DNA from: Thermoanaerobaculia bacterium | GTDB taxonomy: Bacteria; Acidobacteriota; Thermoanaerobaculia; Multivoradales; JAGPDF01 | DNA length: 64,000 nucleotides | Assembly (NCBI GenBank): GCA_050186295.1 | Contig: JBFWYP010000006.1 | Location: forward strand, 65,336-129,335 | Direction of reading: 5' to 3' | In this document: positions 1-64,000 of the stretch, one piece after another | Layout of the letters: every line of letters starts with the position of its first letter | Numbering within the stretch: position 1 is the stretch's first letter | Program-made: the position numbers and the translations under genes | Notes under the pieces: model-generated | Told to the model about the DNA's origin: nothing | Database searches by the model: none | What the model saw: the letters and a program-made list of their open reading frames with translations, nothing else

Positions 1-1491
1 CATCCCAGCGAAGGGACCAAGGGGCGCGCCATCGGCTACGTCTTCCGCGGCCCGGTGAGCCAGCGCGAGGACGGCGAGCTGGTCGGCGGCGAGCCGGATG
101 AGACCGCCTGGAAGCTCGACTGGGAACACACCGCCGAGAAGTTGCCGTTCGGCCTGCGCGGCGTCATCGACATCGAGCACTACAGCGATTTCGAGCTCTT
201 CCGCGATTTCGAACGCGGCGAGAGCCAGAACACCCGCCGCTTCATCTACTCGAACGCCTTCCTCTCCGGCAACTGGGGGGTCCAGTCGGCGACCCTCCTC
301 CTCGACCAGCGCGAGACGTTCCTCGGCGACGGACAGGAGACGGTAACCCAGCGTCAGCTCCCCGAGCTCGACTATCGGCTTCGCGAGCGCAAGCTGGGCG
401 ATCTTCCGCTCTACCTCTCGGTCGCCGGCAACGCCAGCTTCCTGCAGGCCGAGCGTGACGGCTCCTACGACGCGGGCTACGGCCGGTTCGACCTCCAGCC
501 CGAGCTCAAGCTGCCGCTGCGCCCGGCCACCTGGCTCTCGATGGCGCTGACCGCGGGCGGTCGTGCCACCTGGTGGGGCGACACCTTCTCGACGCGCGAG
601 GTCGATCCGGTCACCGGCGTCGCCGAGCAGCGCTGCGGCGATCGTGCCGCCGAGGACGGCGAGATCTACTGCGGCGAGACGCTCACGCGTGTCTATCCGA
701 CGGCGACGTTCGAGATGGTCGGTCCGTCGTTCTCGAAGATCTTCGATCACGGCGGCGACACCTTCGCCAAGTTCAAGCACGTGATCGAGCCGCGGGTCAC
801 CTACGGTTACCTCGGCGATTTCGAGGAGCAGGACCGGGTTCCGCAGTTCGACGAGATCGACATCCTGCGCCCGTCGAATCTCGTCGAGGTGTCGCTCATC
901 AACCGTCTGCTCGCGAAGCCGTCGGACGAGACCCGCGGCGGGGCGTTCGAGATCCTCTCCTTCGAGCTCGCCCAGGCCTACTCTCTCGACGACCAGCAGC
1001 CGCTGCAGAAGTCGCGCGACGGTCAGACGACCTCCTCGGAGAGCTCGATCTTCGCCAAGCTGCGATTCAACCCGTCGAAGGCCTTCTCGCTGCAGGCGCA
1101 GGCCGCCTACAGCACCCTCTTCTCGGGGCTCGATTCGACCTCGATCTCCGGCAACGCCAGGCTGCGGCGCGCCGACCTCGGGCTCACCTGGTTCACGCGC
1201 TACGACGCCGAGCGCAGCGAGACGACTTCCGACCAGGTGCGGCTCTCGTTCGGTCTCGACATCGTGCCGCAGCGGCTGCGCCTCGACGGCCAGATCAACT
1301 ACGACATCGAGACGGCGGAGATCCAGCAGCAGCGCTACTTCCTCAACTACACCTCGCAGTGCTGGAGCGTGCGGGTCGAGGCGCGCGAGTTCACGCGCTC
1401 GCAGATCGTCGAGCGCGACTACCGGATCGCGATCACCTTCAAGAACGTCGGCACCTTCCTCGACATCACCGGCGGCCTCTCCGGCGACTGA
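1..1491 (+). CDS. lptD: Outer-membrane LPS-assembly protein LptD-like, C-terminal part (5'-truncated by window edge)
   Basis: Frame 1 is open from nt 1 with no stop until 1489-1491. The composition is amphipathic and beta-barrel-like and resembles the LptD/OstA C-terminal domain. The call rests on my recollection of the family, not a search. Confidence 0.5.
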   Translation, partial: HPSEGTKGRAIGYVFRGPVSQREDGELVGGEPDETAWKLDWEHTAEKLPFGLRGVIDIEHYSDFELFRDFERGESQNTRRFIYSNAFLSGNWGVQSATLLLDQRETFLGDGQETVTQRQLPELDYRLRERKLGDLPLYLSVAGNASFLQAERDGSYDAGYGRFDLQPELKLPLRPATWLSMALTAGGRATWWGDTFSTREVDPVTGVAEQRCGDRAAEDGEIYCGETLTRVYPTATFEMVGPSFSKIFDHGGDTFAKFKHVIEPRVTYGYLGDFEEQDRVPQFDEIDILRPSNLVEVSLINRLLAKPSDETRGGAFEILSFELAQAYSLDDQQPLQKSRDGQTTSSESSIFAKLRFNPSKAFSLQAQAAYSTLFSGLDSTSISGNARLRRADLGLTWFTRYDAERSETTSDQVRLSFGLDIVPQRLRLDGQINYDIETAEIQQQRYFLNYTSQCWSVRVEAREFTRSQIVERDYRIAITFKNVGTFLDITGGLSGD

Positions 1492-1504
1492 GGCGCCTCC
1501 GGCG

Positions 1505-2362
1505 ATGCGCTATCTGGTCCTCGGCGGGTCGGGAATCGTCGGCCGCGCGGTCGTCGCGGAGGCTGCACGTCGCGGAGCCGACGTCACACCCCGTTCGCGC
1601 GCGGAGACCGACATCACGAGCCGCGGGGAGGTGGCGCGGGCGATCGCCGCGAGCCGGCCCGATCTGGTCGTCAACTGCGCGGCTTTCACCGCGGTCGACC
1701 GCTGCGAGTCGGAGCGGGAGCGGGCGTTCGCGGTGAACGGGGAGGCGGTCGGCGTGGTGGCGGAGGAGACGGCGCGGGCCGGCGCCCGCCTGATCCACCT
1801 CTCGACCGACTACGTCTTCGACGGCGCAGGGTCCGAACCGTACGCGGAGGATCACCCGACGGCACCGCGGTCGGTCTACGGCGCGAGCAAGCTCGCGGGG
1901 GAAGAGCTGGCGCTGGCCCGGAAGGGCAGCCTCGTCGTGCGGACCAGCTGGATCTTCGGGTCGGGCGGGCCCAACTTCGTCGACGCCATCGCCGGCAAGC
2001 TCCGGGCCGGGGAGCGGTCGCTCCGGGTGGTCGCGGACCAGCGCGGCGGACCGACCTACGCCCCGTTTCTGGCGTCCGCCCTGCTGGATCTGGGAGAATG
2101 GGGCGTGGACGGCATCGTCCACTACCAGAATCGACCCGTGGTCAGCTGGTTCGAGCTGGCGGCTTCGATCGCCCGGGAACTGGGTTCCGGGGCCGAGGTC
2201 GTGCCGGTCTCGACTGCCGAGGTGCCGCGGCCGGCCCCCCGGCCCGCCTACTCGGTTCTGTCGGTCGAACGATTCGAGCGCCGCGCGGCGAGGTCCGTCG
2301 AGGCGTGGAGCGAGGGCCTGAAGCGGCACCTCGCGGAGAGAGACAAGGGAGTCACGGAATGA
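1505..2362 (+). CDS. rfbD: dTDP-4-dehydrorhamnose reductase (RmlD family)
   Basis: N-terminal Rossmann motif LVLGGSGIVGRAV. Conserved block STDYVFDG and the overall ~285-aa architecture are typical of RmlD. ATG at 1505. Confidence 0.8.
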   Translation: MRYLVLGGSGIVGRAVVAEAARRGADVTPRSRAETDITSRGEVARAIAASRPDLVVNCAAFTAVDRCESERERAFAVNGEAVGVVAEETARAGARLIHLSTDYVFDGAGSEPYAEDHPTAPRSVYGASKLAGEELALARKGSLVVRTSWIFGSGGPNFVDAIAGKLRAGERSLRVVADQRGGPTYAPFLASALLDLGEWGVDGIVHYQNRPVVSWFELAASIARELGSGAEVVPVSTAEVPRPAPRPAYSVLSVERFERRAARSVEAWSEGLKRHLAERDKGVTE

Positions 2363-3342
2363 AGCGTGTACTGATCACCGGAATCACCGGCTTCGCCGGT
2401 TCGCATCTCGCGGAGTATTTTCTCGCCGAGCGCCCCGAAATCGAGGTCTACGGCACCTATCGCTGGCGCAGCCGGCGCGAGAACATCGAGGGAATCGAGG
2501 AGCGCCTGAACCTCCTGGAGTGCGATCTCTCCGATGCCGTCGCGGTGCGCAAGACGCTCGAAACCTGCCGCCCGGACGCGATCTTCCACCTCGCGGCACA
2601 GAGCTTCGTGCCGTCGTCCTGGGTGGCCCCGCTGCAGACCCTGAACGACAACGTGGCGGGTCAGGCGAACATCTTCGAGGCGGTGCGCTCCCTGGGGCTC
2701 GACCCGGCGATCCAGATCGCCTGCTCGTCCGAGGAGTACGGGCTCGTGCTCCCCGACGAGGTGCCGATCAGGGAGACGAATCCGCTGCGGCCGCTCTCCC
2801 CCTACGCGGTCTCCAAGGTGACCCAGGACTTCCTCGCCTACCAGTACTTCATGAGCTACGGCATCCGGGCGATCCGCACGCGCGGGTTCAACCACACCGG
2901 ACCCCGGCGCGGCGAGGTCTTCGTGACCTCGAACTTCTCGAAGCAGATCGCCTCGATCGAAGCCGGGATCCAGGAGCCGGTCATCCGGGTCGGCAACCTC
3001 GACGCGGTGCGCGACTTCACGGACGTGCGCGACATGGTCCGTGGCTACGTGCTGGCAGTCGAGAAGGGCAAGCCGGGCGAGGTCTACAACCTCGCCTCCG
3101 GCAACGCCATCACCATCCGCGCGCTGCTCGACAAGCTGATCGCGATGGCCAGGGTCGAAGTGAAGGTCGAGACCGACCCGACGCGGCTCCGCCCGTCGGA
3201 CGTCGAGGTCCTGATCGGCGACGCCTCGAAGTTCCGGGCCGACACCGGCTGGGAGCCGAAGATCCCCTTCGACCAGACGCTGAACGACCTCCTCGAGTAC
3301 TGGCGGGAGCGCGTCGCGCGCCGCCTGCCGGCGCCGGCGTAA
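2359..3342 (+). CDS. NAD-dependent sugar-nucleotide epimerase/reductase (GDP-4-keto-6-deoxymannose reductase Rmd-like SDR)
   Basis: GITGFAGSHL Rossmann motif, catalytic YAVSK, and the VGNLDAVRDFTDVRD block typical of Rmd/Gmd-like extended SDRs. The ATG overlaps the rmlD stop (ATGA at 2359-2362). Confidence 0.6.
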   Translation: MKRVLITGITGFAGSHLAEYFLAERPEIEVYGTYRWRSRRENIEGIEERLNLLECDLSDAVAVRKTLETCRPDAIFHLAAQSFVPSSWVAPLQTLNDNVAGQANIFEAVRSLGLDPAIQIACSSEEYGLVLPDEVPIRETNPLRPLSPYAVSKVTQDFLAYQYFMSYGIRAIRTRGFNHTGPRRGEVFVTSNFSKQIASIEAGIQEPVIRVGNLDAVRDFTDVRDMVRGYVLAVEKGKPGEVYNLASGNAITIRALLDKLIAMARVEVKVETDPTRLRPSDVEVLIGDASKFRADTGWEPKIPFDQTLNDLLEYWRERVARRLPAPA

Positions 3343-3358
3343 ACGGATCCCCCGGCCG

Positions 3359-4264
3359 ATGGCCCATCGCGTTCTCGTCACGGGTGCCACCGGATTCGTC
3401 GGACGGCGCCTCGTGGCGCAGCTCGTCCGCTCGGGTCACGCGGTGGGCGGCGTGGCGATCGACGGTGCCGCGCAGATGACCGGGGTCGAATGGTTCGCTG
3501 TCGACGTCCGCGACGCCGGCGCGCTCGTGCGCGTCGTCGACGCGTTCTCACCCGACCGCATCGTCCATCTCGCGGCGCTCTCGCACGTCGGCGAGTCCTG
3601 GCGCCGGATCCCCGACTACTACGCGATCAACGTCGAAGGAGCGGGCAACCTGTTCTCCGCAGCCCGCGGGCGCGCGACGATCTTCATGTCGAGCGCCGAG
3701 GTCTACGGCCTCGTTCCGGATCACGAGCAGCCGATCCGCGAGATTCGCGCGCTCGCGCCGCGGACGCCGTACGCCCTCACCAAGGCGGCCGCCGAACGGA
3801 TGGCGCTCGCCGCCGGCGCCACGGTCGTGCGCTCGTTCAACCTGATCGGGCCGGGCCAGGCGACCAACTTCGCCCTGCCGGACTTCGCGGCACAGCTCGC
3901 CGCCATCGAACGCGGCGAGCGGCCGGCCGAGCTCGCCGTCGGCAATCTCTCCGCACGCCGCGACTTCGTACACGTCGACGACGCGGTCGACGCGCTCGTA
4001 CGGCTGGTGACGCGGCCGCAACCGGGGGAGATCTTCAACCTGGCGAGCGGCGAAGACCGCTCGATCTCGGAGCTGCTCGACAAGATGGTCGAGCTCGCCG
4101 GGATCGAGGTGCGGCGAGTCGAGGACCCGACGCGCCTCCGGCCGGTCGACGTGGCGCGCCTGTGCGGCGACGCGTCCCGTCTGCGGAATCTCGGCTGGGA
4201 GCCGCGCCGCGGCGTCGAGCGGGGCCTCGCGGACGTCCTGGCGGCGGCGCGGGAGAGCGCGTGA
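3359..4264 (+). CDS. NAD-dependent epimerase/dehydratase family protein (extended SDR)
   Basis: VTGATGFVGRRL Rossmann motif, YALTK catalytic dyad, and a VGNLSARRDFVHVDD block paralogous to the preceding gene. Confidence 0.65.
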   Translation: MAHRVLVTGATGFVGRRLVAQLVRSGHAVGGVAIDGAAQMTGVEWFAVDVRDAGALVRVVDAFSPDRIVHLAALSHVGESWRRIPDYYAINVEGAGNLFSAARGRATIFMSSAEVYGLVPDHEQPIREIRALAPRTPYALTKAAAERMALAAGATVVRSFNLIGPGQATNFALPDFAAQLAAIERGERPAELAVGNLSARRDFVHVDDAVDALVRLVTRPQPGEIFNLASGEDRSISELLDKMVELAGIEVRRVEDPTRLRPVDVARLCGDASRLRNLGWEPRRGVERGLADVLAAARESA

Positions 4265-5259
4265 AGATCCTCTTCACCGGGGCGACCGGATTCCTCGGCC
4301 GCCGGACCGTCGAGCGCCTGGCGCCGCATCACCAGCTGCGCCTGCTGCTCCGGCCGACCGCCTCCCGCGAGCGCTTCCCGGCCGGAGTCGAGTTCGTCAC
4401 CGGAGACGTCACCGATCGCGCGAGCGTCGCGGCGGCGACCGCGGGAGTCGACGCCATTGTCCACGCGGCGGCGCTGGTCAAGATCGCCGCGCCGGGGCGC
4501 GAGTTCGATCGCGTCAACATCGGCGGGCTCGAGAACGTCCTGGCGGCAGGCCGGTCCGCCAGCGTGTCGCGCATCCTCTACGTCTCGAGCTTCATCGCCC
4601 TCGGCCCGACCGAGAACGGCCCGGGCGGGGAGCTCGACGAGAGCGCCGCGATCGCCGATCGCCGCTGGATCAACGACTACGAGCGCACCAAGGCGATGGC
4701 CGATCGCCAGGCGCGCTTCGCGATCGAGAACGGCTGGCCGCTCGTGGTGGCCTACCCCGGCGTCATCTACGGACCGGGAGAGCTCACCGAGGGGAACATC
4801 GTCGTGCGCCACCTGCTGGACCTCGCCGGCGGCAAGCTCCCGGCGCTGCTCGGCAGGCCGGAGCGGCGCTGGAGCTACGTCTTCGTCGACGACGTCGCCG
4901 CCGGCCTCGTGGCGGCGCTCGAGCGGGCTCCGGTTGGTGGACGTTATGTACTCGGAGGCGAGAACGTCACCCAGGCGGCGTTCTACGCGCTGGTCGACGA
5001 GCTCGGCGGAATCCGTTCGCCCGCGCGCCGGATGCCGGACGGCGTCGCCCGTCTCGCCGGTGCCGCGATGAAGGGCTGGGCAGCGCTCCGCGGCACGGTG
5101 CCGCAGCTGACGCCGGACCTGGTCGAGATCTATCGTCACGACTGGGCCTACGATTCGAGCCGCGCGGTGCGCGAGCTGGGCTACGCGCCACGTTCGCTCC
5201 GCGACGGTCTCGGTGAGACGCTCGACTGGCTGCGGGAGATCGGTCGATGGCGCAGCTGA
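4261..5259 (+). CDS. NAD-dependent epimerase/dehydratase family protein (HpnA/dihydroflavonol-reductase-like SDR)
   Basis: GTG start at 4261 overlaps the upstream stop (GTGA). N-terminus ILFTGATGFLGRR is a Rossmann motif. The real gene is the C-terminal part of the 3490-5259 ORF. Confidence 0.6.
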   Translation: MKILFTGATGFLGRRTVERLAPHHQLRLLLRPTASRERFPAGVEFVTGDVTDRASVAAATAGVDAIVHAAALVKIAAPGREFDRVNIGGLENVLAAGRSASVSRILYVSSFIALGPTENGPGGELDESAAIADRRWINDYERTKAMADRQARFAIENGWPLVVAYPGVIYGPGELTEGNIVVRHLLDLAGGKLPALLGRPERRWSYVFVDDVAAGLVAALERAPVGGRYVLGGENVTQAAFYALVDELGGIRSPARRMPDGVARLAGAAMKGWAALRGTVPQLTPDLVEIYRHDWAYDSSRAVRELGYAPRSLRDGLGETLDWLREIGRWRS

Positions 5260-6590
5260 CCGCGGGCGAGCTGGGGCGGAAGCTGGTCCACATGGCAGTG
5301 GGCGGGATCGCCTTCGCCGTACGGCCGCTCGGACTCTGGGGCTCGCTCGCCGCCGCCACCGCGGCGATCGTGCACAACCTGTTTCTCTTCCCGCTCTACG
5401 GCGGGCGCCGGCTCTGGCGGGCGCACGAAGCCGAGCGCGGACGGGCCCTGGGCATCGTGCTCTATCCCGTGGCGGTCCTGCTCCTGCTCGTCGCCTTCCA
5501 CGCCCGCCTCGAGGTGGCGGCGGCGGCCTGGGGAATCCTCGCCTTCGGCGACGGCATGGCGAGCCTCGTCGGCATGTCGCTGGGAGGAACGAATCCGCTG
5601 CCCTGGAACGGACGCAAGAGCTGGGTGGGAACCGCGGCCTACACCCTCTTCGGAGGGATCGGCGCCACGCTCCTGCTGGTCTGGACCGCTCCGGGCACCT
5701 ACTCGCTGCCGTTCGCGCTCGCCATCGCGTTCGCGACTGCGCTCGTCGCCGCTCTCCTCGAGTCGCAGGCGCAGGGGCTCGACGACAACCTCGGCGTGCC
5801 ACTGGTCGCCGGGCTGCTGCTCTACTGCCTGACGATGACCGCCGGTCACTGGGGTGTCGTCGCGAGCGGCGGATTCGCCCGTGCCGCCGCGCTCGGAGTC
5901 GCCGTCAACGTCGTCCTCGCGGCGGCGGCCTGGCGGACCGGTGGCGTCGGCCGCGCCGGGGCGATCGTCGGGGTGCTCCTCGGGAGCACGATCTGGGCGT
6001 TCGCCGGCTGGCAGGGCTTCCTCCTGCTCTTCGTCTTCTTCGTTCTCGGGACGGCCGCGACCAAGCTCGGCTACGCGGCCAAGGCGGCCGCCGGGATCGC
6101 GCAGGAGAAGGGGGGGCGACGCGGACCCGGCAACGCCCTTTCCAAGACCTCGGTGCCGGCCGCGGCGGCGCTCTTCGCCGCGACCACCGGGCGCCCGACC
6201 CTCTTCCTCCTGGCGCTCGCCGGCGCCTTCGCGACGGCGGCCGCCGACACCGTCTCCTCGGAGGTCGGGAAGGCCTACGGCCGGCGGACCTTCCTGATCA
6301 CCACCCTGCGGTCCGTTCCGCGCGGTACGGACGGTGCGGTGTCGCTCGAAGGGACCCTGGCAGGCCTCCTGGCGGCGCTCGTCGTCGGGGCCATCGGCGC
6401 GGCGTGCGGGCTCTATCCGGGGAGCGGTGTCGTCGCCGTGGTCGCCGCGGCAATGGTGGCGACCACGGCGGAGAGTGTGGTCGGCGCGACGCTCGAGAAG
6501 CGCGGACTCCTCGACAACGACGCGGTCAACTTCCTCTGCTCGCTGGCCGGAGCGCTGGTCGCCGCCTTCGCGGCGCCGCTGGTCGCATGA
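5247..6590 (+). CDS. Polyprenol kinase-like (dolichol/phytol kinase family) N-terminal domain fused to DUF92 (TMEM19/VTE6-like) integral membrane domain
   Basis: Multi-TM protein. The N-half has the GDGMASLVG...NGRKSWVGT motif of CTP-dependent dolichol/phytol kinases. The C-half has the GGRRG..N...AADTVSSEVG signature of DUF92. It overlaps the upstream gene by 13 nt. Confidence 0.6.
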   Translation: MAQLTAGELGRKLVHMAVGGIAFAVRPLGLWGSLAAATAAIVHNLFLFPLYGGRRLWRAHEAERGRALGIVLYPVAVLLLLVAFHARLEVAAAAWGILAFGDGMASLVGMSLGGTNPLPWNGRKSWVGTAAYTLFGGIGATLLLVWTAPGTYSLPFALAIAFATALVAALLESQAQGLDDNLGVPLVAGLLLYCLTMTAGHWGVVASGGFARAAALGVAVNVVLAAAAWRTGGVGRAGAIVGVLLGSTIWAFAGWQGFLLLFVFFVLGTAATKLGYAAKAAAGIAQEKGGRRGPGNALSKTSVPAAAALFAATTGRPTLFLLALAGAFATAAADTVSSEVGKAYGRRTFLITTLRSVPRGTDGAVSLEGTLAGLLAALVVGAIGAACGLYPGSGVVAVVAAAMVATTAESVVGATLEKRGLLDNDAVNFLCSLAGALVAAFAAPLVA

Positions 6591-8161
6591 AGGGACGAAG
6601 CGCGAAGGAACAGAAGCCGGCGGGGGGCGAGACGTCCAGCCGGGCGCTCGACCTCCTGGCGGCCTGGGGGCCGGCGGCCGCGGTCCTCGTCCTGCACACG
6701 ATCTATGCGACCACCTTCGGCATCTTCCGCGACGAGCTCTACTACCTCTCCTGCGCCCGGCGCCTGGCCTGGGGTTACGTCGATCACCCGCCGCTCGTCG
6801 CCTGGCTGACCGCCGCCTGGACTGCGCTCTTCGGGAGCGGGCTCGCCACGCTGCGCTTCCTGCCGGCGCTGGCGGTGGCGGCGACGACCCGGGTCGTCGC
6901 TTCGACGGCGCGCGCCTGCGGTGGCGGGCGGTTCGCGTCGGCGCTCGCCGGGCTCGCCTTCGGCCTCGCGCCGATCGTGCTCGGCCTCGGCTCGGTCCTG
7001 TCGATGAACGCCTTCGACCTGCTCTTCTGGGCGATCCTGATGCGGCTCGTCGTGGCGCTCCTCGCCGGTGCGGACGAACGGCACTGGCTGACCTTCGGTG
7101 CGGTCGCCGGTGTCGGCCTGCTGAACAAGGTGAGCGTGCTCTTCGCCGGCTTCGGAATCGTCTGCGGGCTCGCCCTCGCGCGACGCTGGCAGATCCTGAA
7201 GAGCCGCTGGTTCTGGCTCGGCGGAGTCGTCGCCTTCGCGATCTTCCTGCCGCACCTCGTCTGGCAGCAGATCCACGGCTGGCCGACGCTCGAGTTCATG
7301 GAGAACGCCCGGAACTTCAAGAACGCCGACCTCGCGACCGCGGACTTCCTGCGCAAACAGCTCCTCAACACCGGCCCGGTGAACTGTCTCGTCTGGCTCC
7401 CCGGTCTCGCGGGGCTCTTCTTCCTCCGCGACTTCCGTCGTTTCCGCGCCTTCGGCTGGGCCTACCTCGCGATCCTCGCGCTGCTGCTCTCCACGGCCTC
7501 GAAGCCGTACTACCTGGCGCCGGCCTATGCGGTGCTCTTCGCCGCGGGCGCCGTGGCGATCGAGCGGTCGACGGCGCGGTGGCGCGGCAGGACGGCGATC
7601 CGCGCGGCGTTCGTGGCCCTCCTCGTGCTGCTCTCCCTGGCCGTCGCGCCGCTCGCCCGGCCGATGCTGCCGGTCGAGAGCTACCTGCGTTACGCGGCCC
7701 GCTTCGGCGAGAAGCCGGGGACGGACGAGAAGAAGGAGGTCGGGCGGCTGAAGCAGTTCTACGCCGACATGCAGGAGTGGCACGGACTCGCCGAATCGGT
7801 CGGGAGGGCGGCGGATCGGCTGTCACCCACGGAGCGCCGCGAGACCTGCGTCTTCGCCGAGAACTACGGCGAGGCCGGTGCGGTCGAGCGCTGGGCCGCC
7901 GAGCTCGACCTGCCGCCGGCGATCTCGGGACACAACAGCTGGTTCCTCTGGGGGCCGGGAGAGTGCCTCGGGAAGCCGACCCTGCTGGTCATCGCACGCG
8001 ACCGGGAGCGGCTCGACAAACTGTTCGCGAGCGTCGAACCGGGCGCCGAGTTCCACTGCCGGGACTGCATGCCGTACGAGAACGGACTCACGGTCTGGAT
8101 CGCGCGCGAGCCGCGGGTCGACCTCGAAGCACTCTGGCCGTCGATCAAGAACTTCAGTTGA
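6587..8161 (+). CDS. GT-C fold glycosyltransferase (ArnT/PMT-like, GT83/GT39 family)
   Basis: Polytopic membrane protein with the first-loop motif FRDELYYLSCARRLAWGYVDHPPL (RDE..Y, as in ArnT/PMT). Its ATG overlaps the upstream stop (ATGA at 6587-6590). Confidence 0.7.
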   Translation: MKGRSAKEQKPAGGETSSRALDLLAAWGPAAAVLVLHTIYATTFGIFRDELYYLSCARRLAWGYVDHPPLVAWLTAAWTALFGSGLATLRFLPALAVAATTRVVASTARACGGGRFASALAGLAFGLAPIVLGLGSVLSMNAFDLLFWAILMRLVVALLAGADERHWLTFGAVAGVGLLNKVSVLFAGFGIVCGLALARRWQILKSRWFWLGGVVAFAIFLPHLVWQQIHGWPTLEFMENARNFKNADLATADFLRKQLLNTGPVNCLVWLPGLAGLFFLRDFRRFRAFGWAYLAILALLLSTASKPYYLAPAYAVLFAAGAVAIERSTARWRGRTAIRAAFVALLVLLSLAVAPLARPMLPVESYLRYAARFGEKPGTDEKKEVGRLKQFYADMQEWHGLAESVGRAADRLSPTERRETCVFAENYGEAGAVERWAAELDLPPAISGHNSWFLWGPGECLGKPTLLVIARDRERLDKLFASVEPGAEFHCRDCMPYENGLTVWIAREPRVDLEALWPSIKNFS

Positions 8162-8189
8162 ACGGGTAGACTCCGGACGATCCACTCCG

Positions 8190-9197
8190 ATGAAGAAATT
8201 CGACCTCTACGTGCAGCTCTCGCGGCCGTTCACCCTGCTGCCGCCGCTCCTCGGCATCATCTCCGGCGCGATCTGCGCCTGGGGGTCGGTGCACAATCCG
8301 GATCCGGCGCGCCATCTCTCGCTCTCGGTGCTCGCCACCGTCGCGCTGGGATCGCTCTGCGCCTCGTTCCTCAACGCCGCGTCGAACGCGATCAACCAGA
8401 TCACCGATCTCGACATCGACCGCCTGAACAAGCCGAACCGGCCGCTGGTCACGGGTGCGCTCTCGCTCCGCGAGGGCTGGACGTTCACCTGGATCTTCTA
8501 CGCCCTGGCGATCGTTCCGACCTGGGCGGTGGTCGTCTTTCCGTACACCCACTTCGGCGCCAAGATCGTCGCTCCGCTCCCCTGGCACGAGACCTTCTTC
8601 ATCTACCTCGCCGGCCTGGTCTTCACGCTGATCTACTCGGTGCCGTCGTGGGGCCGGACCAAGGCGCGCGGCATGCTCGCGAACTGGACCATCGCCATTC
8701 CGCGCGGCTGTCTCCTCAAGGTGGCCGGCTGGGCGATGGTGGCGCGGATCGGCCACTGGGAGCCGTGGGCGATCGGCGGCATCTTCATGCTCTTCCTGGT
8801 CGGCGCCGCCTCGACCAAGGACTTCGCCGACATGAAGGGGGACGCCGCCGGCGGCTGCAGGACGCTGCCGATCCTGCACGGGGCGAAGAAGGCGGCCTGG
8901 ATCATCGCTCCGTTCTTCGTGCTGCCGTGGATGCTGATTCCGCTCTTCGCCTGGCTCCCGGATCCGCAGGCGCCAGCCGGCGCCGCGCACGCCATCCTCA
9001 CCGGCAACCGCCTGGCGCTCACCGGACTGGGCGCGCTGCTCACCGCCTGGGGGATCTACACCGTCTACCTCATCCTGCGCGATCCGGAAGAGCTCACCCG
9101 CTCCGAGAATCACCCCAGCTGGCGGCAGATGTACCTGATGATGATGGCCGCCCAGATCGGCTTCGCGGTCGCCTATCTGATCCCGCACGGTTCCTGA
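8190..9197 (+). CDS. UbiA-family polyprenyl(phospho)transferase
   Basis: Asp-rich motif NAINQITDLDIDRLNKPNRPLVTG (N...D...D plus R.PL..G) and about 8 TM segments. Confidence 0.75.
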   Translation: MKKFDLYVQLSRPFTLLPPLLGIISGAICAWGSVHNPDPARHLSLSVLATVALGSLCASFLNAASNAINQITDLDIDRLNKPNRPLVTGALSLREGWTFTWIFYALAIVPTWAVVVFPYTHFGAKIVAPLPWHETFFIYLAGLVFTLIYSVPSWGRTKARGMLANWTIAIPRGCLLKVAGWAMVARIGHWEPWAIGGIFMLFLVGAASTKDFADMKGDAAGGCRTLPILHGAKKAAWIIAPFFVLPWMLIPLFAWLPDPQAPAGAAHAILTGNRLALTGLGALLTAWGIYTVYLILRDPEELTRSENHPSWRQMYLMMMAAQIGFAVAYLIPHGS

Positions 9198-9199
9198 GG

Positions 9200-9646
9200 A
9201 TGGGCGCCGATCCGGCCGCGTTCCACGTCGTCGACTACGTGCGCTGGAGCGACGTCGACGCGGCGGGGATCCTCTGCTACGGCGCCTACGTGCGCTTCTT
9301 CGAGGTCGCCGAGACCGAGATCTTCCGCGCCGCGGGCCTGCCCTACGGCAAGGTGTTCGAAGAGCTCGGATTCTGGTTGCCGCGCAAGTCGCTCTCCTTT
9401 GAGTTCGACGCCCCGGCCCTGCTCGACGACCGCCTCGAAGTGGCGATCTGGGTGGCCCGGTTCGGCCGCACCTCACTCCGCTTCGGTTTCGAGATCGCCA
9501 AGCTCGACGAGAGCGGGGCGCGTGCGACGGTCACCGCCCGCGGTCAGGTAGCGATGGTGGCGGTGGACCGGGAGCACCTGCGACCGATCCCGCTGCCGCC
9601 GCGCCTCGTCGATGGCCTGCGACGGTTCGCGGCTGCGGAATCCTGA
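9200..9646 (+). CDS. Hotdog-fold acyl-CoA thioesterase (YbgC/4-hydroxybenzoyl-CoA thioesterase-like)
   Basis: VDYVRWSDVDAAGILCYGAYVRFFEVAETEIF is the canonical 4HBT-fold N-terminus with a catalytic Asp. It starts 3 nt after the UbiA stop. Confidence 0.65.
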   Translation: MGADPAAFHVVDYVRWSDVDAAGILCYGAYVRFFEVAETEIFRAAGLPYGKVFEELGFWLPRKSLSFEFDAPALLDDRLEVAIWVARFGRTSLRFGFEIAKLDESGARATVTARGQVAMVAVDREHLRPIPLPPRLVDGLRRFAAAES

Positions 9647-9704
9647 CGCCCGGCAGGAGGAGGCGCCGGCCGGACCGCACCGGTCGAGCGGATAGAGTCG
9701 CACC

Positions 9705-10763
9705 ATGCCGGCCGGACGCTCCGTATTCGACCTCGCCCGCGAGCTCGGTCACGAGCAGCTCGTGGTGGTCCAGCGGCCCGAAGTCGGCCTGCGGGCGGTC
9801 ATCGCGATCCACGACACGACGTTCGGGCCGGCGATCGGCGGCACCCGGATGCGGCGCTATCCCTCGTTCGACGTGGCGGTCGCCGACGCCCTCCGGCTGT
9901 CGCAGGCGATGACCGCGAAGGCGGTGTTCGCCGGCATGCGGTGCGGCGGCGGCAAGGCGGTCATCGACGGCGACCCCGGCGAGGAGAAGAGTCCGGAGCT
10001 CCTCGCCGCCTACGGCAGTGCCGTGGAGGAGCTCGGCGGGAGGTTCGCCACCGGCTGCGACATGGGGATCGACGTCGCCGACCTGGCGATCCTGGCGCGG
10101 GCGACGAGGTTCGTCGGCTGTACGCCGGGAAATGCTGCGGTCGACGCCTCGGACCTCACGGCGCTCGGCCTGTTCGCGGCGATGCGGGCCGTCGCGGCAC
10201 GGCTCGGGCGGCCTCTCGAAGGCCTCCGGGTCGCCCTGCAGGGGGTGGGTGAGGTGGGGCGTCGCCTGGCGCTCCGGCTCGCCGCCGCCGGCTGCCGACT
10301 GGTCGTTTCGGACGCGCTACCCGAGCGCGCCGCGGCGGTCGCCGGAGAGACCGGCGCCCGGGTGGTCGAGCCCGGGCGGATCTTCGACGAGGCGACGGAC
10401 CTGTTCTCGCCGAATGCCGCCGGCGAGGCGATCGACGACGGCGTCGCGGCGCGGCTCGACTGCCGCGCGGTCGTCGGCGCGGCGAACAATCCTCTGGCGG
10501 ACGAACGGGCGGGCGAGATCCTCGCGCAGCGCGGGATCGTCTACGCGCCCGACTTCGTGGTCAACGCCGGCGGACTGCTCTCGGTCCTCTTCGAACGCGG
10601 GGAGCTCGACGAAGCCGGCATCGTCGAGCGGGTCGAGCGGATCGGCGCCGACCTCGACCGGCTTCTCGACGAGGCCGAGCGCGCGGCCGAGCCGCCCTTC
10701 CGGACCGCCGGCCGCATCGTCGCCGCGCGTCTCGCCGCGGAGCGCTCCGCGCGACGCCGTTGA
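9705..10763 (+). CDS. Glu/Leu/Phe/Val dehydrogenase family protein (leucine dehydrogenase-like)
   Basis: The GGGKAVI signature lysine motif and a C-terminal NAD Rossmann segment GVGEVGRRLA. Confidence 0.7.
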   Translation: MPAGRSVFDLARELGHEQLVVVQRPEVGLRAVIAIHDTTFGPAIGGTRMRRYPSFDVAVADALRLSQAMTAKAVFAGMRCGGGKAVIDGDPGEEKSPELLAAYGSAVEELGGRFATGCDMGIDVADLAILARATRFVGCTPGNAAVDASDLTALGLFAAMRAVAARLGRPLEGLRVALQGVGEVGRRLALRLAAAGCRLVVSDALPERAAAVAGETGARVVEPGRIFDEATDLFSPNAAGEAIDDGVAARLDCRAVVGAANNPLADERAGEILAQRGIVYAPDFVVNAGGLLSVLFERGELDEAGIVERVERIGADLDRLLDEAERAAEPPFRTAGRIVAARLAAERSARRR

Positions 10764-12544
10764 ACGGCGTTCCGCAGCACGCCCTGCTGCGCGGCCCGGA
10801 GGAGGCCGGCGGCTGGCTCGAGTTCGCGGCGCCCGTCGGGGGCGGCTCCGCCGGGAGTCCGGACGAGGTTCCCGCCCTCCTGTCGCGGGCCGAGCAGGCG
10901 ACGCGGGACGGACTCTGGGCGGTGGGCTGGGTGGGCTACGAGGCGGCTCCCGGCTTCGATCGCGCCCTGCCGACCCGTCCGCCGTCCGGGCCCGTCGCCG
11001 CGTTCGGATTCTTCCGTCCGCCCGAACGGCTCGAGCTCGCGGCAGAGGAGGCGTCCGTCGCCGTCACGGGAGCTCTCCGGCCCGTCCTCGACGCCGCCGG
11101 ACACGCGCGGGCGGTGGCCGCGATCCGCGCCGGGATCGCGGCGGGAGAGACCTACCAGGTCAACCTGACCTTTCCCCTCATCGGCCGCCTTGAGGTCGAA
11201 CCGGAAACCGCCTTTCGTCGTCTGGCTGCGGCGGCCGCGAGCCCCCTGGCCGCGTTCCTCGACCTCGGCGGCGAGGCGATCCTGTCGCTCTCGCCGGAGC
11301 TCTTCTTCGACCTCGACGGGGAGCGCATCGTCATGCGTCCGATGAAGGGGACGCGGCCCCGCGGCCGCTACACGGAGGAGGACCGGGCGCTCCGCCGGGA
11401 GCTCGCCGGGTCGGCGAAGGACCGCGCCGAGAACCTGATGATCGTCGACATGGTGCGCAACGACCTCGGACGCATCTCGCGCCCGGGGTCGGTGATCGCC
11501 ACGAGCCTCAACGACCTCGAGCGCTATCCGACCGTCTGGCAGATGACCTCGACGGTGGAGGGGCGCACGACCGCGCCGATGGCGGAGATCTTCGGCGCGC
11601 TCTTTCCGTGCGCATCGATCACCGGAGCGCCGAAGCCGCGGGCAATGGAGTTCATCGCCCGCCTCGAGCCCCAGCCGCGCGGCATCTACTGCGGTGCCAT
11701 CGGCTGGCTGGCGCCGATATCGTCGAAATCGCCGATGCCGCTGTCGGCAGGGGAGGGCCGCCGGGCCCGCTTCTCCGTCGCGATCCGCACCGCCGCGGTC
11801 GACCGGAAGAGCGGTGCGCTGCGCTACGGCGTGGGAAGCGGCATCGTCTGGGACTCCGATCCGGTGGCGGAGTACGACGAGTGCCTGGTCAAGGCGCGCG
11901 GTTTCGAGGCGGAGAGCGAGCCCGCGGCGCTCCTCGAGACGATGCGCTGGGCTCCGTGGTCCGGAGTCCGGCGCTTCTCCCGGCATCTCGCCCGCCTCGC
12001 CGATTCGGCCGACTACTTCGGCCTGCCGTTCGACGAAGGGCGCGTGCGGGCGGCGGTGGCGGAGGTCGTGGCGACGCTGCCGCCGGCGGTGCATCGCCTG
12101 CGCCTGCGGCTCGACCGGAGCGGCGCGCCGTCCCTGGAGGCCGAGCCGCTGGAGCGCGCGGCCCGGAGCTGGCGGGCCGTCCTCGCCGCCGGGCCTGTCG
12201 ACGCCTCCTCGCCGCTCCTGTTCCACAAGACGGTCCGCCGTGAGGTCTACGACCGTACGCTGGCCGAGGCGCGGAGCCGCGGGGCCGACGAGGCGATCCT
12301 CTGGAACGGGCGCGGCGAGCTCACCGAGGGCACGCGGACGAATCTGGCGCTGCGGCTCGACGGCCGCTGGCTGACACCGTCGCGGAGTTCGGGCCTCCTC
12401 GCCGGCGTGCTGCGGGGCGAGCTGCTCGATCGGGGGCGGATCCGCGAGGCGGTCCTGGGGGTCGATGATCTGGCCCGGGCCGAAGCGGTGGCCCTCTTCA
12501 GCGCGCTCCGCGGCTTCCTGCGGGTCGAACTGCTCCCGTCCTAG
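10760..12544 (+). CDS. pabB: Aminodeoxychorismate synthase component I fused to class-IV aminotransferase (ADC-lyase-like): PabB::PabC
   Basis: Chorismate-binding block MKGTRPRG...AENLMIVDMVRNDLGRI...PTVWQM, and a C-terminal ~200 aa with the EGTRTNLAL class-IV aminotransferase fold. Only a TTG start is available at 10760, overlapping the upstream stop. Confidence 0.65.
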   Translation: MNGVPQHALLRGPEEAGGWLEFAAPVGGGSAGSPDEVPALLSRAEQATRDGLWAVGWVGYEAAPGFDRALPTRPPSGPVAAFGFFRPPERLELAAEEASVAVTGALRPVLDAAGHARAVAAIRAGIAAGETYQVNLTFPLIGRLEVEPETAFRRLAAAAASPLAAFLDLGGEAILSLSPELFFDLDGERIVMRPMKGTRPRGRYTEEDRALRRELAGSAKDRAENLMIVDMVRNDLGRISRPGSVIATSLNDLERYPTVWQMTSTVEGRTTAPMAEIFGALFPCASITGAPKPRAMEFIARLEPQPRGIYCGAIGWLAPISSKSPMPLSAGEGRRARFSVAIRTAAVDRKSGALRYGVGSGIVWDSDPVAEYDECLVKARGFEAESEPAALLETMRWAPWSGVRRFSRHLARLADSADYFGLPFDEGRVRAAVAEVVATLPPAVHRLRLRLDRSGAPSLEAEPLERAARSWRAVLAAGPVDASSPLLFHKTVRREVYDRTLAEARSRGADEAILWNGRGELTEGTRTNLALRLDGRWLTPSRSSGLLAGVLRGELLDRGRIREAVLGVDDLARAEAVALFSALRGFLRVELLPS

Positions 12545-13104
12545 GGTCGGGCGGCGTCGCGGGTCCGCCGGAGCTCCTGGAACAGCTCGTCGACGGCGGG
12601 GAAGTCGGAGGGCGGGAAGTTGGCCGGGTTGCTCCAGAACTCGGCCAGACCGCGGTGACCCCAGCGCTCGTAGACGCTCACCTTGATCATCAGCTGGAGC
12701 TTGTCGCAGGCCTTCACGAACCGCGCCTCCACGCTCTCGCCGGCGTCGTACTCGCGGTAGCGCTCGAGGGTCGCGGGATCGGCGGGCGCCAGGATGTCGG
12801 CCGCGGCGCGGCGCTCGGCCTCGTGCTTCGCTCCCGGTGGGAGGTAGGCGCCCGCGGTCCGCGGCAGGTCGCCGATCCGGAGCTCCGCGAGGTCGTGCAC
12901 CAGGGCGAGCTCGATCGCCCGGGTCCGGTCGACCGACGGCTCGCGCGAGGCCAGGAGCCAGACCAGCAGGGCGAGGTGGTACGAGTGTTCGGCGATCGAT
13001 TCGCAGTCCGAGACGCCGCGCAGGAAGTAGCCGCTGCGCGGAATGCGGTCCAGCGTCTGGAGCTCGAGCAGGAGCTCGAGGAGGTTTCCGTTGGCGCCCT
13101 TCAT
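12541..13104 (-). CDS. HD-domain phosphohydrolase (YfbR-like 5'-deoxynucleotidase family)
   Basis: HD motif HSYHLALLV and the downstream D-L-A-E acidic metal-binding residues. It converges on the pabBC end by 4 bp. Confidence 0.65.
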   Translation of the reverse strand: MKGANGNLLELLLELQTLDRIPRSGYFLRGVSDCESIAEHSYHLALLVWLLASREPSVDRTRAIELALVHDLAELRIGDLPRTAGAYLPPGAKHEAERRAAADILAPADPATLERYREYDAGESVEARFVKACDKLQLMIKVSVYERWGHRGLAEFWSNPANFPPSDFPAVDELFQELRRTRDAARP

Positions 13105-13171
13105 CGGTACGGTCCGCTGCGACGGCCGGCCGGAGCGCAGGCGCTCCGCGTACCGCGGCCGGTGCGGCGGC

Positions 13172-13483
13172 TCAGGGCCGCCAGGGAGTGCCGGCGCCGA
13201 GCCAGCCGCGCGTCATGTAGTCCGACATCGTGATCCCGAACATGATGAGCAGGAAGAAGAATCCTCCCGCAGCGACCAGCGGGATCAGGCGGGTGCCGTA
13301 CTTGACGTGCATGAAGAACATGATGACGAGCGTCGCCTTGAGGATGGCGATGCCGAGCATGACGACGTTGTTGAGCGGACCGAGGTCGACGAAGGCGACC
13401 GCGACGGTGGTCGCGGTGAAGAACATCAGAGCCGCGAAGACGGCGAAGTAGACCCGCAGGGGAACGATGTGGTGTTCGGACAT
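13172..13483 (-). CDS. caa3-type cytochrome c oxidase subunit IV
   Basis: A ~100-aa protein with three TM helices (MSEHHIVPLRVYFAVFAALMFF...). It is trimmed from the 300-aa artefactual ORF 13172-14074 and lies directly downstream of cox subunit III. Confidence 0.55.
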   Translation of the reverse strand: MSEHHIVPLRVYFAVFAALMFFTATTVAVAFVDLGPLNNVVMLGIAILKATLVIMFFMHVKYGTRLIPLVAAGGFFFLLIMFGITMSDYMTRGWLGAGTPWRP

Positions 13484-13488
13484 GGTGC

Positions 13489-14154
<666 letters not shown>

Positions 14155-14187
14155 GCGGCGGCTCCTTGTCGTCGCTCTCGAACCGGT

Positions 14188-15830
<1,643 letters not shown>

Positions 15831-15834
<4 letters not shown>

Positions 15835-16805
15835 CGGGCGATCCCCTGGGCGGCGGCGTCGTTGGCTGCCGATTGCGTTGGCGAAAGACTCTTGACGTAG
15901 GTGACCAGCTGATTGAGCGTCTCGTCGGAGAGCTGGCCCTGGAACGACGGCATCAGCGGTTCGTATCCCTGGACGATCTTGGCGGTCGGCATCAGGATCG
16001 ACTCCCGGATGTAGGCGTCGTCGACCAGGACCTTCTCGCCGCTGGCGAGCGTGACCTCGGTACCGACGATGCCGTGCAGGATCGGCCCGCGGCCGCCCGG
16101 CTCGGCCTTGTGGCAGGTGTCGCAGGCGTACTGGGCGAAGAGCTGCGCGCCGGCGCCGCCCGACGACTTCGCGGCCGGAACGCCCGAGAGCCAGGCCTCA
16201 TACTCACCCGGCTCCTGCACCACCACCGTGCCGATCATCTTCGAATGCTCGGCGCCGCAGAACTCGGTGCAGAACAGGTGGTAGCGGCCGGTCTTGGTCG
16301 GTTTGAACCAGAGGCTCGAGGTGCGGCCGGGGACGACGTCCGCCTTCACCCGGAACGCGGGGACGAAGAAGCTGTGGATCACGTCCTCGGACGTCATGAT
16401 GAGTCGCGTCGACTGTCCGACCGGAACGTGGAGCTCGTTGATCTCGCGCTGCCCGGTGGGATGCTGGAGCTTCCACATCCACTGCTTGCCGGTGACGTAG
16501 TACTCGACGGCGTCGGCGGGCGGCTTGTAGAGGCGGAAGAAGACCTTGAGGCCCCAGCCGAAGGTGAAGAGCACGATGAGCAGCGGGATGACCGTCCAGG
16601 TGATCTCGAGGAAGGCGGAGTTCTCGAAGGCGCTGCCGACCTCGTCGGGACTCCGGCGGCGATACTTGATCGCGAAGACGATCACCATGGCGGCGATGAG
16701 CACCGTGAAGAATGTGCTCATTCCGACCAGGAAGAACGTCAGCCGATCGACCTCGCCCGCGAGTTCCGAAGCCTGTTCGGGCACGAAGGGAATCTTGAAA
16801 TTCAT
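15831..16805 (-). CDS. ctaC: Cytochrome c oxidase subunit II with C-terminal cytochrome c domain (caa3 type)
   Basis: CuA centre HSFFVPAF...[12 protein letters not shown] plus a C-terminal CDTCH heme-c motif. ATGA overlap with ctaD. Confidence 0.85.
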
Positions 16806-17707
16806 ACCGAGGCGACTCCTTCAACCGAAGCGCCGGCGCTCCGGTGTTTCCGGCGTTCGCTGCGCAACATCCAGAGGATCGAGCCGAAGAGCACCAGCAG
16901 GGTCACCGTCGCCGCCACCTTGAGCGACAACATGGTGCCGGCGGTGTACTTGCCCAGCGCGGCGTCGTAATTGAAACAGAGCAGGAGGAGCTTCTCGGCG
17001 AGTCCGCCGATCCGCCCTTCGCCGGCCTCGAACAGGGCCAGCTTGAGATCCTTCGGCGCGTACTCGACGCCGTAGAGGTAGCGCGAGATGCGACCGTCGG
17101 CGGTCAGCGCGATGACGCCGCTGGCGTGCGCGTACTGACGGGTGGTCACGTCGTAGGCATAGCGGAAGCCGGCGGCCTCGGTGAGCCGCGCGACGTTTGC
17201 TTCGTCCCCGGTCAGGAAGTGGATTCCGGAAGCGCGCTCCGGGTGGCCGTAGCGCGCCACGATCGCGGCCTTCTTCTCGGCGGCGAGCTCGGCGGTGTCG
17301 GTCGGGTCGAAGCTCACGAAGAGGAGCTCGAACTCGTCTCCCGGAGCGTAGGGAATTCCCTTCATCGACGCCGCGACACCGATCGCCGTCTGCGTGCACA
17401 GGACGGGGCAGCGGTAGTAGACCAGCGCGAGGAGGACCGGCTTCTCGCCGAAGTAGTCACCGAGGCGGACGGCGCGGCCGGTCTCGTCGCGCAGCTCGAG
17501 ATCGAGCGGCACGCTCACGCCGAGGCGCTGGTCGAAGCCGACGCGCTCCTGGATCTGCTGCGCGGTCAGGGCGCCCGGCTGCGACTCCCGGCGGGCGAGA
17601 CCCGGCCCGGTGAACACCTTCTCGGCGACCAGCGGCGCGGCGAGCTGGCTCGAGAGAGCCAGCGCCAGCAGGGCGCGGTGGGCGACGGAGGGGTGCATCG
17701 GACTCAT
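16802..17707 (-). CDS. SCO1/SenC copper chaperone
   Basis: Thioredoxin-fold CPVLC copper-binding motif (YYRCPVLCTQ), a conserved His, and a C-terminal TM anchor. ATGA overlap with ctaC. Confidence 0.8.
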   Translation of the reverse strand: MSPMHPSVAHRALLALALSSQLAAPLVAEKVFTGPGLARRESQPGALTAQQIQERVGFDQRLGVSVPLDLELRDETGRAVRLGDYFGEKPVLLALVYYRCPVLCTQTAIGVAASMKGIPYAPGDEFELLFVSFDPTDTAELAAEKKAAIVARYGHPERASGIHFLTGDEANVARLTEAAGFRYAYDVTTRQYAHASGVIALTADGRISRYLYGVEYAPKDLKLALFEAGEGRIGGLAEKLLLLCFNYDAALGKYTAGTMLSLKVAATVTLLVLFGSILWMLRSERRKHRSAGASVEGVASV

Positions 17708-17717
17708 TCGGCGTGAC

Positions 17718-18185
17718 TCAGTGCCCCGACCCGGGCGCGGTGTGCTCTTCGGCCGCGGCGGCGGCGACGGGCTCCGGCGCAGCGACCGGCGGCGTCGCCG
17801 TGGCGTCGGCGGCCGGCTCGGGCACGGCGAGGCGGTCGATCGCTCTCTCGATCGGCATGTGGGCGATGCCGGCTCGCTGGTCGACCCAGCCCCAGGAGGA
17901 CAGGGCGGCGCTGGTGCTCCGGCGGAGCTCCTGGAGCTCGACCTCTGGCCGGGACTGGAGATGCGGCTCCGGCGGCACCGCTGGAACGCGGGCTTCGGCG
18001 AGCGGTGACGGCTTCGGGTCGGCCCGCTCGGTCCAGCTCCCGAGCGCCTTGTAGAGGAAGTAGCCGACGATCAGGGAGCCGATGGTGATTCCGGCGAGCC
18101 AGGCGGCGATCTCGAGGACCCGCCGGACGTCGATCTCGGAATCGAAACCGCCGGACTGCCCGGGAGACGGAGAGTGACTACTCAT
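17718..18185 (-). CDS. Small single-TM membrane protein of the ACIII-caa3 operon (possible ActG-like)
   Basis: 155 aa with one TM helix (LEIAAWLAGITIGSLIVGYFLY) and a Pro/Ala-rich tail. Assigned by position between actF and sco1; 8-nt overlap with actF. Confidence 0.4.
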   Translation of the reverse strand: MSSHSPSPGQSGGFDSEIDVRRVLEIAAWLAGITIGSLIVGYFLYKALGSWTERADPKPSPLAEARVPAVPPEPHLQSRPEVELQELRRSTSAALSSWGWVDQRAGIAHMPIERAIDRLAVPEPAADATATPPVAAPEPVAAAAAEEHTAPGSGH

Positions 18186-19374
18186 GGCCGAGGGCTTCCT
18201 GGAGGTTGGGGGCGTTGACCGGCAGGAGCGGCGCCTTGGCGAGCTCGCGGGTGAACGCGAAGAGCCAGATGCCGCCGAGCGCCAGGGGAGTCGCGAGATA
18301 GAGCCAGTGGATCGAGAACGCCTCGTGGTGCCAGGTCGGGCGGGAGAGCCACACCAGGTCGACCAGGCGCATGAACAGGACGAATGCCGCGACCCGGGCG
18401 AGCGAACGGGTGCGCTCCTTGACGCCGCGCGAGAGCAGGATCAGGAACGGGAAGAAGAAGTGGAAGACGAGGAGTCCGGCAGCCACCACCCCCCAGCCGC
18501 CGTGGAAGCGCTCCTGGAACCAGATCGCCTCTTCGGGCAGGTTGCCCTGCCACATGATGATGTACTGCGAGATCGAGAGGTAGGTCCAGAACATCACGAA
18601 GGCGAACAAGAGCTTGCCGTAGTCGTGCGAGAGCGTGCGGCTGATCACCGCTTCCATCGGCGCCCGCTGGCGCAGCCAGTTGACGATCAGGATGACGAAC
18701 GACATGCCGGCGAGCGCCTGGCCGGCGACGAAGATCCCGCCGTAGAGGCTCGAGAACCAGTGCGGATCCAGCGACATCAGCCAGTCGAAGCCGAGGAAGG
18801 TGTTGATCACCACCCAGAGCAGCAGACCGACGGCGCTCATGTTGTGCATCGAGCCCTTGATCGCCGGATCGCCCGTGGCGTCCTGGCGCCGCGACTTGGC
18901 GGAGAGGACGTAGGCATAGAGGCTGAAGATCGCGATGGCGAAGATCGTCCGGCCGATGAAGAACGGCACGTTGAGGTAGGGCGCCTTGTGCTCGAGCAGC
19001 GCGTCGCCGGCCACGTGCGCCGGATCGGCCCAGAGGAAGAGCTCCTTCATGCCGAAGAAGAGCGGTATCGCGGCGAGGCCGACAAGGGGCAGGGTGCGCG
19101 AGCCGGCCTCGAGGATGCGGCGTGCCGCGAGGCCCCAGGCGCCGCCCGACAGGTGTTGCATGAGCAGGAAGCCGAGACAGCCGGAGGCGACGGTGTACCA
19201 GAGGAGCCAGGCGACGAGATAGGCCTGGAAGAACTCGGCGCGGGCGACGAAGAGACCGGCGACCGAGGCCGCGGCGGCGACGGCTCCGACGACGAGCGCC
19301 TTGCCACCGAGGCCCGAGAGCGCGCCGGGGGGCGCGACGTCTTCTGCGTGGAGTGGGAAATGGAGCGTCGTCAT
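18178..19374 (-). CDS. actF: Alternative complex III subunit ActF (NrfD/PsrC-like polytopic membrane subunit)
   Basis: A ~400-aa, 10-TM NrfD-like protein paralogous to ActC, in actABCDEF order. Confidence 0.75.
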   Translation of the reverse strand: MTTLHFPLHAEDVAPPGALSGLGGKALVVGAVAAAASVAGLFVARAEFFQAYLVAWLLWYTVASGCLGFLLMQHLSGGAWGLAARRILEAGSRTLPLVGLAAIPLFFGMKELFLWADPAHVAGDALLEHKAPYLNVPFFIGRTIFAIAIFSLYAYVLSAKSRRQDATGDPAIKGSMHNMSAVGLLLWVVINTFLGFDWLMSLDPHWFSSLYGGIFVAGQALAGMSFVILIVNWLRQRAPMEAVISRTLSHDYGKLLFAFVMFWTYLSISQYIIMWQGNLPEEAIWFQERFHGGWGVVAAGLLVFHFFFPFLILLSRGVKERTRSLARVAAFVLFMRLVDLVWLSRPTWHHEAFSIHWLYLATPLALGGIWLFAFTRELAKAPLLPVNAPNLQEALGHE

Positions 19375-19396
19375 AGCGCGGTCGGGAGTCCTCGTT

Positions 19397-20041
19397 CTAG
19401 TGGTGCCCGGCTTCGCCGGAATGGGCGTCGGATTCGGCGGCGACGGGCTGGTCGAGTCGTGCCCGGTCCTCGGGAGCGAGCGTTCCGGCGTCGACGTGCT
19501 GCGAGAGCTGCAGCGCGCGGATGTAGGCCGCGATCGCCCAGCGATCGGCGGGCGGGACCTGCGGCGCGTAGGTCGACATGACGCCGAAACCGTTGGTCAT
19601 GACGTCGAAGAAGTAGCCCACCGGCGCCTCCCGCAGCCGTGCCTCGTGGTACGAGGGGGGCTGCTTGTAGCCGCGCTGGACGACCATCCCGCGGCCGTCG
19701 CCCAGCTTGCCGTGACAGGGGGAGCAGAAGATGTCGTAGCGCTCGCGGCCTCTGAGAAGCAGGGCGCGGGTCATCGGCATCGGCAGTTCGGTCGTCATCG
19801 AGCCGTCGGCGGCACGGCCGGTGAAGAACAGCTTGTCCTCCCGGAGCTCGCCCCGCGCCACGGTGTGGGCGGGAATCTCGCGGATGCCGCTGCCGTCGGC
19901 GAAGAAGTCGCTCGACCGGTACGGCTTGAGCTTCGGCTGATTGTGCATGTCCTGGCGGCAGCCTGCGGCGACGAGCGCCAGTGCAGCCAGGGAGAGAGCG
20001 AGCGCCGGACCGGTCCGGCGGCGGAGGTCAGGACTCGACAT
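19397..20041 (-). CDS. actE: Alternative complex III subunit ActE (lipoprotein monoheme cytochrome c)
   Basis: Lipobox LVAAGC and a single CSPCH heme-binding motif. Confidence 0.7.
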   Translation of the reverse strand: MSSPDLRRRTGPALALSLAALALVAAGCRQDMHNQPKLKPYRSSDFFADGSGIREIPAHTVARGELREDKLFFTGRAADGSMTTELPMPMTRALLLRGRERYDIFCSPCHGKLGDGRGMVVQRGYKQPPSYHEARLREAPVGYFFDVMTNGFGVMSTYAPQVPPADRWAIAAYIRALQLSQHVDAGTLAPEDRARLDQPVAAESDAHSGEAGHH

Positions 20042-20581
20042 CGTGAACCTCCAGGGCGCCGGTGCCGAGCAGGAACTCGCGCGTCGCCGTGCGCTCGAAC
20101 TTCGCGTCCTCGGCCTCGACGCAGAGGAAGAAGCCGTCCCGCGAGGCCTTGCGGCGGAAACTCTCGACGTTGAACACCGGGTGATAGGGCTGCGGCAATC
20201 CGTTGAGCGCCATCATGCCGATCCCCGCCGAGAACGACGCGAGGAGGATGGTGCATTCGAAGATCACCGGGATGAACGCCGGCCAGCTGTTGTACGGCTT
20301 GCCGCCGATGTTCATCGGGTAGTCGATGGTGGAGGTCCAGAACTCGAGGCCCCATCCGCCCAGCGCGCCCATGATGCCGCCGGCGAGACAGATCAGCGGC
20401 ACCCGCGAACGCTGGTGGTTGCAGACCTCTTCCGAGATCGCCTCGACCGGGAACGGAGTGAACGCGTCGATCGCGTTGAATCCCGCCCGCCGTGCCTTGC
20501 GCACGGCCTCGAGCAGCTCCTGCGCCGATCCGTACTCCGCGAGGATGCCGTAAATGCCGGCCGTCGATTCCGTCATGGCAG

Positions 20582-20585
<4 letters not shown>
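20028..20585 (-). CDS. actD: Alternative complex III subunit ActD
   Basis: About 185 aa, with the real start MTAMTESTAGIYGIL... overlapping the actC stop (ATGA). One C-terminal TM helix. Assigned by position and size between actC and actE. Confidence 0.6.
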
Positions 20586-25074
<4,489 letters not shown>

Positions 25075-25100
25075 GTCGGGCTTCACGGATCCCCTGTCAA

Positions 25101-25751
25101 TTAGCGATGGCAGGTCGAGCAGCTGACCTTGCTCTGTACGTTGTGGGCTTCGGCCCAGATCGCCTGCTGCGCCGCGAGGTCGGCCGGGGGCTGCCAGAAG
25201 ACGTTGGTGACCTCGGAGGCCGGCCGCAGGTTCTTCACCGGATCGCGGTGGCAGTCGAGACACCAGCTCATCGTCAGCGGCTGACCCTGGTACATGAGCG
25301 GCATCTTGTCGACGGGGCCGTGGCAGGTGGTGCAGGCCACGCCCTTGGCGACATGGATCGAGTGGTTGAAGTAGACGAAGTCGGGCAGGTCGTTGACCCG
25401 GTTCCAGCGGATCGGCTTGCCTTCGCGGTAGCTCGCCCGGATCGGCTCGAGCAGCTGGGCGTTCGTCCACAGCTGGTTGTGGCAGTTCATGCAGGTCTGG
25501 GTCGGCGGGATCCCCGCCGACGCCTGGCTCTCGACCGCGGTGTGGCAGTAGCGGCAGTCGATTCCGATCTGGGCCACGTGGTGATCGTGGGAGAACGGCA
25601 CCGGCTGTTCGAGAACGATCCCCTGACGCGTCACGTAGCCGGAATGGGCGACGCGCCAGAGCGCGAAGCCTCCCGCCGCGGCGAGGAAGAGGGCCACGAA
25701 GATCGACGCCTTCGCAAAGGCGTTCGCACTGCGAGAGAAGATCTGCGCCAT
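25101..25751 (-). CDS. actA: Alternative complex III subunit ActA (membrane-anchored pentaheme cytochrome c)
   Basis: An N-terminal TM anchor followed by five CxxCH motifs (CRYCH, CMNCH, CTTCH, CLDCH, CSTCH). Confidence 0.8.
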   Translation of the reverse strand: MAQIFSRSANAFAKASIFVALFLAAAGGFALWRVAHSGYVTRQGIVLEQPVPFSHDHHVAQIGIDCRYCHTAVESQASAGIPPTQTCMNCHNQLWTNAQLLEPIRASYREGKPIRWNRVNDLPDFVYFNHSIHVAKGVACTTCHGPVDKMPLMYQGQPLTMSWCLDCHRDPVKNLRPASEVTNVFWQPPADLAAQQAIWAEAHNVQSKVSCSTCHR

Positions 25752-25814
25752 GGTTTCAGACTCTTATCAGTTTCCCGGCAAGATATCGGACGGCCTCGAA
25801 TAGGCGCAACAACC

Positions 25815-25830
25815 TGTGAAAACTTTCACA
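25815..25830. promoter_or_regulatory. Perfect CRP/FNR-family-type palindrome TGTGAAAACTTTCACA (TGTGA-N6-TCACA), 64-79 bp upstream of the actA start codon
   Basis: Read directly from the sequence. The 7-bp arms TGTGAAA/TTTCACA are perfect inverted repeats. A TTGACA hexamer lies just upstream on the coding (minus) strand. Confidence 0.4.
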
Positions 25831-25942
25831 TGTAGAACGGGGTTGTCAACGCGCCGGCGGCGAACGCGTGTGCGGACCGCGACCGCGGAAGCGCTGTGGT
25901 CGCGCTCCGGGTACGCGAACCGGTCGGTGGTTCGGGAACGGT

Positions 25943-26746
25943 TCAGAACAGACCGCGCCACTCGAGGAGCAGAGCGTGGAGGCGCGCGCCGTTCGCCGCA
26001 CCCGTGCGGACGATCAGCTTCTGCGCCGGCGACAGCGCTTCGAGCTCCCGGTCACGGTAGACGTAGACCCCTTCGTGCGCTTCGACCTCGATCGATTCCG
26101 GAGGGACCGGAGCGGCGAGCAGGTGGTCGAACACCTCGCGGAGCGTGGCGTCCAGCGACTGCTCGGGCGACGCCACCTCGTTCCAGGCCGACTCGACGAG
26201 CGGCCGCAGGATCTTCCAGGCCGGACGCGCCGCGCCGACGTCGATCGACTGCAGCGTGTCGACGATGCCGTCGTAGCGGGCGTGGGTCGCCGGGTCGATG
26301 ACCAGCCGGCCCGCTTCGCGACGTACCGCGAACGGTCCGCGGACGCTCGCGACCTCGGCCAGGACCGGGCGCGGGTTCTTGCGCTCGGCGATCGAGAGGA
26401 CCGCCGCGACGAATCGACGCACCAGCGAGTCGTGCCCGAGCCAGCTCGACCAGATCCCGGAGGCGGAGAGCGGCAGGAGCTGTCCGCGCACGAAGGCGTC
26501 GCTCTCGTCGAGGGCCGGCAGATTCACCGCGGCGGCCGGGGCCGTCTGGGCCGTTGCGGCGGCGGCTGGTGCTTCGGCGGCCGGCGCCGGCGCCGGAGGT
26601 GGCGGCGGAGTGCGCCGGAACGCGAAGTAGGCGATGCCCGCGGCCGCCAGGACGACCGCGGCCACCGCGGCGGCGAGCGTGCCGGTCGAGGAGCGGCGCT
26701 CGGGATCGGGGTTCCAGTCGGGGCTGGGCTGCAGTTCGTCGTCCAC
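25943..26746 (-). CDS. Membrane-anchored hypothetical protein (DUF3014-like)
   Basis: N-terminal TM (LAAAVAAVVLAAAGIAYFAF), a Pro/Ala-rich linker, then a ~180-aa globular domain. No catalytic motifs recognised. Confidence 0.45.
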   Translation of the reverse strand: MDDELQPSPDWNPDPERRSSTGTLAAAVAAVVLAAAGIAYFAFRRTPPPPPAPAPAAEAPAAAATAQTAPAAAVNLPALDESDAFVRGQLLPLSASGIWSSWLGHDSLVRRFVAAVLSIAERKNPRPVLAEVASVRGPFAVRREAGRLVIDPATHARYDGIVDTLQSIDVGAARPAWKILRPLVESAWNEVASPEQSLDATLREVFDHLLAAPVPPESIEVEAHEGVYVYRDRELEALSPAQKLIVRTGAANGARLHALLLEWRGLF

Positions 26747-26928
26747 CGGGGCCTCCTCGTGTTCGTGTCAGGCCGTCCCTCGCCTGCGGACTCCGGTCCG
26801 CCGCAGCGTACGGAGGGGCGCCCAGATTGTCACAGCGGGCGACCTGTCGCCGAGCCACGGGTCACACGTGCGACCGCACACGATCCTCGCGATAGTCTCT
26901 CGCGGTTCGGAATTCGCGGAGGAAGTCC

Positions 26929-27675
26929 ATGAAGAAGCGCCTGGAACGGATACAGAGCCCTCAACTCGGTCGCGGCATCAGTCTCTGGACCTACGGTCAC
27001 TGGGGGCAGCCGCTCGTCGTCTTCCCGACGGCCGCGGGATTCGCCCACGAGTGGGAAGCGCAGGGGATGGTGGAGGCGCTCGAGCCGTTCCTCGACGCCG
27101 GCAAGATCAAGCTGTACTGCCCGGAGTCGAACGTCTCCGAGGCCTGGACGAAGAAGGAGAACGATCCCGAGTGGCGGATCGGCCGGCACGTCGCGTACGA
27201 GCGCTTCGTCATCGAGACGCTGGTGCCGCACATCCGCCAGGACTGCAACGCGCCGCAGACCTGGATGGCCACTGCCGGCTCGTCGCTCGGCGGCTTCTAC
27301 TCGGCCAACTTCGCGCTCAAGTTCCCCGAGATCTTCCGCTGGTCGCTGTCGATGAGCGGGCGCTACTCGATGACCCACTTCACGGACGGCTTCGCCAACA
27401 GCGACGTCTACTTCAACAATCCGCTGGCCTACGTGCGCGGCCTCTCGGGCGAGCCGCTCGAGCGCATCCGCCGCAACGCCCACCTCGTCCTGGTCTGCGG
27501 CCAGGGGGCGTTCGAGGAGGGCTGCATCGAGGAGACCCAGGCGCTCGCCGACCTCTTCGAGGCCAAGGGGATCCCCCACGATCGCGACATCTGGGGCCAC
27601 GACGTCTCCCACCAGTGGACCTGGTGGAAGCGTCAGGCGCAGTACCACCTGGCGCGACGGTTCGGAGCGGTCTGA
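26929..27675 (+). CDS. Esterase family protein (alpha/beta hydrolase, putative-esterase/Ag85-like)
   Basis: GxSxG nucleophile motif AGSSLGG, the conserved YFNNPLAYV region, and a His near the C-terminus. Confidence 0.7.
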   Translation: MKKRLERIQSPQLGRGISLWTYGHWGQPLVVFPTAAGFAHEWEAQGMVEALEPFLDAGKIKLYCPESNVSEAWTKKENDPEWRIGRHVAYERFVIETLVPHIRQDCNAPQTWMATAGSSLGGFYSANFALKFPEIFRWSLSMSGRYSMTHFTDGFANSDVYFNNPLAYVRGLSGEPLERIRRNAHLVLVCGQGAFEEGCIEETQALADLFEAKGIPHDRDIWGHDVSHQWTWWKRQAQYHLARRFGAV

Positions 27676-27691
27676 CAGGACGGGGGCGGGC

Positions 27692-28453
27692 CTACTTCTT
27701 CTTCCGCGCCTGGGCCTGCGCCATCGGGTCGTACTTCACTTCCTGGTAGCCGGCCGGGGGGTCGTACTGTCCGGCGGGGGCCGGCCGGTCTTCGACCTTG
27801 GTGAGCTCGGAGCTGCTGCCGAAGGTCTTCCCCATGACGGTGGTGGAGGTGTCGGAGCGCACCGGGAAGCCCTTGATCTTCTCGGCCATCTCCTTGATCC
27901 ACTGCGAGTTCGGGGCGAGCTCGCCCTGCATCTCCTGGAGCGCCTTGTAGCGTGAGATGTCGATCGGCAGCTTCTCGGTCGAGCAGATGTCCATCGCCAT
28001 CTGCATCATGCCCATCGAGATGTTCACCTTGGAGTAGTTGCACGAGACTCCCGCGAACTCGCCGGTGCGGTCGGTCGGCGTGACCGTGGTCGACGCCGCC
28101 ATCGACTTCATCATCATCTCGATCATCGGCGCCATCTCGTCGGGAACGATCTGCTCGAAGGTGAACGGAAGGTTGATCGTCGAGTAGGTTCTGGCGTCGT
28201 GGTTCACGAAGTAGAGCTTCTTCGCGTCCGTGCGGACGATCACCGACGTCTCTCCGGCGTCGAAGCGCGTGCCGTTCGGCCCGAACCAGTATTCGTGGTC
28301 GATGTCCTGTGCCGGCGTCTTGGTGCCCATCATCTGCATGGCATCGGTGTGGCTGCGCATCACGAGGACCTTGTCGGCGGCGAGCGGCGCGCTGGCGACG
28401 AGGGCGGCGAGACAGGCGGCGGAGGCGAGCTTTCTCGGTGCGTTCGGCTGCAT
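27692..28453 (-). CDS. Secreted hypothetical protein (DUF4412-like)
   Basis: Signal peptide MQPNAPRKLASAACLAALVASAPLAA. The start is trimmed to 28453, with an AAGGAG-like RBS. Confidence 0.5.
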   Translation of the reverse strand: MQPNAPRKLASAACLAALVASAPLAADKVLVMRSHTDAMQMMGTKTPAQDIDHEYWFGPNGTRFDAGETSVIVRTDAKKLYFVNHDARTYSTINLPFTFEQIVPDEMAPMIEMMMKSMAASTTVTPTDRTGEFAGVSCNYSKVNISMGMMQMAMDICSTEKLPIDISRYKALQEMQGELAPNSQWIKEMAEKIKGFPVRSDTSTTVMGKTFGSSSELTKVEDRPAPAGQYDPPAGYQEVKYDPMAQAQARKKK

Positions 28454-28602
28454 TTCGGCTCCTTGGAGTTCCCGGTCGGGGGTGACGTTCGCGGGCGATC
28501 CCGGGTGTGGTCTCGGCGTCGGACTCGGCGCCCGCATGCGAGGGTGCGATTGTAACCGAGCCGGTTGCGGAAGCACGACGAGCGGGGTCTAAGATCTCCG
28601 AC

Positions 28603-31600
28603 ATGCGATCCGCGCTCCGCCTCTCGAGGATTCTCCACCGGTTCGGTTCCTCCCGTTCGTGCGCGGCAGGGGTCGCCTTTGGTCTCGTCGTCGTCGTCGT
28701 CGCCGGCTGCCAGGCGGGTGCCGCGACGATCGTCGAAAACGGAAAGAAGAGCGCGATGTCCGAAGCCGGCCCAGAGACCTGGAAGGAGATCGATCGCCTG
28801 GTCGGCGAGCAGAAGCTCGAGGCGGCGGCGAAGCTGGTCGATGCCCGGGTCGCTGCGGCGGACGAAGCCCGGAACGACGACGAGCTCGCCCGGGCACTGG
28901 TGCGGCGGGCGCAGCTCCGCATCGCCCTCGGCGGCTTCGCGACCGCGGTCGAGGCGCTGCGCGCGAGCCGCTGGCCGGAGAAACCGCTCGCGCATGCCGC
29001 GGTCGAGCTCTACTACGCGCACGCCCTGCTCGACTATCTCGAGGCCTACGACTGGGAGATCCGGCAGCGCGAGCTCGTCGTCTCGGGCGAGACTCTCGAC
29101 CTCGAGCGCTGGACCGCGGCGCAGCTCGCGGACGAAGCCGAGCGGGCGTTCCTCGACGTCTGGGAGAGCCGCGAGGCGCTCGGCGCCGTCGCAGTCGACG
29201 ACTTCCCGTACCTGCGCCCGAACGACTTCCCCGAAGGGATCCGCGACACGCTGCGCGACGCGGTCTCCTACCTCTTCGTCGAGCGGATGCTCGGCAACTC
29301 GCGCTTCTGGTCGGCCGCCGAATCGAACGAGGCCTGGCAACTCGACCTCGAGAACCTGATCGCCGACCGCCCCGTCGTGCCCGCGACGGGGCCGGTCCAC
29401 CCGCTGCTCCGTGCCGCCGTCGTGCTCGCCGACCTCGAGGCGTGGCACCGCGGCAGGAGGGAGCTCGGGGCCGAGCTCCAGGCGCGGATCGCGCGGCAGG
29501 CGACGATCGCCGATCACCGCGAGGGCGCCACGGACCGCGGGCGCCTCCGCGCGGAGCTCGAGCGGCGGCTGCCGCGCTACCGCGACGACCCGTGGTGGGC
29601 CGTCGGCGTCGCCGACCTCGCCGGCGACATCGATCGCGACGACCCGGCGCCGGATCACCGGATCCGCGCGCGCGAGCTCACGCTCCGGGGCGAGCAGGCC
29701 TATCCCGGGAGCTACGGCGCCGACCGCTGCCGGCAGCTGCGGGAGGAGATCGAGGCGCCCGACTTCTCGGTCCAGGCGATGTCCTCGGACGGACCGCGGG
29801 AGCGGTCGTTCGAGGTGACGCACCGCAATCTGCCGCGTCTCCACTTCCGTGCCTTCCGTGTCGATCCCGACGCCGAGCTCGGGCGGGCGGAGTTCCGGGG
29901 GGTCTTCCCCAACGACGCGCGCGAGATCGAGCGCCGGCTGGCCGACAGACCGGTCGCCGAGTGGACCGCCGAGCTGCCGCCGACGCCGGACTACTCGTCG
30001 CACCGCACGTTCGACACCCCGCCCCTCGCCGAAGCGGGCCTCTACTTCGTCGTCGCCTCCGCCGACCGGTCGTTCCGGGCGCGGGGCAACCGGCGCGTGG
30101 CGGTTCCGTTCCTGGTTTCGGACCTCGTCCTCCTCGAAGGGGCGGCGAACGAGAATCCCTGGGAGGTCCGCGTCGTGTCGGGAGGAAGCGGCGCGGCGAT
30201 CGCCGGCGCCGAGGTCGCGCTCTACCGCAACACCTGGCGCCGGGCCCCCGAGCGGATCGCGACGGAGAAGAGCGGTGCGGACGGCCGCGCGCGGCTCGCG
30301 GCGGAGACCGGCCGCGACGCGACGAACTTCCTCGTGGTGGCGCGGCGCGGGGGCGACATCGCCTTCTCGCAGCGCTACCTCTACGGCCGGCGGAGCGAGC
30401 CTTCCGAGCAGACCGCCGCCCTCGTCTTCACCGACCGCGCGATCTACCGGCCACTGCAGAAGGTCGAATGGAAGATCCTGGGCTACCGCAGCGGTCCGGC
30501 GCGCGGGCGGCTGGTACCGTCGCCGCGGATGCCGGCGACGGTCTCGCTCCTCGACCCGAACGGCGAGGAGGTGCAGGAGCTCGCCGTCACCACGAACGAG
30601 TTCGGGACGGCGGCGGGCGCGTTCGAGATTCCGGCCGGGCGCCTCCTCGGGCTCTGGACGGTCCGCACGACGGCGAACGGCTCGGCGTCGATCCGTGTGG
30701 AGGAGTACAAACGGCCCACGTTCGAGGTCGAGATCGGCGAGCCGGACTCGGCGCTGCGGCTCAACCGTGTCGCCGAGCTCGTCGGGAACGCGCGCTACTA
30801 CTTCGGCCTGCCGGTGGCGGGCGGCAGGGTCGCCTGGCGCGTGACGCGGACGCCCGAGTGGCCGGTCTGGTGGCGGTTCTGGGCGCCGCCCGGCGGCGCC
30901 ACCGAAGCGCAGACGATCGCCAGCGGTGTGGCTCCGCTGTCCGACGACGGCACCTTCCGCGTCCGCTTCACACCCGCCGCCGACGAGCGCGAGAAGACGA
31001 GCGGCGCGACCTATCGCTACCGCCTCGAGGCGGACGTCACCGACGACGGCGGCGAGACCCGGAGCGGCGACCGTACGTTCCGCCTCGGCTGGGTGGCGGT
31101 CGAGGCGACGCTCGAGAAGGAGGATCCGCTCTTCGTCGCCGGTGAGGCGATGACCGTCGTCGCGACGCGCCGCGATCTCGACGGAGTCGCGCGTCCGGGC
31201 AGCGGGAGCTTCCGGCTCGTCGCGCTCGACGTGCCGGCGAGAGCGCCGCTCCCGGCCGCGCTCCCCGTCCGTCCCGCGCACGCGGCGGCGAAGGACGATC
31301 CGTACGCGACGCCCGGCGACGCGCTCCGGCCGCGCTGGTCGGGCGGCACGACCGTCGCCGACACGCTCGCCTTCTACGCCGACGGCCGCGAAGTACGGCG
31401 CGGCGAGCTGGCGCACGATGCGCGGGGGCGCTCGACGATCGACCTGGCGGGCGTCCCGGCCGGTGCCTATCGCCTGCGGTACGCGACGACCGACCCGTTC
31501 GGCGAGACCTTCGAGAACCGTCTCGACTTCGTCGTCGCCGCGACCGCAGGCGGAGGCGCGAAACTCGCGCTGCCGGCGGCGATCCTCTTCGATCGCGGCG

Positions 31601-34600
31601 AGGCCCGGCCGGGCGATACCGCCAGGCTCTGGGTGCACTCCGATCTCGGTGACGCTCCGGCCGAAGTCGAGCTCCACCGCGGAGACGAGATCGTCTGGCG
31701 GAAGCAGGTGCGTCTCCGGGGCACGACCTGGTTCGACGTCCCGGTGGCCGAGGCGGATCGCGGCGGGCTCGCCGCGCGCCTGGTGCTGGTCGCCGAGCAT
31801 CAGCTGATGGCGCCCGGCGTTTCGCTCGCCGTGCCGTGGACGAACCGTGAGCTGGCGGTCGAGATCTCGTCGCTCCGCGACAAGCTGACGCCGGGCGGCA
31901 GGGAGAGCTTCCGCGTCACGGTGAAGGACGCGAAGGGGCGCGCCGTCGAGGCGGGCGCCGCCGAGCTCCTCGCCTCGATGTACGACCGCAGCCTCGACCT
32001 CTTCGCCCCGTTCTCGCAGCCGCGGCCGATCGCCCTCTTTCCGACCACGACCTCCCTTCCGCCGGTGCAGAGCAGCCTCGGCACGACCGGTGCGGTCTGG
32101 ATCCGCGACGAAGAGTGGGTCAAGCGCAGCGTGGCGCGCAGCGTCTCGGGCGATTCGTTCGTCGAGATCTCGCCCTACGGCATCGGCGGACCGGGCGGGA
32201 GGTTCCGCCGCTTCGGCGGCTACGCGCGCGGCGGCGTCGCCATGGCCGACGCGGCGATGCCGGCTTCGGCTCCGCCACCGCCGCAGCCGCTGGCGAAGGA
32301 GGCGGAGGCGGACCAGGGAACGGCGGTGGCGGAGAGCCTCGCGGTGCGGTCGGAGGCCCCCACGGCGGACGTCCCGCTGCGCTCGAACTTCGCCGAGACG
32401 GCGTTCTGGCGACCGCAGCTCCTCACCGGCGCCGACGGTTCGGCGACGATCGAGTTCACCGTGCCCGACTCGGTGACTTCGTGGCGGCTCTGGGTGTCGG
32501 CGCTCACGAAGTCGTTCGCCTCGGGGTTCTCGGAGCGCCAGGTCGACTCGGTGAAGGAGCTGATGGTGCGGCCGTATCTGCCGCGCTTCCTGCGCGAGGG
32601 GGACCGCGCCGAGCTCAAGGTGGTGGTGAACGACGCCGGCGATTCGCCGCTCTCCGGCACGGCGCGACTCGAGATCTTCGACCCGGAGACGAACGAGTCG
32701 CTGCTCGGCGAGTTCGGTCTCGACGCCTCGTCCTCGTCGCGGCCGTTCCGGGTCGAACCGGGCAGGGGAGTCGACCTCCTCTTTCCGCTCGCGGCGCCGC
32801 ACCGCGTCGGCCCGACCGCCTTCAAGGTCACCGCCACGGCGGGGAATCTCTCGGACGGCGAGCTGCGGCCGCTTCCGGTCCTGCCGTCGCGGATCCGGCT
32901 CGCGCAGTCGCGCTTCGTGACCCTGAAGAACGCCGACCGCCGCGAGATGACGTTCGACGAAATGAAGCTCCCCGATCCGACGCGCGAGAACGAGCAGCTC
33001 GTGGTGACCGTCGACGGCCAGCTCTTCTACTCGATGCTCGACGCCCTGCCGTATCTCGTCGACTATCCGTACGAGTGCACCGAGCAGACGATGAACCGCT
33101 TCGTCTCGACCGGGATGCTGGCGAGCCTCTTCGACGGCTACCCGGCGCTCGCCGCGATGGCCGCGGAGATGGCGGAGCGGGAGACGCCGTACGAGCGCTT
33201 CGATGCCGCCGATCCGAACCGCAGCATGGGACTCGAAGAGACTCCCTGGCTGCGCGAGTCGCGCGGCAGCGCCGCCGGCGCGGAGGGCGTCGATTTCCTG
33301 CGCGTGCTCGACCCGACGGTCTCGCGAGCCGAGCGCGACGACGCCCTGGCCAAGCTCGCGAAGGCGCAGCTGCCGAACGGCGGCTTCCCCTGGTTCTCCG
33401 GCGGTCCGGCCTCGCCCTACATCACTCTCTATCTCGCGAGCGGCTTCGCGCGGGCGGCCGAGTTCGGTGTCGACGTGCCGAAGCCGATGGTCCAGCGCGC
33501 CTGGAGCTATCTCGGCGCCGAGGCGAAGCGCGACTGGCTGCCGAAGGCGATCGCCGACGACTGCTGCTGGGAGCTCCTCACGTTCCTCAACTACGTCGCC
33601 TCGTCGTATCCCGACGAGTCGTGGGTGGGCGACTTCCTCGAGCCGGCCGACCGGAAGCGGATCCTCGACTTCTCGTTCAAGCACTGGAAAGAGCACGCCC
33701 CGCTCCTCAAGCTCCAGCTCGCGCTGACGCTCCAGCGCGCGGGGCGTCCCGCGGACGCGAAGCTGGTGCTCGCGAGCGTCATGGACTCGGCGAAGACGAC
33801 GCGCGACGAAGGCACCTTCTGGCAGCCGGAGGACCGCTCCTGGCTCTGGTACAACGACCGGATCGAGACCCACGCCTGGGCGCTGCGGGCGCTGATGGAG
33901 ATCACCCCCGACGATCCGCGCCGCGACGGACTGGTGCAGTGGCTGTTCCTCAACAAGAAGCTCAACCACTGGAAGTCGACGCGCGCGACGGCGGAGGTGC
34001 TCTATTCGCTCGCCTGGTACCTCCGGGCGACGAATCAGCTCGCGGTGCGCGAAGAGGCGTCCGTCACCGCGGCGCACCGGACGACGACGTTCGTCTTCGA
34101 ACCCGAACGCTTCACCGGCAGGAAGAACCAGGTCGTCGTCGAGGGTGCGAAGCTCGACGCGGAGAAGCGGCCGGCCGATGCCACGGTCGTCGTCGAGAAG
34201 ACGACTCCCGGTCTCCTCTTCGCCTCGGCGACCTGGCGGTTCTCGACCGAGGAGCTGCCGGCGGAGGCGCGCGGCGATCTGTTCGAGGTCACGCGGCGCT
34301 ACTTCCGGCGCGTCAAGACGGGCGACGAGGTCACGCTTCGTCCGCTCGACCGCAGCGCGCGCCTCGCGGTCGGCGATGAAGTCGAAGTCCAGCTCTCGGT
34401 CCGTGCGAAGGCGGCGGCCGAGTACGTGCACCTCCGCGATCCGCGCCCGGCCGGGCTCGAGCCCGATCGCGCGGTGTCGGGGTGGAAGTGGGATCTGGGC
34501 CTCGCGCGCTACGAGGAAACGCGCGACAGCGGCTCGAACTTCTTCTTCGAACGGCTGCCGGCCGGCGAGTACACGATGAAGTACCGCCTGCGGGCGAACC

Positions 34601-34704
34601 TGGCCGGCGAGTTCCGGAGCGCCCCCGCCCAGCTCCAGTCGATCTACGCTCCCGAGTTCGTCGCCTACTCGGCCGGCGAGCGGCTGGTCATCGCCTCGCC
34701 CTGA
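28603..34704 (+). CDS. Alpha-2-macroglobulin family lipoprotein with thioester motif (bacterial A2M, ~2033 aa)
   Basis: Lipobox VVVVAGC after the signal peptide, thioester motif YPYECTEQTMNRF (CxEQ), and a long MG-domain-like region. Start trimmed from 28507 to the ATG at 28603. Confidence 0.75.
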   Translation: MRSALRLSRILHRFGSSRSCAAGVAFGLVVVVVAGCQAGAATIVENGKKSAMSEAGPETWKEIDRLVGEQKLEAAAKLVDARVAAADEARNDDELARALVRRAQLRIALGGFATAVEALRASRWPEKPLAHAAVELYYAHALLDYLEAYDWEIRQRELVVSGETLDLERWTAAQLADEAERAFLDVWESREALGAVAVDDFPYLRPNDFPEGIRDTLRDAVSYLFVERMLGNSRFWSAAESNEAWQLDLENLIADRPVVPATGPVHPLLRAAVVLADLEAWHRGRRELGAELQARIARQATIADHREGATDRGRLRAELERRLPRYRDDPWWAVGVADLAGDIDRDDPAPDHRIRARELTLRGEQAYPGSYGADRCRQLREEIEAPDFSVQAMSSDGPRERSFEVTHRNLPRLHFRAFRVDPDAELGRAEFRGVFPNDAREIERRLADRPVAEWTAELPPTPDYSSHRTFDTPPLAEAGLYFVVASADRSFRARGNRRVAVPFLVSDLVLLEGAANENPWEVRVVSGGSGAAIAGAEVALYRNTWRRAPERIATEKSGADGRARLAAETGRDATNFLVVARRGGDIAFSQRYLYGRRSEPSEQTAALVFTDRAIYRPLQKVEWKILGYRSGPARGRLVPSPRMPATVSLLDPNGEEVQELAVTTNEFGTAAGAFEIPAGRLLGLWTVRTTANGSASIRVEEYKRPTFEVEIGEPDSALRLNRVAELVGNARYYFGLPVAGGRVAWRVTRTPEWPVWWRFWAPPGGATEAQTIASGVAPLSDDGTFRVRFTPAADEREKTSGATYRYRLEADVTDDGGETRSGDRTFRLGWVAVEATLEKEDPLFVAGEAMTVVATRRDLDGVARPGSGSFRLVALDVPARAPLPAALPVRPAHAAAKDDPYATPGDALRPRWSGGTTVADTLAFYADGREVRRGELAHDARGRSTIDLAGVPAGAYRLRYATTDPFGETFENRLDFVVAATAGGGAKLALPAAILFDRGEARPGDTARLWVHSDLGDAPAEVELHRGDEIVWRKQVRLRGTTWFDVPVAEADRGGLAARLVLVAEHQLMAPGVSLAVPWTNRELAVEISSLRDKLTPGGRESFRVTVKDAKGRAVEAGAAELLASMYDRSLDLFAPFSQPRPIALFPTTTSLPPVQSSLGTTGAVWIRDEEWVKRSVARSVSGDSFVEISPYGIGGPGGRFRRFGGYARGGVAMADAAMPASAPPPPQPLAKEAEADQGTAVAESLAVRSEAPTADVPLRSNFAETAFWRPQLLTGADGSATIEFTVPDSVTSWRLWVSALTKSFASGFSERQVDSVKELMVRPYLPRFLREGDRAELKVVVNDAGDSPLSGTARLEIFDPETNESLLGEFGLDASSSSRPFRVEPGRGVDLLFPLAAPHRVGPTAFKVTATAGNLSDGELRPLPVLPSRIRLAQSRFVTLKNADRREMTFDEMKLPDPTRENEQLVVTVDGQLFYSMLDALPYLVDYPYECTEQTMNRFVSTGMLASLFDGYPALAAMAAEMAERETPYERFDAADPNRSMGLEETPWLRESRGSAAGAEGVDFLRVLDPTVSRAERDDALAKLAKAQLPNGGFPWFSGGPASPYITLYLASGFARAAEFGVDVPKPMVQRAWSYLGAEAKRDWLPKAIADDCCWELLTFLNYVASSYPDESWVGDFLEPADRKRILDFSFKHWKEHAPLLKLQLALTLQRAGRPADAKLVLASVMDSAKTTRDEGTFWQPEDRSWLWYNDRIETHAWALRALMEITPDDPRRDGLVQWLFLNKKLNHWKSTRATAEVLYSLAWYLRATNQLAVREEASVTAAHRTTTFVFEPERFTGRKNQVVVEGAKLDAEKRPADATVVVEKTTPGLLFASATWRFSTEELPAEARGDLFEVTRRYFRRVKTGDEVTLRPLDRSARLAVGDEVEVQLSVRAKAAAEYVHLRDPRPAGLEPDRAVSGWKWDLGLARYEETRDSGSNFFFERLPAGEYTMKYRLRANLAGEFRSAPAQLQSIYAPEFVAYSAGERLVIASP

Positions 34705-34716
34705 GAAGCGGCGGCG

Positions 34717-35148
34717 TCAGCGCTCCTTCGGCTCCACGATCAGGTAGACGACGGTCGTGTCGCCGATGTTCTCGATCTCGTGCCAGGCGACCCCGGTGCT
34801 CGAGAACGAGCTGCCGGTCGCGAGCTCGGCCTCGCGGACGCCGCGTTCGTCGGTGATCCGGACGCGGCCGCCGGCGAGCGCGTAGCCGAAGTGCGCCGCG
34901 TGGAAGTGACGCTCGTGACCGGTCCCGGGCGGGAAGGTGCAACGCAGGACGCGGAGCGTGGCGGACTCTTCGAGACGCTCGCACACGGGCGTGCCGCGCC
35001 AGCCCGCCGCCAGCGGATCCGGCAGGCCGTCGCCCGCCGCTCGCGGCTTCGGGAGCGGGGCCGTGGCGCAGGCCGCGCCGAGAACCAAGAGCGCCGCCGC
35101 GAAGATCCAGGCCGGGGCGCATGTCCGCACGCTCGATGGACGGGGCAT
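34717..35148 (-). CDS. Secreted cupin-domain protein
   Basis: Signal peptide, then a two-His cupin motif HERHFHAAHFGYALAGG...GVAWHEIEN. Confidence 0.6.
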   Translation of the reverse strand: MPRPSSVRTCAPAWIFAAALLVLGAACATAPLPKPRAAGDGLPDPLAAGWRGTPVCERLEESATLRVLRCTFPPGTGHERHFHAAHFGYALAGGRVRITDERGVREAELATGSSFSSTGVAWHEIENIGDTTVVYLIVEPKER

Positions 35149-35259
35149 CGCAGGGGCAGCCTAGCGCGGCCGGCGGCCGTCCTTCCCGAGCTAGAATGCC
35201 TGCTTTCCACCAGCCCGCCGGCCCGCATCCGCGAGCCGGTCGAAGACCCGGAGAACAGC

Positions 35260-36345
35260 ATGCGCAGGAATCCGCTCGTCCTTTTCCTCTCGATCCTCGC
35301 CCTGCCGGCGCTCCTCGCGCCGTCAACCGCCGAGGCCCAGAGCTGCGTCCTCACCCGGCTCGACACGCCGGTCCTCAACGCCTTCCCGGACGTCGCGGCG
35401 TCCGAGCAGACCTGGCAGATCTCGCTCGCCTGGCGCTACGGCAAGTCGGACCGCCACTTCGTCGGCACCGAAGAGCAGAAGCAGCGGCAGGCCGAAGGCA
35501 GCGAGGTGATCAACGACGTGCATCTGGCCGATGTCGCGATCCGCCGCAACTTCGGCCCGCGCAACAGCCTCGAGCTCGGCATTCCGTATCTCATGGCGAC
35601 CCGTTCGAGCCCGATCCGCGGCGCGAACCGCGAGGTGATCGGCCGCAGCATCGGCAACTCGCGCGGCCTGGGCGACATCACGATCGTCGGACAGCACCTG
35701 CTCTGGGATCCGCAGGAACATCCGAAGTCGAACGTCGCGCTGAGCCTCGGGCTCAAGCTTCCGACCGGACAGAACAACGTCACGGACACCCGACTGCGCT
35801 GGGTCGACGGCGAGATCGTCTCTTCGGTCGAGACCATCGACCAGTCGGTGCAGCCCGGCGACGGCGGTTTCGGCCTCATCCTCGGGGTGAGCGGCTTCCA
35901 GGTCTTCGGCGAGAGCGGCAGCTGGGCGGCTTACGGTTCGGCGACCTACATCGTCGAGCCCGAGGGCACGAACGGGGTCTACACCTACCGCTCTGCCCCG
36001 GGCGAGCAGATCAACTCGATCTCCGACCAGTACGTGGCGCGCGCGGGGCTGCAGCTCTCCGGGCGCGGCTGGCACGGCTGGGCGTTCGGCCTCGGCGGGC
36101 GGATCGAAGGGATCCCGGTGCACGACCTGGTGGGTTCGAGCGACGGGTTCCGGCGGCCGGGCTACATGATCTCGGTGGAGCCGTCGGCGAGCTGGAGCCG
36201 CGGTCCGCACTCGGTCCAGATGGCGGTCCCGGTGGCCGTGGTCCGCAACCGACAGCGGAGCGTCCCCGACCTCGAGAACGGCCGGCACGGCGACGCCGCC
36301 TTTCCCGACATGATCTTTCTCGCGTCGTACAGCTACCGCTTCTAG
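35260..36345 (+). CDS. Outer-membrane beta-barrel protein (transporter-like)
   Basis: Signal peptide MRRNPLVLFLSILALPALLAPSTAEA, alternating beta-strand pattern, and a C-terminal aromatic OMP signature ...ASYSYRF. GGAGA RBS. Confidence 0.55.
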   Translation: MRRNPLVLFLSILALPALLAPSTAEAQSCVLTRLDTPVLNAFPDVAASEQTWQISLAWRYGKSDRHFVGTEEQKQRQAEGSEVINDVHLADVAIRRNFGPRNSLELGIPYLMATRSSPIRGANREVIGRSIGNSRGLGDITIVGQHLLWDPQEHPKSNVALSLGLKLPTGQNNVTDTRLRWVDGEIVSSVETIDQSVQPGDGGFGLILGVSGFQVFGESGSWAAYGSATYIVEPEGTNGVYTYRSAPGEQINSISDQYVARAGLQLSGRGWHGWAFGLGGRIEGIPVHDLVGSSDGFRRPGYMISVEPSASWSRGPHSVQMAVPVAVVRNRQRSVPDLENGRHGDAAFPDMIFLASYSYRF

Positions 36346-36372
36346 GCCGGACGGTCGAACGTCCGGCGGCGG

Positions 36373-36930
36373 TCAGTTTGCCGTTGCTTCGGTGTCGGCG
36401 CGACCGTCGTTCCCGCGCCGCGGCCGGATCGTCCGCACCCAGGGGCGGCGCAGCAGCTGCGGGTAGCTGCGATCGAGAATCTGGCGCTGGGCCGGGGTCA
36501 GCAGGCTGACGACGCCGATCATCAGCTCACCCTGCCTGCGCACCGGCGTGGCGACCGCGCGCGCGACCTCCTCGAGCGCCTGCCGTGCTGCGGCAGCCTC
36601 GCCCCTTGCGAGGTGATTGCCCATCTCGTCGTAGGACTCCGCGGGGGGCGTCGACTCGGCGAGCAGGAAGTCGCGCAGCAGACGGTCGCAGGCCTGCCGC
36701 TGCGCGGCGGTGAGCTCGAGCTCGCGGATCTTGGTCTCCTGGTTCCACCACATCCGTGCCGTCGTCCGTTCGACGAGCTGCTCGGGGCTCGCGGGCGCTC
36801 TTTTCGGAGTCGGCTTCGTCGCCGCAGGAGGTGTCGCCTGTTCGGGGGGCTTCGGCGGCTCGGCGGCGGAGAGGGGCAGTGCCGCGAGGGCGAGCAGTAC
36901 GGCGAGTGCAGCGGACGTCCTTCGGTTCAT
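36373..36930 (-). CDS. Periplasmic Spy/CpxP-family (LTXXQ motif) protein
   Basis: Signal peptide and two LTxxQ motifs (ELELTAAQRQ and LLTPAQRQIL). Confidence 0.6.
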   Translation of the reverse strand: MNRRTSAALAVLLALAALPLSAAEPPKPPEQATPPAATKPTPKRAPASPEQLVERTTARMWWNQETKIRELELTAAQRQACDRLLRDFLLAESTPPAESYDEMGNHLARGEAAAARQALEEVARAVATPVRRQGELMIGVVSLLTPAQRQILDRSYPQLLRRPWVRTIRPRRGNDGRADTEATAN

Positions 36931-37019
36931 CGGTTCTCCTGCGAAGATATGATTCGTGAGTTCGCGTCGCGTCGCCGTATGTTAGCCGTCTCCACCCGCT
37001 CCAGGAAGGATCGAACGCC

Positions 37020-39782
37020 TTGAAACGTGCCTTCGCCGTGGTCTGTGTCCTGCTCGCAGCGGGCATCGCCGCCTGGGTCGCCGTGCGGGAAAGCGCGGGC
37101 GGCGGGGCCGGTGTGGGCTCGCGCGGCCCGGGCGAGCCGATCGCGCGCCACCGGCGGTCGATCCTCCTGATCACCACCGACACCACACGGCCCGATCGTC
37201 TCGAGCCGTACGGTGCGACGAATGTCGCGACGCCGAGCCTCGAGCGTCTCGCCGAGTCCGGAATCGTCTTCGAGAACGCCTACAGCGTGGCGCCGATCAC
37301 GCTGGTCGCGCACACCAGCATCAACACCGGCCTCTATCCGTACCAGCACGGGGTCCGCAACAACGGTCTGCAGCACGTGCCGCCGTCGGTGACGACCCTC
37401 GCGGAGCGGCTCTCGGCGCGCGGGTTCCGCACCGCCGCCTTCGTCTCGGCGGCGGTGCTCGACAAGCGCTACGGGCTCGACCAGGGATTCGAGGTCTACG
37501 ACGACGATCTGTCGACCGGTCGCGACCGCTCGCCGCGCCAGGTCGCCGACCGCCCGGCCGAGGCCACGGTCGCCGCCGCGACGGAGTGGCTGGGAACGCT
37601 GAAGCCGGGCGAGCCGTTCTTCCTCTGGGTGCACTTCTACGATCCGCACGCCGCTTACTCGCCGCCGCCGCCGTTCCGCGACGACTATCGGGAGCGGCTC
37701 TACGACGGCGAGATCGCCTACATGGATTCGCAGATCGGGATGCTGCTCAAGCACCCCGCCCTGCGCAACGACGACGTAGCGACCCTGGTCGTCGGAGATC
37801 ACGGCGAGAGCCTCGGCGAGCACGGCGAGTCGACCCACGCGATCCTGCTCTACGACAGCACCGTCCACGTGCCGATGATCCTGCGGATCCCCGGCGGGCC
37901 GCGCGGTCTCCGGATCACGGAGAACGTCGGCCAGGTGGACATCGTCCCGACGCTGCTCTCGCTGATCGACGTACCTGGAGGCGAGGAGCTTGCGGGCCGC
38001 GATCTCCTGCCCCTGCTCGAGGGGCGCGGCGGCGACGAGGCGCGCACCTACTATTCGGAGACCTATCTGCCGTACTACACCTACGGCTGGGCCAAGTTGA
38101 AGGCGGTCCACTCGGGTCGGCAGAAGTACATCGAGGCGCCGACCGAGGAGCTGTTCGACCTCCACCGCGACCCGCGCGAGCTGACCAACATCGCGACGCA
38201 GCAGCCGGGCTCGCTGCACGACCTCCAGCGCGACCTGAAGGGGATGCTCTCGTCGGTCGAGGATCCGGAGGCGGAGACCGACCTGAGCCTCGATCGCGAG
38301 GCCGCCGAGCAGCTCCGCAGTCTGGGCTATCTCGCGGTCGGTTCGGCGCCCCGCCAGGTCGCGAACCGGCCGAATCCGAAGGATCTCATCGACCTGCACG
38401 TGAGTCTCGAACGGGCGCGGGTGCTCGCGCAGGACCGGCTCTTCGAGCAGGCGGAGGCGGAACTGCAGAAGGTCTTGCGCCGCGATCCGGAGAATCTCGC
38501 GGCGATGATCGATCTGATCGGTGTCTATCAGGGGATGGACCGGCTCGACGACGCCCTGAGGATCGCCGAGCGCGGCCTGTCGCTCGACCCGAACTACGCC
38601 CGGCTCCACCTCCTGCTCTCCAACATCGAGCTCCGCCGGGGATACCCGGAGAAGGCTCTCGAGCTGCTCGACGCGCGCGCGAAAAAGGACGAAGACGATC
38701 CGGACATGGCGGCGCAGCGGGCGTTGGTGCTGCTGCGTCTCGGCCGCCAGGACGAGCTCCGCGCGACGCTCGAGGCGGCGCTCGAGAAGTCGCCGGAGCA
38801 TGCGCGGCTCAACATTCTCCAGGCGCAGTTCGTCGAAGCGCGTTCCGGCGAGCTCGACCGCGCCGTGGCGCGGCTCAGGAGCCTCCTCGCCCGCGACCCG
38901 TTCCAGGCGCAGGCCTGGGGGGTGCTCGGTCGGCTCGAAGAGCAGCGCCGACGGTTCGACGAGGCGGTCGCGGCCTATCGCTCCGGCCTCGAGCGTTCTC
39001 CCGACGACGGCGAGCTCCACGGGAGCCTGGGGCTCCTCCTGGCGCGGCGCGGCGAGCGGGTCGAAGCGGAGTCGCAGCTGCGCGAGGCCGTGCGGCTCGC
39101 GAACGGCTTCCGCGCCGAGCTCCACGTCAGTCTCGGAGCGCTGCTCGCCGAGTCGGGGCGGTACCAGGAGGCGAAGCAGGAGTACGAGAAGGTTCTCGCC
39201 GTCGAGCCGGCGAACGCCGGCGCGCGCAACAATCTCGCGATCGCCCGCTTCCGCGCCGGGGACGCGGAGGGCGCCCGTGCGGACCTTCTGCGGCTCACTT
39301 CGGAGTTCCCGCGCCACGCCGATGCCTTCAACAACCTGGCGGCGATCGCCGTGGAGCGGGGGGAGTGGAAAGAGGCCGAGCGCTATGCCCGGAGGACTCT
39401 GGAGCTCGCGCCGGAGCTCACCGAGGCCTGGAACAATCTCGGCGTGGCGCTCGAGCAGGAGGACGATCTCGCGGGTGGCCGCCGGGCCTACGAGAAGGCG
39501 CTGGCGCTCGATCCGGAGTACTGGCAGGCGCGCCTCAATCTGGGGATTCTCCTGCGCAAGTCCGGCAGGTCCGAGGATGCGCTGCGCGAGATCGAGGCGG
39601 TGCTCGCCGTGGCGCCGCAGCAGCCCGACGTCCACTACGAGCTCGGAGCGCTCTATGCCGGGCCGCTGCACGATCCGGCGCGGGCGCGGACACACTGGAA
39701 CGCCTTTCTCCGCTACAGCCCCCCGGGTCACCCGCAGCGCGCAGAGGTGCGGCAGAAGATCCTCGACCTTCCACCCGGCTGA
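37020..39782 (+). CDS. Sulfatase (alkaline-phosphatase superfamily) domain fused to multi-TPR repeat domain
   Basis: The N-terminal sulfatase blocks are ILLITTDTTRPDRL and GDHGESLGEHG. The C-terminal ~450 aa hold repeated TPR-like 34-aa units (A..Y..AL..DP...A..NLG...). TTG start at 37020 with an AGGAAGGA RBS. Confidence 0.75.
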   Translation: MKRAFAVVCVLLAAGIAAWVAVRESAGGGAGVGSRGPGEPIARHRRSILLITTDTTRPDRLEPYGATNVATPSLERLAESGIVFENAYSVAPITLVAHTSINTGLYPYQHGVRNNGLQHVPPSVTTLAERLSARGFRTAAFVSAAVLDKRYGLDQGFEVYDDDLSTGRDRSPRQVADRPAEATVAAATEWLGTLKPGEPFFLWVHFYDPHAAYSPPPPFRDDYRERLYDGEIAYMDSQIGMLLKHPALRNDDVATLVVGDHGESLGEHGESTHAILLYDSTVHVPMILRIPGGPRGLRITENVGQVDIVPTLLSLIDVPGGEELAGRDLLPLLEGRGGDEARTYYSETYLPYYTYGWAKLKAVHSGRQKYIEAPTEELFDLHRDPRELTNIATQQPGSLHDLQRDLKGMLSSVEDPEAETDLSLDREAAEQLRSLGYLAVGSAPRQVANRPNPKDLIDLHVSLERARVLAQDRLFEQAEAELQKVLRRDPENLAAMIDLIGVYQGMDRLDDALRIAERGLSLDPNYARLHLLLSNIELRRGYPEKALELLDARAKKDEDDPDMAAQRALVLLRLGRQDELRATLEAALEKSPEHARLNILQAQFVEARSGELDRAVARLRSLLARDPFQAQAWGVLGRLEEQRRRFDEAVAAYRSGLERSPDDGELHGSLGLLLARRGERVEAESQLREAVRLANGFRAELHVSLGALLAESGRYQEAKQEYEKVLAVEPANAGARNNLAIARFRAGDAEGARADLLRLTSEFPRHADAFNNLAAIAVERGEWKEAERYARRTLELAPELTEAWNNLGVALEQEDDLAGGRRAYEKALALDPEYWQARLNLGILLRKSGRSEDALREIEAVLAVAPQQPDVHYELGALYAGPLHDPARARTHWNAFLRYSPPGHPQRAEVRQKILDLPPG

Positions 39783-39927
39783 TCCGCCGGAATCAGGGGG
39801 CTGTTTCCCCGCGCGGCGGGCGCATTTGACAGAAGTCGCGCGGGCGATGGAAGATGGGGGGAACGCATCGTTCAATCAAGAACCGCCCGATCGGTCCGGG
39901 CGTCTGACGTACGAGGGGGGAATTCCA

Positions 39928-40599
39928 TTGAGCCTGAAACTCCGCACGACGACGGTCGTACTCTTCGCCGCCCTGGTCCTGGTGCTCCCGATGAGCTCGT
40001 TCGCGAGCCACGTCGCGGGCGTGAAGGCGACTGTGACCAACGCCGACCCGAACACGCTCCAGGTCGATCTCGACCTCACGGAGTATTACGACGGCAGCTC
40101 GATCCCCTACTCCACGGCCTACATCGGCTACAGTGCGGTTTATCCCACGTTCTACCGCCCGGCGATCGACTGGGGTGACGGTTCGTACCTGTCGCCGCAG
40201 TCCTACCCCAACGGGATCCCGATCGTCGCGACGAGCACCCCGATTTCCGGCTTCCCCGGGACGTACCACATCTATCGTGGGAGCTTCTCGCACACCTACC
40301 CGGCCCAGGGCAACTACAACATCACGGTGAGCTCGACCTGCTGCGGCGGCGTCACCAGCTCCAACGTCACGATCACGGGCAACCCGGTCATCGTTACGGT
40401 CACGCAAGGGGTAGTTCAGGGCCGGGGTCAGGGGACCTACTTCGTCCTCAACTTCACCAACCAGGCGCAGGCGAACCTCGTCGACGCCGGCGGCGGCGAA
40501 GAGAGCATTCTCGCCATTCCGACCCTCTCCGCGACGAGCCTCCTGATGCTCGCGGGCGCGCTGGCCTTCGCCGGGCTGCTGCTCCTGCGCCGCTCCTGA
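39928..40599 (+). CDS. Secreted protein with IPTL-type C-terminal protein-sorting signal (motif + TM + basic tail)
   Basis: Signal peptide (TTG)SLKLRTTTVVLFAALVLVLPMSSFAS. The C-terminus AIPTLSATSLLMLAGALAFAGLLLLRRS is tripartite. RBS GAGGGGGG 8 nt upstream. An alternative ATG start lies at 39847. Confidence 0.55.
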   Translation: MSLKLRTTTVVLFAALVLVLPMSSFASHVAGVKATVTNADPNTLQVDLDLTEYYDGSSIPYSTAYIGYSAVYPTFYRPAIDWGDGSYLSPQSYPNGIPIVATSTPISGFPGTYHIYRGSFSHTYPAQGNYNITVSSTCCGGVTSSNVTITGNPVIVTVTQGVVQGRGQGTYFVLNFTNQAQANLVDAGGGEESILAIPTLSATSLLMLAGALAFAGLLLLRRS

Positions 40600-40622
40600 C
40601 GCACATCGATTCCCCCCGATCG

Positions 40623-40659
40623 ACGGGCGACGCGGCGACGCGTCGCCCGTTTTCGTTTT
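40623..40659 (+). terminator. Rho-independent terminator (12-bp GC stem, GCGA loop, U-tract)
   Basis: ACGGGCGACGCG-gcga-CGCGTCGCCCGT followed by TTTCGTTTT, read directly. It lies 24 nt after the stop of the IPTL-type gene. Confidence 0.55.
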
Positions 40660-40684
40660 CGGAAAGACGCTGCGGAGTGCGGTG

Positions 40685-41686
40685 TCAGAAAGGCGTTGCG
40701 CCCGTGGAGTCCGGCGTGCGCCGGATGGCGAGCAGCGTCAGGTCGTCCGAGCGCCGACCGCCGGCGAGGAAGGCATCGACATCGTCACGGCAGGCGGCGA
40801 GGAGCTCCTCGAGCGGCAGGTGCGCCGCACGGCGCAGGGCGGCGGCGGCGCGCCCGATGCCGTACTCCTCCTCGCCTTTCGCCGCCTCGGTCCAGCCGTC
40901 GGAGTAGAGAAGGAGCGTCTCTCCGGGCTGCACGGAGAGCTCGTGCGCGGCATAGGTCGAATCGCCGAAGAGACCGAGCGGCAGGCCGGCCCCCTCGATC
41001 GGCCGGACGCCGCGGGCGTCGGCGAAGAGCGGCCGCGGGTGGCCGGCGTTGGCGAGCGCCAGCCGGCCGCCGTCGCCGAGCGCGAGGGCGGTGAGTGTCG
41101 CGTACGAAGCCGAACCGGTGGCGTCCGCGAAGAGCCGGTTGGCGCGGCGAACGAGCTCCGGCAGGGCGAGCTGCGCGCCGCTGAGCGCGTGGAAGAGGGC
41201 GTGGAGGTTCGACTGCAGGAACGAGGCTCCGACCCCCTTGCCGACGACGTCGCCGAGGATGAGGTGCAGGGGCTCGCCGCTCGCCTGCGGGCGGAGGACG
41301 TCGACGTGATCGCCCGAGACCGCGCCGTGCGGCTCCCAGAGATAGGCGATCTCCCATTCGCAGTGCCGGACGCGACGCTCGGGGAGGAGCCGGCGCTGAA
41401 TCTGCGCCGCCGCCTCGAGGTCCCGCTCCAGGGCGTGCCGGGCCTCCTCCGACAGACATTCGATGCAGACCCGGAGCAGCGGGTCGGCCGCCATGCGACG
41501 GCGCGAGATCGGCTCCTGGCACTCCTCGCAGACGCCCCATTCGCCGATCTCCATCGCGGCGAGCGCCGCGTCGACGCGGCGCATCAGCTCGACCAGACGC
41601 TCCTCGGGGCGCTCGCGGGTGAGCTCGGCGAGGCGGTCGCGCCGCGCCGTCAGTCGCTCGCGGACGACCTCCTCTTCCCGTGTCAT
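40685..41686 (-). CDS. DksA/TraR-type C4 zinc-finger domain fused to PP2C (SpoIIE/RsbU-type) Ser/Thr phosphatase
   Basis: The N-terminal coiled coil plus C-x2-C-x17-C-x2-C (CEEC...CIEC) matches the DksA/TraR signature. The C-terminal PP2C motifs are GDVVGKGVGASFL, LLYSDGWTEA and DDLTLLAI. Start trimmed to the ATG at 41686, which overlaps the upstream stop (ATGA). Confidence 0.7.
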   Translation of the reverse strand: MTREEEVVRERLTARRDRLAELTRERPEERLVELMRRVDAALAAMEIGEWGVCEECQEPISRRRMAADPLLRVCIECLSEEARHALERDLEAAAQIQRRLLPERRVRHCEWEIAYLWEPHGAVSGDHVDVLRPQASGEPLHLILGDVVGKGVGASFLQSNLHALFHALSGAQLALPELVRRANRLFADATGSASYATLTALALGDGGRLALANAGHPRPLFADARGVRPIEGAGLPLGLFGDSTYAAHELSVQPGETLLLYSDGWTEAAKGEEEYGIGRAAAALRRAAHLPLEELLAACRDDVDAFLAGGRRSDDLTLLAIRRTPDSTGATPF

Positions 41687-42162
41687 CCGGCGGCTCCGGC
41701 TCGCGCCAGCAGCACGATCTGGCCGGAGTGATAGGCGTTGTGCTGCAGCACGCCGAGCAGCATCCCCCGCAGCGTCGGGTCGGAACCGGCGACCGTGTCC
41801 TCCAGACGCTCGGCATCGAGGGCGCGCACGTCGGCGTGGAGTCCGCGATGGGCGGTCTCGAGATCCGCGAGCAGATCGCTCCAGGCTTCGTCGCTCCCGT
41901 CGTCGGGCCGGTGCCAACCGTCCTCCGAGGGAGCCTCCTGCTTGCCGGCGATCCGGCGGCGCGTCTCCTCGAGCCAGAAGGTGAGATGGGAAACGATCTC
42001 GAAGATGTTGTGCGAGCCCGGGATCGGGCGCCGGCGTGCGGTCGCGGCGTCGACTCCGTCGAGGGTCTCGCCGAGCGCCGGGCCGTGCCAGGCGCCGCCG
42101 CGGAACGAACGTTCGAGCTGATCGGCAAACCGTTCCGTGTCGGACTGCGCCAGCGATCTCAT
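41683..42162 (-). CDS. DinB/YfiT-like (DinB_2 family) protein
   Basis: A ~159-aa four-helix-bundle family with a conserved His triad (HNIFEIVSHL...HNAYHSGQ). It is translationally coupled to the downstream ZnF::PP2C gene. Confidence 0.6.
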   Translation of the reverse strand: MRSLAQSDTERFADQLERSFRGGAWHGPALGETLDGVDAATARRRPIPGSHNIFEIVSHLTFWLEETRRRIAGKQEAPSEDGWHRPDDGSDEAWSDLLADLETAHRGLHADVRALDAERLEDTVAGSDPTLRGMLLGVLQHNAYHSGQIVLLARAGAAG

Positions 42163-42390
42163 GGCTCTCCTCCCTGCGCCGGGGCGCGAGCGACCTGCTG
42201 CGGAGACCGGGCCGGGGACCTCGTGATCCGGTTCAGGGAGTCATAACCGGCCCGGTCGCCGGGCGATTCCACCCGCCCGTTCCACCGCTTGACTGTCGCG
42301 GCGGATCCTAGGATAGCGTCCCGGAACGAACCAGGAGTTGGAAGTTGGGAACTCGGGAGATCTGTCCGTACGGAGATCCGCGACGCGACC

Positions 42391-43449
42391 ATGCGCCTCT
42401 CGTACCTGCGATTCTCGCCGCTGCTCCTCGCCTTGATGGCGAGCGCAGCGCAGGCTGTGGAGCCGCCGCCGGAGCGGCTGTCGGCCACCGGCCTCTACGC
42501 CGACATCACCACCAAGCGCGTGGCCGAAGGTCTGGTCGGCTTCACTCCGCAGTATCCGCTGTGGACCGACGGCGCGACGAAGCGGCGCTGGATCTACCTG
42601 CCGCCGGGCACGTTCGTCGACGCCTCCGATCCGGACGCCTGGCAGTTTCCGGTCGGAACCCGGGTCTGGAAGGAGTTCGCCTTCGAGCGGCGTGTCGAAA
42701 CGCGAATGATCGAGCTCGCCGATTCCGGCTGGCGGTTCGTCTCGTATCGCTGGTTGCCGGACGGCAGCGACGCCGTGCTCGCGGCCGAGTTCGGGGAGCG
42801 CGGCGTCTACACCGTGGCGCCGGGTGTCCGGTACGACCTGCCGAGCCGCTACGACTGCCGCGCCTGTCACGAGGGCAACGTCTCGCGCCTGCTCGGCTTC
42901 ACCGCGCTCCAGCTGTCGAGCGATCGCGACCCGGCTGCGATCCACGGCGGTGCGCCGAACGAAGGCGATCTCGATCTCGCGGCCCTGGTCGCCCGCGGGC
43001 TGGTGCGGAACCTTTCCCCAGCGCTCGTCGCGGCGCCGCCGCGCATTCCGGCACGGACGCCGCTCGAACGCACGGCGCTGGGGTATCTCGTCGGCAACTG
43101 CGCCAACTGCCACAACGATCGCGGCGCCCTGGCCGACCTCGGCTTCTCGCTCGAGGTGCGCGTCGCTCCGGACAGCGACCCGGTGCCGGGAGCGATCCGG
43201 ACCGGCTTCGGTCAGCCGGCGCACTATCAGCCGGCCGGTGAGCCGGCGCACCTGCGATTCGCCGCCGGCGAGCCCGAGGAAAGTGCGGTCTGGCGGCGGG
43301 TTTCGAGCCGCGTCGCCGTGACGCAGATGCCGCCGCTCGGCACGAAGCTCGTCGACCGCGAGGCCGTCGAGCTCCTGGAACGATGGATCCGCAGCGCTTC
43401 GTCCGTGGAGGGCGAAGTTTCGAAGTCGTCCGAAAAGGAGATGCGATGA
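42391..43449 (+). CDS. Secreted c-type cytochrome-like protein with two CxxCH motifs
   Basis: Signal peptide MRLSYLRFSPLLLALMASAAQA, with CRACH and CANCH heme-binding motifs. The N-terminal ~150 aa lack heme motifs (unknown domain). Confidence 0.5.
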   Translation: MRLSYLRFSPLLLALMASAAQAVEPPPERLSATGLYADITTKRVAEGLVGFTPQYPLWTDGATKRRWIYLPPGTFVDASDPDAWQFPVGTRVWKEFAFERRVETRMIELADSGWRFVSYRWLPDGSDAVLAAEFGERGVYTVAPGVRYDLPSRYDCRACHEGNVSRLLGFTALQLSSDRDPAAIHGGAPNEGDLDLAALVARGLVRNLSPALVAAPPRIPARTPLERTALGYLVGNCANCHNDRGALADLGFSLEVRVAPDSDPVPGAIRTGFGQPAHYQPAGEPAHLRFAAGEPEESAVWRRVSSRVAVTQMPPLGTKLVDREAVELLERWIRSASSVEGEVSKSSEKEMR

Positions 43450-44078
43450 GAGGGAGAATGTCGTTTTCGGGGGTTGTCGTGTGGGTGATTGCCGCGGGTT
43501 CGCTGGCGCCGCTCCTGGCGCAGGGGGAGGCGCCCCCGCTGCCGCCGCCGCTCTCGGAGGCCGCGCTCGCCGCGGCCACGTCGCGCGCCAACCCGGTCGC
43601 TCGCGGTGAGTTCCTGGTCCGCATGGGCAGCTGCAACGACTGCCACACGCCGACCAAGATGGGGCCGAACGGCCCCGAGACCGACTACTCGCGTCTGCTC
43701 TCCGGCCATCCCGAGGCGGCGGGCGTGCCGCCGTACGTGCAGTTTCCGGAAGGGAGCCCCTGGATGGCCGCCTTCTCCGGCACCTTCACCGCCATCTCGG
43801 GTCCGTGGGGAATCTCGTTCACACGCAACCTGACGCCCGACAAGGAGACCGGTCTCGGCTCCTGGACGGCCGACGAATTCGTCGCCACGATCAAGAGCGG
43901 GAGAAAGCAGGGGCGCGGACGCGAGCTCCTGCCGCCGATGCCGTGGCCGCAGTGCATGGCGCTCTCCGAGGAGGATCTGAGGGCGATCTTCGCCTACCTG
44001 CAGTCGATCCCGGCGATCAAGAACAAGGTCCCGGATCCGGTTCCCCCCCCGGCTCCGCCCGCCGCGCCGGCGCACTGA
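43446..44078 (+). CDS. Monoheme cytochrome c family protein
   Basis: Signal peptide and a single CNDCH motif. AAGGAG RBS 5 nt upstream. The start overlaps the upstream stop (ATGA). Confidence 0.6.
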   Translation: MRGRMSFSGVVVWVIAAGSLAPLLAQGEAPPLPPPLSEAALAAATSRANPVARGEFLVRMGSCNDCHTPTKMGPNGPETDYSRLLSGHPEAAGVPPYVQFPEGSPWMAAFSGTFTAISGPWGISFTRNLTPDKETGLGSWTADEFVATIKSGRKQGRGRELLPPMPWPQCMALSEEDLRAIFAYLQSIPAIKNKVPDPVPPPAPPAAPAH

Positions 44079-44171
44079 CCGCCCGGAGAGGTCGAAGGCA
44101 CCCGCCGGCGCGCATTCCTTCCGAAGTGGAACGGGATGCGCGCCGGTTGCGGCGATCGCGGGTGCCCGCGT

Positions 44172-44855
44172 TCAGGCGGCGACGGCCGGAGCCTCTTCGC
44201 CGTCGACGCTCCCCGGCAGCCGGGCTCCGAGCAACCACTCGGCGAGCCTCGCCCAGACCAGTCCGAGCGCGTTGTGGAGGTGGAGCGAGAGAAGGAGCGC
44301 CAGCGCGCCGGCGAAGGCGAGCGGCAGCGCGCCGAGGAACGTGGTCGGAGTCCAGGGGCCGAGCTCGACGTGGCCGCGACCGAAGAGCAACACGAACGGC
44401 GCAGCGACGAAGGCGACGGGTACGATCAGGGTGACGAGCGAAACCACCCAGCCGACGAGCCCCAGGGGAAATTTGAGACCGAGGAAGAGGAGTCCCTTCC
44501 AGAGCGCGGCCGAGCTGCCGACGGCACGGATGGCGACCAGACGCTTGCCGTTCACGGGGCGCGTCGGATCCAGTCGTTCCGGGACGGCAGCACCGAGGAG
44601 GTGGATCGCCAGCTGCCGCTCGAGGCCCTGCGCGAGCCACGCTCCCGTCAGGGTGAGGAAGAGCAGCAGCAGTCCGACCCAGACCAGGGTCAACGGGACT
44701 CCGGCAGCGAAACCGACCGTGAGGCCGACGAAATAGACCAGGCCGAGCGGAAAGGCGAGCCAGAGGTAGAGCATGCTGCCGTAGGTGCGGAGCCGGAACG
44801 GAACGGCGAAGAACTCCACGATCGGTCGGCTGCGGACGCGGGGATCGATTCTCAT
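44172..44855 (-). CDS. Polytopic membrane protein (putative-sensor-like N-terminal domain family)
   Basis: Four to five TM helices and no catalytic motifs. AGGAGGA RBS before the ATG at 44855. Confidence 0.45.
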   Translation of the reverse strand: MRIDPRVRSRPIVEFFAVPFRLRTYGSMLYLWLAFPLGLVYFVGLTVGFAAGVPLTLVWVGLLLLFLTLTGAWLAQGLERQLAIHLLGAAVPERLDPTRPVNGKRLVAIRAVGSSAALWKGLLFLGLKFPLGLVGWVVSLVTLIVPVAFVAAPFVLLFGRGHVELGPWTPTTFLGALPLAFAGALALLLSLHLHNALGLVWARLAEWLLGARLPGSVDGEEAPAVAA

Positions 44856-44926
44856 GATCTCCTCCTGCCGCGCCCTACGGCAGGTCACGGGCGTTGTTTC
44901 GCCGCCTCCCGTAGAATCCGCCTGCC

Positions 44927-45907
<981 letters not shown>

Positions 45908-45997
45908 CGGCTGTCCTGCGGGGGCGTGCGGATAGCCGTATCGGACTCCCTCGGGGAGAGGACTTGCGGAAATCACATTTTCCACTAAACTGACCGT

Positions 45998-46540
45998 GTG
46001 ATCCGTTCCGCACGCTCCTCGTTCGCCGGCCTGGCGGGGCTCTGCCTCGGCGTCGGCCTCCTCCTGCCCTCCGGGGCAGAGGCGGGAACTCTGAACGGGG
46101 TCGGCGTCACGCCGGAGGCCGTGCAGCTCGGATCGATCGAGGTGAGCGCTCCGGTCGGCTGCGTCGTCGCCTACACGGTGAGCGTCGTCACCACCCTGGA
46201 GGCGCAGCCGGAACAGTTCGAGATCCAGGTCGCGGACGACGGCGTGATCACGCAGATCGTGCCGCTCGAGGCGCCCGCCGACGGCGCGCTGCACGTCCTG
46301 CAGGGCAGCTTCGCGTTGACGCGGCCGCCCGCCGACGGCAGTCCCGGAGTCGGCATCTACCTGGTCGACGACGGTCTCGTCCTCGATGCGGTGGACCCGT
46401 TCGGCCTGCCTTGTTCGGCGCCCGACGTCCCGGCCCTCGCCGGCTCCGGCTATGTCGCGCTCATCGCCGTGCTCGCGCTCGTTGCGCTCTTCGCACTGCG
46501 CCGGCTCCGACGGCCGAGCGCTGCCGGTCTCGCCTCCTAG
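45998..46540 (+). CDS. Small secreted protein with C-terminal sorting-signal-like tail (VPAL motif + TM + RRLRR)
   Basis: Signal peptide (GTG)IRSARSSFAGLAGLCLGVGLLLPSGAEA. The C-terminus is DVPALAGSGYVALIAVLALVALFALRRLRRP. A sigma70-like TTGCGG-16-TAAACT element lies immediately upstream. Confidence 0.45.
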   Translation: MIRSARSSFAGLAGLCLGVGLLLPSGAEAGTLNGVGVTPEAVQLGSIEVSAPVGCVVAYTVSVVTTLEAQPEQFEIQVADDGVITQIVPLEAPADGALHVLQGSFALTRPPADGSPGVGIYLVDDGLVLDAVDPFGLPCSAPDVPALAGSGYVALIAVLALVALFALRRLRRPSAAGLAS

Positions 46541-47745
46541 TCCCCTTCGCGGCTCGCCGCCGCATTCCCGGAGCCGTCGTAGCCGGTCAGCTCGACGAAG
46601 CCGTGTCCGGCGAGGGCCCGGCCCTGCTCGCGGCCGGTGACGGCGACCGCACCCTCCCAGTAGCGCACCGAGAGGTCGAGCTCCTGGTTCGCGAGCCGCG
46701 GCCGCAGCTCGAGGACGAGATCCTCCTCTACCGTGAGACGCCAGCGGGCCGGATAGGTCGCGCCGTGCGGGCTCCGCCAGGTGGCGAGCTCTTCGATCTT
46801 CAGGCTGCGCTCGTCGAGGAGGCGCGAGCTGCCGTCGCGTGCGGTGAGACGTCCGCGGCTCCACCGGTCGGCCCCGCCGTCCCGTCGTCGCAGCCGGTAG
46901 TACATGAGCTCGCGGCCGTCGTCGAGCTGGAGCGCGAACCAGTCCCAGCCGGCGAGCTCCGGAGCGAGCGCGCTGGTCGACCACTCGCGGTCGAGCCACG
47001 CCTCGCCGGAGACGGCGACCTCGCGGCCGGCGATCTCGACCGTGCCGCGCGCGGAGAGTCGCGGGATCGAGTAGTAGTACGACGCGTTGCCGGGCTCCTC
47101 GCCTTTGCGCGAGAGGCCGTCCTCTCCCTGCAGGAGCGGAGGACGCAGCGCCGTGAGCTCGAGGTCGATCGCACAGTCCGACTCGCGCGCCCGAAGGCGC
47201 AGAGGGGAGAACGGTTCCCCGACGCTCGCGAGGCTCCAGCTCTCGACCCGGACCGCGAAGGGGCTCGCCCGGACCTCCGCCAGCTCTCCGCCTTCCCGGG
47301 TGAGGCGCTCGAAGGCCCGGAACGTTCCGCTGGCCGCGTCGCCGAGCGCGAAGTGCGCCATCCAGACGTGGGCATTGCGGAACGTCGACGGGCTGGCGGG
47401 AATCGCGGAGGGCGGGACGAGCGCGTTGCGGAAGAAGGTGAGCTGGGCGCCGAAGGCGCGACCGTCGGCGGCGAACAGGTTGGCGGTGACGTACCACCAC
47501 TCGGTCCGGAAGCCCTCGTGCGCGCCGTGATCGACCGGGAACCGGAACTCCCGCGGCACCTCGGCGCGCGTGAAGCCAGGGTCCGGCGCGCCGCCCAGCG
47601 CCTCGCCGACCGCGAGCGTCGCGCGGACCTCGTCCCTTCCCGCCCGGCTCCGATCGAGCCGCCAGGCGAAGAAGATCAGGGGGAGCAGGACCGCGACCCA
47701 GATCGAGCCGATCCGGACCGCTCTGCCGGACAGGGGAAGCGCCAT
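46537..47745 (-). CDS. AttH/CrtC-like lipocalin-fold protein (hydroxyneurosporene-synthase-like domain) associated with ABC transporter
   Basis: [22 protein letters not shown] is the N-terminal signature of the CrtC/AttH family. It is the C-terminal real part of the 1285-aa artefactual ORF, with an N-terminal signal/TM. Confidence 0.65.
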
Positions 47746-47750
47746 CGGCC

Positions 47751-50324
47751 TCACTCCTCGCGCAGCGCCGTCGACGGATCGGCGCGGGTCAGGTGGATCG
47801 CAGGCAGGATGCCGGCGAGGAGGGCTGCGGCGAGCGACAGGGCGACGGCTTCGGCGAACGGACGGAGCGGCAGGAGGAGCTCCATCGACCAGCCGAACGA
47901 GCGGCGGTTGATCACGTGCACCATCAGCGCGGCGAGGAGCAGACCGAGCGGCAGCGAGAAGAGTCCCGCGGCGAGGCCGATCCAACCCGTTTCGGCGCCC
48001 ACCTGGGCGAGCAACTCGCGGCGCGTCAGCCCCAGGGCGCGGAGCAGCGCCAGCTCGCGCCGCCGGTCGATCTCGTAGGCGGCGAGAGCGGCGAGGATGC
48101 CGAGTACGGCGACCGCGATCGCCAGCAGCCGGAGGATGCCGGTGATGCGGAAGGTACGGTCGAAGATCTCGACCGACATCGCCTTCAGCTGCGCGCTGGG
48201 CTGGATCTCGAGCGCGCCGGGCGGGGCCGTCTCGCGGATCCGCCGGCCGAGGTCTTCGAGCTTCGTGCCGGTGCGGGCGAAGACGGCGAGGACCGCCACG
48301 TCGGTCTCTCCGAACAGAGCGCGAAACGTCCGGTCGGTGAACTTCGCCACGCCCTGGTCGGAGCCGTAGTCGTAGTCGATCCCGGCGACCAGGAACGATC
48401 GGCGACCGGACGGCGTCGGCAGCTCGAAGCGATCGCCCGCGTGGAGTCCCCGGCGGTAGGCGAACGGTTCGGAGAGGATCGTCGCGTCGGGATATTCGTC
48501 CATGGCGCGCCACACCTCGTCGGCGCGACCCTCCTTGAACCGGAACGCATCCCTTCCTCGGCGATCGAGGTCGAGCCCGACGACGCGCGCGGGAACGGCG
48601 CCCGGCTCTTCGAGGAGCATGGTGCGCAGCGTGTTGACGCGCGCGACGCCGGGGAGGCCGCGGATCCGGTCGACGGTCGCGGGAGGAATCCGCAGGTGGA
48701 CGGCGCTCGGAATCCGCGACGGCGTGCTGACGTAGAGGTCGCCGACGAGCGCCGCGTCGAGCCAGACCTGCACCGCCTGACGGAAGCTGCCGATCATCAC
48801 CGCGACGGCGATCGAGACCGAGACGGCGACGGCGAGCGCCGCGACGGCGACGCCGGTGCGCGAGAGGGCTGCGCCGACCGCGCGGGCGCCGTTGCGGAGG
48901 AAGAGGCCCCGCTTGCCGTGGAGCGCCGCGAGCCGGCGCGCGGCGAAGTTCATGCCGCGCGCGAGCAGCCAGGGGATCGCGAAGGCGCAGCCGACGAGGA
49001 CCAGGAAGAAGGCGGCGAGCGGCAGCGCGAGGGCGCGCGTCGGAACGAGGAAGAGCAGCGACCCGACGACGAGGAAGGCGACGCCGGCGAGCGCGGCGAC
49101 TCCGGCGAGCCGCTGGACGCGCTCCTCGAGCGCCGAGCGCAGCTGTGTCGTCCGCGGAGGAGAGGAGGCCGCTTCGAACGCCGGCACCACGGCGGCGGCG
49201 AGGGCGGCGGCGACGCCGAGCGCGGCGCCGCGCAGCAGGGTGCCGGGAGGAATGCCGAAGTTTCCGACGGCCGCAGCGAAGTAGAGATCGCGGATCGTGG
49301 TCAGGACGAGCGCCGTCACGCCGCGTCCGAGGATCACACCGAGGGCGAGTCCGACGGCGCTCCCGAGAAGTCCCACGGCGACCGCCTCGGCGAGGATCCG
49401 GCGGACGATCTCGATCCGCCGCACTCCGAGCGCCCGCAGGCGGCCGAAGAGATCGCGACGCTGCACGACCGAGAAGGTGAGCGCGTTGTAGATCAGGAAC
49501 GAGCCGCAGAGCAGCGCGAGCAGCGACAGCGCCCGGAGATTGAAGCGGAACGCGCGGGTCATCTGGGCGAGCGTCTCGGGTCGCGACGCGGTGCGGGCGA
49601 GAAGGAGACCGGGCGGCAGGAGCGCGGTGATCCGTTCGATCCGCTGCGGCGTCCGCGGGTCGCTCTCCGGCAGCAGGAGCTCGAGGCGACTGAGCTTCCC
49701 CGGCAGGTCGAGGAGCTCCTGGGCGGTGGCGAGGTCGACCAGCGCGAGATCGGCGAGCGCCGCGCGCGAGCCCTCGTCTCCGGGCTCGAGCAGTCCGACG
49801 ATCCGCAGGCGCTCGCGGCGGCCGCCGATCGCCACCTCGAGCTCGTCGTCGAGCGCGACGTCGAGGGCCCGCGCGGTGTCGCGCGAGACGACCGCGGCGC
49901 CGCGCTCGGTCGCGAAGCGGACGAGGTCGAACGGACCGCGGTCGGTCGTGGCGGTCGCGGCGAGGAGACCGCGGAACGGCGCTTCGCTCCAGGGGTCGAT
50001 CCCCAGCAGTCGCAGCGGGCGCCCGGGTGGATCGCCGACGAGGACTGTCTCGTCGACGATCGGCGCGACCTCGCGGATGCCGGCTTCGATCCGGAGACGC
50101 GCGAGCCAGCGCTCGTCGAGCTCGCCGGCGGAGGAGCGGATCTCGTGCGTGGCGGCCCCCGCCGTGGCGACCGTCGCGAGCTCGAACGAGCGCCGCGCGC
50201 TCTCGTTCGCGAGATCGATCGCCACGACCACGGCGACCCCGACGGCGATTCCGGCGAGCGCCAGACCGAACTGCGCCGGATGTCGCAGATGGTAGCGGCG
50301 GCTCGCTCTGCCGAGCAGGCTCAA
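47751..50324 (-). CDS. ABC transporter permease, duplicated FtsX/MacB-like domains (857 aa)
   Basis: Two FtsX-type 4-TM modules, each preceded by a large periplasmic domain. Confidence 0.75.
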
Positions 50325-51106
50325 GGCAGCGCAGCGCGGCCGGAGGCCGGCGGAGGCGGCATCGTTCCACCCGGCTCGCGGTCGTGGTTCGCACGCTCGA
50401 CGAGCTTGCCGTCCTCGAGCGCGAGCACGCGGTCGGCGATCCCCATGACCTCCCGGCCGTGGGTGACCATGAGGAGCGTCTTTCCCGCCCGCCGGGTGAG
50501 CCGGTCGAGGATCTCGATCACCTCGAGGCCGGTCTCGAGATCGAGGTTGCCAGTCGGCTCGTCGGCGAGGACGAGCGCCGGGTCGTTGGCGAGGGCGCGG
50601 GCGATGGCGACGCGCTGCTGCTCGCCGCCGGAAAGGCGGTCGGGGAACTGCGAGCGGCGGTCGCCGAGCCCGACCTCCGCGAGGAGGTCGAGGGCGTGGC
50701 TGCGGGACGCGGGATCGGACCGGCCGGAGAGCTCGAGCGGCAGGAGGAGGTTCTCCTCCACGGTCAGCGTCGGCACCAGATTGAAGAACTGGAAGACGAA
50801 GCCGAGGCGATCCCGGCGCAGTCGGGTGCGCTCGTCGTCCGGAAGGCCGGCGAGAGAGCGGCCCTCGAGGAGCACGTCGCCGGAGTCCGGCCGGTCGATC
50901 CCGGCGATGAGATGAAGGAGGGTCGACTTGCCCGACCCGCTGCGGCCGAGAAGGACCACGAGCTCGCCGCGGGCGATGACACCGTCGGCGCGGTCGAGTA
51001 CCACCCGCCGCCGGCCCGCTTCGAGGTAGCTCTTCGAGAGCGCGACGAGCTCGATCACCGCCGCTGCCGGCGGATCTTCACCGTTGTGCCGGGTTCCGGA
51101 CGTCAC
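50321..51106 (-). CDS. ABC transporter ATP-binding protein
   Basis: Walker [13 protein letters not shown] signature [15 protein letters not shown], and Walker [13 protein letters not shown]. Confidence 0.85.
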
Positions 51107-51170
51107 CGCCTCACTCTACGGCGCCGTCGGCGACTTCGGTTGATGCCCCGGGAACGATAGGATCCACGCC

Positions 51171-52055
51171 GTGGAAAGTCGCGTTCTCGCCCTGTCCCGC
51201 CCGGCCGACTGGCTGGAGCTGACCAAGCCGCGGATCACCCTCCTGGTCACCCTCACCACGGCGGCCGGGTTCGCGCTGGCGAGCGAAGGGCGATTCGACT
51301 TCGCGACCTTTCTCGCGGCGCTCGCCGGCACGGCGCTCGTCGCGGCAGGTTCGGCGGTATTCAACCAGGTGATCGAGCGCGATCTCGACCGCAACATGCG
51401 CCGCACCGCGAACCGGCCGTTACCGGCCGGCAGGCTTGCGATCGAACCGGCGAGCCTGTTCGGAGCGCTCCTTGCAGTGTCGGGAACGCTTCTCCTGCTG
51501 CTCTTCGCGAATCTCCTGACCGCGGCGATCGGCGTCGGAACGCTCGTCGCCTACGTGGCGGTCTACACACCGATGAAGACACGCAGCTCGCTCGCCACGC
51601 TGGTCGGGGCGATCCCGGGAGCGGCGCCGCCGGTGATGGGCTGGACCGCCGCCACCGGGGAGGTCGGTCTCGGCGGCTGGGTGCTGTTCGCCATCCTCTT
51701 CCTCTGGCAGCTCCCGCATTTCCTCTCGATCGCCTGGATGTACCGGGAGGACTACCGCCGGGCCGGGATGCCGCTGCTCACCGTGAACGACCCCGACGGC
51801 CACTCGACGGCGCGCCAGACGGTCCTCTACGCGGTGGCTCTGCTGCCCGTGTCGCTGATGCCGTCGGCGCTCGGAATCACCGGCTGGGTCTACCTCTTCG
51901 GTGCGCTTGCCTTCGGTGGACTCTTCCTCGCGGCTGCCTGGCGCTTCGCGCGCCAGCAGTCGCAGGCGACCGCGCGGCGGCTCCTGCTCTCCTCGGTCCT
52001 CTACCTTCCGGCGGTGCTCTCGGTCGCGGTGGCCGACCATCTCTATCTGCGCTGA
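51171..52055 (+). CDS. ctaB: Protoheme IX farnesyltransferase (heme O synthase)
   Basis: UbiA-family fold with heme-O-synthase blocks: the first Asp-rich motif NQVIERDLDRNMRRTANRPLPAG and the second motif YREDYRRAGMP. Confidence 0.85.
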   Translation: MESRVLALSRPADWLELTKPRITLLVTLTTAAGFALASEGRFDFATFLAALAGTALVAAGSAVFNQVIERDLDRNMRRTANRPLPAGRLAIEPASLFGALLAVSGTLLLLLFANLLTAAIGVGTLVAYVAVYTPMKTRSSLATLVGAIPGAAPPVMGWTAATGEVGLGGWVLFAILFLWQLPHFLSIAWMYREDYRRAGMPLLTVNDPDGHSTARQTVLYAVALLPVSLMPSALGITGWVYLFGALAFGGLFLAAAWRFARQQSQATARRLLLSSVLYLPAVLSVAVADHLYLR

Positions 52056-52092
52056 GTCGGCGGTCGCCGTGCTCCGGTCCGGACTCTTCGCC

Positions 52093-52701
52093 ATGTCGAG
52101 ATCGCTGCGGTCGCCGCGGTCCGTCGCCTTGCCGGTCCTGCTGTTCGTGATCTCCTGCGCTGCCGGCTGCGGCCGCCCGCCGCGCGAGTCGCCCCCGGTC
52201 CTCTCCTCGCTGCCGCAGTTCGAGCTTCTCGAGCGATCGGGCGAGACGGTGACCCGGGAGAGTCTGCTCGGCCGGCCGTGGATCGCCGACTTCGTCTTCA
52301 CCCGCTGCCCCGCCGCCTGCCCGCGGCTGACCGCGAAGATGAAGGATCTCGGCGCCCGTCTGCCCGCGAGCTCCGCCGCGCGGATGGTTTCGATCTCGGT
52401 CGACCCGGAGTTCGACCGGCCGGCGGTGCTGACCGCGTACGCCGAACGCTGGCAGATCCGCAATCCGCGCTGGATGCTCGTCACCGGAGAGCGCGACGCC
52501 GTCTGGTCGCTGATCCGCAAGGGATTCCTGCTGCCGGTCGAGGCGCAGGACGACGTGGCGAATCCGATCCTCCACAGCAACCGGTTCGCCATCGTCGACG
52601 CCGCCGGCAACCTGCGGGGGACCTACGAGGCGTTCGACCCCGAAGCGCTCGACCGGCTGCTGCTCGACCTCGCGGTGATCGAGGGCGAGGCGCGGCGGTG
52701 A
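52093..52701 (+). CDS. SCO1/SenC family copper chaperone (second paralog, lipoprotein)
   Basis: Lipobox FVISCAAGC, CxxxCP motif FTRCPAACP, and a conserved His in the NPILHSNRFAIVD region. Confidence 0.7.
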   Translation: MSRSLRSPRSVALPVLLFVISCAAGCGRPPRESPPVLSSLPQFELLERSGETVTRESLLGRPWIADFVFTRCPAACPRLTAKMKDLGARLPASSAARMVSISVDPEFDRPAVLTAYAERWQIRNPRWMLVTGERDAVWSLIRKGFLLPVEAQDDVANPILHSNRFAIVDAAGNLRGTYEAFDPEALDRLLLDLAVIEGEARR

Positions 52702-53123
52702 GTCTGGAGCTCGCCGACCTCCCGGCCCTCAACGCGTCGCTGAACGCCACCGCGACGCTCCTCCTGGTCACCGGCTTCCTGCTCATCCGGAGCCGGCGGA
52801 TCACGGCGCACCGCCGCGTCATGATCGCCGCCTTCGTCTGCTCGAGCCTCTTCCTCCTCTCCTACCTCGTCTACCACTTCCAGGTGGGTTCGGTGCGCTT
52901 CCGCGGAGTCGGTCCGATCCGGACGGTCTACTTCGCGATCCTGCTGACCCACACCGTGCTCGCCGCGACGATCCCGGTGCTCGCGCCGCTGACGCTCTGG
53001 CGCGGGCTCGCGGGCAGATACGACCGTCACCGCCGGATCGCCCGCTGGACTCTGCCGATCTGGCTCTACGTCTCGGTCACCGGCGTGGTGGTCTACTGGA
53101 TGCTCTATCGCCTGACGATCTAG
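52698..53123 (+). CDS. DUF420 family membrane protein (cytochrome-oxidase-assembly associated)
   Basis: A ~141-aa protein with four TM helices and a conserved His-rich core (ITAHRRVMIAAF...AILLTHTVLA). GTG start overlapping the sco stop (GTGA). Confidence 0.55.
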   Translation: MSLELADLPALNASLNATATLLLVTGFLLIRSRRITAHRRVMIAAFVCSSLFLLSYLVYHFQVGSVRFRGVGPIRTVYFAILLTHTVLAATIPVLAPLTLWRGLAGRYDRHRRIARWTLPIWLYVSVTGVVVYWMLYRLTI

Positions 53124-53138
53124 GCGCAGGAGCAGGAG

Positions 53139-54140
53139 TCAGCCGGGTGGCTCGGCGTCGGGATCGTCCGCTTCCTCGCCGGCGACTCCCTCGCCGAGCC
53201 AGATGAACCGATCCATGCTGCGGGCCCAGACGAAGCCGCGGCCGTTCTCCCGCATCCCGCGCAGGACCGCGAGCTTGGAGTCGATGTCGTCGATGGCGTG
53301 CAGAGCGAGGGCCTCGGCGGTCATCGGCTCGACCGGCGAGGCGTACTCCTTGCGCCCCTGGTGGCTGAGGACCAGGTGCTCGAGCTGGAGCCGGAGGTCG
53401 TGCGGGAAGTCGGGGATCGCGGCGGCGCGCTCGCGCAGCAGATCGCGGCCGAGGACGACGTGGCCGACCAGGCGCCCGACCGGCGTGTAGTCGTTGTCGG
53501 GCATCGCGCCGAGCTCCTGGATCTTGCCGAGATCGTGGAAGAGGACGCCGAGGATCAGGAGGTCGCGGTCGAGCTCCGGGTACTGGTCCGCGAAACGCAC
53601 GGCGAGCTCCATCATCGAGACGACGTGCTCGAGGAGGCCGCCGCGAAAGGCGTGATGAATCCCCTTCGCCGCCGGGTGGGTGCGGAGCGCGGCGCCGTGG
53701 ACGGCGAGGGTCTCGGTCGCGAGGCGCTGCAGCATCGGGCGCCGGACCTGTCCCTCGAGGAGCTCGCGCAGCCGGCGGTCGAGCTCGTCGAGGTCGAATT
53801 TCGTCGAAGGGACGAGGAGCGCCTCGTCGAAGCCTTCCGCGCGATCGCTCTCGCCGGCCTGCCGGCACTGATCGACCTTGAGCTGGAGCTGGTCGCGGTA
53901 GCTCTGCACCTGACCGCGGAACTTGACGTAGCCGCGGGCGGCGAATTCGGTCGCCATCGCCGAGCTGTCCGACCAGGCGCGGCCGAGGATCGATCCGCTG
54001 GCGTCGGCGAGCTCGAGGTCGAGGTAGTCGCGCCCGCTGCGATCCTGGCGGATCTCCTTGCGCTTCAGGTAGGCGAATCCCTGGACGGCGTCGCCGGCGT
54101 TCCAGGTCGCGATCGGCTGGTTCTTCGCAAGATTCGGCAT
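53139..54140 (-). CDS. OB-fold + HD-domain protein (YhaM/Cbf1-like 3'-5' exoribonuclease family)
   Basis: An N-terminal OB-fold (GDAVQGFAYLKRKEIR...), then an HD motif VLFHDLGK. It is the C-terminal real part of the 1322-aa artefactual ORF. Confidence 0.6.
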   Translation of the reverse strand: MPNLAKNQPIATWNAGDAVQGFAYLKRKEIRQDRSGRDYLDLELADASGSILGRAWSDSSAMATEFAARGYVKFRGQVQSYRDQLQLKVDQCRQAGESDRAEGFDEALLVPSTKFDLDELDRRLRELLEGQVRRPMLQRLATETLAVHGAALRTHPAAKGIHHAFRGGLLEHVVSMMELAVRFADQYPELDRDLLILGVLFHDLGKIQELGAMPDNDYTPVGRLVGHVVLGRDLLRERAAAIPDFPHDLRLQLEHLVLSHQGRKEYASPVEPMTAEALALHAIDDIDSKLAVLRGMRENGRGFVWARSMDRFIWLGEGVAGEEADDPDAEPPG

Positions 54141-54305
54141 CTGGTCAGGGCTCCGTTCGCCTCGGTGAAGCCCGCAGGACTCCCGCTTCGGCTCGCATCG
54201 GCTCCGTCGATGCGGAGCGCTCCGGCAGTATAGACGGCGGAGAAGCCGGATCGACCCTGGTACACGACTTGCTCGGCAGTCCGGTGACATGAGCGCCGAT
54301 CCGTC

Positions 54306-56999
54306 GTGACCCGTCCCCGACGCCCCGGGTGCCGCACCCGCCTGGCCCACTGGACCCTCTTCCTCGCCGCGATCGCGAGTTTCGTCGCGGCACCGTCTCC
54401 CGCAGCGGACACCGCGCTCCCGCCGGCAGAGGAGTTGCGGCGCTTCTTCGACGAAGGGCCCGCCTGGCTCCTGCCGGTTGCCGAGAAGGAGCGCCTGCGC
54501 GGGCTGCCGGAGGGAGAGGCGCTCGCGGCGATCCGCGCCTTCCTCGCCGCCGACCCGGTACCGTCCACCCCGGGAAACGAGCTCGTCGAAGGGATCGAAC
54601 GCCGGCGGCGGGCGATCTGGGCCGACGGCCTCGCGTTCGGGGACGAACGCGCCCGGGCCCGGTTCCTTCTCGGCCCTCCCCGCGAGCGGGTCCGGATCGA
54701 ATGTGGCGAGACCTACCGGCCGGCCGAGGTCTGGAGCTGGGGGCCGGTCGAGGCGCCGCGCAGCCTGGTCTTCTTCCGGCCGCGACCCGACTCCTACTTC
54801 GTCGCCTGGCGGCCGACAGAATCGAAGCGCCTGCTCTACACCGAGGAGATGGAGTACTACCTCGAGCAGTGGGACGAGCTGCGCGGTCTGCTCTCCGGAA
54901 AGCGTCCCGACCGGGTGATGTGCAACGAAAGCAAGCTGATCGACCGGGTGACCGGAGTCAACGGTCTGTTCGGATTCGAGAAAGACCGGCCCACGGACGC
55001 CGCGATCGATCGTTTCTTCGCGCCGCCCGTCGAGGTGGCCGGCTGGGCGACGGCGGCGGCTGCGGAGGTGGTCCGCGTACCCCAGATCGTGCCCGGAGCC
55101 GAAGCGCCGCCGGAAGCCGAGCCCGTGCCGTCGCCCGCGGCCGCAGCCGCCGCGAAACGCCACGGTGCGCGACCCGGGGCCGCCGAGACCGACGCTCCCG
55201 CCGCGAGCCCGGTGCCGATGACCATCCTCGAAGAGCTGCCGATCGAGGCGATCCGGATCGGTTTTCCCGAGCGCATCGACCAGCGCCTGCAGATGCGGGT
55301 GCGGATCCTTCTCCCCGCCGGTCTCCAGCCGGGGATCGCCGAGGTCGAGGGCGGCCGCGAGTCGCGCTTCTCGGTGACCGGGAGAGTCGAGCTCGCCGGA
55401 GCACCGTTCGACGAGTTCCGCAACCGGTTCGTCGTCGTGGCGCCGGAGCGACCCGCCCCGGTCGTGCTGATCTCCGAGCGTGCGTTCCGCGCCGGCGGAC
55501 CGTACGTCCTGACCCTCGAGGTCCGTGACGAGATCTCGGGCAAGACGAGCTTTGTCTCGCGCGGTTTCACGGTTCCGGCCGAACCGATTCCCGAACCCGA
55601 TCCGAGCCCCGAGGGCGCGATCGAAGTCGCCGGCCAGGAGACCGGGCTCACGAAGCGCGCGGCGCGCGATGCGCTGGTCCTGATGCCACCGCTCTCGGAC
55701 GTCGTCTTCGGGCTCTGGCGCGCCGAGGCGATCGTCGTCGGCGAGCGCATCCGGCGGGTCGCCTTCTACGTCAACGGCACCCGTCAGCTCGAACGCTCGA
55801 CCGCCCCCTGGTCGGCCGAGCTCCGGCTGCCGAACCTCCCGACCGAGCTGGTGGTGCGCGCGGAAGGGCTCGACGAGAACGGCGAGGTCGTCGCCGCGGA
55901 CGAGGTCTTCCTCAACGAGCCGCAGGCCGAGCCGAAAGTACGCCTGCTCGCGCCCGAACGTGGCAAGCGGGTGGTCGGACGGGCGGTGGCGCGCGCCGCC
56001 GTCGTCGTCCCCGAAGGGAAGCGGATCGAATCGGTCGAGTTCCGGCTCAACGACGAGGTGCTTGCAACCCTCGCCAGACCGCCCTGGGAGGTCGCGTTCA
56101 CCGCTCCGTCGAGCTCCGATCCGGTCTATCTGACGGTTGCCGCGACCTACGTCGACGGGACGCGGGTCGAGGATTTCCGGGTGCTCAACGGCGGACAGTT
56201 CTCGGAGCAGGTCGATGTCGATCTGGTGGAGATCTTCGCCACGGTCTTCGATCGCTCCGGCCGGATCGTCGAAAACCTCGAGCAGGGCGACTTCACCCTT
56301 CTCGATCGCGGCCGGCCGCAGACGATCAGCAGGTTCGAGCTGATGCGCGATCTGCCGCTCTCGGTCGGGATCGTGCTCGACACGTCGGGCTCGATGCGCG
56401 AGACGATCGGCGAGGCGAAGCGCGCGGCGGCCGACTTTCTCTCGGCGGTGGTACGGGTCAAGGACCGCTGTTTCGCCACCTCCTTCGCCGACCGTCCGCG
56501 TCTGCTCATGCCCCTCACGTCCGATGCGCGAGCCGTCGAGGCGGCCTTTCGCGACCTGCCGGCGGTGGGCAACACGGCGCTGCACGATGCGATCCTCTTC
56601 TCGCTCTACCAGCTGAAGGGGGTGCGCGGACGGCGTGCGATCGTCCTGCTCTCGGACGGCGACGACACCTCGAGTCTGGTCGGATACGACGACGCGCTCG
56701 AGTTCGCCCGCCGCAGCGGAACGGCGATCTACACCATCGGCCTGGACATCGGCAAGACGCAGATGACGGTGCGCGGAAAGCTCGAGAAGCTCTCTTCGGA
56801 GACCGGCGGACGATCGTTCTTCGTCTCGAAGGCGAGCGATCTCGCCGGCGTCTACGGCGAGATCGAGCGCGAGCTCCGCAGTCAGTACCTGCTGGCCTTC
56901 GCGCCGACGCCGCAGGCGAAGAGCGGCGTCTTCGCTCCGGTCGAAGTGCGAGCGGGGAGCGGTTTGAAGGTTCGGGCGCCGCGCGGCTACTATCCCTGA
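54306..56999 (+). CDS. Large secreted von Willebrand factor A (VWA) domain protein with Acidobacteria-type N-terminal region
   Basis: Signal peptide. The C-terminal VWA domain has a MIDAS-like motif VGIVLDTSGSM and LLSDGDDTSS. The long N-terminal region resembles the VWFA-related Acidobacterial domain family. Confidence 0.7.
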   Translation: MTRPRRPGCRTRLAHWTLFLAAIASFVAAPSPAADTALPPAEELRRFFDEGPAWLLPVAEKERLRGLPEGEALAAIRAFLAADPVPSTPGNELVEGIERRRRAIWADGLAFGDERARARFLLGPPRERVRIECGETYRPAEVWSWGPVEAPRSLVFFRPRPDSYFVAWRPTESKRLLYTEEMEYYLEQWDELRGLLSGKRPDRVMCNESKLIDRVTGVNGLFGFEKDRPTDAAIDRFFAPPVEVAGWATAAAAEVVRVPQIVPGAEAPPEAEPVPSPAAAAAAKRHGARPGAAETDAPAASPVPMTILEELPIEAIRIGFPERIDQRLQMRVRILLPAGLQPGIAEVEGGRESRFSVTGRVELAGAPFDEFRNRFVVVAPERPAPVVLISERAFRAGGPYVLTLEVRDEISGKTSFVSRGFTVPAEPIPEPDPSPEGAIEVAGQETGLTKRAARDALVLMPPLSDVVFGLWRAEAIVVGERIRRVAFYVNGTRQLERSTAPWSAELRLPNLPTELVVRAEGLDENGEVVAADEVFLNEPQAEPKVRLLAPERGKRVVGRAVARAAVVVPEGKRIESVEFRLNDEVLATLARPPWEVAFTAPSSSDPVYLTVAATYVDGTRVEDFRVLNGGQFSEQVDVDLVEIFATVFDRSGRIVENLEQGDFTLLDRGRPQTISRFELMRDLPLSVGIVLDTSGSMRETIGEAKRAAADFLSAVVRVKDRCFATSFADRPRLLMPLTSDARAVEAAFRDLPAVGNTALHDAILFSLYQLKGVRGRRAIVLLSDGDDTSSLVGYDDALEFARRSGTAIYTIGLDIGKTQMTVRGKLEKLSSETGGRSFFVSKASDLAGVYGEIERELRSQYLLAFAPTPQAKSGVFAPVEVRAGSGLKVRAPRGYYP

Positions 57000-57000
57000 C

Positions 57001-57651
57001 ATGAAGAGCGTCACCTTCGCAATCGCCCTCCTCGTCGGTGGCGCCGTCTCCGTCGCTGCGCCGCCCGATCCGCCGGTGCACGTCGAGATGAAGCTCGAGC
57101 GCCTCAACCGGACCTACTCCGACTTCGTGCCGCCGCTGGCGGGAATGGACGAGGGCGGGGTCGTGGTCAAGCTGACCTCGCCCCGGCAGACGCTGATCCT
57201 GCGCGATCACACGATCCGCCTCACGCCGCTCGAGAACGGAACCATCGACGCCGAGATCGATCTCGAGATCCAGGGCAAGGGCTCGCTGGTCGCGGACGTC
57301 GCGCTCGGACCGGTGGCGCAGCAGTTCCCGGACGAAGTCGTGGTTCCGCCGCAGACGATCTCTCTCGCCGGGAACATCCGCATCAGCCGCGTGGCCGGTG
57401 GCTACTCGGTGACGGCCAATTCGTTGCCCGATTCGGTGCGCGTCGCCGTCCAGTCGCAGAAGGTGAATCAGATCCTCGCACTGTGCGACAACGCGGCGGT
57501 GATGACCCTGGGAGCGATCGACTGCCGCGGACTCGACAAGGCGCTGACCCGGCCGGAACTCCCGATCCCGTCCGGGCAGAGCTTCGTTCTCCAGGACGCC
57601 GATCTGACGGACGAGAACCGCCGGGAGCTCGACACGCTGGTGACGCCCTGA
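57001..57651 (+). CDS. Secreted hypothetical protein (coupled to VWA gene)
   Basis: Signal peptide MKSVTFAIALLVGGAVSVAAP. The ATG lies 1 nt after the VWA stop. No recognised motifs. Confidence 0.45.
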   Translation: MKSVTFAIALLVGGAVSVAAPPDPPVHVEMKLERLNRTYSDFVPPLAGMDEGGVVVKLTSPRQTLILRDHTIRLTPLENGTIDAEIDLEIQGKGSLVADVALGPVAQQFPDEVVVPPQTISLAGNIRISRVAGGYSVTANSLPDSVRVAVQSQKVNQILALCDNAAVMTLGAIDCRGLDKALTRPELPIPSGQSFVLQDADLTDENRRELDTLVTP

Positions 57652-57669
57652 AGCGACGCCGACCGGCGA

Positions 57670-60597
57670 TCAGATCGACGGCAGCGACAGATCCTTGCGG
57701 GTGGCCGCCTCCATGATCGCCCGGTTGAGCGGCACCTGGAAGAGAAAGCGCTGGCGCTTCGAGCTTTCGAGAAAGGCGGTCAGGCGCATCAGCTCGTCGA
57801 ACGCCTTCTCGAGGTGCTTCACCGGGGCGAGGCGCTCCTTGAACTTCGTCTCGAGCCATTCCGCCGCGAGGTAGAGCTGGAAGTCGAGCAGCTCGCGCGA
57901 CGGAGCGAGCGGAAGCCTCTCCATTTCCCGCTGCAATTGTTCGTAGGTCGTCCGTACTCCCTCCGCCCGTGCCCGACCGATCTCGGCCTCGATCCGGTGG
58001 GCGAGATCCGTGAGCCGGCCGGCGGACTTGCCGAGCGCTTCGTGGAGGTCGGCGGCCTCGTCGAAGTGGGCAAGCGCCGCCTCGTAGCGGCGCAGGCGGG
58101 ACTGGATCCGACCGAGGAGCTGATTGGCGTCGGCGAGCGGCTCGCCCGCCGGGAGGAGCGACAGCGAAAAGTGCGCTTTCCGGGCCTCGGCCAGCGCGTT
58201 GTCGGGCTGATCGAGGAGCAGGAGGTTCTCCGCCACCGCGAGCCGGGCGATCGCTTCGCCCATGGTGTCGTCGCGCCCTTCGCGCAGCGCCAGCGCGCGG
58301 CGCAGGACCGGGGCGGCGCCGGCGACGTCTCCGAGGCGGTTCATCGCCCTGCCGACACCGACCAGGGCGAACGCTTCCTCGGCCTCGGAGCGATCGTTGG
58401 CGAGCAGCTCCCGTGCCTCTTCGAAGTAGGCGAGCGCGCTCGGCGCGTCGCCGCGCGCCAGGGCGACGGCGCCGAGGGCCGTGAGCGAGGCCGCGACTCC
58501 ACCGCCCCCCTCGCGTCTCCGCGCTTCGAGCGTTTCGATGTGGAGTGCGTGTGCCTCCTCGAGGCGAAACTCGTGGAAGGCGACGTTGCCGAGCAGGAAG
58601 CGGCAGGTGGCGGCGAAGCCGCGCCGACCGCGATGCTCGGCGACGGCGAGCGCCTTGGCGAACAGATCGCTCGCCTCGGCGGTCTTGCCCTGTCTCACCA
58701 GGACCCGTCCGAGCTCGACGAGGAGCATCTCCTTGCGCCGGTTGTCGCCGTCGCGCGACGCCGCGAGCGCCTGTCGCAGGACGGCCTCGGCCTCGGGGTA
58801 GTGCCCCGCCATCTGGGCCAGATCGGCCCGCAGCGAAGCGATGGCGAGAAAGCGCTGCGGCTGGTCGCGCGCCAGTTCGAATCCGCGTTCGAGGGCCGGA
58901 GCCAGCTCGTGCAGACGGCCGAGTCGCCGGGCGAGCGGCAGGAGGATCCACAGGAGGTCGTTCTCGAGACGCGGTTCGTTGCCGCGCTCCTGGAGGCTGG
59001 CGAGCTCCAGGCGGAGGGCGGTGAAGAGCGGTTCGCGGGGGAGCCTGCTCGAGCTCCGGACCGCGTCGATCAGCACTCCGGCTCCCGACTCCGTACCCTT
59101 GAGCATCCCGTAGGAGGCCCAGAGCTCCTCGGCCGTCGAGGAGCGGGCGGCGAGGAGCTCGCCGAGCTCGCTGCGCAGGCGTTCCCGAACCGGCTCCTCG
59201 AGAGTGTCCGCGAGGGCTCGCCGGATCGCCGGAGAGGCGAGGGCGATGCCGTCCCCCCACGGGCCCGCGTCGGCGACCACCAGCCCGGCGGCGAGGTTGC
59301 CCGCGCTCCAGTCTCCTTCCGGTCGCTCTCCTCCGAGGGCGAGCGCCGCCGATCCGAGCTCGCTCGCGGGAACCGCGGTCTCGGCCAGGGTCAGCAGTCG
59401 CAGCGCCAGCGAGGCGCCGTGGCGCATCGCTTCGGCCTCGACATGGGCAATGAACCTCCGGCTCGGCTGCAGGCGGGTCGGACCTTCGGCGCCACTGAAG
59501 AAGAAGGAGCCGAAGACCTGACGCAGCTTGCGGTCGCGCACCAGGAAGAGGAGCGACTCCTCGAGCGCGAACGGATTTCTCGCTACGCCCGACGCCAGCT
59601 CCTGGGCGACCGGCTCGGGCAGAGAGAGACCGCGGAACAGCTGCGTCGTCAACTGTCCCCAGGCGGCTTCGTCCGGAGCGTCGACGAAGAGGGGGGCATC
59701 GCCGGAGAGATCCCGCAGGACGTCGATCGGGGTTCTCGAGACCAGGACGATCTGCAGCTCGCTTCCGAGGCCCGGATGCTTTCCGAGCTCCTCGATCTCG
59801 GCCCAGACCGTCGGTGGCGCGACGTCGAGGTGGTCGTAGACCACACGGATCGGCCGCAGCGGTTCGCCGGCGAGCTCCCGCGCGATCGGCGTGAGGATCC
59901 GGCTGCCGGCGTCGCGCCAGATCGCGGCTTCGCCCGCCCCGCGCAGGACCTCCCAGAGGAGGCGCGTCTTGCCCACCCCGAACGGTCCTTCGAGGCGCAG
60001 CACCGGCTCCTTGAGCCGCCGTCGGAGGTCGGCTTCGATCACCGGACGCCCGACCCACTTGATCGATCGCGAGAGGACTTCCGGATTGCGCCAGGTCGGG
60101 ATCGCGACGGCGCGGGGCCGGACCGACGTCAAGGGGATCAGCCGGCCGGCACCGAGCGACAGGTTGCCGGCGGCTTCGACCGAGTGCGACCCCTCGAGCT
60201 GGAGCGCGGCATGGGTCGTGAGGAGGATCTTCCCTGGAGCCAGGTCGGGCCGGGTGGCGCGCAGCTCCTCGAGCAGCGGTTCGGCGACGAGCTCCACACC
60301 CGGGCCGACCCGGGCGGCCGCCGGAACGACGACCAGCCGGGCGGTGACCGGGCGCTTGCCGCCGGAATCGTCCCGGACGAGATCGCCGGCGAGCGCCACG
60401 GCGCGGTCGAAGATCGCCGGGTCGCCGGGCACCGGCAGGAGGAGCCAGCAACCGGGACCTGCCGGGATCACGCCGGCAGTGCGGGCTGCCGCGGCGGTCA
60501 GGCGTTCGATCGCCCCCGAGCCGGACGGATCCCAGGCCAGGAGGGCGGCCGCGGGGAGAACGCGCTGGACGGGTTCGACGAAGGGAAAGGGCCGCAT
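57670..60597 (-). CDS. Large P-loop NTPase (AAA_16/STAND-like) + TPR-repeat signal-transduction protein with ~190-aa N-terminal domain of uncertain type
   Basis: Walker A EGPFGVGKTRLLWEV. The C-terminal ~450 aa are TPR-like helical repeats. Start trimmed to ATG 60597 because the upstream frame overlaps the divergent gene 60631-61179. Confidence 0.6.
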   Translation of the reverse strand: MRPFPFVEPVQRVLPAAALLAWDPSGSGAIERLTAAAARTAGVIPAGPGCWLLLPVPGDPAIFDRAVALAGDLVRDDSGGKRPVTARLVVVPAAARVGPGVELVAEPLLEELRATRPDLAPGKILLTTHAALQLEGSHSVEAAGNLSLGAGRLIPLTSVRPRAVAIPTWRNPEVLSRSIKWVGRPVIEADLRRRLKEPVLRLEGPFGVGKTRLLWEVLRGAGEAAIWRDAGSRILTPIARELAGEPLRPIRVVYDHLDVAPPTVWAEIEELGKHPGLGSELQIVLVSRTPIDVLRDLSGDAPLFVDAPDEAAWGQLTTQLFRGLSLPEPVAQELASGVARNPFALEESLLFLVRDRKLRQVFGSFFFSGAEGPTRLQPSRRFIAHVEAEAMRHGASLALRLLTLAETAVPASELGSAALALGGERPEGDWSAGNLAAGLVVADAGPWGDGIALASPAIRRALADTLEEPVRERLRSELGELLAARSSTAEELWASYGMLKGTESGAGVLIDAVRSSSRLPREPLFTALRLELASLQERGNEPRLENDLLWILLPLARRLGRLHELAPALERGFELARDQPQRFLAIASLRADLAQMAGHYPEAEAVLRQALAASRDGDNRRKEMLLVELGRVLVRQGKTAEASDLFAKALAVAEHRGRRGFAATCRFLLGNVAFHEFRLEEAHALHIETLEARRREGGGGVAASLTALGAVALARGDAPSALAYFEEARELLANDRSEAEEAFALVGVGRAMNRLGDVAGAAPVLRRALALREGRDDTMGEAIARLAVAENLLLLDQPDNALAEARKAHFSLSLLPAGEPLADANQLLGRIQSRLRRYEAALAHFDEAADLHEALGKSAGRLTDLAHRIEAEIGRARAEGVRTTYEQLQREMERLPLAPSRELLDFQLYLAAEWLETKFKERLAPVKHLEKAFDELMRLTAFLESSKRQRFLFQVPLNRAIMEAATRKDLSLPSI

Positions 60598-60630
60598 CTT
60601 TGATATAAGAATCCGGATCGGAGGAACTTT

Positions 60631-61179
60631 ATGGGCTCTCGCCGCCTTTTGAACAGAATCTACTACTTCACGGTCGAGGATGAAGGGATCCTCGCCGAAG
60701 CGTTCCCGAAGTTCGAACAGCAGAGCTTCTGCATCGCCTACAAGGTCCATGGAACCGACGACGTGTTCGTCGCCTCGGCCGAAACCAAAGAGTCGATGGA
60801 CCGCCACGACGTGCCGTACAACCTCCTGGCCGAGGAAGAGGCGAACCGGATCTCGATCCTGCATTCGCCGCAGTCGAAGGAGGAGCTGGCAGACCACGAG
60901 GACGCCCTCAAGTCGCTGGTCCTCGCCCACCGGGCGATCGCAGCCGCCTGCGTCGGTGTGAACGGGGATGCCGACATCGGCATCGCCCTCTCCCGCGGTC
61001 CGGAGGATTTCACCTACTTCACCGCCCCGGCCGGGCACACCTTCATCTTCCGGCTGTTCCAGGAGCGCAAGGAGGCGGTGCAGTTCCTCAAGAAGCGGAC
61101 CGGTGGCGACAAGAAGGCGCTCGAGTGGGCCGAAGGCCTCCACCTGACATCTTCCAAGGAGCTCAAGAGTTATCACTGA
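60631..61179 (+). CDS. Hypothetical protein (182 aa, K/E/F/Y-rich, slightly lower GC than flanks)
   Basis: Non-artefactual amino-acid composition and an AGGAAC-like RBS. No motif recognised. It is divergent from the STAND-like gene, with a 33-bp spacer. Confidence 0.45.
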   Translation: MGSRRLLNRIYYFTVEDEGILAEAFPKFEQQSFCIAYKVHGTDDVFVASAETKESMDRHDVPYNLLAEEEANRISILHSPQSKEELADHEDALKSLVLAHRAIAAACVGVNGDADIGIALSRGPEDFTYFTAPAGHTFIFRLFQERKEAVQFLKKRTGGDKKALEWAEGLHLTSSKELKSYH

Positions 61180-61264
61180 GAGCGCGTTCGAGCCGACCTA
61201 CTCGGTATCGGCGCTCGGGCGCGAGATCAAGGAGCTCCTGGGCGGGGCGTTCGCCTCGGTCTGG

Positions 61265-62407
61265 GTGGCGGGCGAGATCCAGCGCTACAAGGCGAGCGCA
61301 TCCGGGCACCACTATTTCGACCTGGTCGAGAAGGGGGAAGGCGACCGGATCGTCGGCGTCCTGTCGGCGGTCGTCTGGAAGGGCGAGTTCCTGCGCCTGC
61401 GGGCGGCGCTCGATCGCGCCGGCGCGAAGCTCGCCGACGGACAGAAGGTGCGCTGCCGCGTCGCGGTCGATTTCTACCCGCCCGGCGGCCGCCTCCAGGT
61501 CCAGGTCCGCGAGGTCGACCCGAACTTCACCCTGGGCGAGCTCGCCCGCCGGCGCGAGGAGACGATCCGCGCGCTCGCGGACGGAGGTCTCCTGGAGCGC
61601 AACAAGGCGCTGCCGTTCCCGGAGATTCCGCTGCGCATCGGCCTCGTCACGTCGCAGGGCAGCGCGGCCTACCATGACTTCCTGGCGACGCTCGCGGAGA
61701 GCGGCTACGGCTTTCGCGTGCTCTTCGTGCACGCGGCGGTGCAGGGCGTCGAAGCGGAGCGGAACGTGCCGTCGGCCATCGAACTGGCAGCGGCTGCCGG
61801 CGCGGAGGCGCTGGTGCTGATCCGCGGTGGCGGATCGAAGAGCGATCTGGCGGCGTTCGACAGCCGGGCGGTGGCCGAGGCGGTGGCGCGCGCGTCGCTG
61901 CCCGTGCTCACCGGACTCGGGCACGAGATCGACGAATCCGTGGCCGATCTCGCGGCGCATCTGTCGTTCAAGACCCCCACCAAGGTCGCCGAGTACCTGG
62001 TGGCGACGGTGGCCGCGGCCGAAGAGTCGATCGCACGGCTCTCCGATCGTTTGCTGCGCGAAGCGCGCCGCAACCTCGCCGAAGCGACGAATCGTCTCGG
62101 CCGGGCGGAGCGGCGGGCAACAACGGCGCGCCAGCGACTGCAGCGGGCCGGGGCGCGACTCGCGACGCTCGCCGAGGCGCTCAAGCGCGCGGCCGACTAT
62201 CGCCTCAGAAGCTCGGTCCTGAGGCTCGATGGCTGGGCGCGGCTCCTGGCCGGCTACCAGCCGGAGAGGGTGCTGGCGCGCGGGTACAGTCTGACGCGCG
62301 ACGCCAGCGGATCGGTGCTGAGGGACGCGGCCGCGGCCCTGCCGGGAATGCGCATCACGACGGAGCTGGCGCGGGGGCGTCTGATCAGCCGGGTGGAGGA
62401 GTCATGA
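61265..62407 (+). CDS. xseA: Exodeoxyribonuclease VII large subunit
   Basis: Conserved OB-fold start VWVAGEIQRYKASASGHHYFDLVE (compare E. coli [24 protein letters not shown]). The catalytic region is LIRGGGSKSDLAAFD. The annotated GTG start at 61265 truncates conserved upstream residues (see findings). Confidence 0.75.
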   Translation: MAGEIQRYKASASGHHYFDLVEKGEGDRIVGVLSAVVWKGEFLRLRAALDRAGAKLADGQKVRCRVAVDFYPPGGRLQVQVREVDPNFTLGELARRREETIRALADGGLLERNKALPFPEIPLRIGLVTSQGSAAYHDFLATLAESGYGFRVLFVHAAVQGVEAERNVPSAIELAAAAGAEALVLIRGGGSKSDLAAFDSRAVAEAVARASLPVLTGLGHEIDESVADLAAHLSFKTPTKVAEYLVATVAAAEESIARLSDRLLREARRNLAEATNRLGRAERRATTARQRLQRAGARLATLAEALKRAADYRLRSSVLRLDGWARLLAGYQPERVLARGYSLTRDASGSVLRDAAAALPGMRITTELARGRLISRVEES

Positions 62408-62640
62408 CCAGGAAAGAGAGCGGAAAGAAGGAGGGCGCCGAGCCCGGCTTCGGCGAAGCGATCCGCGAGCTCGAAGCGCTCCTCGGCCGGATCGAGGACG
62501 ACTCACTCGACATCGACCGGCTGGCGGCCGAGCTGGAGCGCGCCGCCGAGCTGCTCGAGTTCTGTCGCGGCAAGATCCGCAAGGCGGAGCTCGAAGTCGC
62601 CGAGGTCGTGCAGCGGCTCGAGCCACCGAAACAGGAGTAG
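62404..62640 (+). CDS. xseB: Exodeoxyribonuclease VII small subunit
   Basis: A ~78-aa helical protein (FGEAIRELEALLGRIEDDSLDIDRL...). The ATG overlaps the xseA stop (ATGA). Confidence 0.8.
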   Translation: MTRKESGKKEGAEPGFGEAIRELEALLGRIEDDSLDIDRLAAELERAAELLEFCRGKIRKAELEVAEVVQRLEPPKQE

Positions 62641-62704
62641 ATCGCCCGAAGGCCGGATCCCCGGCCCGCCGGGCACCAGGTGCGCTAGTCTCATCTCCTG
62701 ATCC

Positions 62705-63106
62705 ATGTCGAGGGGGAAGTCGGTGGGTGGGCGATGGCTGGTGGTGCTCGGGGTGCTGGTCGCCCTGCTGCTCGCACTGCGTCTCCTGCGCCACGAACCG
62801 GGCATCGAAGTCGGAGTCACCCCCGAAATCGCCGGCACCTGGACGACGGATGCGCCGGGCTACGGCGATCGGTACCTGGAGATCTCCAGCAGCGAGATCG
62901 CGTTCGGACTCGGCGACGAGGGCGAGTCGCGGCATCCGGTGCTCGGTGTCCGCCGCGTCGAAGGTCCGGGTGCGTCGTCGACGTACGTCGTGCGCTACGG
63001 CTTCGAGGACGAAGGGAACGCCGAAGGGAAACTCGAGCTCCTCGTCGCGGGCCCGGGACTCGCGATCCGCAGCCAGCCCGGAATCCACTGGGAGCGACGG
63101 CCATGA
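62705..63106 (+). CDS. Hypothetical N-terminally anchored membrane protein
   Basis: One TM helix ([18 protein letters not shown]). It is translationally coupled to the downstream pseudopilin gene (ATGA at 63103-63106). Confidence 0.4.
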
Positions 63107-63591
63107 ACGGCAGCGCGCACAGGCGCCGCTCCGTTCCGCGGCGATGGCGTCAGGTCGGATTCACGCTGGTCGAGCTCCTGCTGATCATCGCGTTGATCTC
63201 GATCATCGCGGCATTGGGAATTCCGTCTCTGCTCCAGGTGATCGAACGTGTGAAGATCCAGCGGGCGATCGCCGACCTCCGGGCGATCGAGTTCGAGATC
63301 CAGAACTTCGAGAACCTCTACACCCGTCTTCCCGCCGAGATGGAAGAAGCGATGCCGCACGCGCCGCTCGACCCGTGGGGCCACCCCTACGTCTACTTCA
63401 AGTACGGCGGACCGGGCTGGCGCGGCAAAGCGCGGAAGGACCGCTTCCTCGTGCCGATCAACAGCTCGTTCGACCTTTACAGTGTCGGTCGGGACGGCAA
63501 GAGTCGGCCGCCGCTGCAGAATCCCGTGAGCCACGACGACATCGTGCGCGCCAACGACGGCGCGTTCTACGGCCTCGGACGGGACTTCTAG
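63103..63591 (+). CDS. Type II secretion pseudopilin GspG-like / type IV pilin-like protein
   Basis: Prepilin leader and cleavage/methylation motif [23 protein letters not shown] (G|FTLVE). The GspG-like C-terminus is [10 protein letters not shown]...[11 protein letters not shown]. Confidence 0.7.
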
Positions 63592-63603
63592 GCCGCTCTG
63601 CCG

Positions 63604-64000
63604 GTGCGCTTCCGTCGCGCCGCCCTCGAAGGGCGTCTGGCCCGGAGGATGCTGGCGCTCGTGCTGCTGGCGTCGTGGCTCCCATTGGCGATTCTCGCCT
63701 GGACCTCACTCTCGGAATACCAGGCACGGATGTCCGCCGAGGCGGACTCGCGGCTCGCGGAGCTCGCCAAGGCGTCGGGGCTCGAGCTGTTCCGCCGCCT
63801 CGAGTCGATGCGTGCCGACCTCGAAGTACTGGCCCCACAACTGGAGGTCGATTCCGGGTCCGTCGACCTCCTCGCCATGCGGGCAGGCTGGCGCGATCGC
63901 TTCGTCTCGCTCTGGGCGGTTTCCGGAGACCCGGCCCCGGCCGGCGGGGGGGAGCTGCCGCCCCTCGACGAGCTCTCGCGGCAACGGCTCCGGGAGCGGC
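63604..64000 (+). CDS. Membrane sensor-like protein, N-terminal fragment (3'-truncated by window edge)
   Basis: Open frame from GTG 63604 (ATG at 63649) to the window end. TM helix MLALVLLASWLPLAILAW followed by a periplasmic-type segment. The domain type cannot be determined. Confidence 0.3.
   Translation, partial: MRFRRAALEGRLARRMLALVLLASWLPLAILAWTSLSEYQARMSAEADSRLAELAKASGLELFRRLESMRADLEVLAPQLEVDSGSVDLLAMRAGWRDRFVSLWAVSGDPAPAGGGELPPLDELSRQRLRER

Follow-up and report, generated by a model that had tools for sequence, protein, structure and literature searches.

A STAND ATPase-TPR protein of Thermoanaerobaculia with a predicted class III cyclase fold, probably non-catalytic, at its N-terminus

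The window analysed here, a 64,000-nucleotide stretch of DNA from a Thermoanaerobaculia bacterium, carries a gene for a STAND-like P-loop NTPase with a C-terminal TPR-like array and about 190 unassigned residues at the N-terminus. Since this layout is found in both cyclase-linked signalling proteins and antiviral STAND (Avs-type) NTPases, the locus raises the question of what the N-terminal domain is and which of the two functions the protein serves.

Gene extent, ATPase core and C-terminal regions

The mechanical open reading frame (57670..61176, minus strand) encodes 1168 aa from a GTG codon, while the predicted ATG at 60597 (CAT at 60595-60597) opens a monocistronic gene for 975 aa, 57670..60597 on the minus strand (Table 1). 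The latter start is backed by the N-termini of the homologues: besides P0001, which is 100% identical and annotated as 'TPR protein [Thermoanaerobaculia bacterium]', about 50 full-length homologues of 974-1068 aa are known, many beginning with MRPFP... from the equivalent Met. Although the mechanical frame reaches 61176, spurious long frames are common in high-GC DNA, and the 1168-aa frame was rejected because its 193 extra upstream codons are antisense to a strongly conserved 182-aa gene (p182) with 705 conserved homologues. A start further downstream, leaving no N-terminal domain, conflicts with the conservation of the protein, which sets in at about residue 12; residues 12-196 are conserved with invariant motifs in 83 representatives of the family and fold with high confidence in the structure model. 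The probability of either alternative is therefore negligible.

Table 1. Features of the NTPase gene and its divergent neighbour, in window coordinates
Feature	Residues	Coordinates	Strand	Basis
Whole gene: putative pseudo-cyclase / AAA_16-type STAND ATPase / TPR protein, 975 aa		57670..60597	-	translation
Stop codon of the 975-aa gene		57670-57672	-	
C-terminal helical tail, conserved, motif RQRFLFQVP-H-AI--AA	861-975	57673..58017	-	
TPR array	590-860	58018..58830	-	Pfam TPR_12 and others
Helical middle region, conserved, arm-like	401-589	58831..59397	-	
GxP-type motif and probable winged helix (LVRDRxLRQVFGSFFFSG)	336-400	59398..59592	-	
P-loop NTPase core, AAA_16/STAND type	197-335	59593..60009	-	
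Walker B, R-V-V-Y-D255-H-L-D258		59824..59847	-	83 representatives
Walker A, G204-P-F-G207-V-G209-K210-T211		59965..59988	-	83 representatives
Linker, family-specific, motif P-W169-R170-N171-P and 'V-x-R184-P' lead-in to the P-loop	162-196	60010..60114	-	
Predicted class III cyclase-homology (CHD) fold, degenerate, without conserved metal-binding Asp	12-161	60115..60564	-	
Divergent spacer, 33 bp		60598-60630		
TGATATAAG, extended -10-like element, in divergent spacer		60601-60609	+	
Shine-Dalgarno GGAGGA of the 182-aa gene, in divergent spacer		60620-60625	+	
p182, 182-aa conserved protein, first gene of the same-strand p182-xseA-xseB cluster		60631..61179	+	

The Walker A motif, expected near residue 200, was found as GPFGVGKTRLLWEV (residues 204-217), of which residues 204-211 fit GxxGxGK[ST]; in the 83 representatives G204, G207 and G209 are invariant and K210 is kept in 82. 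The Walker B residue D255 is acidic in 100% of them, and 57% of the family have D/E as the second acidic residue of this motif (Asp in 46 of 83), its place being taken by H256 in the clade of the window protein, where D/E258 stands two positions further on. A sensor-1-like Arg, R288, follows the next hydrophobic strand in 95% of the representatives. Conservation in the protein peaks in the GxP-type motif and the probable winged helix, with P342, F343, A344, L345, E346, E347, R359, G363, F366 and G369 invariant; the motif reads R340-N-P342-FALEE in the window protein versus GNPFALEE in the family. Since Arg replaces Gly in the GxP motif and His replaces the acidic residue after the Walker B Asp, the ATPase cycle of the window protein may be atypical.

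The only Pfam NTPase match in the window protein, nSTAND_NTPase5 (E=0.048), scored 13.9 bits where the cut-off is 34. Among nine homologues, AAA_16 was detected in six, exceeding the gathering score of 32.6 bits in P0193 (44.8 bits) and P0048 (33.6 bits). A search of proteins with a profile of the NTPase and winged helix yielded eight matches, including P0312, a Pfam-confirmed Guanylate_cyc and AAA_16 protein; hhalign of the family profile with P0312 (94.8%, E 4.9e-8) pairs the GxP motif with its GIPLFVEE. Judged from motifs and profiles, the ATPase is most probably of the AAA_16/STAND type, with Walker A, the sensor-1-like Arg and the GxP-type motif kept in the family.

The middle region, in which W430, P446-W-G448, W493 and W550 are conserved, has no Pfam match within residues 401-589. 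The long TPR-like repeats predicted after the P-loop are clearly present at residues ~590-860 (TPR_12, E=9.7e-21, plus TPR_10, TPR_2, TPR_7 and a weak TPR_MalT), a full-length PDB profile search matched TPR proteins only, and the array ranks with the GxP-winged-helix block among the best conserved regions. The tail carries invariant R948, R950, F951 and L952. As claimed earlier, no HTH or other C-terminal domain was revealed by Pfam or NCBIfam, the LuxR-type HTH being missing, and, with a profile of residues 855-975, no sequence in the PDB reached an E below 0.1. Neither an enzymatic effector nor a DNA-binding domain was found in the 975-aa protein.

The N-terminal head

The N-domain was recognised by none of Pfam, NCBIfam, PADLOC and PHROGs, and PF00211 (Guanylate_cyc) had no match in the window protein or nine distant homologues. 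A PDB profile search retrieved no cyclase (the best hit, a secretin fragment with E 0.6, was taken as chance), and hhalign of the N-domain against a five-sequence cyclase alignment gave a probability of 2%, with only the C-terminal half collinear. When 1.84 billion representatives were searched, the N-domain profile matched 122 proteins, comprising the family itself and no genuine cyclase; nearly all full-length matches are of ~1000 aa and carry the domain at the N-terminus, and no plausible alternative architecture was found among the representatives searched. In the structure model, the head adopts a class III cyclase fold, namely the cyclase-homology beta-alpha-beta-beta-alpha-beta palm-like core with dimerisation arms. 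The suggestion that the N-terminal ~190 aa are degenerate and cyclase-like thus agrees with the predicted structure.

To our knowledge, every active class III cyclase carries a metal-binding Asp at the end of beta1 and another in the beta2-beta3 turn. With residue equivalences taken from a secondary-structure alignment of the head model to cyclase sequences rather than from superposition, the 83 representatives have no conserved acidic residue at positions 22-24 (end of strand 1) or 47-49 (beta2-beta3 hairpin), no conserved substrate-specifying Lys at positions 44-45 and no transition-state Asn in helix 107-114, while Arg at 114-115 is the majority residue in just 24-35%. The head appears to lack all canonical cyclase catalytic residues. 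The linker that follows is well kept, its majority residues in the same set being W169 (80%), R170 (76%), N171 (88%) and R184 (94%).

Under an alternative reading, nucleotidyl cyclase activity resides in the N-domain at a non-canonical site, and the whole is a TPR-regulated, ATP-gated protein making cAMP, cGMP or another cNMP. This reading draws on the unambiguous fold of the model, on the presence of a genuine cyclase and AAA_16 protein among the nearest detectable ATPase relatives, and on Rv0386, which reportedly shows atypical substrate selection. The head also retains acidic residues in 69-94% of the representatives (D59 69%, D/E64 94%, D/E106 80%, D/E111 76%, E135 78%), but, from the strand order, these apparently lie at the opposite end of the sheet. 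Moreover, both metal-Asp positions are variable in the family, the alpha4 Asn/Arg pair is missing, the alpha1 'GFT' phosphate-binding segment has been lost, leaving 19 residues from beta1 to beta2 versus ~32 in cyclases, and the PF00211 signal is nil in all ten members analysed, which makes cyclase activity quite improbable.

Inheritance of the locus and the divergent p182 gene

The NTPase family was represented by 49 loci in 49 different assemblies, one copy each, all from Thermoanaerobaculia/Acidobacteriota except for one contig that is probably mis-binned and two records whose title says no more than 'bacterium'. Genes for a YhaM-like HD protein, a VWA protein and p216 lie on one side of the 975-aa gene, p182, xseA and xseB lie on the other, and cytochrome-oxidase (COX) assembly genes also belong to the conserved neighbourhood. 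Within the fetched flanks, VWA was present at 35 of the 49 loci and p182 at 36, usually with xseA/xseB. From 34% to 100% identity the chromosomal position of the NTPase gene is unchanged, and NTPase identity tracks the identity of the genes on either side (rho 0.82-0.92). The survey of conservation and context thus points to a syntenic, housekeeping-type neighbourhood, and on this comparative evidence the family is vertically inherited and specific to Thermoanaerobaculia/Acidobacteriota. The L008 locus is otherwise identical and lacks the NTPase gene, which is therefore dispensable in at least one lineage.

These data bear on an Avs-like role, in which the TPR array would sense a phage protein and the N-domain act as an abortive-infection effector. 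The tripartite logic of N-terminal output, STAND ATPase and C-terminal TPR-like sensor is indeed common to Avs proteins, the gene varies in presence (L008), and at L003 and L032 it is adjoined by three small genes, one of them HTH_3-like. However, PADLOC assigned neither Avs nor any other specific model to ten members, its matches being the generic TPR model PDLC01169 in nine of them and one weak mad8 fragment; PHROGs gave only one match, a marginal one over the TPR region (E=0.005) to a family without assigned function, and no toxic effector of the nuclease, protease, SIR2 or TIR type was seen. The gene is present once per assembly, in one class only, and is fixed among xseAB, YhaM-like HD, VWA and cytochrome-oxidase assembly genes. 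Its divergence parallels that of these neighbours, and its sensor region ranks with the best conserved parts, whereas an arms race should have had the contrary effect. The protein is not what one would expect of an anti-phage defence gene, an Avs-like role is very improbable, and the defence-island reading was rejected for this vertically inherited, conserved locus with no Avs model match.

The original prediction had left signalling and defence undecided; PADLOC, context, copy number and TPR conservation favour signalling, in the cyclase/AAA_16/TPR lineage, over Avs-type defence. It had also named a clear cyclase N-domain in a housekeeping neighbourhood as contrary evidence, and this largely applies: the neighbourhood is of this type, but the cyclase likeness is confined to a fold, apparently dead, with no clear cyclase score by sequence.

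The spacer between the NTPase start and p182 is exactly 33 bp, as originally stated. The TGATATAAG element within it is unique in the window, where 0.06 occurrences are expected by chance, and related loci, L008 among them, keep it in front of p182; a consensus promoter and terminator scan of 57400-61400 found nothing. The distinct amino acid usage noted for p182 is real, K/E/F/Y/I/N making up 33% versus 19-23% in most neighbouring genes (36% in the 78-aa xseB), and its GC content is 0.62 versus 0.67-0.72. However, the hint that p182 is compositionally foreign did not hold, since its GC3 of 0.86 versus 0.87-0.92 in neighbours is taken as native; therefore, the odd composition reflects amino acid constraint, and foreign origin was rejected. 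The gene is the most conserved of the neighbourhood.

The head-to-head arrangement would be explained if the NTPase were dedicated to regulating the p182-xseA-xseB cluster or the function of the p182 protein. At 35 of the 36 species-level loci with p182 in the fetched flank the two genes are head-to-head within ~350 bp, the arrangement lasts down to 34% NTPase identity, and in the window clade 3-4 nt separate the promoter-like element of p182 from the start codon of the NTPase gene. Such a dedicated role is nevertheless rather unlikely: the NTPase has no DNA-binding domain, the element and p182-xseAB are unchanged in L008 although the NTPase gene is absent, a subclade (L012-L014, L018-L021) has the NTPase beside VWA with other genes in place of p182-xseAB, and p182 is far more widespread (705 clusters versus ~120 NTPase representatives).

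Known relatives, proposed function and significance

The order CHD fold, STAND/AAA_16 P-loop ATPase with a GxP(L/F)xxEE motif and helical repeats is shared with multidomain class III cyclases that have an AAA_16/NB-ARC-type ATPase, namely CHD-ATPase-TPR proteins and the Mclx proteins of M. tuberculosis (Rv0386, Rv1358, Rv2488c), and homology of the ATPase module to its counterpart in P0312 is detectable. A CHD-AAA/NB-ARC-LuxR architecture has been described, and some canonical cyclase residues are missing from Mclx2 and Mclx3 as well (PMC4452763). Unlike in Mclx, the CHD of the 975-aa family is undetectable by sequence and apparently without any canonical catalytic residue, there is no C-terminal LuxR HTH, and the family is limited to Thermoanaerobaculia/Acidobacteriota. 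PDB 6yii, 'Class III adenylyl cyclase-like ATP-binding protein from Pseudomonas aeruginosa', which its depositors call a transcriptional regulator, is among the closest known proteins; a literature search on this structure and on CHD-STAND pseudoenzymes found nothing directly relevant. MalT, AfsR and LAL-type STAND regulators (AAA_16 or NB-ARC with TPR_MalT) likewise place a TPR 'sensor' superhelix after a P-loop NOD; the 975-aa protein has weak TPR_MalT and AfsR-TPR matches, and the remote full-length matches P0055-P0066 are SARP/AAA_16/NB-ARC + TPR proteins. However, their output is DNA-binding (LuxR HTH or SARP), while the 975-aa protein has a cyclase-fold head instead.

We consider it reasonably probable that the protein is a lineage-specific CHD/AAA_16 STAND ATPase/TPR signal transducer, in which the cyclase head has degenerated into a non-catalytic module. 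By analogy with STAND proteins, the well-conserved TPR array would bind a conserved endogenous ligand or partner protein, which would allow the P-loop to bind or exchange ATP and the protein to oligomerise. Because class III cyclase domains work only as dimers, oligomerisation could draw the N-terminal heads together. The heads probably make no cAMP or cGMP, since the expected metal-binding and transition-state residues are not conserved, and would more likely serve as an output that dimerises, binds nucleotides or recruits partners.

One could also hypothesise that the head is not a relic but has been repurposed as the output of the STAND switch. It might be a receptor for a nucleotide or second messenger, it might be a decoy partner, forming heterodimers with a genuine class III cyclase and controlling it, or it might be an enzyme whose new active site consists of D59, D/E64, D/E106 and E135. 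This is unlikely, but, if true, a class-wide conserved pseudo-cyclase would serve as a signalling module, possibly working with the highly conserved p182.

The 975-aa family adds a modest variation to a known design. Its practical impact is small, it makes no long-standing question testable, and the organisms are known here from MAGs alone. Nevertheless, about 190 residues unrecognised by any sequence database can now be given a predicted fold and a putative evolutionary origin, and a closed family of ~120 clusters is defined in Thermoanaerobaculia (Acidobacteriota), a poorly studied group. The 'N-domain + STAND + TPR' layout alone is not evidence of anti-phage defence; context and co-divergence indicate a housekeeping or signalling role for the 975-aa protein. 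If its head binds nucleotides or pairs with real cyclases, it would be a bacterial addition to the few known non-catalytic cyclase-homology domains.

Gene model and inheritance of the NTPase locus

The window has a GC content near 70% and shows long spurious ORFs on either strand. The mechanical minus-strand ORF at the NTPase gene extends from 57670 to 61176 and would encode 1168 aa; the ATG at 60597 gives a protein of 975 aa. Full-length homologues (about 50) are 974–1068 aa long, many of them begin with MRPFP, conservation sets in at about residue 12, and the upstream extension of the longer ORF is antisense to p182, a divergent gene with 705 conserved homologues. Therefore, the ATG at 60597, the start used in the original prediction, is the real one, and the predicted distance of 33 bp to p182 is exact. 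The same homologue lengths and N-termini, together with the antisense overlap with p182, rule out the 1168-aa ORF as a gene. It belongs to a group of very long ORFs, antisense or out of frame (1168, 1022, and 929 aa), that overlap the NTPase gene on both strands (57383–61176); these are typical high-GC artefacts and a reason for caution in any ORF-based reading of the window.

Features of the NTPase locus, with genes in window order followed by other elements
Feature	Position	Strand	Remarks
YhaM-like HD gene		minus	first in the gene order
Acidobacterial VWA gene	54306–56999	plus	TIGR03436 (1.5e-53), plus Big_7
p216, unknown family	57001–57651	plus	216 aa, apparent N-terminal signal peptide
NTPase gene	57670–60597	minus	975 aa
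p182	60631–61179	plus	182 aa
xseA			
xseB			
ORF with prepilin-type N-terminus	63100–63591	plus	downstream of xseB
Walker A to Walker B segment of the NTPase	59824–59988	minus	residues 204–258
Extended -10-like element TGATAKAAG	60601–60609	plus	about 21–28 nt upstream of the p182 ATG across the closer clades
Shine-Dalgarno of p182	60620–60625	plus	
bL31-like segment of p182	60733–60849	plus	residues 35–73

With one genome scanned per GTDB species, a pattern search revealed 49 loci, each in an assembly of its own. All are Thermoanaerobaculia/Acidobacteriota MAGs except for two records whose title is just "bacterium" and a 10.5-kb contig labelled "Amaricoccus". The latter (NZ_JAGOID010000103.1, binned as "Amaricoccus sp." of the Alphaproteobacteria) carries an NTPase gene with 62% identity together with VWA and p216 genes of the Thermoanaerobaculia type, and most likely reflects faulty binning, not horizontal transfer.

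The gene order of the window recurs at NTPase identities of 34–64%. Within the fetched flanks, p182 was present in 36 of the 49 loci, usually with xseA and xseB, the VWA gene in 35, and both in 28; further flanking genes have cytochrome-oxidase assembly functions (UbiA, SCO1, DUF420, COX subunits). The NTPase has diverged in step with each of its neighbours (Spearman rho 0.82–0.92), which indicates that the gene has been inherited vertically and in place. In one subclade (L001, L012, and relatives), glycosyltransferase genes stand where p182-xseAB are otherwise found, and in one deep clade (L003 and L032) an insertion of three small genes separates the NTPase gene from the VWA gene. The inserted genes (154, 150, and 112 aa; L003 11174–12411, and the same in L032), of which the 150-aa one has weak HTH_3/HTH_31 matches, may represent a small mobile or toxin-antitoxin-like cassette. 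On a 1.67-Mb contig (L008), the HD-VWA-p223-p182-xseA-xseB backbone is identical but the NTPase gene is absent, with a gap of only 80 bp (5921–6001) compared to the interval 57651–60631 holding the gene in the window. Given the conserved synteny and this absence, the NTPase gene is therefore old and syntenic, yet dispensable.

The VWA and p216 genes are conserved as a pair across the class; no intergenic gap separates them in the window, and the pair converges with the NTPase gene, the two stop codons lying 18 bp apart. At the other end of the locus, the ORF downstream of xseB, whose prepilin-type N-terminus was judged by eye, likely encodes a type II secretion or type IV pilin-like protein.

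The 182-aa ORF had been described as atypical in composition; it is not foreign, its GC3 (0.86) being like that of its neighbours. No other gene of the locus is as well conserved: p182 has 58–84% identity where the NTPase has 34–64%, and 705 homologous clusters were found, nearly all of those listed being exactly 182 aa long; no Pfam family covers it. Its weak match of about 40 residues to ribosomal protein bL31 type B (PDB 7jil_a, E 0.034), unsupported by the fold search, is probably due to chance.

The head-to-head arrangement of the two genes makes it attractive to see the NTPase protein as a regulator of the divergent p182-xseAB cluster. This proposal is weakened by the lack of a DNA-binding domain, by the uncoupling of the NTPase and p182 in one subclade, and by the promoter-like element of p182. 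The latter, TGATAKAAG, occurs once in the 64-kb window and is conserved in the closer clades, and it is also kept in L008 (5966–5977), which has no NTPase gene. The opposite strand has a -10-like TTATAT that ends 6 nt ahead of the NTPase ATG; from this spacing one could speculate that the NTPase mRNA may be leaderless.

Cyclase-like N-terminal domain

Residues 1–196 had no match in Pfam, NCBIfam, PADLOC, or PHROGs, and a profile of 27 family N-domains had none among PDB sequences. Searched against 1.84 billion cluster representatives, this profile retrieved only 122 proteins, and essentially all full-length ones are about 1000 aa long and carry the domain at their very N-terminus. An AlphaFold2 model built with the same alignment (pLDDT 86, pTM 0.75) has the order b1-a1-b2-b3-a2-b4-b5-a3-b6-a-b7-b8, and the top 50 Foldseek hits to it were all cyclases (E 3e-7 to 3e-5, probability 1.00, TM 0.5–0.6). 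The predicted fold is thus that of a class III cyclase, on which two independent structure aligners agree, and the original description of the domain as degenerate nucleotide-cyclase-like was right at the fold level. At the sequence level, hhalign of the domain family against the cyclase family gave a probability of 2% and no alignment.

Catalytic positions were located by aligning the secondary structure of the model with cyclase sequences from PDB; we infer their equivalence from this alignment, not from a superposition. The first metal-binding Asp would be expected at the C-terminal end of b1 (residues 22–24) and the second in the b2–b3 turn (47–49). Among 83 family representatives clustered at 50% identity, no conservation was found at the expected catalytic positions: position 23 is P/G/A/S, position 24 is D/A/P/R, and positions 47–49 are G/R/D, P/E/D, and G/D/R, and therefore lack a conserved carboxylate. 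Since the b1–b2 segment has 19 residues versus about 32 in cyclases, the "GFT" phosphate-binding helix is missing. Neither a conserved Lys ahead of the b2–b3 turn nor an Asn in helix 107–114, the counterpart of the "TVNxAxR" helix, was found in these representatives. The residues that are conserved (W22, P55, G58, D59, D/E64, A66, P92, G93, T127, E135, G151, and P155) look mostly structural. The domain thus appears to lack both C1-type and C2-type half-site residues, and should for this reason be inactive whether it forms a homodimer or contributes either half of a heterodimer. A precedent for non-catalytic cyclase-like domains is the ATP-binding protein 6yii of Pseudomonas aeruginosa.

ATPase core, TPR array, and probable function

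The Walker A motif, predicted at about residue 200, is GPFGVGKT at residues 204–211 and is invariant in the family; D255 (Walker B) is acidic throughout, and R288 is kept in 95%. Conservation along the protein peaks in the block (G)NPFALEE...LRQVFGSFFFSG. Among Pfam NTPase models, the window protein matched only nSTAND_NTPase5, and weakly (E 0.048), while deeper family members match AAA_16, and two do so with scores above the gathering threshold. Compared to these, the window clade is about 56 aa shorter in the stretch from Walker A to Walker B, and this deletion, together with His for the second Walker B acidic residue (YDHLD versus DDxE) and Arg for the Gly of GxP (R340), explains the near-miss. 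The two substitutions suggest slow or altered hydrolysis. The family profile aligned with P0312, a Pfam-confirmed Guanylate_cyc and AAA_16 protein, from Walker B to the GxP motif, with GIPLFVEE opposite GNPFALEE (hhalign probability 94.8%, E 4.9e-8). On this alignment and the AAA_16 scores, the protein is thus assigned to a derived branch of the cyclase-AAA_16(-TPR) lineage of STAND proteins.

The expected TPR-like repeats cover residues 590–860 approximately (TPR_12, 9.7e-21), and, as predicted, no C-terminal HTH was found with Pfam or NCBIfam, nor did the C-terminal profile match any PDB sequence with E below 0.1. Among the 83 representatives, conservation is highest in the TPR array and the GxP-WH block (identity to the window protein 0.45–0.46) and lowest in the cyclase-like head and NTPase core (0.28–0.29). 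The original prediction had left both signalling and defence possible. Avs-like antiviral defence now appears very improbable: ten family members matched no Avs or other defence-STAND model, the protein has no toxic effector, the gene lies outside variable islands, its spread is neither patchy nor mobile, and the putative TPR sensor is where the protein is conserved best, not where it varies most. Signalling is the favoured reading.

In the proposed STAND switch, the TPR array would bind an endogenous ligand or partner that is itself conserved, and the binding of ATP would drive oligomerisation. The N-terminal cyclase-fold heads would be brought together and act without catalysis, by dimerising, binding nucleotides, or recruiting partners. 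As a whole, we consider this STAND switch the most likely reading, with somewhat better than even confidence; its architecture and the rejection of defence are highly probable. The architecture and evolutionary pattern come directly from the comparisons, and the switch logic would follow from what is established for STAND proteins and class III cyclases.

The CHD-AAA_16-repeat architecture is already known from Mclx proteins (PMC4452763), and P0312 is a further example from the present analysis. The novelty lies in a closed family, restricted to one class, whose CHD has passed beyond sequence recognition and is apparently dead, and which carries a TPR tail and no HTH.
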